Positions 1 through 44,752 of a stretch of DNA of 44,752 nucleotides are shown here, piece after piece; the first letter of the stretch is position 1; each line of letters begins with the position of its first letter. The notes below the pieces were generated by a model. That model saw nothing but the letters and a program-made list of their open reading frames with translations, was not told the DNA's origin and did not search any database. Origin of the DNA: a virus. Its lineage: Duplodnaviria; Heunggongvirae; Uroviricota; Caudoviricetes. Made by a program: the position numbers and the translations under genes. The stretch lies in IMG/VR virus record IMGVR_UViG_2671180296_000008, positions 1 to 44,752 of that record; one strand, given 5' to 3'.

Positions 1-504
1 TTATTGATAGTGTTTTATGTTCAGATAATGCCCGATGACTTTGTCATGCAGCTCCACCGATTTTGAGAACGACAGCGACTTCCGTCCCAGCCGTGCCAGG
101 TGCTGCCTCAGATTCAGGTTATGCCGCTCAATTCGCTGCGTATATCGCTTGCTGATTACGTGCAGCTTTCCCTTCAGGCGGGATTCATACAGCGGCCAGC
201 CATCCGTCATCCATATCACCACGTCAAAGGGTGACAGCAGGCTCATAAGACGCCCCAGCGTCGCCATAGTGCGTTCACCGAATACGTGCGCAACAACCGT
301 CTTCCGGAGCCTGTCATACGCGTAAAACAGCCAGCGCTGGCGCGATTTAGCCCCGACGTATCCCCACTGTTCGTCCATTTCCGCGCAGACGATGACGTCA
401 CTGCCCGGCTGTATGCGCGAGGTTACCGACTGCGGCCTGAGTTTTTTAAATGGCGGAAAATCGTGTTGAGGCCAACGCCCATAATGCGGGCGGTTGCCCG
501 GCAT
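1..504 (-). CDS. insB: IS1 transposase InsB
   Basis: 167-aa [19 protein letters not shown]... recognised as IS1 InsB. Confidence 0.9.
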
Positions 505-698
505 CCAACGCCATTCATGGCCATATCAATGATTTTCTGGTGCGTACCGGGTTGAGAAGCGGTGTAAGTGAACTGCAGTTGCCATGTTTTACGGCAGTGA
601 GAGCAGAGATAGCGCTGATGTCCGGCAGTGCTTTTGCCGTTACGCACCACCCCGTCAGTAGCTGAACAGGAGGGACAGCTGATAGAAACAGAAGCCAC
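423..698 (-). CDS. insA: IS1 InsA
   Basis: 91-aa [26 protein letters not shown]... recognised as IS1 InsA; overlaps insB as in the IS1 frameshift arrangement. Confidence 0.9.
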
Positions 699-771
699 TG
701 GAGCACCTCAAAAACACCATCATACACTAAATCAGTAAGTTGGCAGCATCACCTAATTGAGGGATAACAAC

Positions 772-803
772 AAAAAAGGTGAGTTTTGCGACTCACCTTT
801 TTA
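772..803 (-). terminator. Rho-independent terminator downstream of mlaA (potentially bidirectional)
   Basis: Hairpin AGGTGAGT-TTTGCG-ACTCACCT flanked by an A-run and a T-run. Confidence 0.5.
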
Positions 804-811
804 TTTGTTTC

Positions 812-1567
812 TTATTCAGAATCGATATCTTTTAACTCATCCTGAATCGCTTGCGCGTTCGGGTTTTCCTGCGGTTTGAGTTCGCCGCCATTGGCGATGA
901 AATCATGACGCTGGAAGTACGCTTCGCGCACCATAATGTATGGGTCGGACGACTGACGCAGCAGGCCGTCGGAATCCAGCAGTTGCGCACGGGTTTCGAT
1001 ACCTTCAAGCGTCCATTTACCCACGGACATCGGCCAGGTCAGCCAGGAAAGTACCGGGTAAAGACCATCCGCCATATCACCGCCGTCATCACGCAGCGTG
1101 AAGCTTCCGTAGAACGGTAATTGTACGTACGGCCCATACCCCACGCCATAATGACCAAGCGTACTACCGAAGCGGTGAGGTTCAGTCCGTTGCAGTTTCG
1201 GGTTCGCCATCCCCGCAACATCAATAAAGCCGCCCATCCCCAAAATAGTGTTCAGGAAAAAGCGGGTAAAGTGGACCATCCCCTGATAAGGGTCGCCCTG
1301 CAAGAAGTAGTTAACCATCACCGCAGGTTCTTCAAGGTTGCCGGTAAAGTTGCTCAAACCGTTACGCGCCGGTTGCGGAACATAATCACGCCAGGCGACT
1401 GCGACCGGTCGAACAATATACGGGTCTAATACATTGAAGTTGAAGTTGTACATGGTGCGGTTGAACCCTTCTAATGGGTCAGAACGCCCTTGCTGATCTG
1501 TACCGGAACTCGCACACCCCACCAGAAGCGTAGTTCCAAGAGCAAGCGCCGACAGGCGAAGCTTCAT
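812..1567 (-). CDS. mlaA: Outer-membrane lipoprotein MlaA (VacJ)
   Basis: Protein from MKLRLSALALGTTLLVGCASS... (lipobox LVGC) recognised as MlaA; the ORF-track N-terminal extension MANCISHKKNRETF is rejected. Confidence 0.9.
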   Translation of the reverse strand: MKLRLSALALGTTLLVGCASSGTDQQGRSDPLEGFNRTMYNFNFNVLDPYIVRPVAVAWRDYVPQPARNGLSNFTGNLEEPAVMVNYFLQGDPYQGMVHFTRFFLNTILGMGGFIDVAGMANPKLQRTEPHRFGSTLGHYGVGYGPYVQLPFYGSFTLRDDGGDMADGLYPVLSWLTWPMSVGKWTLEGIETRAQLLDSDGLLRQSSDPYIMVREAYFQRHDFIANGGELKPQENPNAQAIQDELKDIDSE

Positions 1568-1861
1568 AAATGTCTCCCTGTTTTTTTTATGGCTTATGCA
1601 GTTTGCCATCCATGACGGAACGATACCGTATCCGCCTGTTTAGGTGTGGGCGATTGTAACAGCACGTCAACTGATGTCCAGACGCCCTGATTTGCTGATT
1701 TGATCATAGCCTGGTAATCGACGCCCTGTAGGCTACTTGATTCTATAGAAACAGAAAAAGGCAAACACAGCCTTTTCTACATTTTCAGAGTAACTCCCGC
1801 CAGTTGCGAGCAAAAAAGCCGCTACGCTTTAGCTATACGTGCTAATTCAAGAGAAGAGACC

Positions 1862-2794
1862 ATGGACAACGACAAAATTGATCAACACAGCGACGAAATT
1901 GAAGTTGAGAGCGAAGAAAAAGAACGCGGCAAAAAAATAGAAATAGATGAAGACCGACTCCCCTCCCGGGCGATGGCAATTCATGAACATATCCGCCAGG
2001 ATGGTGAAAAAGAGCTGGAACGCGACGCAATGGCGCTACTGTGGTCAGCCATTGCGGCGGGTCTGTCGATGGGCGCTTCACTACTGGCAAAAGGGATATT
2101 TCATGTCGAACTGGAAGGCGTGCCGGGCAGTTTCTTGCTGGAGAATCTCGGTTATACCTTTGGCTTTATTATCGTCATTATGGCCCGCCAGCAATTATTT
2201 ACCGAAAACACCGTGACTGCGGTACTACCCGTCATGCAAAAACCGACAATGAGCAACGTCGGCTTACTTATGCGGTTATGGGGCGTCGTGCTGCTGGGGA
2301 ATATTCTCGGGACAGGTATTGCGGCGTGGGCATTTGAATATATGCCTATCTTTAATGAAGAAACTCGCGATGCATTTGTAAAAATCGGCATGGATGTGAT
2401 GAAGAACACCCCCAGTGAGATGTTTGCCAACGCGATCATTTCCGGCTGGCTGATCGCCACTATGGTATGGATGTTTCCTGCAGCGGGTGCGGCAAAGATT
2501 GTAGTGATTATATTAATGACCTGGCTTATCGCCCTCGGAGACACCACCCACATCGTTGTCGGTTCTGTAGAAATCCTCTATCTGGTATTTAACGGCACGC
2601 TGCACTGGAGCGATTTCATCTGGCCCTTCGCGCTGCCTACTCTGGCAGGAAACATCTGCGGCGGCACCTTTATATTCGCGTTAATGAGTCATGCACAGAT
2701 CCGTAACGACATGAGCAACAAGCGCAAAGCAGAAGCACGACAAAAAGCAGAACGTGCGGAAAACATTAAGAAAAATGATAAAAACCCGGCATAA
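1862..2794 (+). CDS. yfdC: Inner-membrane formate/nitrite-transporter-family protein YfdC
   Basis: 310-aa ORF MDNDKIDQHSDEIEVESEEK... recognised; K-12-like gene order mlaA-yfdC-argW. Confidence 0.85.
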   Translation: MDNDKIDQHSDEIEVESEEKERGKKIEIDEDRLPSRAMAIHEHIRQDGEKELERDAMALLWSAIAAGLSMGASLLAKGIFHVELEGVPGSFLLENLGYTFGFIIVIMARQQLFTENTVTAVLPVMQKPTMSNVGLLMRLWGVVLLGNILGTGIAAWAFEYMPIFNEETRDAFVKIGMDVMKNTPSEMFANAIISGWLIATMVWMFPAAGAAKIVVIILMTWLIALGDTTHIVVGSVEILYLVFNGTLHWSDFIWPFALPTLAGNICGGTFIFALMSHAQIRNDMSNKRKAEARQKAERAENIKKNDKNPA

Positions 2795-2869
2795 ATGGCG
2801 AGGGTTTAAGCAATCGAGCGGCAGTGTACTTACCCCGCTGAGCATTAGCGGGTATACTCATGCCGCATT

Positions 2870-2944
2870 GTCCTCTTAGTTAAATGGATATAACGAGCCC
2901 CTCCTAAGGGCTAATTGCAGGTTCGATTCCTGCAGGGGACACCA
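2870..2944 (+). tRNA. argW: tRNA-Arg (anticodon CCU)
   Basis: GTCCTCTTAGTTAAATGGATATAACGAGCCCCTCCTAAGGGCTAATTGCAGGTTCGATTCCTGCAGGGGACACCA; anticodon loop CTCCTAA; T-arm GGTTCGATTCC. Confidence 0.9.
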
Positions 2945-2950
2945 TTTATC
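2930..2950. repeat. attL core: 21-bp direct repeat CTGCAGGGGACACCATTTATC covering the tRNA 3' end
   Basis: Exact 21-nt identity with 43055-43075. Confidence 0.65.
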
Positions 2951-3105
2951 AGTTCGCTCCCATTCGTACCAGTCCGCAAAATTCCCTGAATATCAAGCCT
3001 TCCGCAGATTCACAGTTCGTAATGGTTCGCGTCAGATCGTTGACAGCCGCACTCCGTGACGGGTAAAAAGTGGATAAAATAATTTTACCCACCGGATTTT
3101 TACCC

Positions 3106-4263
3106 ATGCTCACCGTTAAGCAGATTGAAGCAGCAAAGCCGAAAGAAAAACCATACCGCCTTCTCGATGGTAATGGCCTGTACCTTTATGTCCCTGTATC
3201 CGGGAAAAAGGTATGGCAGCTTCGCTACAAGATTGACGGTAAGGAGAAAATCCTGACCGTCGGAAAATATCCGCTTATGACTTTGCAGGAGGCAAGGGAT
3301 AAAGCATGGACTGCGAGGAAAGACATCTCGGTTGGCATCGATCCGGTAAAAGCGAAAAAGGCTTCGTCTAACAACAATTCCTTTAGTGCGATTTACAAGG
3401 AATGGTACGAGCACAAGAAGCAAGTATGGTCAGTAGGCTATGCAACTGAACTTGCCAAAATGTTTGATGACGACATTTTACCCATCATCGGCGGCCTTGA
3501 GATTCAGGATATTGAGCCGATGCAACTGCTGGAAGTAATCCGCAGATTTGAAGATCGCGGTGCAATGGAGCGAGCCAACAAGGCCCGCAGAAGATGCGGC
3601 GAGGTTTTCCGTTACGCTATTGTCACTGGTAGGGCTAAATATAACCCGGCACCTGACCTTGCAGACGCCATGAAAGGATACCGTAAGAAGAACTTCCCAT
3701 TTCTTCCTGCAGACCAGATCCCGGCATTCAACAAAGCACTGGCAACATTTTCAGGAAGTATCGTATCGCTCATTGCCACCAAGGTTTTACGCTATACAGC
3801 CCTAAGAACGAAAGAGCTTCGTTCCATGCAATGGAAGAACGTCGATTTTGAAAACAGGATTATCACCATTGACGCCAATGTGATGAAGGGACGCAAAATT
3901 CATGTGGTTCCTATGTCAGACCAGGTAGTTGAACTTCTCACTACGCTAAGCTCAATCACCAAACCAGTATCAGAGTTTGTTTTTGCCGGGCGCAACGATA
4001 AGAAGAAGCCAATCTGCGAGAACGCGGTATTGCTTGTGATTAAACAAATCGGCTATGAGGGTCTGGAAAGCGGTCACGGATTCAGGCATGAATTCAGCAC
4101 GATTATGAACGAGCACGAATGGCCTGCTGACGCTATTGAAGTGCAACTTGCACATGCCAACGGCGGATCTGTGCGCGGGATTTACAACCATGCTCAGTAT
4201 CTAGATAAGCGCAGAGAAATGATGCAGTGGTGGGCGGACTGGATTGATGAAAAGGTGGAGTGA
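3106..4263 (+). CDS. intS: Tyrosine integrase, IntS-like
   Basis: MLTVKQIEAAKPKEKPYRLLDGNGLYLYV... recognised; start taken at ATG 3106 rather than the GTG at 3070 of the ORF track. Confidence 0.8.
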   Translation: MLTVKQIEAAKPKEKPYRLLDGNGLYLYVPVSGKKVWQLRYKIDGKEKILTVGKYPLMTLQEARDKAWTARKDISVGIDPVKAKKASSNNNSFSAIYKEWYEHKKQVWSVGYATELAKMFDDDILPIIGGLEIQDIEPMQLLEVIRRFEDRGAMERANKARRRCGEVFRYAIVTGRAKYNPAPDLADAMKGYRKKNFPFLPADQIPAFNKALATFSGSIVSLIATKVLRYTALRTKELRSMQWKNVDFENRIITIDANVMKGRKIHVVPMSDQVVELLTTLSSITKPVSEFVFAGRNDKKKPICENAVLLVIKQIGYEGLESGHGFRHEFSTIMNEHEWPADAIEVQLAHANGGSVRGIYNHAQYLDKRREMMQWWADWIDEKVE

Positions 4264-4357
4264 TCCACCTTAATCACTATCGAAGAGCACAAAGCCTTGC
4301 AATCCAGTGCAAAGCTTTGTGTGTCTCAGTTTTGTTTCATCTGTAATTATGTGTTCG

Positions 4358-4660
4358 CTACGATGCAAGAATCCATACCAATAAGCATCCGATAATTGGG
4401 AAAGAAAAATCCAACAAACTTCCCACACCCCACGCGCGCGGATCAAAACCGCCCCACCACGGCATATTCATACGCTTGCCATGCCCGAACATTTCAATCC
4501 AGCGATATTCTGCCTGGATGTGTTCACGCGCAATGAAGAACGTACAACCAGCTATCGCACCGTAAGCCCAGTTTCCGGTAAAATGACCAATCAGTAGCTG
4601 CGCAGCCACAGCACAAAGTGCATGAAGTAAGGGTGTTATATCCATTTTCATCCTACCCAA
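4358..4660 (-). CDS. Hypothetical small membrane protein (conversion-module neighbour)
   Basis: 100-aa ORF with hydrophobic segments; start uncertain (MGRMKMDITPLL...); not recognised. Confidence 0.45.
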   Translation of the reverse strand: MGRMKMDITPLLHALCAVAAQLLIGHFTGNWAYGAIAGCTFFIAREHIQAEYRWIEMFGHGKRMNMPWWGGFDPRAWGVGSLLDFSFPIIGCLLVWILAS

Positions 4661-4687
4661 TAAAACGGGGCGCTCGGCCCATTAATA

Positions 4688-4867
4688 TTATTTAGACGCA
4701 AGCGCTGCCTCAATTGCAGATAACATTTGTCTTAATTCTGCGTTTTCTTCTTCCAGTGCTGTTATTCTGTCGTCTGACTCTCTGGCTACCTGAACAAGCA
4801 AGCCAGTAACACCAGAATAATCTACAGTGTAATACCGTTCACCTTCTTCACCTAAAGGATGACAAAA
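4688..4867 (-). pseudogene. 3' remnant of a gene encoding a tail-fibre C-terminal chaperone-like coiled coil (no start codon)
   Basis: Open frame ...GERYYTVDYSGVTGLLVQVARESDDRITALEEENAELRQMLSAIEAALASK*, bounded upstream by an in-frame stop; resembles the C-terminal helix of intramolecular-chaperone (S74-like) domains by recollection. Confidence 0.35.
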
Positions 4868-5116
4868 TCACATAAATAATTTAAAAATCATAGCATTAGA
4901 TTACTTAATGATTAAATAATAGACTGCAAAACGCGACAAAACACAACATATCCAGTCACTATGAATCAACTACTTAGATGGTATTAGTGACCTGTAACAG
5001 AGTATTAGCGCAAGGTGATTTTTTGTCTTCTTGCGCTAATTTTTTGTCAACGCACTGGGTTAGTTGAATTTACAACCATGCTCAGTTTGGTGATCTCTTT
5101 AGGTCGATTGTTATGG

Positions 5117-6157
5117 TTATGCTCTGCTTGATTCAGTGATTTTGGAATCCTGCATTTTAGTAATCATACCCATAATTTTATGCCTAAGCTTTTCCATTGG
5201 GTTTTCGATTAGATAAAAACTTACCGCCCCAACTAAGATTGATGCTACCATCGTTGCTATATACATATAGAAACTGATTCCTACGTACCACACACCCATT
5301 GCTAGAATCAGGAAGTGCCATAGGTATATAGAGAAGCTCCATTTACCAATGTAAGACATTAACGGTGTTGACAGAGCCCAAGCAAATACACCTTCTCCAT
5401 AGCTCATTAGCAGAACAATGAGTCCAAATATTGGCGCATAGAAAATAAATTTGTTGAGAACCCATCCATCAGTAAACCCACCAGTTAACTTCCACATAAC
5501 TTTAGGCAGTGCAATAAGCATTGATACAATAAAGAACAGGAAGGCTATATCAGACAACTCTTGACCAATTTTAAGGAAATTATCGTGATAGAGAAATGCT
5601 GCAATCATTCCGCAAGCAAACAGTGGGAAATACCACATCACCATTCCGCCATACGCACTATCCATCGCAGGGTACAATCCCTGTAGCAATACAGCCAGTG
5701 CGAAAATAAGGAATGCCGCTGCTTTTCCATTGTACACTTTTTGAATTGCGACACCAGCATACGCAAAGAATGGAAGTATGAAGTAGAATTTATACTCAAT
5801 TGGTATTGTCCAGAAATGAAGCACGGCCTCTTTCATCGTTATGATTGAGATTGCCGTATTCAAATCAAAATACCCAAAATATGAATACACGAGAACAGCT
5901 ATTGCGAACACCGGAAGGATTCTCATTGTTCTTCCAAGGAAATAACTTAAAAGAGACCGCCAGGAAAATCCGGTAGAAATAAATCTACTGGTTAGCAAAA
6001 ATGCGCTGAGAACAAAGAATATCCAAACGCCAAACTGTGAACTTCCACCAAGCATAACCTCATACTCATGAAAATATATTCCTGTAGCGTGGGCTATTAT
6101 TACAAGGAATACCGCTATTGCCCTTAGTCCATCAAGAGACTTGATTTTACCTTTCAT
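5117..6157 (-). CDS. Acyltransferase-3 family membrane protein, Oac-like O-antigen acetyltransferase (candidate lysogenic conversion gene)
   Basis: Multi-pass membrane ORF with the LDGLRAIAVFLVIIAHA motif typical of Acyl_transf_3; start placed at MKGKIKSLDGLRA (ATG 6157), the ORF track extends to 6244; AT-rich. Confidence 0.7.
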   Translation of the reverse strand: MKGKIKSLDGLRAIAVFLVIIAHATGIYFHEYEVMLGGSSQFGVWIFFVLSAFLLTSRFISTGFSWRSLLSYFLGRTMRILPVFAIAVLVYSYFGYFDLNTAISIITMKEAVLHFWTIPIEYKFYFILPFFAYAGVAIQKVYNGKAAAFLIFALAVLLQGLYPAMDSAYGGMVMWYFPLFACGMIAAFLYHDNFLKIGQELSDIAFLFFIVSMLIALPKVMWKLTGGFTDGWVLNKFIFYAPIFGLIVLLMSYGEGVFAWALSTPLMSYIGKWSFSIYLWHFLILAMGVWYVGISFYMYIATMVASILVGAVSFYLIENPMEKLRHKIMGMITKMQDSKITESSRA

Positions 6158-6240
6158 TTCTTTCCCAGATATGGAGTGAACATCTGCGAAAATGTAGCAC
6201 ATTTCAAGGTAAACAAGAAGCGCATCCATGCGCATTTTCA

Positions 6241-8160
6241 TCACCCTGCCTTGGTGTATGTCCAGTTAAATGTTGTTGTTCCCTGGCTTGTGATGGTTAC
6301 AATCCTTCCTGTCACTGTAAATGATATCAACCCTCCTGACTTAAGCGGAGTTAAAGTAAGTGTTGTTCCGTCCCACATGGCAAGCTGAAGCGAAGAGAAA
6401 TTTGTTCCACTGCTTTCTGCCCAAACGCTTATCAGGTACATCCCTTGGCTATTTGGCAGTTCAAACAACGTAGTTGCTACGTTAGCTGCAACAGCCTGAG
6501 TTCCTTTCGCTGTGTACACTGCTGGCAACTGATTACCTGCAGAGCTTCGTGATTCAACATATGAGCCTGAAGTTTGCGTCCCAGTTAATGAGCAGTCAGT
6601 AAATACTCCATTCCCTGTGCTGTAAGTTGATATTACAGGAGTCCCACCAGTCGGAGCCTTAAACCGGCATCCCTCAGCAATTATTTTTGCTGTTGAGTCT
6701 GTCAGCAATGTGTTTGGGTATCCAGAGCCAGTGTAGGTTATTGATTCGCTATCAAGGAAGCTATCGGTACTTGATTTTATGTTAACAATGCTTGTGCCTG
6801 TTGCAAAGATAAATGCTGCTGTCCCACTCCCCGTTGTTTGCATTGAGTTTCCATGCCCGGCCAATCCTGATATATGGGCAATAGTATCATTAAGTTTTAT
6901 ATACGACGCAGTAATTCCATTTGTATTTTTTATTATATTAGACTCACCATCATACCCTGTAATAGTAAGACACTTACATCCAGAAAAATATAACCCTGAG
7001 GAATCAAATGTATATTGCGACCCGTCAACTGTGATCTGGTCTCCTGCACAGTTTATTAGCTGAGGAGACAGGCAATTTACAACATACCATGCCTGTGCTG
7101 CATCCAGCACATAACATGTATCCCACTGTATTGTCGTTCCGTTCGCCTTATAGAAACCATGCGCAACTCTCCTCGCCCATACCTGGGTATACTTTGTTAG
7201 GTAATTTCCAGAGTCATCATATATGGCCCACCATGCACCATCAACCTCAACATTTTTAATGTGCATAACGCCTGGTGAAGTAGTTCCTCCATCAATTAGA
7301 ATGCCAATTTTACCATCATTGCCAGTAGGTGATGTAGGGCGTCCTCCATCGTAAAAAATATAGACATTTTCAATATTTATTGTATTAAACGCTGCGTGGT
7401 AATGGAAACAAGCTATATTTCCTATTACTGCTATGAAAGTTTCCGGCCTATTTATGTTGCTGTTTGTTTCGCCATTTATTGTGCAGTTTGAATTCATCTC
7501 TATCGTTGCATTTACGAAGTAAGTTCCAGATGTCAATAATACATTCCGCCCTGTATTAATTGCGGCCTGTATGCCTGCATAGTCAAGAGACTGAGTTAGT
7601 GATGTTACGAATGGATAAACAGCCTGCGCCGCTGATAGTGTGGAGAATTTCTCGCTGAGTGGATGCAGAGTTCCGTCAGCTGTTGCACCGAAATCCTTGG
7701 CTGAAATGAAGTTGGTATTTTTATCATGTTGAGTTAAAGCTATTGAGCCGATATATGGCTGCTTAACTGCAACTAGTGCATCTCCCATTCCATCAGCATC
7801 GCTTTCTAACTGCTGCTTAAACTGATCAGGGTCATACTTCAGCACATTAGGAAAATAGAACTGCTGTGCACCATACGCATCATATACAGCCATAGAATGG
7901 CCTTGCACAGTTACGAACTTGGCAATCTGTCCGTTATATACAGGGTAACCAGCGGCGTTAATGATGATTGGTTGCGAAACAGGAACGTGAGAGCCGTCTT
8001 CGTTCTCTACATAAACCTGAATCTGGTTTTCAGGATTTACCGGGTCAGTGTCAATTTTACCGATATAAATTTTGCCATTGGCTACGGCTTTAAAAGAACG
8101 AGCCATAGTGAAGAGTTGCGAAGGCATGCTTACCACAACATTTGCGGTGATATCTGACAT
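6241..8160 (-). CDS. Tailspike protein with P22-type N-terminal head-binding domain and a distinct receptor-binding domain
   Basis: N-terminus [59 protein letters not shown]... matches the P22 gp9 head-binding domain by recollection; the rest is divergent. Confidence 0.85.
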
Positions 8161-8281
8161 TTCATTGCTCCAGACGAATGATATGATGCAACCATGATGT
8201 GATTGCATACCGAAATGGTACTATTGAGTATTTATCCAGTAGGTTACGATGCCATTCCACCCAACTGGTGAGGCATCAAGG

Positions 8282-8548
8282 ATGTACAGCAAATACGATG
8301 AGGCGCAGTTTCACTTGAGACTTCCGCATGAACTCCACGCGAAAATTAAGCAGCGTGCGAAGATGAATAACAGATCGCTGAACTCAGAGATAATTGCAGC
8401 GATTGAAGAATCGTTGACTAAACAAAGCTCTGTATCCGTTTACATTGACGATGCAGAGCGTATGGCAGAACAACAATCTGATATGGTTAAGAAAATGGTT
8501 TTTGAAACGCTTAAGACCATGTATAGCAATAATAAAAAGGAAACATAG
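8282..8548 (+). CDS. mnt: Mnt-like ribbon-helix-helix repressor
   Basis: MYSKYDEAQFHLRLPHELHAKIKQRAKMNNRSLNSEI...VKKMVFETLK resembles P22 Mnt by recollection; divergent from the tailspike gene. Confidence 0.6.
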   Translation: MYSKYDEAQFHLRLPHELHAKIKQRAKMNNRSLNSEIIAAIEESLTKQSSVSVYIDDAERMAEQQSDMVKKMVFETLKTMYSNNKKET

Positions 8549-8618
8549 AAATCTAGTTTCCGGATAAAATGGCATTGCCTTCATGATATCCTGTGAAAAA
8601 CTAAGGAGAGTTAACCAT

Positions 8619-9104
8619 ATGAAAAAATCACTGTTAATTATCCCGCTTCTGCTGGTTGGATGCGCAAAAGTAAGTGACTATCAAGCAAGTTGCGAACAAC
8701 GCTATCAAAAGCTTAGCGATATGGCTAATTGCCTTGATGCCAGTGTGAAGAACGACTCACGCATGGCATCAGCACCAACACCTAAGCTGTATGTCCTTGC
8801 TGCAAAGATGCTCGGGCAAGGTGTCGATGAAGGCAAGATAAGTGACGCACAGGCAAGACTTGAGCTTCAGAATCTTTATGTTCAATTACAAAGCCAAGAA
8901 CAAGCCCAACAAATAGCACAAAGCCAAGCATTCCAGCAGGCTTTATTGAATTATCAGGCTGTAAACACAATGCAAGCGATCGAGCAAAAAGCGCGCCAGC
9001 CTGTTATAACTCAACCTTACCCAACACGCGTTGACACATATACAAACTGCAATTCAGGGTTTGGAAATACAGTCACATGCAACAGTAGCAGTAACATAAG
9101 ATAA
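8619..9104 (+). CDS. Lipoprotein of unknown function, Gln-rich (candidate lysogen-expressed exclusion factor)
   Basis: MKKSLLIIPLLLVGC lipobox signal peptide; AGGAG about 10 nt upstream of ATG 8619; immediately follows mnt on the same strand. Confidence 0.6.
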   Translation: MKKSLLIIPLLLVGCAKVSDYQASCEQRYQKLSDMANCLDASVKNDSRMASAPTPKLYVLAAKMLGQGVDEGKISDAQARLELQNLYVQLQSQEQAQQIAQSQAFQQALLNYQAVNTMQAIEQKARQPVITQPYPTRVDTYTNCNSGFGNTVTCNSSSNIR

Positions 9105-9194
9105 CAATCAGCAAAGGTATCGCCTATGCAGAGTGGTACGATAAACCTCGCGTTCTACATATTTGGTTTTTGCACGTTCCTGGTGTTTGAAAAG

Positions 9195-11192
9195 CTATTC
9201 TGACAACGCATCAGACTTAGCCCCCTGCGTCAGAGCGTTAATTGCCTTTTGTGCCTGCTGCATTGCTTTCTCAAAGGCTGTTGATCCGCGTGGGGTGTTT
9301 GCCATTCGGAGCATTGCATTTCTGAATGGTTCGCTCTCATAGGCGCGAGTAAGAAGTCCGTAGCTTACCGCTGCGCCAGTTGTCGCCGGGTTCATTGCCG
9401 TCCCATACCCGATAATGAACGGGATGGTTTGCTGCCCTGTTGGTGTTGTTACTGCCGCTTTTGCAGCCTGCTGCGTGGATTGCAGGTAGTTTTTCAATCC
9501 TTTCAGATAAGCAGCGTCCTGCCCCTTAAATGTGATGCCAGTCTGGTTTTGCAGGATGTTAAGTTGTCGAAGGAACTGATCAGGGGAACCACCTGATTTC
9601 TCCATCGCCTTTCCAATGATGCCATTGCGCATTTGCGCCCTGCCAACACGACCAACTGAGTTATACAGCGTCTTAATTTCCGATTTGTTCTTGCTGAATA
9701 GCATGTTGTTGACAACTTCCGGCGTCAGGTCGCCTTTCATGAGAACATTCTTCAGCCTGGTATTCTTTAGTTTCGCCGCTTCGTCAGCGTAGACGGCATT
9801 GGCCTGCTGATATTTACGGAGAGTATCGTTGCCCAGATTCTGACCAATGGCACCATTGATATCGTCGGTCATCGCCTTGTAAACACGTTGAATGGCGGCA
9901 TCGGAACGGTTTGGTAACACTGGTCGCTCCCCCTTCACGTCCATTCTGAACTGGCTGCGCAGATCGCTTAATTGCTTCAAATCCAGATTAACCGGACCAT
10001 CAGGGCCAGCATTGCGAACAAGCTCATCACGATATGACTGAAGTTTTGAAATAGTCTCGTTATCAGCAACCTTACCAAGCTTCTGCAGGTTAGATATTTC
10101 TGTATCAATCTGCTGAATTGCTCGCGCAGGCTGAATGTTTACTCCAGCCATAGCATTCTGAACCTGCTCCAGTCGATTACCGGCGGCACGACGAATTCCT
10201 GATGCTTTCGCTTTAAGGCTGTCAATAACAACTGCTGGATCATACTCACCGAATTTATCAGCAAATCTCTGCACCAACTGGCTTCTCGCTTCCTGTTGCG
10301 TTGCTCTCATTCCACTTGTGCCAGCCAGAGGGATATTTTCTGCTGTAGTCTGCGCCATTTTTCCGACGCGGGAAGTTGGTTGTAACAGGTCTGTGGTGTG
10401 CAGAGGAACTCCTTCACGCTCTGCAAATCTGATAGCCTGCTGCGCTTCTGGCGCGATAGCACCACGAACGCCACGATAAGCAGCACCTAATCCACGTCCG
10501 GCAGCGTTAATAGCACCGCCAGCAAGTACACCAACGCCTAAATCGGTGGCGAGTGCTTCCGCATCATCTTTCGCACTATTTGCAGCAAGTGATCCAACTG
10601 CGTTTTCTGCTAGAAGGCGAGTTGCCCCCTGAGCAATTCGACCAGCAAGTGTTGGTGCCTGTGTTGCCGCTCTCTCAACGCCAGCAGGAGTGAGGTAAGG
10701 CAATGCTTCAGCAAACACCCTGCCCTCTGTAGTTTGTGGAGTCAGCGCGCCTTGCTGAAGGCCAAAGTCCTGCTCTAATCCCTGCGTTGTTACTCGTGGC
10801 GCTGGTTGATATGTACCATCGCCAATGCCGAGTTTACCGCCAGCCCAAGCCGCCGCGCTTGTTACAGCATCTGCAACTGATGCAGGTATGTTTGCCACGT
10901 TCACGCCAGCCTGCACCAGTCCGCGACCAGTCTCTTTCACTGCTTCACCAAGATCAGACATAAATCCACTTTGCTGTGGTTGTTGCTGTGCTACTGGTTG
11001 CTGTGTATCCACTGGCTGCACAGATGGCAATGGATAGGCAGCATAGAAAGCTTGCTTAGCCTGCTCTGCATTTTCTCCGGCTTGCGGGGCCACGACTTCA
11101 TTGAAGTATTGCTCCTGAGCCTGCGCTTTTTGTTCTGGTGCTAACGCCTGATACTGTGGAGAGGCGATAACATCTTTCCATGCTTTAGCCAT
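9195..11192 (-). CDS. DNA-ejection (internal virion) protein, P22 gp16-like
   Basis: 665-aa Ala/Gln/Gly-rich ORF in the gp16 position after gp20. Confidence 0.7.
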   Translation of the reverse strand: MAKAWKDVIASPQYQALAPEQKAQAQEQYFNEVVAPQAGENAEQAKQAFYAAYPLPSVQPVDTQQPVAQQQPQQSGFMSDLGEAVKETGRGLVQAGVNVANIPASVADAVTSAAAWAGGKLGIGDGTYQPAPRVTTQGLEQDFGLQQGALTPQTTEGRVFAEALPYLTPAGVERAATQAPTLAGRIAQGATRLLAENAVGSLAANSAKDDAEALATDLGVGVLAGGAINAAGRGLGAAYRGVRGAIAPEAQQAIRFAEREGVPLHTTDLLQPTSRVGKMAQTTAENIPLAGTSGMRATQQEARSQLVQRFADKFGEYDPAVVIDSLKAKASGIRRAAGNRLEQVQNAMAGVNIQPARAIQQIDTEISNLQKLGKVADNETISKLQSYRDELVRNAGPDGPVNLDLKQLSDLRSQFRMDVKGERPVLPNRSDAAIQRVYKAMTDDINGAIGQNLGNDTLRKYQQANAVYADEAAKLKNTRLKNVLMKGDLTPEVVNNMLFSKNKSEIKTLYNSVGRVGRAQMRNGIIGKAMEKSGGSPDQFLRQLNILQNQTGITFKGQDAAYLKGLKNYLQSTQQAAKAAVTTPTGQQTIPFIIGYGTAMNPATTGAAVSYGLLTRAYESEPFRNAMLRMANTPRGSTAFEKAMQQAQKAINALTQGAKSDALSE

Positions 11193-12493
11193 TAATCACC
11201 CCATAGTGAAGAAAAGTTACTGCCAGTAGTAGATTGTTGCCCTGGCATATTCTGCACCGGCTCCTGATAATCAAACTGTTTTTTAACAGTGCTCAACTTG
11301 CTTTCAAGCTGATTTCTAATCTTTCCGATAGAGTCACGAAAAGCCTTTTCACTCATTTTGGGACTTAGGGCACCAACCGCATCGGATAGTTTTTTACCCT
11401 CAGCATCTGAAAGAGCGCCCATACCCTTCAGGGACTGCACCATAGGAAGGAATGTTTGAGCTTTAAAGGTGTCGAGCCTTGCTTCAAAGTTAGCCGCATC
11501 AGAACCAGGAACTGTCGGAAACGCGGAGCGAATTCCTACTGCTTTTGAAAGGCCGGGGCTTTGCTCTATCTCGTTGAGAGAATCAAGCGCGGTGCTGAAC
11601 GTATCAACTGCACCCTGAGCGGCGGCCTGCCTGTCAGCGCGTGCTATGTCAGCCTTTTGCCGAACATCTGCCTGTTTCTGTTTTAGCTCTTCAAGTTTTA
11701 ACTGATTGCTTTCTCTGGCTATCTGTCTGTCCAGAGCCTTTTCTTGTAATTCTGCTCTTTGTATTTCACGGGAAAGAGCAGCATTCTGTGCGCTGATGTT
11801 CTGTCCACGTATCTGGATGTCCTGACCTCGAGCTGTTAGAGCTTCTCCTGCCTGATTGCTGCGGATTGTCTCTGCAAGTTTTCCGCGATCAATCTCACGC
11901 CCAACGATTCTGTCTTGCGCCTGAAAATATTGTTCTGGACCAAGTGCAGCCATTCCAAGGTGATCAACAAACTCTGTGAAACCTTGTGGATTTTGCTGAT
12001 ACATTTTAGCCACATCCAGAGGGTCTACTCCGGCACGAGTAAGCTCAGATGAGTTGTTCTGCAACCATGACATCATGGCTTCTGGAGATGAAGCTGCGAG
12101 TCTGGCACTTGCTGCCAGTGTACCGACAGTGGAACGCTGGTCTTCATCGACAAATTTCATGCCGTTTCTTACAGCGTCAAACTGCTCAGGATACTGTGAT
12201 GCCAGTTTTCGCATTGCATCGCGGTCACCAGATGTATATGCATCAGCATAAGCCTGCTGAAACTCTTGCTGCCGCTTCTGCTGATCCATCTGCTTATACA
12301 TATCCATGACAGATGAAATACCCTGCAAAGCCTGCAAGCCAACGTTATTACGTCCTGAACGCTCCATCTCATTATTCTGTCGAATGTATGCAAGCGTGGC
12401 GTCTGCATCACTTGCTCTTGGAGCGTTGGAGTTCATGCCGCCTAACCCGGCAAGAAGCGCGCCTGAATTACCAGCCTGTTGCCATGTAGCCAA
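11192..12493 (-). CDS. DNA-ejection protein, P22 gp20-like
   Basis: 433-aa ORF at the conserved position; coiled-coil-rich. Confidence 0.7.
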   Translation of the reverse strand: MATWQQAGNSGALLAGLGGMNSNAPRASDADATLAYIRQNNEMERSGRNNVGLQALQGISSVMDMYKQMDQQKRQQEFQQAYADAYTSGDRDAMRKLASQYPEQFDAVRNGMKFVDEDQRSTVGTLAASARLAASSPEAMMSWLQNNSSELTRAGVDPLDVAKMYQQNPQGFTEFVDHLGMAALGPEQYFQAQDRIVGREIDRGKLAETIRSNQAGEALTARGQDIQIRGQNISAQNAALSREIQRAELQEKALDRQIARESNQLKLEELKQKQADVRQKADIARADRQAAAQGAVDTFSTALDSLNEIEQSPGLSKAVGIRSAFPTVPGSDAANFEARLDTFKAQTFLPMVQSLKGMGALSDAEGKKLSDAVGALSPKMSEKAFRDSIGKIRNQLESKLSTVKKQFDYQEPVQNMPGQQSTTGSNFSSLWGD

Positions 12494-12505
12494 GAGACAC
12501 CTCCA

Positions 12506-13165
12506 TTAAAAAAGTGAACCAAGAAGACCGACGCCAGCACCAATTGCCGTCCCCCAACCAGGCATGATTGCAGTACCTGCAGCTGCACCTGCCGCCGCTC
12601 CACCCAAGGCACTCTGAAATCCTGATGGTTTATTCGCATTAGCCGCAGATGCTGCCGCCTGCTGTTGATACAATTGGCTGACGTTGTTAGCGTAGTTCTG
12701 CCCAGCGTTTGCCTGACCTGTAAGAGCACCAAGGCCAATGTTTGCCAGATTGTTGTAGTTGTTCATCTGACCTGACAGCCAGTTTTGACCGAGTGTAGGT
12801 GCGATTGCTGCTAACTGGTTTCCTGTTGCTGTAGAGCCTAATCCACCCGTTGCCTCTGCTGCTGCCAGACTCTGATAGCGTGCCTGCCCTGCAAGGTCTT
12901 TATACTGCTGAGAGTTGTAATACTGGTTAAGCGCCTGACCTTGCCCCTGAAGAGAGGAAAGATTCTGCAACTGTGATACGTACTGCTTAGCGAGTGGCGT
13001 GAACGGTGCAAGGTTCTGCATGTTCGTTTGCCACATTTCACGCTGCAGTTCGATGCCCTTTTCAGTTGCGCGTGCCTGGGCTTTAGATCCGGAGTCGCTG
13101 CCGCCTTTCATATACCCATTCATGGGAAGCAATTTATTCTTGAAGCTTTCGCTAAGTACTAACAT
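12506..13165 (-). CDS. DNA-ejection protein, P22 gp7-like
   Basis: 219-aa Gly/Ala/Gln-rich ORF at the conserved position. Confidence 0.6.
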   Translation of the reverse strand: MLVLSESFKNKLLPMNGYMKGGSDSGSKAQARATEKGIELQREMWQTNMQNLAPFTPLAKQYVSQLQNLSSLQGQGQALNQYYNSQQYKDLAGQARYQSLAAAEATGGLGSTATGNQLAAIAPTLGQNWLSGQMNNYNNLANIGLGALTGQANAGQNYANNVSQLYQQQAAASAANANKPSGFQSALGGAAAGAAAGTAIMPGWGTAIGAGVGLLGSLF

Positions 13166-13622
13166 TTAATAGCTCCTCATATTTTGAACGAGGTAATTGA
13201 TAGAGGGTGATTCCAACCGGTTTTCCGTTACTCATGTACGCATCATCAAGGTGACCAACACGGGTAGCGCCAAGCAAACGGATAATTGCCCGTCCGTATT
13301 TCGTGGTGTCAGGAACCATGGTAATGCTGTTAAGGAATGGTGAGTTTTCGAGAAGCCACTTGCAGAATAATCGATGCCCTTGCAGTGCATATTCACCACG
13401 GAATCCGGGGTCGTACACCGCATGGCATTCAACAACACTATGCCAGAAGTTACGCACTTCATGAACGCCAGCCAGCACTAATCCTTCGTAGATGCCGAGG
13501 TATACCGCATCAGGCTTGATGTAGTATTTATCTCCACTATCTACGATATTTCCCGTGTTTGCCGGGTTGTTGAGGAATTCTGCAAGCTTCACCGGATTAT
13601 CGATGAGCTTTATTTCCATCAC
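13152..13622 (-). CDS. Head assembly protein, P22 gp14-like
   Basis: 156-aa ORF at the conserved position between gp26 and gp7. Confidence 0.6.
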
Positions 13623-14467
13623 TGCTCCGCAATGATTTTGATAGTTGTGGCAGTAAACGCCGCACCATTCGACTGAATGGTTAACGTACTGCCATTTGTG
13701 GCAAGAAAGCCGTCTTTATCAACGCTAAAGAACGTAGCTAACAAGATGTTATCGGTTGTTGTAGCCGAGTTGCGACTGCTTACCAGTGTGTCAGGAACAG
13801 AGCCGGAAAAGGTTAGCTGCATTGACCTGTTGGCGGTTCCGCTGGGCCACGTCCCGACGATCGACAGCTTGAAGAACAAGGTTTTGTTCTCGTTGAACAC
13901 AACCATCTTGTTGTTAACGGTGTCGAAGAATGGTGCCAACGTGCCGGATGACGGCGTGAGCGTTTTCAGTAGGCTAACAAGGTTGGTCGGCGCTGTCGGG
14001 ATGGTTACAGATACGCCAGAGTAAACAACCTCCGACTTCTTGCGAGTAGTGGCATACTCCAGAGCATCGATGCGCGTTTCATGGTCTGAAACCTGCGATT
14101 CCAGCGACTGAACTCTGGTATCAAGCGACGCAATATCGCTTTCATTCTGAGCGATTCGCGTTTCATGTTCCTGAAGAGTTGATTCTGCCTGGCTGATTCG
14201 CTCCTCATGATTAACAAGCGTTGCTTCCGCAGCAGAAATTCGCTGCTCATGGTCAGCGAGAATCACATCCTGCTCATCGTTCCTGACTTGTGCGTCATAA
14301 GCACCCTGTCCGGCCTCGTTGGCCTTGTTAGCCACGTTACCAACATCAGTGCCCTGTGCGATAACGTACAGCAGATATGACTGCGAGAAGATATTGCGTG
14401 GAAGGACTGATGTGTCGAGCCGCGTAGCCTGGATGATTACCGGCTCATTGAGATTCGAATCCGCCAT
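13619..14467 (-). CDS. Tail needle protein (P22 gp26-like N-terminus) with C-terminal knob domain (Sf6-type)
   Basis: [43 protein letters not shown]... matches the gp26 N-terminus by recollection; extra C-terminal ~100 aa. Confidence 0.8.
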
Positions 14468-15885
14468 TACTCAATCCTTATCTGGCAGCCAGACAGAGTG
14501 ACAGGTGACTTCGTGATAACGCGCAATTTGAAGCCGACATTTTTCCTGATGCGCCCTACTCGCTTCCACAAAACACGCTTGTCGTAAACGAACGGTTCAT
14601 TCTGCTCAATCATCTGCTCACGACCATAATTTATGCCGTCAGTGGTTGCAGAGAGAAAAAGGCGGTCAGCATACTGCGCAACTCCAGTTGACGATTCAAC
14701 TTCAAGGTCGAAAACTCTGGCGTTATCCGCTTTGAACAGTGGAGTAAACAGCAGGTGTTCCTGTTGAAGCCCATACTGGCTGCTGATATCGAACTGCAAT
14801 TTCCCGATCACCGATTCCAGCTTATCGCCGCACGTTATCTGATTGCCTTCGTAAATGAAGTCGATAGCGCGGTACACATCGTCATACAAGCCTGTTTTCA
14901 GTACACACCATTGCGGACCATTGGCGCTTGAAGATGCGTCGTACACGAGAACATGGCGAGGAAGGTGGATAATCAGCAACTCATGGGCATCAAACCGCAG
15001 CGATTCCATTACGCCATCAGCCAGTTCATCAGCAGTGTAGGAGCGTAGTATTTTCTCAATGCTCGCGCTGGCGATTGGTGACACCTGACCGGAGCCGATG
15101 ATATATACAGACGGCGCACCTGTTGCCGGATTGCTGATGAATGCATAAGAATCAGCGAATGGCGTTTTGCAGTAAGTCCCGGCAATGCCTTTTTGCACCA
15201 TCAGCGATGGCTGTGCGACATACAAAGCGGCACCAACGGTGGTTGCCCCCGTCAGGGAGAAATATTCAATCGTCGATGAACCAAAGCAGACGATGAAGTC
15301 TCGCCATGTCCCGATACCGATGATGCCGTCCGGCTGAGACTCGGCACGATATTGTGCGCTGTAACGGTCAGGATGCGATTCGTCTTCAAGGTCAGTGATA
15401 AACCATGAATCAGTGCCGTCTTTTGACCACGCATAACGCCCACGTAAACGCGTAATGTCGCGAACCGAACCTAACTCATACTGAGTGAATCCGCTGTCTG
15501 TAGGCCAGTTTGAGACGGTTTTAACCGTGCCATCATAACGATACTCGACCAGTTGACCATTAACGCCTACCGCCTGTGATGTCCGACCATGCGCCATTGA
15601 TACGCGACCACTTCCGGCAACATCACCGACTTCACTTTCGCCCTTATACAACTTGCTACCACACACTCGATAAACAGCACTCTGCGCCATGTTGTACTCG
15701 ACGCCTCGAGATACACCGTTCACATCAGAACGTTTGGCAATGCCCGGGAATGATCGAAGATATCCGCTGCTGTTGAGGATTTCTTTGGGGGTTGCCAGCA
15801 TATTCACTGGCAGATAGTCGATATAGTCGGCGTTTCGAAAGTCTTTGCCGACACCTTTCATAAGCGGAAGTTGCTGAATCGGCAT
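14467..15885 (-). CDS. Tail hub protein, P22 gp10-like
   Basis: 472-aa ORF, same length and position as P22 gp10. Confidence 0.8.
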
Positions 15886-16386
15886 TTATTCGCTCCCGTC
15901 ATCGCAAGGTTCCTTCCGGTGGAAGTAATTCCAACCGTTCCACTTCGCCAACTGGTTACCGCTACCAACAGGCATACGGTTTGGATAACCGGACTTACAT
16001 TTAGCGGCTTTTGCTCTGTCCATTGCAGACAGTTTGACGAGTCGCTCTTTCCCGTATCTGGCAGTGGTTATAAGTTTTGCTGACGATTCCAGCGCATAAT
16101 CCGGAGCAATGCGGCAGGCAAGGTTGAAAATGACGGCATTGATAGCGTTATTTGATAAACCGTGCTCATCGCCCGGATCCGGAGCGACATCTGCATCAGC
16201 AAAAATGTAGCCAACGTTGATACCAGGTGACACATCACCGCCAAGCCATTCAGCCATCATCATTTCAAGGTCGTTGACGCCGTCTTCCATAGACTGCGGT
16301 TCGACATCGGTTAACGTGGCATTTGATGCCACACCGAGCTTACGTAATGCCGCAAGAACTAAATCACCCTTCGTTGTCAGGTTCAT
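15886..16386 (-). CDS. Tail accessory factor, P22 gp4-like
   Basis: [33 protein letters not shown]... matches P22 gp4 by recollection; start at ATG 16386, the ORF-track extension is rejected. Confidence 0.8.
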
Positions 16387-16600
16387 CTGCTGCCGCCTTA
16401 GGTTTTCGACCAGGCTTTTTACGCTGTTTTTCTTCTGGCTCTGGCTCTGGCTCTGCAACATCCTTCAAAAGGTCATCAGGATGTGAAAACCAACCAGCAT
16501 CCAGATATTCCTGAAGCTCTTCGGCTTTCACGATTTCAAAGTCGTAGCCAACGCCTTTCCACTTCTTCATGTCGCCATGACGAAAGATCATGTGTGTCAT
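16364..16600 (-). CDS. Hypothetical small protein between coat and gp4 genes
   Basis: ORF with GGAG upstream of ATG 16600; acidic/PEPEPE C-terminus; start uncertain. Confidence 0.4.
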
Positions 16601-16612
16601 GCTTGTCTCCAG

Positions 16613-16638
16613 ATAAAAAAGGGAGCCGAAGCTCCCTC
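16613..16638 (-). terminator. Rho-independent terminator just downstream of the coat gene
   Basis: Minus-strand GGGAGC-UUCG-GCUCCC followed by a U-run. Confidence 0.55.
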
Positions 16639-16644
16639 TGGTTA

Positions 16645-17940
16645 TCACGCGGTCTGGTTAGGCAGACCAACACCAATTGCCTCTGGTCGTACAGCACATG
16701 CTGAATACCACACAGCAATACGGCACTTACCAGACAGAGTGTTGATATCACCCTGCGTTGCGAAGATGCCGTTAACACCAATACCAGGAATGCTGAAGGA
16801 AGACGTTTTCATGCCAGCAAACAGCTCATGGGTTACCGGGATCGGCTGAGACAGCAGACGGATTGAGTCATCAGCCCAGAACACGTTAGCGGTGGTTGTT
16901 GCCACGTTCAGAACGTTTACCGGAGTGGTATCAGCAAGAGAGGTGTTTACGTTAGCGTAAGCCTTCTCTTCTTTTGTCAGTGACGCGTCATCCAGCGCAA
17001 TAGGCTTCGGCGTGATTTCGATGTGAGTACCATCGATCACACGGGTGATTGAGAAAGTCGCGTCATCAGTCAGCACGTTCTTCGCCATCTGAGACAGGAA
17101 TTTCACGCCAGTGAAGCTGATTTTGTCGCCGCGCTTAAATCCGGTGGTGGAGGATACGGTCACCGTTGCAACACGGTTGTCGACGTTCTCTTTGTTACCA
17201 TCGGTATCAAGAGTGTATGCCTGCGGCTTAAACTTCTGCGCACCAGAAACAGTTACACCAGTAGCGGTTGACTTGGTAACTGCCGGAAGTTTCGGTGAGC
17301 GAAGAATTTCATCAAAGCCAGCAATCTGACGCTGAATAGTACCGTTGCGATACGCTTCTTCAGGAACGCGCCCGAAGATGTCACCATCTACCAGGTTGCG
17401 GCCTGCTTTGCGGTAATCGTCAGGGTTCAGGAAGTAACTGATGCCCATATCGCGGTTTAGCTCACGGGAGAACATCAGGCGCTCTGCATCAGACACAAAA
17501 TCCCAGCCAGACAGGCCAGTAGATGGACCAATTGCTCGGGTATCGTGAACAACAAGTGAGCCCATTTCAGTTGCCTGTTTGGCAATTGCTGACTCAATGT
17601 TATTCGCCAGTTTTTTAGCGGATGCCTGGATGCGGCGACGGTAAGAACGCTCATCACGCAGGTCATCTGCACGAAGCTCGAAGAAATCGTTATCCGGATC
17701 GCCCATGTTGCATTTCACGGACAGTTCCAGAATACCGGTAGCGTTGCCAGTTAAATCCCAGCCAGTCTGCGTTGGCGCTTCCTGCTCAACAGGCATCCAC
17801 ACGGTGTTGCTTGAACGCTGCATGGATTCTGCCGGAGGGGTGTATTTTGTCACTTTGGACGCCATTGGCGTCAGGTTCTGGACGGTTTCGATGATTTCAT
17901 CCAGAGCATACGTGACCAGTTGACCTTCATTTAATGCCAT
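16645..17940 (-). CDS. Major capsid (coat) protein, P22 gp5-like
   Basis: [29 protein letters not shown]... near-collinear with the P22 coat protein by recollection. Confidence 0.9.
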
Positions 17941-18851
17941 TATCGAATTCCTTTATTCAGTTGCGCCTTGAGCTTGCGGTATGTCTCTACATCCCCTTTG
18001 TTTGCTGCCGCTTCCATCTGCTTTTCAATCGCAGAGATATTTGCAGCAACAGCATGTCCCTGAATGGGTTCATCAGGTAACGGGGCTTCTGAAACAGGCT
18101 TGGCTCGAGGCTTGAGAGTTAAACGTTCTGACAGTCGAGTGAGTTCAATCAACGCGGATTGCCCGTCCATCGCCAGCAACTGGCGTGTTTTCTCAGGATT
18201 AGCACCAAGGTGATACATGAGAGCAGCGGATTTCTCCGGGAAGAGGCGCATGATGTCGGCACCGACTGCTGGCGGCACCAGTTGCATGAATGCATCCTCT
18301 TTCTCCTGATAGTCAGGGATATTAAGCTTTTCCGCTGCGTCGTAGTGCTTACGGGCTGCCTCGACGTATTGCGCTGATTGCTGGGTGAACTCCTGAGTTT
18401 TGCGACCCTGCTCGGCGACAGCCTGGCTTCGTGCGTCCATAGCCTTGATCTGCCATTCACTGTTTGCCTGCTGGAAGGCAGCCAGTGCTCGGCTCTGGTC
18501 ATAGTCGTACTTAGCCAGCGCATCTTCGGAAAGATAATCGTTAGGGTCTGGTTGTTTTGGTAACTCAGGGTTCACCCGCAGGTGCTCCGGCAACTCACCA
18601 CGCTTAACCGCTTCCATCTGCTGCTCAAGCTCACGCTGGCGTTTGCGTTCGATGCGGCGACGGGCAAATTCAGCATTAGTTGCCGGGTCTTGTTTTGGTT
18701 TCTCATCGTCTTTCAGGACAATCTCGAAGCCTTCTTCCTGACCTGCGTTGTCGTTGGCATTATCGACAACTAAGCCATCAGCAGATGCCGCTGCATGATT
18801 GCCGGGCAGGGTTAATTCTTCAGAAGCCTGAATGTCGGTGGTTTGGTCCAT
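17940..18851 (-). CDS. Scaffolding protein, P22 gp8-like
   Basis: 303-aa acidic coiled-coil ORF directly upstream of the coat gene. Confidence 0.85.
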
Positions 18852-18864
18852 GATTAACTCTCTC

Positions 18865-21030
18865 TTATTGAGGTGTCTCGGCTACTCCGCCGGAGGGGAT
18901 TTGAACTTGACGCATAAGATTCGCGAAATCCATGCGTTGTGAATGAGTCTGGTCTGCATCTTTAAGAAGCAGCTCAGCGTTAGCGCGAGCATCTTTGCTG
19001 CGCTGTTGCTGGAATTGACCTACGAGCTTGAGGTACTCACGCAGTTCTGCCTGCTTGTCGAGGTCCATATTGTTGAAGATTTCTGCAATCTTCGCGGCGT
19101 TGAGTTGGTTTTGAGCTTCAACCTTGGCAGCTTCAACCTGAATCTGCGCCTGTTGGTTCTCTGCCTTGAGCAATTCAGCCTGACCTTGCAGAAGGATACC
19201 CTGCGCCTGAATTTGCTCTGCTGATGGCTGCTGCGGCTGTTGTTGTGCCTGTTGCACCATCTCCATCTCTTCAGGTGTTTCTGGTTTCTTCAGCCCCATC
19301 ATCACCAGTTGCTTGTTAGCGTACTCTCGCATCATCTCGACGCCTTTACCGTCAAGCAGCGTGAAGTATTGCAGCATCAGCATCTGGAACTCTGGAGTAC
19401 CTTGCGGAACCTTGGTTAGCAACTCCTGAATCTCTGCGCGGTTCTGTTCCTTCATACTCTGGAAGGATGGCCCAACGTCTGTATAGCACTCATATCGACC
19501 ACGAATGTCGTTGAGTGTGACCACATTGCCGGACTGGTAATCGACAACTTGCGCATAGAGTTGAACGTCTTTCTCGCTTCCATCTTCAAGTGTCAGCGTT
19601 ACATGACGAGGAACGTCATAAATATCGTTGACCATTGAGGCATAAATCTCGCCATCACGTCGCATTGCAGTAGCCAGGTTATCCTGAAACACGTATGTCT
19701 CAAGATCTGCCCGCATGTTCAGTTGATTGACGGTATCGAAAGCGACCTGAGAGTTTGCTGCCTGCGCATCCACACCAAGACTAGCCACCTCTTTCACTGC
19801 GTTGGTGGCAGCCTCAAGCATGTAAGCGTTGGCTTGCGGCACTTCAGGGTTTTCCATGTAGGAGATTGGACCAATCGGCAGGTCGTTACCGTTTTCATCG
19901 GTCCTGTTCTGCAGATAGTACGGATAGTCATCATTTCCACCGTACATGTATTCGTAGCCTTCGATTTGCTCAGGGAAGAAGGTCGGTTTCTTCTTCGGTG
20001 AACGAGCAACAATATCGGCGTTGAACGACATGATCATGTTACGAAGGCGTTGACCGTCTTTCGTCAGCCTTACCACGCCCTCGTAGCACTCCTTGTCACC
20101 AGCGAATGACCATTCGCCGTACACAGGAACGATTGGGATATGCTCTCCAGCTATCTTCTCGCGGTCTTTCAGTATCTGCGTGCAGGTGATGATCGACTTA
20201 TACACACGCCGACGCTTCACCTTGCGCTCTGCTACCTTAATAAATCCACGATTAGCCAGGTCGTCGATGACGTCTTTGATATCCTGCTGGTAATAGCTGA
20301 CTGGCTCACCTGTCAGCGGGTCGCGGTAGATGAAGACTTTCTCTTTCTTCTCTTCGACCTCGTAATACTCAGCGACGTAGACGACATCATTCGATACCCA
20401 CGGAAACAGCCATGTATCGTTCGGATTCTGGAAAGATGGCAAGGTGTCCGGATCAATACCGTAATCCTCTGCGAACTCTTTCCAGCCATTGCGCGACAAG
20501 GCGTTAATCACCGTGCAGTGCTTAGCGTCGCTCTTATCCATCTGCTTGCTGTTGGCGTCCCATATGACGTGTGAGCAGGCTTCATGAATTGGCAGGCGTC
20601 GAATTACCTGATTGTTGCTTGTTGGGTCGTTGTCTTCGTACTGCGTGACCAGACGCCATGCACCAACGCCGGACTCTATCTGCTCACGAACGCCAACGTT
20701 AACAGCAATCTTTGCCGTGTTATGGCGCATATCAGTACGATACATCCCCATCAACACATCGGCAGCATCAGGATTAGCGCCATCTTTTGGTCGGAAGAGA
20801 ACGTCGATAGGGTTCCGGCGCATCTCTGCGACAAGCTTCCTGACCACCGGGCGAACAACATCGAATTGCCCGCGATATTGCAGGGTGGTGTAGTTTGATA
20901 GCCAGTCATCCCATTGCGACACTCGGCTAAAATACAGGTCATTTGTCGCCTCGGTTCTGGCTTCATCGCTCGCCATCCAGTCCGCGTCAAACTTACACAG
21001 AATGGAATTGAGTCTGTTTTCGTCGGCCAT
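18865..21030 (-). CDS. Portal protein, P22 gp1-like
   Basis: 721-aa [28 protein letters not shown]... at the portal position. Confidence 0.9.
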
Positions 21031-22530
21031 TTAAGTTCTCCGTGCGATGGGCCTGATTGGGGCTGGTATCTTTTTCTCTTTTGGTTTTTTGATGTCGCGC
21101 ATCATTTTGGCGAAGCGGCGCATCATGTATGCATAGCGAACGGCTGAGAGAACGTCGTCGTTAAGCTTGACGATCTTCCCGTTTTCATCACGGTGATAGA
21201 GGCGGAACTCTTCAAAAAATGGCTCACAGGTGTTGAATACTTTGAAGCGACCATCGAGCATCATGTCGCGCAATTCAGTGATGCCAGGCTCAACAGCATT
21301 ACCGCCATCAGGCCATGTCGCATGCTCATGCAACATCATAAAACCAGCGTCCGCGTACTGCCCTTTAAGCTGCTCACCGCCGCCCTTCTCGTGCTGGTTT
21401 CCGTCATGAGGCCATGCGGTTGGCACTTTATGCGCCCATGATTTAACGGCTCCCCACGCCTGAACGGCTGTTTTTTCTTTCGCCTTCCACACGCGTGAAA
21501 CGTAGATTGTGTCTGCGTCCTTATCCCACCAAAGCTGAACCTGCGCCTGTGGGTGATCCCATCCGAAATCCATCCCGCCAATTACGTAGAAGTGATCAGG
21601 ACACTCGAACGGCTGACACTTAATCGTCTCTTCCGGTATCTGGAAGATTCGACCACTACCCATCGTAGGAATACCGCGAGCACGCGCCTCTCTCTCATGC
21701 TCGGGATAAGATGCGATGATTTGCTCTTTCTGTTCGTCTGTGTAGTGCTCAGCGTCGTAGATGGTCATGTTGACCACTTTCTGCGACTTGCTTGGATTCT
21801 TCAGGAATTTGGTAACAACGTCAGACATCCCCATCAGCGGGGTAAACGTCAGAATTGAGAATTGCCCGTATTTGTTGGTACGGGTAAGACCTTCGCCATA
21901 AATGCTGTATGGTGGCTCTTCGTCAAACCACACGCCGTGGATTGTGTCACCCTGCCAGCGAGCGCGGCCTTGCGAGTATGGTTTGAAGTAGCAGATTGAA
22001 ATGCCATCTTCAACGCCATCAGCCGTGTGATGCTTAACCAGAAGATGATCAACAAGGTTCGGAAAGAAAGGAGACTTCTTCCAGCTAATGATGTCTTCTT
22101 TCGGTATGGAACCGTAGCCAGGTTCATCATTCTCTTCGATACGACCGCACAGGATGCGTTGAGTCGTTTTGGTTACCGTCTCGTTTGTCTCGCCGCCAAT
22201 CCAGAAGACAACAGGCTCATAGAAACGCTTACCTTTCCACTCACCGCCATATTTACCATCAGCAGGATAGCCTTTTGTGCCCGGATAACGCCCGGTAAGG
22301 TGAAACGCGACTTCAGCAGCACCAGTAAATGACTTGCCAAGCTGGTTACCAGCCATAAAACATCGCTCTGGGTAGTCATGTCCGGCGTCGATGAACTCAC
22401 GCTGTTTGCTGTATGGCGTAAATTCATATAGCAGGTGTGTGTTCCGGTAGTTCTCTTCTTCTTCGAGTAGCTCGAGCAACTCGATTTGCTCTTCGTCGCT
22501 CAGGTTATCAAGAATCGCGTCCAGTTCCAC
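21031..22530 (-). CDS. Terminase large subunit, P22 gp2-like
   Basis: 499-aa ORF at the conserved position. Confidence 0.9.
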
Positions 22531-23002
22531 GGTTGAATAGCTCCTTGATACGAGAGCGTCGCTTATCGCGATCTCCCTTATCAGGTGTCACGTCTTCAAC
22601 TTGCGACTGCTCTTTGAGGCCCAAATCACGGGCGATGATGTTAGCGTTGAGAAGGTCAGCGGCTGCGCCAGAGAATTTCTGGTCGTAGATGATGTCTTCC
22701 GCTCGTGATGTGACGTCAGAAAAACCTTCCATTGACCGGAAGGTTCCCCATGTTTGTCTGGTGATATCAAGGAAGGTACACAATCCTGAAATAGTCATGG
22801 CTCGCATCTTAGGGACATTAGCCTTAATTATTTCTCCCTGATATGAAAATACCTTACCCTCCCATAGCGGGTTATCATCAGCCCACTCGAAGTATTCACA
22901 ACAAGCAGCCCACAGCGCCTCAGGCGATTCGAATTTAGGATTTCGCCCATGACTACTGCGGGCCTCCCAAAATCGGTTGCCCTTTGGTGCTGCCATATTC
23001 AT
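22508..23002 (-). CDS. Terminase small subunit, P22 gp3-like
   Basis: ...[38 protein letters not shown]... matches P22 gp3 by recollection; the start may be the ATG at 22996. Confidence 0.85.
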
Positions 23003-23031
23003 CTCACTTAGTTGTTATTTCAGGTTGAGCA

Positions 23032-23274
23032 TCATGCTCCGGTAGTGAACAGGTCTAACGCTTCCTTCGATTTACGCACCGCTTCAAATGTGCGGATCGT
23101 GATATCCGAATTAGCGCCGCATGACTGGAAGTGAATTTTGAATAGCTCAAGCTTCAGCTCGTCAGTGCCAATGAACTGAAATGCTTCCTCTGCGGCTGCG
23201 TTCTGGTTCATGACCAGTTTGTAAATCTCTAACTGGAATTTCTGTTCTTCAGTCATGGGAATAATCTCTGCCAT
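23032..23274 (-). CDS. Hypothetical protein upstream of terS
   Basis: 80-aa ORF, not recognised. Confidence 0.45.
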   Translation of the reverse strand: MAEIIPMTEEQKFQLEIYKLVMNQNAAAEEAFQFIGTDELKLELFKIHFQSCGANSDITIRTFEAVRKSKEALDLFTTGA

Positions 23275-23521
23275 TGTTGGCTCCGTTTATCCGTTAAAAG
23301 GGATATCAGTTAAGTTATCCCGTGTAGGGTATAAGCCATTGTCGAGACCACTCATTGAATGGCCTCTGCAATAACCGATGTCTTTCCATCAGTCCGCCAC
23401 CACAAAGAATCTTTTTTGCCATAAGGCAGGAGGTTCATCTTTCAGTGGCTGCCAGTGTTATTTCCCCACTTACTGGCTTGGGTTGTTTCGCTGTACTGCC
23501 GTTAATTGGTGAGTCTGGGGA

Positions 23522-24007
23522 TTATTTCAGTTCGTTACCAGGCATTTCTTTTAGCTCTTTCAAATGACAACGATTGAGACTAAACCACTCCCCGTGCGAC
23601 CTATAGTTGTAATATTTTTGGTGCAATTTGGTTTCAAGCTCTCTATCGGCCGGAATCTTTGCAATTAGATTTAGCTTCCCACCACTCATGCGAGATATCT
23701 CTGAAATCCGTTTATTAACTCTGCGACTAAACCCTATTTTTGTTAGCCCACTATCTTCAGCATGCAGAACGTACACATATGATTTTTGCGAAGCACTGGG
23801 TGCGACTTTGTTGTAATTAATCATGTCAAACATGAAGCCTTGCTTTAGCAAAGTTTCAAAAAAGATAGAATTAACACACCCATTCCTTCTCAGCTCTGCA
23901 CTTAGCTTGTCAATTTCCTCTATGATGTCGCCAGACCCCTTTCCACTTATAAGAAAATCTTGGTACATGCGACCAATTCTTGAGGTAATTTCAACAAAGT
24001 TATTCAT
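23522..24007 (-). CDS. T5orf172/GIY-YIG-like domain protein (moron; candidate nuclease)
   Basis: C-terminal SYVYVLHAEDSGLTKIGFSRRVNKRISEI...HGEWFSL fits the T5orf172 (GIY-YIG-like) pattern by recollection; AT-rich; unrecognised N-terminal ~75 aa. Confidence 0.55.
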   Translation of the reverse strand: MNNFVEITSRIGRMYQDFLISGKGSGDIIEEIDKLSAELRRNGCVNSIFFETLLKQGFMFDMINYNKVAPSASQKSYVYVLHAEDSGLTKIGFSRRVNKRISEISRMSGGKLNLIAKIPADRELETKLHQKYYNYRSHGEWFSLNRCHLKELKEMPGNELK

Positions 24008-24152
24008 AGCGTTTACCTTTTAGAAAGATGAGCCTGTTCGCACAGAAAAGCCGCCCCCGAGATGGTCGCCACCATACACGGCAATTCTCAGGCTCAGCTT
24101 TCTGAAAGACTCGGGATTGTTACGCGCTGCGATGCGCGGTTTACTGCAGATG

Positions 24153-24178
24153 TAAAAAAGCCCCGCGAATGCGAGGCT
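24153..24178 (-). terminator. Candidate rho-independent terminator between Rz and the moron gene
   Basis: Minus-strand GCCUCGC-AUU-CGCGGGGC followed by UUUUUU. Confidence 0.4.
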
Positions 24179-24351
24179 AAATCCTGGTGTTTGTAATGAC
24201 TGGCTCTTATCTCAACGCAGCCCCTTACCGCGCGCCAGATGCTCAATATCAAGCATCAGCAATGAGATGTTTAATCTGGATTCACTCCAGAAGTGATCAC
24301 CATCCTGTCTACAGAGCCAGATGTGAAGGATGATGAGTAAAATTATCGCTA

Positions 24352-24789
24352 TCATCGAAGGCATTGCGTCATGATGTACTCCTGCAGGTAGTTAACCTGC
24401 GCGGTTATCCTGTCGATTCCGCTTCGGAGACGGTAATAATTGAGTTCAGCATCTGCTGTAAGTCTTGGGCTTTCTCCATCGCCCATGCTGCTGGCTCCGG
24501 TCGTTGACTTTGCACAGGTGGCGGCGACTTGCAGCCGCTTACGCCCAGCAGAAACATCATCACGGAGACTTTCGATAGTCGCGTTAGCATCAGCAAGCTC
24601 CTTTGTGTATCTGGCGTCGAGTTCTGCTACATCACGTTGACGCTTCTGCATGTCAGCGATTGTGGATGTGGCCTTATCGCGCTGCTCTTTGTAGGCGATT
24701 GCGTTATCACGGTAATGATTAACAGCCCATGACAGGCAGACGATGATACAGATAACCAGAGCAGAGATAATCGCGGTTACTCTGCTCAT
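24352..24789 (-). CDS. Rz: Spanin inner-membrane subunit Rz (lambda-type)
   Basis: [31 protein letters not shown]... matches lambda Rz by recollection. Confidence 0.85.
24405..24596 (-). CDS. Rz1: Spanin outer-membrane lipoprotein Rz1, embedded in Rz in another frame
   Basis: Embedded ORF with LLGVSGC lipobox and Pro-rich segment; start uncertain. Confidence 0.7.
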
Positions 24790-25262
24790 ACCTCAATCTC
24801 TCTGACCGCTCCGCCAGCTTCTTTGAATTTTGCAATCAGGCTGTCAGCCTTATGCTCGAACTGACCATAACCAGCGCCCGGCAGTGAAGCCCAGATATTG
24901 CTGCAACGGTCGATAGCCTGACGGATATCACCGCGGTCAATCATCGGCAAAGCGCCACGCTCCTTAATCTGCTGCAATGCCACAGCGTCCTGGCTTTTGG
25001 GAGAGAAGTCTTTCAGGCCAAGCTGCTTACGGTAGGCATCCCACCAACGGGAAAGAAGCTGGTAACGTCCGGCGGCTGTTGATTTGAGTTTTGGGTTTAG
25101 CGTGACAAGTTTGCGAGGGTGATCGGAGTAATCAGTGAATAGTTCTCCCCCTACAATGACGTCATAACCATGATTTCTGGTTTTCTGACGTCCGTTATCA
25201 GTTCCCTCTGACCATGCCAGCATATCGAGGAACGCCTTACGTTGATTATTGATTTCCACCAT
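24786..25262 (-). CDS. R: Endolysin R (lambda-type lytic transglycosylase)
   Basis: [39 protein letters not shown]... matches lambda R by recollection. Confidence 0.9.
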
Positions 25263-25569
25263 CTTCTACTCCGGCTTTTTTAGCAGCGAAGCGTTTGATA
25301 AGCGAACCAATCGAGTCAGTACCGATGTAGCCGATAAACACGCTCGTGATATAAGCGAGATTGCTACTTAGTCCGGCGAAGTCGAGAAGGTCACGAATGA
25401 ACCAGGCGATAATGGCGCACATCGTTGCGTCGATTACTGTTTTTGTAAACGCACCGCCATTATACCTGCCGCGAAGGTACGCCATTGCAAACGCAAGGAT
25501 TGCCCCGATGCCTTGTTCCTTTGCCGCGAGAATGGCGGCTAACAGGTCATGTTTTTCTGGCATCTTCAT
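25246..25569 (-). CDS. S: Holin S (lambda-type, dual start)
   Basis: [39 protein letters not shown]... matches lambda S107/S105 by recollection. Confidence 0.9.
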
Positions 25570-26031
25570 GTCTTACCCCCAATAAGGGGATTTGCTCTAT
25601 TTAATTAGGAATAAGGTCGATTACTGATAGAACAAATCCAGGCTACTGTGTTTAGTAATCAGATTTGTTCGTGACCGATATGCACGGGCAAAACGGCAGG
25701 AGGTTGTTAGCGCAACCTCATGCCACCCGCTTTCACGAAGGTCATGCGTAGAAGGCCGCAGCATAACTATCACTGATGAGTTCAGGATAGCCAGTGGCTA
25801 CGGCTCAGTTTGGGTTGTGCTGTTGCTGGGCGGCGATGACGCCTGTACGCATTTGGTGATCCGGTTCTGCTTCCGGTATTCGCTTAATTCAGCACAACGG
25901 AAAGAGCACTGTATGTTGCCGGGCCAGATGTCGGCTGCACAGGGAGTCATTGCCGACCCACGCCCTAAACACGCTCGTAAATGCGCTTAGGGTTGTCTCC
26001 CCTGGTATCCAGTTATTCCCCGGCTGGGGAT

Positions 26032-26085
26032 ACTCCGCGCGACGCTAATGCGTTTCGTCCCTCATGGACTCGTCAGGCGCGCAAT
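26032..26085 (-). ncRNA. Hammerhead ribozyme motif, type-I topology (stems II and III closed, stem I open)
   Basis: Minus-strand RNA UUGCGCGC-CUGACGA-GUCC(AUGAG)GGAC-GAAA-CGC(AUUA)GCG-UC|GCGCGGAGU; all conserved core positions present; predicted cleavage after GUC between plus coordinates 26041 and 26040. Confidence 0.6.
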
Positions 26086-26354
26086 GCTCTTACCTGTTGT
26101 GTGCCCATTATTAATCACACCGGGCCAGTGCGCCGAATTTGTTTACAAGGAGTCGGAAGACCTTGCTGACTTACAGGCTATTACGCCGCCATCAGAACAA
26201 CATCATCGTTTGCATTTATCTTTGTGGTCAGTTTCTAAAAAACCGCAAAGTCGCCAACTCTGACGAAAACTATCGTTGTGCTGCCACAACGATAAGAGCA
26301 CTCGGTGCATTTAAGCCAAGCCCCATAAGGGAGAATGCTCTTACCTGTTACACA

Positions 26355-26418
26355 GATATAAAAAATCCCGAAACCGTTATGCAGGCTCTAACTATTACCT
26401 GCGAACTGTTTCGGGATT
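26355..26418 (-). terminator. tR'-like terminator of the short 6S leader transcript
   Basis: AAUCCCGAAAC ... GGUUUCGGGAUUUUUUAU hairpin plus U-run, positioned as in lambda downstream of pR'. Confidence 0.55.
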
Positions 26419-26558
26419 GCATTTTGCAGACCTCTCAGCCTGCGATGGTTGGAGTTCCAGACGATACGTCGAAGTGACCAACTAGGCGGAATCGGTAGTA
26501 AGCGCCGCCTCTTTTTATCTCACTACCACAACGAGCGAATTAACCCATCGTTGGGTCA

Positions 26559-26587
26559 AATTTACCCAACTTTATTCAATAAGTCAA
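26559..26587 (-). promoter_or_regulatory. Late promoter pR' (-35 TTGACT, 17-bp spacer, -10 TAAATT); Q-utilisation region nearby
   Basis: Minus-strand TTGACTTATTGAATAAAGTTGGGTAAATT immediately downstream of the Q gene. Confidence 0.6.
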
Positions 26588-26629
26588 TATCATGCCGTTA
26601 ATATGTTGCCATCCGTGGCAATCATGCTG

Positions 26630-27253
26630 CTAACGTGTGACCGCGTTCAAAATGTTGTCTGCGATTGACTCTTCCTTGTGGCATTGCACCACCAGAGCGT
26701 CATACAGCGGCTTAACAGTGCGTGACCAGGTGGGTTGGGTAAGATTTGGGATTAGCATCGTCACAGCGCGATATGCGGCGCTTGCTGGCATCCTTGAATA
26801 GCCGACACCTTTGCATCTTCCGCACTCTTTCTCAACAACTCTCCCCCACTGCTCTGTTTTGGCTATATCAACCGCACGGCCTGTACCGTGGCAATCTCTG
26901 CATCTTGCGCCCGGCGTCGCGGCACTACGGCAATAATCCGCATAAGCGAATGTTGCGAGCACTTGCAGTACCTTTGCCTTAGTATTTCCTTCGAGCTTTG
27001 CCACACCACGGTATTTCCCCGATACCTTGTGTGCAAATTGCATCAGATAGTTGATAGCCTTTTGTTTGTCGTTCTGGCTGAGTTCGTGCTTACCGCAGAA
27101 TGCAGCCATACCGAATCCGGCTTGTGATTGCGCCATCCCCATAGCAGCCATCACATCAGTACCGGAAAGAGAGTCAGAAGCCGTGGCCCGTGGTGAGTCG
27201 CTCATCATCGGGCTTTTTGGCGAATGAAATTTAGCTACGCTTTCGAGTCTCAT
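26630..27253 (-). CDS. Q: Late antiterminator Q (lambda-type)
   Basis: [52 protein letters not shown]... matches lambda Q by recollection. Confidence 0.9.
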
Positions 27254-27915
27254 GCGCCTTCTCCCTGTACCTGAATCAATGTGAGGTTTCCGCAGAACAC
27301 TGCGCCGGTATCGATATACATCTGGTTGGCAAACTTGAGTGGTTTCACTGCTGGCGTATGACCAAAGATGAACGTGTCCGCGCCTTTGATTTCTTTCACG
27401 ATCCCGTCTTGTGAGTTGCTGATTCGTTCGCGGTTCCAGATTGCCTGCTGATGATCAACTGGCTTTCCAAACTCGTATTCGTCACAAGGATAATCGGCGT
27501 GGCAGATGACATATTTTTTATCTTTGCTCACCAGTTCGATGATTAACGGAAGTTCATCTGCTTTATGGGCAAGAGCTTTAGCCAGAATTTCTTTGTCGTA
27601 ATCGAGATTAAAGAACCAGCCACCGCCATTAAGCAGCCAGTGATTAACGTTTCCACGCTCTGATAAGCCATCAATCATCATTTGCTCATGGTTTCCACGT
27701 ACAGCTCTGAACCAGGGGAATGTGATTAATTCCAGGCATTCGACGTTCTCTGTACCGCGATCAACCAAATCGCCCACTGAGATAAGCAGGTCTTTTTTGG
27801 TGTCGAATCCTATCGTCTCCAGTTTTTTCATCAGGTTCGTGTAGCATCCGTGCAGATCGCCAACTACCAAAATATTTCGGTATTTGCTGCCATCAATTTT
27901 TTCGTAATAGCGCAT
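27250..27915 (-). CDS. Ser/Thr protein phosphatase (lambda NinI / orf221-type)
   Basis: [29 protein letters not shown]...GNHE metallophosphatase motifs; start at ATG 27915, ORF-track extension rejected. Confidence 0.9.
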
Positions 27916-28099
27916 CTCTTTCACTCCATCCGCGATGAACCATGAGAACGTCGTTGACGATGGCGTGCATTTTCCCGTCTTTATCATCAACGTATTTTCT
28001 GACCGTACCGCGACTACATTTCAGTCTGCGTGCTACTTCTGTCTGGTTTCCGTATGCTTCAACGAGCATGTCTGGAATGGTTTTTACTGAGAACGTCAT
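27893..28099 (-). CDS. ninH: NinH
   Basis: 68-aa [40 protein letters not shown]... (HTH) at the lambda NinH position. Confidence 0.8.
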
Positions 28100-28707
28100 G
28101 CGGCCTCACTTCTGCTATTTCGTAGGTCTTTGAGTTTCTGTTGGTACTCTGCCTTGATCGCCTTGCACTCTTCGATAGTCCAGCGATGGCGGTTATGGTT
28201 TGATTCGATTTCGTCTACTGCTTCCTGCCCGATGCGGCTAATCAGTTCGACGCGATACGGAACGAGATTTCCGCTTTTGTGCTGGTTGCACACCACGCAT
28301 TGCTTGTGAATATTGCGTTCATCAAATCGGAGTTGAGGTGCCGCAGCAGTTGTCCGGTAATGCCCGGCATCCCACTGAGCAGACGTGAGCGTTCCGCACG
28401 AGATACATGGTAAGTCGCGGTCTCTTTCTCTGATGAAGGCGTTTACGGCTTGTTGGGCTTGTTTAATCCAGTAACTGCGGGGCTTTAAGGCGAGTTTTCG
28501 AATCTTAAGTTTATCTTTCTGTTTCTGCTCCTCTCGTCGTCGTTTCTTCTCTGCTGCCTTTTCCGCTTTTTCGCGTTCTTTGCTTCGTCGTTCGAGTGCT
28601 ATCTTGGTTCCACACTCTGGAGAGCACCACCACTGATTAGCGAATGCAGGGTGAAACCATTCCCGACATTCTTCGTTTTTACATCGTCTTCGCGCTGGTT
28701 TAGCCAT
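28096..28707 (-). CDS. ninG: NinG / Rap recombination-promoting endonuclease
   Basis: [41 protein letters not shown]... matches lambda NinG by recollection. Confidence 0.85.
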
Positions 28708-28876
28708 CGTCTTCTTCCTCGTACATTGAGCTATTCGGATCGCTCATCAGTTCTGCGCAGCAGTGCTCACACATGTGAACTTCCAGCACATGCAGCTTCT
28801 GACCGCAGTTAGCGCACGTTAAAGCCCGCTCGACGCTTTCTTTCTGGTATTGAAGGGATTGGGATGGGCTAAGCAT
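28700..28876 (-). CDS. ninF: NinF (58 aa, Cys-rich)
   Basis: Translated by hand: [58 protein letters not shown]; below the ORF-track length cutoff; stop overlaps the ninG start. Confidence 0.7.
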
Positions 28877-29237
28877 TATTGGCGTCCTGCATCATGAGAA
28901 AGACAATCATGGCGGCGCGGAGAACATTTTCATGCTCATGCACCCAAATAGGGTTGGCAGAAGCACCGTGCAAACCGCTTTCGTTCCAGTCCCAGAGAAT
29001 GTTAACTCTGTTATCATCAATAATCGGCCATGCGTCTGCTGGGTTTGCGCATGGGTTAAAGGATCCGCGCTCAACTTCTACTTCAACTGCGTCTCCGTTC
29101 ACAATGTCTCCCTCAAATGAGACAAACACCATATCGCCATTCTCACCTTCTTTGTAATCCGGTGATCCGTTATGAATGGCTTCGAATACCGCCACGTTAA
29201 TTTCAAAATCACTTAACTGTGAATAATCCATTGTCAT
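28869..29237 (-). CDS. nin-region protein of unknown function (possibly NinX-like)
   Basis: Start ATG 29237 overlaps the ninE stop (ATGA); acidic 122-aa product; family assignment uncertain. Confidence 0.45.
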
Positions 29238-29410
29238 TTCCTCGCACGATGTCTTAGCCACCGGATATCCCACAGGTGAGCCGTGTAGTTGAAGGTTTTT
29301 ACGTCAGATTCTTTTGGGATTGGCTTGCGTTTATTTCTGGAGCGCTTCGTTGGAAGGTATTTGCAGTTTTCGCAGATTATGTCGGTGATGCTTCGTCGCT
29401 GTCGTCTCAT
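29234..29410 (-). CDS. ninE: NinE-like protein
   Basis: [51 protein letters not shown]...; start at ATG 29410. Confidence 0.65.
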
Positions 29411-29817
29411 TCGTACCTCCTGTCGGTAAATCTGACACCCTGACCAATAGCCCATGCTGTCGTGTACTCAATCAGACTTGCCATACGCTTCACACTCATC
29501 TGCGCGCTGCTTTCGCGAATGTTGACGCATTCGCCTTCAAGCCCGGGTAAAACATCAGCTTCCTGTTTCGTTGCCACTGCATGACCGCTTATCAACAAAA
29601 CCTTCCATTGTTCTGGTTTTAACCATTTGCCGCGCCACTGAACTTGCCTAGCGATATCTGCGACCATCGCGTGAAATTTTGCGTTCTGGTCAAGGTTGCG
29701 CTTGTAGTCAGTAATGCGGATGGTAACTGGCTTGTCTTTATCGAGTGGTGTTGCGAGGATGGCGTTGATTGCGGCTTGCTGTTGTTGCTTAGTTCGGAGG
29801 AAGATTGTTTGCTTCAT
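29407..29817 (-). CDS. ninB: NinB/Orf-family recombination mediator
   Basis: 136-aa ORF ...[27 protein letters not shown]... resembles the NinB family by recollection. Confidence 0.7.
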
Positions 29818-29819
29818 CG

Positions 29820-30107
29820 TTACTCCTTCACTTTGACTCCAGCAGCGCGGATGTTTTCCTCATAAGCATCCATTGCATCACCGAAGCCATTGGAATAATC
29901 AACAGTAAACCCTTTGGATAATGCTTCTCTGCTGTCGATAAACTTTGGCGCGGTTATTTCAATAGCTGCGCGAGATGCCTGCCATGCCCTCCATGCCATT
30001 TCCGTGGATGAATAAACATACCCGCAATCACCATATGCAAGGCTTAAATTTTGCTTTTTCGCGAACTCCAAAAACTGCTTTCTTGATTCGTCCATATCAC
30101 TCTCCAT
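29820..30107 (-). CDS. Hypothetical protein
   Basis: 95-aa ORF in the nin/replication junction; start uncertain. Confidence 0.45.
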   Translation of the reverse strand: MESDMDESRKQFLEFAKKQNLSLAYGDCGYVYSSTEMAWRAWQASRAAIEITAPKFIDSREALSKGFTVDYSNGFGDAMDAYEENIRAAGVKVKE

Positions 30108-30122
30108 CGATGATTTTTTGGG

Positions 30123-30305
30123 TTACCAACAATATTTGATAGTCGCCATAATTATCGGTAGCAACGCGCAGACAACTGAAAACCGTAAAACAAAACCTAC
30201 TCCCAATATGCGATATCCATTATTCCAGAGAACAAAACTCATCATCAGAAGGAATCCATGAAAAATCGCGACAAGAAATAAACTACAAATAAATGCATTT
30301 ACCAT
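30123..30305 (-). CDS. Hypothetical small hydrophobic membrane peptide (60 aa)
   Basis: MVNAFICSLFLVAIFHGFLLMMSFVLWNNGYRILGVGFVLRFSVVCALLPIIMATIKYCW; AT-rich; could be non-coding. Confidence 0.3.
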   Translation of the reverse strand: MVNAFICSLFLVAIFHGFLLMMSFVLWNNGYRILGVGFVLRFSVVCALLPIIMATIKYCW

Positions 30306-30388
30306 CGGTACTTACCCCTCGCTCTTAATCCAATAAAAAAGGGCTACTGTGTAAATAGCCCCTGTTATTAGCTCAGTGATGTAGATGG

Positions 30389-31765
30389 TCATACGTCAGC
30401 CCCTTGTGCATATCGTCTGCCACGCGCAGCAGGTGCATTTGATGCTGTGCAAATCTGTCTGGCTTCATCCTGGTCACATGCAACAAAGTGTCCGTTACAG
30501 AACCGCTGGTAAACCGTACCAAGCGAGCCAAAACGGTTTTTCGTCACGATGATTTCAGCAAATGGCGCGGCGCTACTATTCTCGTCATATACCGCTTCCC
30601 GATAGAGCATGATGATTGAGTCTGCGTCCTGTTCAATGCTTCCTGAATCACGCAAATCTGCGTTTGTCGGGCGTTTGTTTGGTCGCTTCTCAACATCGCG
30701 CGAAAGCTGACTTAGGGAGATAACAGGCGTTTTCAGGTCTTTCGCCATCGCCTTCAGGCTTCCTGAGATGTGAGCAATTGCGAGGTCGTTGCGGTCTGCT
30801 TTCGGCTTCTCAATCAGGCCAAGATAATCCGCCATGATGAGTGACAGGTTTGGATTTTCCTGTTTGTGCCGCTCTGCGATTGAGCGAATTTCTTCTACCG
30901 ATAACCGCGAGGCATCGACTACCCATACATCCAAATCTGCAAGCTGACTCATGCCGTTAGCAACACGCGCCCAGCCTTCGTCATCCATCGATGCAGGATT
31001 TCGCAGTACGCTAACCGACATCCTCCCGGCGTTGGCAATGCTCCGCTCTGCAATCTGCAATGCGCTCATTTCCATCGAGAAAATCAACACTCCGCGCCGG
31101 ACGTCAGAACCAGGAATAACGCGGCTTGCAACACCTTCGGCAATCTTCAGCGCCAGCTCGGTTTTCCCCATACCAGGACGAGCAGCGATAATCACCATGT
31201 CTTCCGCGTTCATCCCTCCGGTGATGGCATCAAGTTCTTCGATTCCGGTCTTCAGGGTATCTGACTCTTCTCCGTTCCTCAGACGCCTGTCAAGCGTGTC
31301 AGTGTAGTCAGTGATGATTTCCCCTAACCGTACAGGTTTAACCTCGTCACGGGGCTTTCTGATAGCTGAGAGACGTTTTACAAGTTCATCCATCGCCTGA
31401 CTCGATGCGTCGATGGTTCCGCTCTGAATTGGTTCACGCATTTCATCCATGATTTCCAGCACCAGACGGCGGTGATAGTTATCCGCGACCATTCCGGCAT
31501 ATCCCTTCAGGTTTGCGGCACTCGGGCAGTTCTTGCTGGTCATCAGGATTGACGTGAAATGCTCCTCTCCGCACGCCTCGGCAACCATCAGCGCGTCGAT
31601 TAGGTTTCTGTTTCGCGCCTGCTTGCGGATAACCTCGAAGGCTTTCCGGTAGAGCGGAATTGAAAACGCTTCCGGCTCCAGCGTTGCCAGAACGTCGCTG
31701 GCGGTTGGTGTTAATCCACCAATCAGCAGGCCACCGATAACGCTCGCTTCGATATCCTGTTTCAT
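30389..31765 (-). CDS. Replicative DNA helicase, DnaB family (P22 gp12-like)
   Basis: 458-aa ORF with Walker [13 protein letters not shown] and DnaB C-terminal motifs. Confidence 0.9.
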
Positions 31766-32709
31766 GCAATCCCCCTGTCTGCAAACTTCCCTTCCCGAAC
31801 TCCCGTTAACGAATCTTCCCTCAGCAGGTAATCAAAATCAGCTGTCCAGCCCGTGTCGTTGTCTCCGAAGTAAAACGGCTTGGCCTGATGCACAAACGCC
31901 CTGACATACGCTCTGAAACCGTCCACGTTTGGCGTTTTCAGTTGCGGGATGATTTTCTTCAGGCGGCGTTTGCGTTTCTCGTTGACCGCAACAGCGTGTG
32001 GAAGTCTGTCACCGACTTCGGTGTTGTAGGCGTTCAGGAAGGATTCGTAGTCGATTCGTTCTGCCTTGCGACGTTCAGGTTTAACCTGCCCATCGCCGCC
32101 CCCATTGGGGGGTAGGGGGGTATTATTTATATTCTTGTTAATACCTTCTTGTTCATGATGTGCGGTTGTTTGTGCGGCTTCATGTGCGCTTTCATGTGCG
32201 GCATGTACTCTGAAAGCCGAGCCATTGCTGGCTTCGTCATGTGCGGCATCATGTGCGGTTGTTTGTGCGGCTTCATGTGCGGGTGAATTGTCCATTTTTT
32301 GAGCGTATTCATGGTAATTTGTGATGGTGATCACACGACCTTTTTGCTTCTCTCCATCAATGGAGATCATCCCCTCTTTCACAAAAACCTGAAGCATCCG
32401 CTCAACCTGATCACGGCTTGCTGGCTTGCCATGTCTGTCGCATAACTGAAGACCTAAATCAGCTGCTGTCACAACCAGTTGACCGGGTTGCAGATGCCAT
32501 TCATGACCTTTGAAATTCGCTTTGTATGGCTTTCTGGCGGCATTCAGGAGAATGTTTTCCCACAGGGTGCGAAGATAAACATCTTTCGCCCATGACTGTT
32601 TCAGAATGCTCCGGTACAACGGAATGTAACCAGTTTTCTGGTTCTCCATCCTGTTGCTCCTGCGCTCGTGTGCGGCGCTGAAATCGTAGATTTTTGCTGT
32701 ATTGCTCAT
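31762..32709 (-). CDS. Replication initiation protein (lambda O-like / P22 gp18-like) containing the iteron origin
   Basis: N-terminal DNA-binding domain, internal His/Ala repeat encoded by DNA iterons, start overlapping the helicase gene. Confidence 0.75.
32155..32283. repeat. Candidate ori iterons: about 8 copies of (T/C)(C/T)ATGTGCGG including a 31-bp duplicated block
   Basis: ATGTGCGGTTGTTTGTGCGGCTTCATGTGCG at 32158-32188 and 32251-32281 plus further copies of the short motif. Confidence 0.55.
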
Positions 32710-32711
32710 AA

Positions 32712-32984
32712 CTACCTGCCTTGACGAAAGACCTTAAGAACATCGTTAAACTGACTTACGGATATGTCTTCTTTGAGAAGCTTTTCCAGAAATGCGTTTG
32801 GAATGAACGTATATCCCTCCTCTTTTGGTAGAGACGGGAGCAACGCCCTCGCCTCAGCCTTCAGAAGCTCAGTTCTGGCAACTTTCACAAAAGAGATTTG
32901 AGTTCTTTCATCAATGGAACGAAGGAAGCGCAAACGCTTAACTTCTTTGTGTGTATCAGGTGGATTAAAGCCTTTGTTTCGCAT
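32712..32984 (-). CDS. Hypothetical protein between cII and the initiator gene
   Basis: ORF from MRNKGFNPPDTHKEVKRLRF...; the longer ORF-track version would overlap cII and is rejected. Confidence 0.45.
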   Translation of the reverse strand: MRNKGFNPPDTHKEVKRLRFLRSIDERTQISFVKVARTELLKAEARALLPSLPKEEGYTFIPNAFLEKLLKEDISVSQFNDVLKVFRQGR

Positions 32985-33006
32985 ATAATTACCTCGTTGG
33001 ATGTTA

Positions 33007-33300
33007 TTAAAATTCCATTTGTATTTGTTCAGAACGCTCGGTTGCCGCCGGGCGTTTTTTATTGGTGAGAATCGAAGCAACTTGTCGTGCCAATCGAGCC
33101 ATGTCGTCGTCAACGACACCCCATTCAAGAACAGCAAGCAGCATTGAGAACTTTGGAATCCAGTCCCTCTTCCACCTGCTGATCTGCGACTTATCAACTC
33201 CCACAGCTTCCGCTGTCTTCTCAGTTCCAAGCATTGCGATTTTGTTAAGCAACGCACTCTCGATTCGTAGAGCCTCGTTGCGTTTGTTTGCACGAACCAT
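33007..33300 (-). CDS. cII: Transcriptional activator CII (lambda-type)
   Basis: MVRANKRNEALRIESALLNKIAMLGTEKTAEAVGVDKSQISRWKRDWIPKFSMLLAVLEWGVVDDDMARLARQVA...; start at ATG 33300. Confidence 0.85.
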   Translation of the reverse strand: MVRANKRNEALRIESALLNKIAMLGTEKTAEAVGVDKSQISRWKRDWIPKFSMLLAVLEWGVVDDDMARLARQVASILTNKKRPAATERSEQIQMEF

Positions 33301-33379
33301 ATGTAAGTATTTCCTTAGATAACAATTGATTGAATGTATGCAAATAAATGCATACACCATAGGTGTTGTTTAATTTGAT

Positions 33380-33411
33380 GCCCTTTTTCAGGGCTGGGAT
33401 GTGTAAGAGCG
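33380..33411 (-). promoter_or_regulatory. nutR (boxA CGCTCTTA and boxB GCCCTGAAAAAGGGC)
   Basis: Minus-strand CGCTCTTACACATCCCAGCCCTGAAAAAGGGC between cro and cII. Confidence 0.8.
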
Positions 33412-33419
33412 GGAATGTC

Positions 33420-34772
<1,353 letters not shown>

Positions 34773-34822
34773 TTCCCACCTCAATCTCGATAACCAAAAA
34801 ACAAACTATTTTCCGTTTAAAA

Positions 34823-34890
34823 ACAACGGAGTTTGTTTTTCACGCCTCTTTTTACAATATTTCTTGTTTACAACATACAATCTTTCTTGT
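34823..34890. promoter_or_regulatory. OL operators (434-type) and pL promoter region
   Basis: 14-bp ACAA-N6-TTGT sites at 34823-34836, 34854-34867 and 34877-34890. Confidence 0.7.
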
Positions 34891-34934
34891 AATTTTAAGC
34901 CATCAGCAGGACGCACTAACCACCATGAAGGTGA

Positions 34935-34965
34935 GGCTCTTAAAAATTAAGCCCTGAAGAAGGGC
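34935..34965 (+). promoter_or_regulatory. nutL (boxA GCTCTTA, boxB GCCCTGAAGAAGGGC)
   Basis: GGCTCTTAAAAATTAAGCCCTGAAGAAGGGC upstream of N. Confidence 0.8.
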
Positions 34966-35151
34966 AGCATTCAAAGCAGAAGGCTTTGGGATTGGATGAA
35001 TGCGCAGGCTGATGCGCACACGAATGTAACTTGCTGGTCAAGTCTCCCCACAGCGACGGGGGTGCAACTGATTCATTTCGTGGCATGTCTAGCTAGCCGG
35101 GGTTCAGCGCCGGCCATCCAATCACCAAAGCTAACTGACAGGAGAATCCAG

Positions 35152-35478
35152 ATGGATGCACAAACACGCCGCCGCGAACGTCGCGCAGAGAAACAGGCTC
35201 AATGGAAAGCAGCAAATCCCCTGTTGGTTGGGGTAAGCGCAAAACCAGTTAACCGCCCTATTCTCTCGCTGAATCGCAAACCGAAATCACGAGTAGAAAG
35301 CGCACTGAATCCGATAGACCTTACGGTGCTGGCTGAATATCACGAACAGATTGAAAGCAACCTGCAGCGTATTGAGCGCAAGAATCAGCGCACATGGTAC
35401 AGCAAGCCACGCAGTGAAATGGGTGTGACTTGTGTCGGTCGCCAGAAAATGAAATTAGGCAGCAAACCACTTATTTGA
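35152..35478 (+). CDS. N: Antiterminator N (lambda-type)
   Basis: MDAQTRRRERRAEKQAQWKAANPLLVGVSAKPVNRPILSLNRKPKSRVESALNPIDLTVLAEY...; start at ATG 35152, ORF-track extension rejected. Confidence 0.9.
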   Translation: MDAQTRRRERRAEKQAQWKAANPLLVGVSAKPVNRPILSLNRKPKSRVESALNPIDLTVLAEYHEQIESNLQRIERKNQRTWYSKPRSEMGVTCVGRQKMKLGSKPLI

Positions 35479-35556
35479 GGTGATATATGGAAGAAGAATT
35501 TGAAGAGTTCGAAGAGCATCCTCAGGATGTGATGGAACAATACCAGGACTATCCTT

Positions 35557-35757
35557 ATGACTACGACTATTGATAAAAATCAATGGTGTGGACAATTCAA
35601 GCGATGCAATGGATGCAAGCTGCAATCGGAATGCATGGTTAAGCCTGAAGAAATGTTTCCTGTAATGGAGGATGGGAAATATGTCGATAAATGGGCAATA
35701 CGAACTACGGCAATGATTGCCAGAGAACTTGGTAAACAGAATAACAAGGCTGCCTGA
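35557..35757 (+). CDS. ral: Restriction alleviation protein Ral
   Basis: MTTTIDKNQWCGQFKRCNGCKLQSECMVKPEEMFPVMEDGKYVDKWAIRTTAMIARELGKQNNKAA matches lambda Ral by recollection. Confidence 0.8.
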   Translation: MTTTIDKNQWCGQFKRCNGCKLQSECMVKPEEMFPVMEDGKYVDKWAIRTTAMIARELGKQNNKAA

Positions 35758-35784
35758 TGGTGGTCTTTATTTTTAAGGTGCTAT

Positions 35785-36027
35785 ATGAAAATTAAAACCA
35801 TGGGCGCAAGCCCATTAAGCGGTCGTATTTTTCAAGGAACATTAAACACTGAAAAAGGAATGTGGGTAGGAAAGAAAGAAGATGTCACCGAACAGGCAGT
35901 TAAGGCAGTAGCTGAACACCTGATGATAAAAGACCAGAAATACGCATACGAAACGAAGGATGGCAAATGGCTGATAATAAGCCATCAACTGGTTGATAAA
36001 TTACCAGAAGATTTTATTGCTGATTAA
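35785..36027 (+). CDS. Hypothetical protein (pL operon)
   Basis: 80-aa ORF, not recognised. Confidence 0.45.
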   Translation: MKIKTMGASPLSGRIFQGTLNTEKGMWVGKKEDVTEQAVKAVAEHLMIKDQKYAYETKDGKWLIISHQLVDKLPEDFIAD

Positions 36028-36099
36028 AATTTTTTTGGCATAAACAACAGAATAAACACTGCACTGTGTATTCATTCCAACGAGTGAATACACGGAGCA

Positions 36100-36471
36100 A
36101 TGTCGCTCGTAACTAAACAGGAGCTGACTTGTTCTGATTATTGGAAATCTTCTTTGCCCTCCAGTGTGAGGGCGATTTTTTTGACGGAGTGTTTTATGGG
36201 TGACATGGGTGAATTTTGGCGAGACTGGAAACCAGAACTTAAAGAAAGACGCCGAAAGGCTCGCGACTCGGCTTTCGAAAGAATATCGGCTTTCTTTAGG
36301 CGCAATGAAGTTGAGTTTGAGGAAGGAAATAACACTCTGATATTCAGAACTCCGAATGGAACAGTAGCTTATTATCCGCCATCGCAACGCATGCAGCATA
36401 AAAACACCTGGAGAGATTGCAGTCCTACCTATTGCATGAATTATGTAAAAAAACTAAGAGCCACCGAATAA
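36100..36471 (+). CDS. Hypothetical protein (pL operon); start uncertain, possibly ATG 36196
   Basis: Same strand as the pL operon; competes with antisense ORF 36001-36399. Confidence 0.3.
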   Translation: MSLVTKQELTCSDYWKSSLPSSVRAIFLTECFMGDMGEFWRDWKPELKERRRKARDSAFERISAFFRRNEVEFEEGNNTLIFRTPNGTVAYYPPSQRMQHKNTWRDCSPTYCMNYVKKLRATE

Positions 36472-36555
36472 ACGACTTTTAATTACCGCATCTTAGTTAG
36501 CATTTATTCAAGTGTTCAATCGTAATGTAATCACAACTAACCAAGGAACTTCCCC

Positions 36556-36690
36556 ATGATGCAACTCAGCTATGCGGGAAGCGGCGTCATGTCCGCTTTC
36601 TACCCGCACGAATCTGAATTATCACGCCGAGTTAAACAATTAATCAGAGCAGCAAAGAAACAACTGGAGGCGTTATGCGCAATGAAATAG
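36556..36690 (+). CDS. cIII: CIII-like small protein (44 aa; candidate FtsH inhibitor)
   Basis: Translated by hand: MMQLSYAGSGVMSAFYPHESELSRRVKQLIRAAKKQLEALCAMK; resembles lambda CIII by recollection. Confidence 0.5.
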   Translation: MMQLSYAGSGVMSAFYPHESELSRRVKQLIRAAKKQLEALCAMK

Positions 36691-36827
36691 CCATCAATCA
36701 CCAGATGCTTCGTGCTGCACAGAACAAAGCAGTAATAGCCAGATTTATTGGTGATTCCAAAATGTGGATTGAAGCAAATAAAGCGATGAAATCAGCTATC
36801 AACCTTCCGTGGTATCGCAGGAAATGA
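36675..36827 (+). CDS. kil: Kil-like small protein (50 aa)
   Basis: Translated by hand: MRNEIAINHQMLRAAQNKAVIARFIGDSKMWIEANKAMKSAINLPWYRRK; the FIGD.KM segment resembles lambda Kil by recollection. Confidence 0.45.
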   Translation: MRNEIAINHQMLRAAQNKAVIARFIGDSKMWIEANKAMKSAINLPWYRRK

Positions 36828-36908
36828 GTTTTACAGATAACTGGTCAGACGAAGAATTCATTCGTCAGATGAACAAAATGCTCAATCAGCACAAAGAACA
36901 GGAGAAAG

Positions 36909-37220
36909 ATGATGATTCTGACTCTGAATGATAAGCGTGAAATATCGCAAATAATCGCAAGTTTTACTGATGAAGATTACGAACGAATCAACAGTGAAGT
37001 TGATCGCCTATGCAAACGTTGCGACCCAATAAGCGAAATGCTTCGCTCATATAAACCAGATGAACACACTAAGGACGCTATCGACTGGCTGGAAGATGAT
37101 GACTGTAACTATCAGGAAAAAGCCGCTGAATGGTTCTGGGATGCAATAACCGAAAGAGTTAAGGCTGAATATGCCTTCGCAATATTCAAACGCAGACATA
37201 TTTATGGAGAAGCAGCATGA
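36909..37220 (+). CDS. Hypothetical protein upstream of recT
   Basis: 103-aa acidic ORF; start may be ATG 36912. Confidence 0.45.
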   Translation: MMILTLNDKREISQIIASFTDEDYERINSEVDRLCKRCDPISEMLRSYKPDEHTKDAIDWLEDDDCNYQEKAAEWFWDAITERVKAEYAFAIFKRRHIYGEAA

Positions 37221-38119
37221 GCAATATCGTTGAATTCGTTAAACAGCAAGAGCAGTTATTCTGCGGAGCATTGACTGAACAGACGGTGACATGGGCTAAG
37301 GAAAGCCAGTTTGCAATTCAGTATTTCCAGAAAAATGATTACCTGGCTAAAACGGCACTGGCAAATCCAACCAGCGCACAGAACGCCATCATCAATGTTG
37401 CGGCGATCGGCATCACCTTAAACCCGGCCAGCAAACTTGCTTATCTAGTTCCGCGCGACGGCATGGTTTGCCTTGATATCAGCTATATGGGATTACTTCA
37501 CCTTGCACAGTCGACAGGATCAATTAAGTGGGGGCAATGCAAACTGGTGTACTCAAACGACACCTATGAATCAAACGGCCTTGATTCAGCACCAACCCAC
37601 AAATACAACGCATTTGGTGAACGAGGCTCTATTGTTGGTGGTTATTGTACGGTTAAAACAGCAGATGGTGACTACCTCACTGAAGAAATGAGTCTGGCAG
37701 AAATTAAAGCTGTGGAAGCAACGAGCAAGGCAAAGAATGGACCGTGGAAGACATTCTGGAATGAGATGGCGCGAAAGACGGTCGTAAAGCGTGCAAGCAA
37801 GTATTGGCCTAAGGCATCACGCCTTGATAGTGCTATTCACGTACTAAACGAAGAAGAAGGCGTGTGGACCGAACCAGTTATGCCGCACAAATCAGAGGAA
37901 GATATCCGCGAAGATGAACGGAAACGCCAGCAGGAAATAATGGATAAAGCACAACTTCTTTGCGATGAAATGGCTCAGGCAGAAAACATGGATGATTTGA
38001 AGCGATATTTTGCAGAAGCATATCGCCTGACATATGGAATGAAATTGCAGCAGAACGTACAAGCCATTTACATAGAATGCAAAGCGAAACTGGAGGTTGC
38101 CAATGAGCAAACTGTATGA
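37217..38119 (+). CDS. recT: RecT-family single-strand annealing recombinase
   Basis: 300-aa ORF with RecT-like core (…GLLHLAQSTGSIKWGQCKLVYSNDTYE…) by recollection. Confidence 0.75.
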   Translation: MSNIVEFVKQQEQLFCGALTEQTVTWAKESQFAIQYFQKNDYLAKTALANPTSAQNAIINVAAIGITLNPASKLAYLVPRDGMVCLDISYMGLLHLAQSTGSIKWGQCKLVYSNDTYESNGLDSAPTHKYNAFGERGSIVGGYCTVKTADGDYLTEEMSLAEIKAVEATSKAKNGPWKTFWNEMARKTVVKRASKYWPKASRLDSAIHVLNEEEGVWTEPVMPHKSEEDIREDERKRQQEIMDKAQLLCDEMAQAENMDDLKRYFAEAYRLTYGMKLQQNVQAIYIECKAKLEVANEQTV

Positions 38120-38585
38120 AATTGCCAATGAATACGCAAAATTGATGGATTCAGATTTAGAACCAGAGATGATTGCTGACACAATAGAAGGCATGGAAGG
38201 AGAATTTACCGATAAAATAGAGCAACTTCTTGCCATTATTAAAAATGAATCTGGTTATGCTGAACGCCTCAAGGAAGAGGCAAAGTCACTGAATGAGCGA
38301 GCCGCAGTAATTCAAAATAAGATTGGCAGCATTATGGCGTATATAGCGTCATCGCTTGAAATGGTTGGCAAGAAAAAGATTAGAGCAGGTATTCACCAGG
38401 TAACAATCCGCAAACCGTCAGAAACTGTAGAAATCATCGACTCAAGCGCCCTTCCTCCTGAATACGTTGAGTTTGAAACGACAATTAAAGCCGACAAACT
38501 GGCAATCAAACACCAACTAAAAGCAGGAATAAATATCCCCGGCGCTCAACTCAAAGTTGGGAAACCTTCACTTCTTATCAAATAA
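38097..38585 (+). CDS. Gp157-family protein (commonly partnered with RecT)
   Basis: 162-aa acidic ORF immediately after recT; family assignment by recollection. Confidence 0.5.
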   Translation: MPMSKLYEIANEYAKLMDSDLEPEMIADTIEGMEGEFTDKIEQLLAIIKNESGYAERLKEEAKSLNERAAVIQNKIGSIMAYIASSLEMVGKKKIRAGIHQVTIRKPSETVEIIDSSALPPEYVEFETTIKADKLAIKHQLKAGINIPGAQLKVGKPSLLIK

Positions 38586-38596
38586 CGGTATCGCCT

Positions 38597-38911
38597 ATGA
38601 AAAAGACTCCATGGGAGAAATGGGAAGTCGATTTCTTGCGCGAAGTGGCGGCAACAATGCCAGTTGAAGTTATCGCTGAAAAACTGGAAAGGACTGAAAA
38701 AGCAGTAATGGCGAAAGCAACAAGGATTGGCGCTGACATTGTTAGCCGACTTCGTGGAAGACGCTGGACAAGAGCCGAAGTATCACTTTTCGGTAAGTTC
38801 TCCGCAGAAGAAATAGCAATTGCAACCTGCCGCTCAATTTATTCAGTAAGAGCTATGCGATACAAGCTAAAAAAACTCGATGAAGAAAGAGCAGGCATAC
38901 GAATAAATTAA
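38597..38911 (+). CDS. Hypothetical protein
   Basis: 104-aa ORF, not recognised. Confidence 0.45.
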
Positions 38912-39091
38912 CAAAGAGGAATTTACCATGAGAGGACTTGCATACAATCCCGGCATTCTTCCGGCAGAAATGATTATTCGCCAACGCGTAAAGCCAATGC
39001 CATCGAGAGAGGAATTGCTTAAGAGAAATTCTTTTCCATCAGTGAATCAAAACAAATATCTGAATGCGATGTGGCGCAAAGGAGGCAACCA

Positions 39092-39736
39092 GTGAGCAAC
39101 CGTTTTTACATGATGTGCTCGCGTGAAACTGTGGGTAATAACGCTTCATTCCATTGCCATAACGGCAATGGTTACAGTTCTGATATCGATCGCGCTCATG
39201 TTTACACGCTGGAAGAAGCCCAAAAAGCCTGGAATTGTGGGCGAGATATAGATCAGCCTGTTTGTGCCGATAGTGTGGATGCAATGGCAGTGTGGCACGT
39301 TGATTGCCAGTACATCCCTACAGAAAGCCTGATTGAGTCAGATTGCACTGAATATGTAGCCTACATAAAAGGTAGATGGAACGGCAACGATGTTTACTGG
39401 CTTCAACATGGTGGATTTCCAACCGATGACTTCAGTAAAGCAACCATCTTTAGCGTCGCCAACAAAAACGAACCAGGAATAGTTTGGTTGCCATTTTCCA
39501 TCACTGATGCAGTAAAGCGCCGGACGTTCAATATCAATAATTTTAACCGCAGAACAATGGTTCAGGGCGCAGGTTTGATCATGCCTGACTGGTTGAAAAA
39601 GCAAAACAGAAGAAAGAAGTCGCGAAGCGGGAAAGTGCGATGGAATTGTCCGCATTGCGGAAAAATTATCTGGCAGTACAGCCCATATGATTTTGAAGGC
39701 TGTCGTGATTACAACTGTGAAGGATGGCGAGTATGA
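39092..39736 (+). CDS. Hypothetical Cys-rich protein with C-terminal zinc-ribbon-like CPHCG...C..C motif
   Basis: GTG 39092 with AGGAGG 7 nt upstream; alternative starts GTG 39071 or ATG 39110. Confidence 0.45.
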
Positions 39737-40620
39737 GAATTGACTATCAGGCACTACGTGAAAAGGCAGAGAAAGCAACGTGGGGTGACTGGGACTCATA
39801 TAAACCACACCGTGGCGCACGTGGTTATGAAGTCAGGCTAAGTAGTCAGGCCATTGCGCAACACGTTCTGAAAAACAACGCTGAATTTATTGCTGCCTTT
39901 AATCCAAAGATTGCTTTGGCATTACTGGATGAACGGGAAAGAAACCAGCAATACATCAAACGCCGCGACCAGGAGAACGAGGATATTGCGCTAACGGTAG
40001 GGAAGCTGCGCGTTGAGCTTGAAGCAGCAAAATCAAAACTCAACGAGCAGCGTGAATATTACGAGGGAGTAATAGCGGATGGAAGTAAGCGCATAGCAGA
40101 ACTGGAAAAACAATGCGCCGAATGGGAGCGAAAAGCATTAAGCAACTTTGAAGAGTGTGCTGCGATGGCTGAACGTATCGAAGAGTTGCAGACAAAATCT
40201 GCACCAGATTCGTTTGGCATCATCGGTGAAAATATTCGAACACAGGATAATCGAATAACGTCAGACCCTATGTTTTGTGTGTATCAAAAGCGCGAAATCG
40301 TTGTTGATGCTGATTATGACTATGACCGGATTGTCTGGGTTGATGAAGATGGCAATGAAGCCAATAAACGCCAAAGTCGTCATCTCGAACTACTTCACGA
40401 AAACTTTCGAGAGCCACCAGAAAAATGGCGGCGCGTTGCTGTGAAAGATATTGATGAATTCGTTACCTGCTGTTTCACCGAACAGGGTTGTAAAGACTAC
40501 CTGGCAGTCAATGGTCACAATCTTCGCTTGCCATTTATATATGTAAATGGCGGTTTCAGGAACGCTGAATATATCGGCATAAGAAACTGGCTTGCTGGCA
40601 TTCGCATCAAAGGAGAGTGA
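39724..40620 (+). CDS. Ead/Ea22-like family protein
   Basis: N-terminal ...IDYQALREKAEKATWGDW... motif and coiled-coil middle resemble Ead/Ea22-like proteins by recollection. Confidence 0.45.
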   Translation: MASMRIDYQALREKAEKATWGDWDSYKPHRGARGYEVRLSSQAIAQHVLKNNAEFIAAFNPKIALALLDERERNQQYIKRRDQENEDIALTVGKLRVELEAAKSKLNEQREYYEGVIADGSKRIAELEKQCAEWERKALSNFEECAAMAERIEELQTKSAPDSFGIIGENIRTQDNRITSDPMFCVYQKREIVVDADYDYDRIVWVDEDGNEANKRQSRHLELLHENFREPPEKWRRVAVKDIDEFVTCCFTEQGCKDYLAVNGHNLRLPFIYVNGGFRNAEYIGIRNWLAGIRIKGE

Positions 40621-40621
40621 T

Positions 40622-40816
40622 ATGGCAACCAACAACCGTAAAGCAAAGATTCTGTTAGTTCGCAGAAACGCTCCTGGCGTCTGGCAGTGGGTGAGACTCA
40701 GCAACCGACGGGTGGGGTTAATGAAACATTACGGGATGATGGATTGTGGTTTTTGCAAAAAGCCCAGCGCGGCGCAAAACCGCTGGAAAAACCACTTGCG
40801 TACTAAAGGAGAGTGA
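40622..40816 (+). CDS. Hypothetical small protein
   Basis: MATNNRKAKILLVRRNAPGVWQW...; preceded by the conserved AAAGGAGAGTGATATGGC junction. Confidence 0.4.
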   Translation: MATNNRKAKILLVRRNAPGVWQWVRLSNRRVGLMKHYGMMDCGFCKKPSAAQNRWKNHLRTKGE

Positions 40817-40817
40817 T

Positions 40818-41027
40818 ATGGCTATTGCCGCAAGTTACACCATGCATCTCTATTGTGACTGCCGCCAGTGTACGGAAGGTGTATATCCAGTGCCAGACTT
40901 CGGTGAGTATATCGGTACGTCATGGTCTGGTTGTGCAAAAGAGGCGCGCAAGGATGGCTGGCGAATAAGCAAAGACAAAACGCGTGCTTTTGCGCCCGGG
41001 CATAAAGTTTTGAGGATTAACAAATGA
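40818..41027 (+). CDS. Hypothetical small Cys-rich protein
   Basis: MAIAASYTMHLYCDCRQCTEG...; preceded by the same junction motif. Confidence 0.4.
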   Translation: MAIAASYTMHLYCDCRQCTEGVYPVPDFGEYIGTSWSGCAKEARKDGWRISKDKTRAFAPGHKVLRINK

Positions 41028-41503
41028 CCACTATTACCAAAGAGCGACTGCTGACAATCAAGCAGTGGCGCGAAACATACGGACCTGGTAGCAACGTTGT
41101 ACTGCCAGCAGAAGAAGCGGAAGAACTGGCGCGGATTGCGCTGGCATCGCTGGAAGCAGAGCCGGTGGCGTGGAAGGTAACCTTCACGCAAATTGACCGT
41201 GAATATAACACGTTCACTGGTATGTATTCTGACAAAGCAGAAGTCGAACGGTGGGTACGTCTGCATAAAGCATGTAATTTTCGGGCAGATATAACACCGC
41301 TTTATACCGCCAAGCCAGTGCCGGTAACTCCGGATGGTTGGGTTATGGTGCCGAAGGAGTTAACGCCGGAAATGATGAGAGCCGTTCAGATTAGAAGTGA
41401 GCTTGGAGGGTATGCCACTTCCAATCTATCTGGTGCATACAATATGTTTTCTGAGTTCTGGAATGTTGCTGTCTCAGCTGCGCCTAAGGTGGATGATTTA
41501 TGA
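41024..41503 (+). CDS. Hypothetical protein
   Basis: 159-aa ORF, overlapping start/stop with its neighbours. Confidence 0.45.
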   Translation: MTTITKERLLTIKQWRETYGPGSNVVLPAEEAEELARIALASLEAEPVAWKVTFTQIDREYNTFTGMYSDKAEVERWVRLHKACNFRADITPLYTAKPVPVTPDGWVMVPKELTPEMMRAVQIRSELGGYATSNLSGAYNMFSEFWNVAVSAAPKVDDL

Positions 41504-41796
41504 ATCTATATCGCTGCCCATTCTGTGGTTCCACTGTGCTTAACATCGGATACTCATTCAGTATCAGAGGGAAAATGCGCTATGTGTCATGCAAATGTGG
41601 TGCCCAAGGATCAGAAAAACGAACTAGATCTGAAGCGATTTCTTCATGGAATAGTCGAATGAAAGTATGGGTTTATGATCCAGAAACAATATTAAACGCT
41701 GAAGAGCGCAGGAGAACAGAAGCCTATATTCATAACCTTAATGAAGATGGATTTACACCAGTGCTTGTAAAGGCTACTCCACAGGAGGTGAAGTAA
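41500..41796 (+). CDS. Lar-family-like restriction alleviation protein (Zn ribbon)
   Basis: N-terminal YRCPFCGS...CKCG motif as in Lar-family proteins by recollection. Confidence 0.5.
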   Translation: MNLYRCPFCGSTVLNIGYSFSIRGKMRYVSCKCGAQGSEKRTRSEAISSWNSRMKVWVYDPETILNAEERRRTEAYIHNLNEDGFTPVLVKATPQEVK

Positions 41797-42074
41797 TGGA
41801 CGCCTTCGCGAAATATACGATTATTGACTGGATAGCCTTCCTTCAGGTTTTGCTCATCTGGTTTTATATGGCTTACAGGAGTGGACAGTGGATTGTCAGT
41901 GTAGCCTGTAGCAAGGGATGGCGTTGGTGGAACCGAAAGAATAAAAAAGCACTGGCATTGGATTCGTTTTACGAAGCATTCAATCTTAACAGTCTTCAGC
42001 CTGGTTCTGTCATTGTAGTCACCACTCAAAGCGGCATGACCATTCAGATTCATAAACCAAAAGAGGAAAAATGA
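41796..42074 (+). CDS. Hypothetical membrane protein
   Basis: 92-aa ORF with a hydrophobic N-terminal segment. Confidence 0.4.
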   Translation: MDAFAKYTIIDWIAFLQVLLIWFYMAYRSGQWIVSVACSKGWRWWNRKNKKALALDSFYEAFNLNSLQPGSVIVVTTQSGMTIQIHKPKEEK

Positions 42075-42385
42075 TGTGGCCTATATGTGTTAATTGCGGA
42101 CGGATGTGCCTATCTGGATGGTGCCGAAAGTGCGACAAATGCACGAAGAAAAGACAATAACATTCCTCGCACTCGCGGGGATTTCTTTTATCTGAACTCG
42201 CTACGGCGGTTTTTTATGGAGATGATAAATGCACTTCCGAGTTACAGGTGAATGGAATGGAGAACCATTCAACAGAGTTATCGAAGCAGAGAACATCAAC
42301 GACTGCTATAACCACTGGATGATATGGGCGCAGATAGCGCATGCAGACGTAACCAACATTCGAATTGAAGAACTGAAAGAACACC

Positions 42386-42410
42386 AAGCCGCCTGATGGC
42401 GGTTTTTTTT
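42386..42410 (+). terminator. Rho-independent terminator
   Basis: GCCGCC-TGAT-GGCGG followed by TTTTTTTT. Confidence 0.6.
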
Positions 42411-42421
42411 GGTGGTAGTAG

Positions 42422-42637
42422 ATGGCTGCAATTCACATTGTATCAATAATATGCAATGCAATTCAGATAGTTGCTTGCATTATCTTTGTTTTCTCAATCC
42501 TTCGCTCCCGACGATATTCTCCAGCAATTAACCGACATCCTGCACAAGTTGAAGCCGTCAGGATGGCTATAGAGTTACGAAATGAGATGAATAAGGCATT
42601 AATGGAGATGGAGAAACCATTCACTGACAAACATTAA
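42422..42637 (+). CDS. Hypothetical small membrane protein
   Basis: 71-aa ORF with hydrophobic N-terminus, between two terminators. Confidence 0.4.
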   Translation: MAAIHIVSIICNAIQIVACIIFVFSILRSRRYSPAINRHPAQVEAVRMAIELRNEMNKALMEMEKPFTDKH

Positions 42638-42713
42638 GAGTGGAAATAAAGAAATCACACCACCTCACTCTCAATGAGGCATTTTCATTTATCAAGATAT
42701 CCAGACCTACCAT

Positions 42714-42736
42714 CACCGCATCAATGCGGTTTTTTA
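42714..42736 (+). terminator. Rho-independent terminator
   Basis: ACCGCA-TCAA-TGCGGT followed by TTTTTTA. Confidence 0.5.
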
Positions 42737-42780
42737 TTGCCTGATTTGCAGGTTCGATTCCCTATTCGGAGATAGCACTC

Positions 42781-42981
42781 ATGCAACACGAACTACAACC
42801 TGATTCACTGGTTGATCTGAAATTCATCATGGCTGATACTGGCTTCGGTAAAACCTTCATCTATGACCGGATTAAGTCCGGCGACCTGCCAAAAGCCAAA
42901 GTTATCCACGGGCGAGCAAGATGGTTATATCGTGACCATTGTGAATTCAAAAATAAGCTCTTAAGCCGCGCCAATGGGTAA
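42781..42981 (+). CDS. torI: Excisionase / recombination directionality factor, TorI/AlpA-family
   Basis: 66-aa ORF MQHELQPDSLVDLKFIMADTGFGKTFIYDRIKSGDLPKAKVIHGRARWLYRDH...; adjacent to attR as for TorI of KplE1. Confidence 0.55.
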   Translation: MQHELQPDSLVDLKFIMADTGFGKTFIYDRIKSGDLPKAKVIHGRARWLYRDHCEFKNKLLSRANG

Positions 42982-43054
42982 AATAGCGGGTAAAATATTT
43001 CTCATATCTCAAAAACACCATTCCAATCAATCCCCTGCTGCCTCAAGTAGATGT

Positions 43055-43075
43055 CTGCAGGGGACACCATTTATC
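43055..43075. repeat. attR core: 21-bp direct repeat CTGCAGGGGACACCATTTATC
   Basis: Exact identity with 2930-2950 (tRNA 3' end). Confidence 0.65.
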
Positions 43076-43504
43076 CTTCCAACGAAATCTACCTTCCCCG
43101 CGTAAAAGTTGGGTTTGGCAGCACACTTGCCCTAAATCTACTCATTTTCCCTGCAACAGGTTGAAATCTCAGCACTGTGCGGCGATGACTAAACAGCCCC
43201 GGGCCTGGCAATGTAATCATCACACAGAATCCTGATCGCGAAATCTGGCTTGACTCGATACTTCACTCCGCAATGCATTCCTTGATGGATTAGCAGGCCC
43301 GTGATACACGGGACAGGTCGCTGAATTACGACAATTTCCTGGAAATCAGCGAACCGCGTATCCTGAGTACATTTGAGCGGCTGTTCCAGAACATGAATGA
43401 GGCGTTTGGATTAGGCGATTATTAGCCGCGCTAAGCATTTTGGTATTATTATTTTCCGGTTGAGGGATATAGAGCTATCGACAACAACCGGAAAGAGTTT
43501 ACGT

Positions 43505-44752
43505 CTATATTGCAGAAGGTACAGGCGTTTCCATCACCATTTGCTCACGTTTTTTACTCAGGAAGAAAATGCCAAATAACAACATCAGGCAGACAATACC
43601 CGAAATTACGAAGAAAACCGTCTGGTAACCTGCATGGTCAAAAAGTATTCCAGTCGGCGTTGAAAGCAACACAATCCCCAACGAACTGGCAATTTGAAAA
43701 CCAATCAGAAAGATCGTCGACGACAGGCGTTTATCAAAGTTTGCCACGCTGTATTTGAAGACGGAAATGACACACAGTGGAACCTCAATGGCATGTAAAA
43801 GCTTCACTAATGAAATAATCCAGGGATTAACGAACAGTGCGCAGGAAAGAATACGCAACGCCATAATCACAACACCGATAAGTAATGCATTTTTTGGCCC
43901 TACCCGATTAACAAAGAAAGGAATAATGGCCATGCACAGCGCTTCGAGTACAACCTGGAATGAGTTGAGATAACCATACAGGCGCGTTCCTACATCGTGT
44001 GATTCGAATAAACCTGCATAAAAAACAGGAAAGAGCTGTTGATCAAAAATGTTATAGAAAGACCACGTCCCCACAATAAATATGACGAAAATCCAGAAGT
44101 TTCGGTCCTTGAAAACTGCAATAAAATCCTCTTTTTTTACCCCTCCCGCATCTGCCGCTACGCACTGCTGATCCTGATATTTAAAACGCATGTTGATCAT
44201 CATAAATACAGCGCCAAATAGCGAAACCAACCAGAAGTTGATATGGGGACTGATACTGAAAAATATGCCAGCAAAGAACGCGCCAATCGCATAGCCAAAA
44301 GATCCCCAGGCGCGCGCTGTTCCATATTCGAAATGAAAATTTCGTGCCATTTTTTCGGTGAAGCTATCAAGCAGACCGCAGCCCGCCAGATACCCCAAGC
44401 CAAAAAAGAGCGCCCCCAAAATTAGACCTACAGAAAAATTGCTTTGCAGTAACGGTTCATAAACGTAAATCATAAACGGTCCGGTCAAGACCAGGATGAA
44501 ACTCATACACCAGATAAGCGGTTTCTTCAGACCGAGTTTATCCTGGACGATGCCGTAGACCATCATAAATAGAATACTGGTAAACTGGTTGACCGAATAA
44601 AGTGTACCTAATTCCGTCCCAGTCAACCCTAGATGTCCTTTCAGCCAAATAGCGTATAACGACCACCACAGCGACCAGGAAATAAAAAAGAGAAATGAGT
44701 AACTGGATGCAAAACGATAGTACACATTTCTGAATGGTATATTCAGTGCCAT
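43505..44752 (-). CDS. cscB: MFS oligosaccharide:H+ symporter, CscB-like sucrose permease
   Basis: 415-aa 12-TM ORF MALNIPFRNVYYRFASSYSFLFFISWSLWWSLYAIWLKG...; LacY-family features; recollection that the csc locus lies next to argW in some E. coli. Confidence 0.55.
   Translation of the reverse strand: MALNIPFRNVYYRFASSYSFLFFISWSLWWSLYAIWLKGHLGLTGTELGTLYSVNQFTSILFMMVYGIVQDKLGLKKPLIWCMSFILVLTGPFMIYVYEPLLQSNFSVGLILGALFFGLGYLAGCGLLDSFTEKMARNFHFEYGTARAWGSFGYAIGAFFAGIFFSISPHINFWLVSLFGAVFMMINMRFKYQDQQCVAADAGGVKKEDFIAVFKDRNFWIFVIFIVGTWSFYNIFDQQLFPVFYAGLFESHDVGTRLYGYLNSFQVVLEALCMAIIPFFVNRVGPKNALLIGVVIMALRILSCALFVNPWIISLVKLLHAIEVPLCVISVFKYSVANFDKRLSSTIFLIGFQIASSLGIVLLSTPTGILFDHAGYQTVFFVISGIVCLMLLFGIFFLSKKREQMVMETPVPSAI

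Follow-up and report, generated by a model that had tools for sequence, protein, structure and literature searches.

A conserved tRNA T-arm box in the excisionase gene leader of argW-integrating phages

The 16-mer TTGCAGGTTCGATTCC, which precedes the RDF (excisionase) gene torI at the right end of an argW prophage, represents the version, seen in the Escherichia lineage, of a T-arm box that argW-integrating phages carry and conserve in their RDF leader. Apart from the ribosome-binding site, this box is the one non-coding element upstream of the RDF gene whose conservation runs deep. With respect to its function, sequence comparison suggests that the box may act as a regulatory mimic of one half of attB that is read by the integrase, a candidate role to which we assign, as a whole statement, a rough probability of 0.45. 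It has been reported for the KplE1/HK620/Sf6 family that the integrase is made constitutively and that control of excision must act on how the RDF is expressed, this control being described in the same work as uncharacterised (PMC2951348). The box represents a concrete candidate for the missing control site of the RDF, and its presence in E. coli K-12 (KplE1) makes experiments easy. The 16-17-bp core, the protein sites of attL and attR and the regulation of intS by IntS and TorI have been described (PMC2951348, PMC3509656 and PMC8787464); these three papers contain no mention of a T-arm-like element 5' of the RDF gene, although such an element may have been examined elsewhere.

The argW prophage and its recombination module

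The window, i.e. the whole stretch of 44,752 nucleotides analysed here, contains a single tRNA gene according to ARAGORN, argW, and the 40-kb element located between the two copies of the core belongs, as a P22-like (Lederbergvirus) prophage, to the HK620/Sf6/IME10 group. The features relevant to the box are as follows:

2870-2944, + strand: argW, tRNA-Arg(CCT), the integration target, with the T arm GCAGG-TTCGATT-CCTGC at 2917-2933 (ARAGORN and sequence)
2915-2930, + strand: tRNA copy of the 16-mer TTGCAGGTTCGATTCC, putative left (B) half-site of attB/attL
2930-2950, + strand: attL core, a 21-bp identity block that includes the published 16-nt KplE1 core CTGCAGGGGACACCAT (PMC2951348)
2950-3040, + strand: P' arm with five TorI-type sites, the site definition being that of PMC2951348
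2950-2957, 2970-2977 and 3013-3020, + strand: TorI-type sites 1 to 3 (CAGTTCGC, CAGTCCGC and CAGTTCGT, respectively), from sequence
3023-3030 and 3033-3040, + strand: TorI-type sites 4 and 5 (TGGTTCGC and CAGATCGT, respectively), from sequence
3040-3045, + strand: -35 box TTGACA of PintS, directly after the TorI-type sites
3106-4263, + strand: intS, adjoining attL; its product is a tyrosine integrase of the P4 type whose domains are Arm-DNA-bind_3, Phage_int_M and Phage_integrase
42715-42736, + strand: intrinsic terminator (stem-loop at 42715-42730 plus T run), directly 5' of the box
42746-42761, + strand: 16-mer, the Escherichia-lineage form of the T-arm box, with the conserved core GTTCGATTCC at 42752-42761 and CAGGTTCGATTCCC at 42749-42762
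42768-42771, + strand: GGAG Shine-Dalgarno sequence (SD) of torI, separated by 6 nt from the box and by 9 nt from the ATG
42781-42981, + strand: torI, the RDF/excisionase gene, 66 codons, with a full-length match to E. coli TorI (PDB 1Z4H, E 6.6e-43)
42976-42995, + strand: arm-type repeats for IntS in the P arm, GGGTAAAA-tagc-GGGTAAAA, which overlap the stop codon of torI and are conserved in relatives
43047-43075, + strand: attR, composed of a putative C half-site GTAGATGTC (43047-43055) and the 21-bp core (43055-43075)

This organization is that of the KplE1/HK620/Sf6-type argW module, with integration at the 3' end of argW, duplication of the core CTGCAGGGGACACCAT (as defined in PMC2951348), a P4-type integrase at attL and the TorI RDF at the opposite (attR) end. 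At attR, the sequences GATGTC, TGCAGGG and GACACC form an imperfect inverted repeat, and the arrangement of GATGTC and GACACC suggests that TGCAGGG is the 7-bp overlap. The TAAA-containing arm-site motif of KplE1 has been defined previously (PMC2951348), and comparison of positions 2950-3100 with that description and with relatives indicates that TAAA arm-type sites and the five TorI pentamer sites of the P' arm overlap PintS, homologues of the TorI-type P'-arm sites being present in other lineages. A hairpin followed by a T run at the position of the terminator can likewise be read from the sequences of several other lineages. In HK620 several annotated terminators precede the RDF gene, which occupies the distal end of the leftward pL operon, and torI is probably reached via antiterminated read-through. 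The torI/attR region is widespread, being matched in approximately 1,440 of 5,426 complete E. coli genomes.

A T-arm sequence conserved in front of the RDF gene

When up to two mismatches are allowed, the 16-mer occurs exactly twice in the window, at 2915-2930 and 42746-42761 (expected number 0.04; two matches were reached in none of 100 shuffles), while the 21-mer CTGCAGGGGACACCATTTATC has exactly two copies at up to three mismatches, at 2930-2950 and 43055-43075, with zero matches in the shuffles. A preliminary description of this DNA had pointed to both identities, that of the attR core with the tRNA's 3' end and that of 42746-42761 with the tRNA segment 2915-2930, and both are confirmed at these positions, with no third copy of the core in the window. 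The shorter match is not due to chance, nor is it absent from related attP regions, since the identical 16-mer stands 5' of torI in K-12 MG1655 (KplE1), HK620 and Sf6. Within the tRNA, the 16-mer starts with two bases of the variable loop (TT), runs through the 5' T stem and the T loop, and ends on the CC that opens the 3' T stem; its other copy lies 20 nt 5' of the torI ATG. Further 5' of the 16-mer, similarity to the tRNA, as judged by eye, is confined to the Escherichia lineage, where it is weak and contains gaps. A scan of the window with the box at up to one mismatch yields five matches, a number also reached in 18 of 100 shuffles, and the window contains no copy of the box besides those in argW and the torI leader.

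The extent of conservation was determined on RDF loci sampled from one genome per species, IMG/VR and GenBank phages, which provided 301 loci and 142 unique 70-nt upstream sequences. The core of the box, GTTCGATTNC, which corresponds to G53-C62 of tRNA-Arg(CCT), is present without change in 105 of the 142 and with one substitution in another 4, and is missing from 33. It precedes TorI-type RDF genes in Escherichia, Citrobacter, Enterobacter, Serratia, Pantoea, Edwardsiella and Erwinia. Two further RDFs have it 5' of their genes too, namely the g341c type from Salmonella phages, which shares 51% identity with TorI, and that of phiEt88, which shares 39%. The gap between box and GGAG is exactly 6 nt in 94 of the 105 box-bearing sequences, and a MAFFT alignment of 13 lineage representatives reveals only three conserved islands in the RDF leaders, namely the box, GGAG and ATG. 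Among 17 representatives, which were picked for TTCGATT so that these seven columns are invariant by construction, mean pairwise identity reaches 0.89 in the 13-mer, compared to 0.58 at the third codon positions of the RDF gene and 0.50 over the 30 nt left of the 13-mer; despite this selection the contrast between the box and its flanks is still clear, as it is in the census of 142 sequences. Tandem pairs of the box occur in Erwinia phages such as Midgardsormr38 and in lineages L125 and L090, with periods that vary from about 12 to 16 bp and thus do not fit a fixed protein geometry.

The sequence next to the core bears on the origin of the box. The six bases 5' of the core have the consensus TTnCAG, compared to TTGCAG in the tRNA, a resemblance suggesting that the box descended from the tRNA and did not arise by convergence. 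The TTG with which the 16-mer begins is TTC, TTA, TGA or another triplet in other lineages. The T arm of the host, as present in an Edwardsiella-type attL (L232), is identical to that of E. coli.

The box is dispensable: the 33 upstream sequences without it include some from viable phages, the isolated phages Chronis and Eho49 among them. A small deletion removed it in lineages such as L094 and L416, with recurrent deletion between CTGG repeats, and it is point-mutated in some E. coli prophages. Such absences, simple deletions and point mutations, together with a 5' flank that still resembles the tRNA, speak for the idea that the box is a functionless relic, i.e. an ancient duplication or capture of the argW T arm that became fixed beside the RDF gene and was carried along with a module of box, SD and RDF gene. 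On the other hand, the ten core positions are kept where the RDFs share merely 39-51% identity with TorI and the flanks cannot be aligned, the identity of the box exceeds that of synonymous sites and of the left flank by the values given above, and in the large majority of cases (94/105) the SD follows at a constant spacing of 6 nt. A neutral relic is consequently considered unlikely, although an inert box would provide a clean case of a long-lived tRNA-derived relic.

Relation of the box to the attachment site

It had been proposed in the preliminary description that the 16-mer and the core are two contiguous parts of the 3' half of the tRNA, separated at the right end by about 293 bp that contain only the excisionase gene, and that this arrangement could reflect either an attP arm whose extended tRNA-like sequence is interrupted by the RDF gene, or a scar that tandem or sequential integrations left at argW. 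The two parts are indeed adjacent in the tRNA, where they share C2930, but their exact abutment is specific to the Escherichia lineage: on the phage side the base before TGCAGGG is C in this lineage and A or T in most others. The interval from the 16-mer to the core (42762-43054) holds the 201-bp torI ORF (42781-42981) and also the P arm. In most related lineages the sequence to the left of the core reads aaTTCGATGTA followed by TGCAGGG, compared to TTCGATTCC followed by TGCAGGG in the tRNA, and a T-loop remnant, TTCGATGTA, is placed directly before TGCAGGG on the attP side in most related phages. As a degenerate T loop, contiguous with the core, is already present on the attP side, the upstream motif duplicates it and does not supply a missing half.

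A functional part in recombination finds no more favour with the available data. Excisive recombination in vitro works with a 135-bp attR (PMC3509656), whose inner primer, attR-IHF2, maps to 42958-42977, whereas the 16-mer ends at 42761 and is therefore situated about 200 bp outside the recombining substrate. The motif is furthermore present in the genomes of the free phages HK620, Sf6, Midgardsormr38, g341c and phiEt88; its occurrence in packaged, virion genomes implies that it is not a scar made in this lysogen, and the window contains only two copies of the core. Although the adjacency of 16-mer and core in the tRNA and the likely tRNA origin of the box would agree with a split att site, both this proposal and that of a scar must be regarded as extremely unlikely. 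What holds of the earlier reading is the tRNA-derived, phage-borne and attP-side nature of the match. As a caution, short tRNA matches near prophage ends need not be att-site structure.

Candidate readers of the box and comparison with known systems

The position of the box in a transcribed leader, between terminator and SD and at a fixed distance, would suit an RNA element, which could act through pairing with the SD (AUUCC/GGAG), as a processing site, as a Rho-utilisation or standby element, or as a T-loop mimic. Pairing of UUCC with GGAG is possible in all lineages. A passage in PMC11551753, which cites Menouni 2013, reports that inhibition of Rho raises the DNA copy number of the KplE1 region, an effect read there as escape replication, and this rise is in line with a Rho-related element. 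Nevertheless, RNAalifold on the 13 lineage representatives returns no more than a 4-bp UUCC/GGAG helix of -0.84 kcal/mol that lacks compensatory changes, all Rfam families stay well below their gathering scores within 42300-43300, and ten invariant bases are unnecessary for a short pairing or a rut site. The 3' strand of the T stem is not conserved, which excludes a T-arm hairpin; there is no conserved stem at the box and argW is the sole tRNA that ARAGORN detects in the window. An RNA element therefore appears quite improbable. With regard to coding capacity, a leader peptide running across the box was considered and rejected, as sequence reading shows that the Escherichia and Edwardsiella lineages do not share its reading frame.

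A different role is implied by the GenBank annotation of HK620 (AF335538) and Sf6 (AF547987), in which a 'promoter, phage integration' is marked together with a 'cII protein' site. According to this view, the region would be a cII-activated promoter pI that drives int for lysogeny, its proposed elements being a -35 TTGCAG, a 17-bp spacer, a -10 GAGATA and the cII site TTGCctgatTTGC, the second TTGC of which forms the start of the 16-mer. However, the TTGC repeats are spaced by N5, compared to the canonical N6 of HK620 pRE, and they are not conserved beyond the Escherichia lineage, whereas the box is. A sigma-70 scan of 42300-43300 found no promoter-like site, and the proposed -10 overlaps the conserved SD. 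Such a promoter would moreover express the RDF too, opposing integration, and the annotators were unaware that hkaC encodes the RDF. A promoter pI at this position is thus very unlikely.

The GTTCG at 42752-42756 raises the possibility that the box is an operator at which TorI regulates its own gene, given that the TorI sites of attL are defined by the pentamers GTTCG, GATCG or GTCCG (PMC2951348). The GGTTCG of the box is like site I4 (TGGTTCGC) and some lineages have CAGTTCG as in I1 and I3; in addition, a second (A/G)T(T/C)CG pentamer follows 12 nt downstream in several lineages, and tandem copies of the box occur in some lineages. Transcriptional regulation by RDFs has precedents in Apl, Cox and Vis, which counts in favour of this possibility. 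Yet the flanking base does not fit: in 30 P'-arm sites from six lineages, inspected by eye, GTTCG is followed by C (about 21) or T (about 9) and never by A, while in the box it is always followed by A, as in the tRNA, and the invariant ATTNC extension of the box is absent from the I sites. Nor does the box vary together with the RDF. The RDF-type repeats of the P' arm are GTTCG in TorI-type phages and g341c but RTTACC/GTAACC in phiEt88, L411 and L414, and the box is retained throughout. The A after GTTCG and the persistence of the box alongside RTTACC repeats make an RDF operator quite unlikely.

The arm-type sites of the integrase are variable as well, with GGGTAAAA in some phages and GGGCATA in g341c, phiEt88, L411 and L414, and again the box is kept. 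Constant among the box-bearing lineages are the argW target and cores of the TGCAGGGGAC type. All TorI relatives found use argW, and none with another tRNA target was found among them; more distant relatives of IntS (YeP5, VW-6S and phi297/F116) display a different gene layout. The only phage-encoded specificity that appears to be constant in all box-bearing lineages is accordingly recognition of the argW core, attributable to the integrase's core-binding domain, and this constancy points to the core-binding part of the integrase as the best candidate reader. The sequence of the box is also that expected for a B-like half-site, GTTCGATTCC at 42752-42761 being identical to 2921-2930, the 10 bp left of the putative overlap TGCAGGG. 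The C half-sites of box-bearing lineages vary and include TTCGATGTA, GTAGATGTC, TTAGGTGTC and TGTGATGTC. In the g341c-type C half-site the inner G(A/G)TGTC is kept and the outer GTTC is not, so that integrase contacts alone do not obviously explain the invariant GTTC of the box. Isolated core-type half-sites are, besides, normally weak integrase sites.

In the favoured explanation, the box is an additional copy, standing on its own, of the left (B) half of attB; it is located in the RDF leader, usually 6 nt before GGAG and, in many lineages, just 3' of an intrinsic terminator. Its most likely role would be that of a cis-acting protein-binding site that tunes the expression of torI, with the core-binding/catalytic part of the integrase as its putative reader. 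The integrase, being constitutive in lysogens, could occupy the box either alone or bridged to the GGGTAAAA sites 215 bp downstream, and in doing so would weaken either the transcription that reads through into the RDF gene or the initiation of that gene's translation. A further-reaching version, which we find doubtful, holds that the box makes up a pseudo-attB core together with a 7-bp spacer of constant length and the conserved GAGAT(A/G) that follows it, in which core a B half-site and a spacer would be followed by a B'-like half-site overlapping the RDF ribosome-binding site. The integrase might bind this core without recombining it and so shut off RDF synthesis, thereby completing a reciprocal Int/RDF circuit; combined with the known repression of intS by TorI, this could set the decision between integration and excision. 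Should the box prove to be an attB mimic read by the integrase or by the RDF, it would be a case of att fragments that serve anew as operators away from the att site.

Copies of tRNA 3' segments that phages carry at attP have been reported (Reiter 1989; Williams 2002), and the box resembles them in being a phage sequence identical to part of the target tRNA gene. It differs from such copies in several respects: it lies apart from the crossover, integration does not make use of it to restore the tRNA, its match is to the T loop and not the 3' end, and it forms a separate conserved unit at a fixed distance from the ribosome-binding site. With the lambda pI/cII integrase promoter the box region has in common its position upstream of the int region and a TTGC repeat, but this repeat is spaced by N5 and not N6 and is unconserved, a -10 is lacking, and the region lies upstream of the RDF gene rather than inside it. 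The closest relatives are the argW modules of KplE1 (CPS-53), HK620 and Sf6, with which the window shares the core, intS at attL, torI at attR with a product identical to 1Z4H, five GTTCG-type TorI sites, the TAAA arm sites and the 16-mer upstream of torI; relative to the KplE1 attR used in vitro, the box is set apart by the approximately 200 bp by which that substrate falls short of it (PMC3509656). Finally, repression of PintS by IntS and TorI through sites in attL (Panis et al. 2010) follows the same logic, namely the presence of att-like sequence at a control region. The sites in that case are proven arm-type (TAAA) and TorI (GTTCG) sites inside attL, whereas the box is a putative operator made of core-type-like tRNA T-arm sequence, located outside att and 5' of the RDF gene.

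Half-sites and a putative overlap at the argW core

The phage sequence immediately to the left of TGCAGGG was compared between window positions 43047-43069 and the attP or attR of the collected loci L001-L005, L086-L109 and L342-L428, and in most TorI-type lineages a T-loop-like left half-site, aaTTCGATGTA, adjoins TGCAGGG. Together with GACACC this half-site forms an imperfect inverted repeat centred on TGCAGGG, and because of this surrounding symmetry the sequence suggests that TGCAGGG is a 7-bp overlap within the published 16-nt core.

On the P' arm, the core-to-intS side, the presumed binding repeats of the excisionase (RDF) read RTTACC/GTAACC in the lineages L336/L342 (about 2120-2230), L411 and L414 (both about 1830-1960), versus GTTCG in TorI-type phages. 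Within the argW-phage family, the RDF has evidently changed its site specificity. The phiEt88 repeat, CGATGTAAC, is similar to CGATGTA, the C half-site of the same phage.

In L213, one IMG/VR contig from the MNRLQPDS-type lineage, tRNA-Arg(CCT) is encoded at 3001-3073, roughly 1.3 kb downstream of an RDF homologue and on the opposite strand, an orientation that is unusual for an argW recombination module.

The box and its upstream repeat

In L091, L093 and L204 an inverted repeat was observed directly 5' of the T-arm-like box, roughly 35-25 nt before the ATG of the RDF gene. In Citrobacter-type lineages it reads CCTGG-N3-CCAGG, which comprises two Dcm sites; L204 has CCTGT-N3-ACAGG, and E. coli has CCTGA-N3-GCAGG. 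In two lineages both members of the fifth pair are altered.

The box itself is gone from L094 (about 2960-3000) and from L416 and L421-L428 (about 1460-1500), that is, from one Dryocola prophage and several g341c-type lineages. All appear to carry the same deletion of ~25 nt between CTGG repeats, leaving ...TTATTGCCTGG|AG..., which reflects either a recurrent event or the spread of one deleted module.

Terminators ahead of the box

Three features precede the box in the window:

42386-42405, intrinsic terminator 1
42422-42637, ORF of 71 aa, between both terminators
42715-42730, intrinsic terminator 2

The ORF, which had no above-cutoff match in Pfam, looks, together with its own terminator, like a moron-type cassette put in between terminator and box. 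The stem at 42386-42405 is that of the single terminator directly preceding the box in HK620, and phage IME10 aligns at 96.6% identity across the stretch containing both terminators and the ORF. A terminator hairpin precedes the box in intact phages; in KplE1 of K-12 MG1655 the hairpin upstream of torI (L340, 440-475; ccatcgccgtcatagagcgtattttt) looks degenerate by eye, which may be relevant to read-through into torI in that strain.
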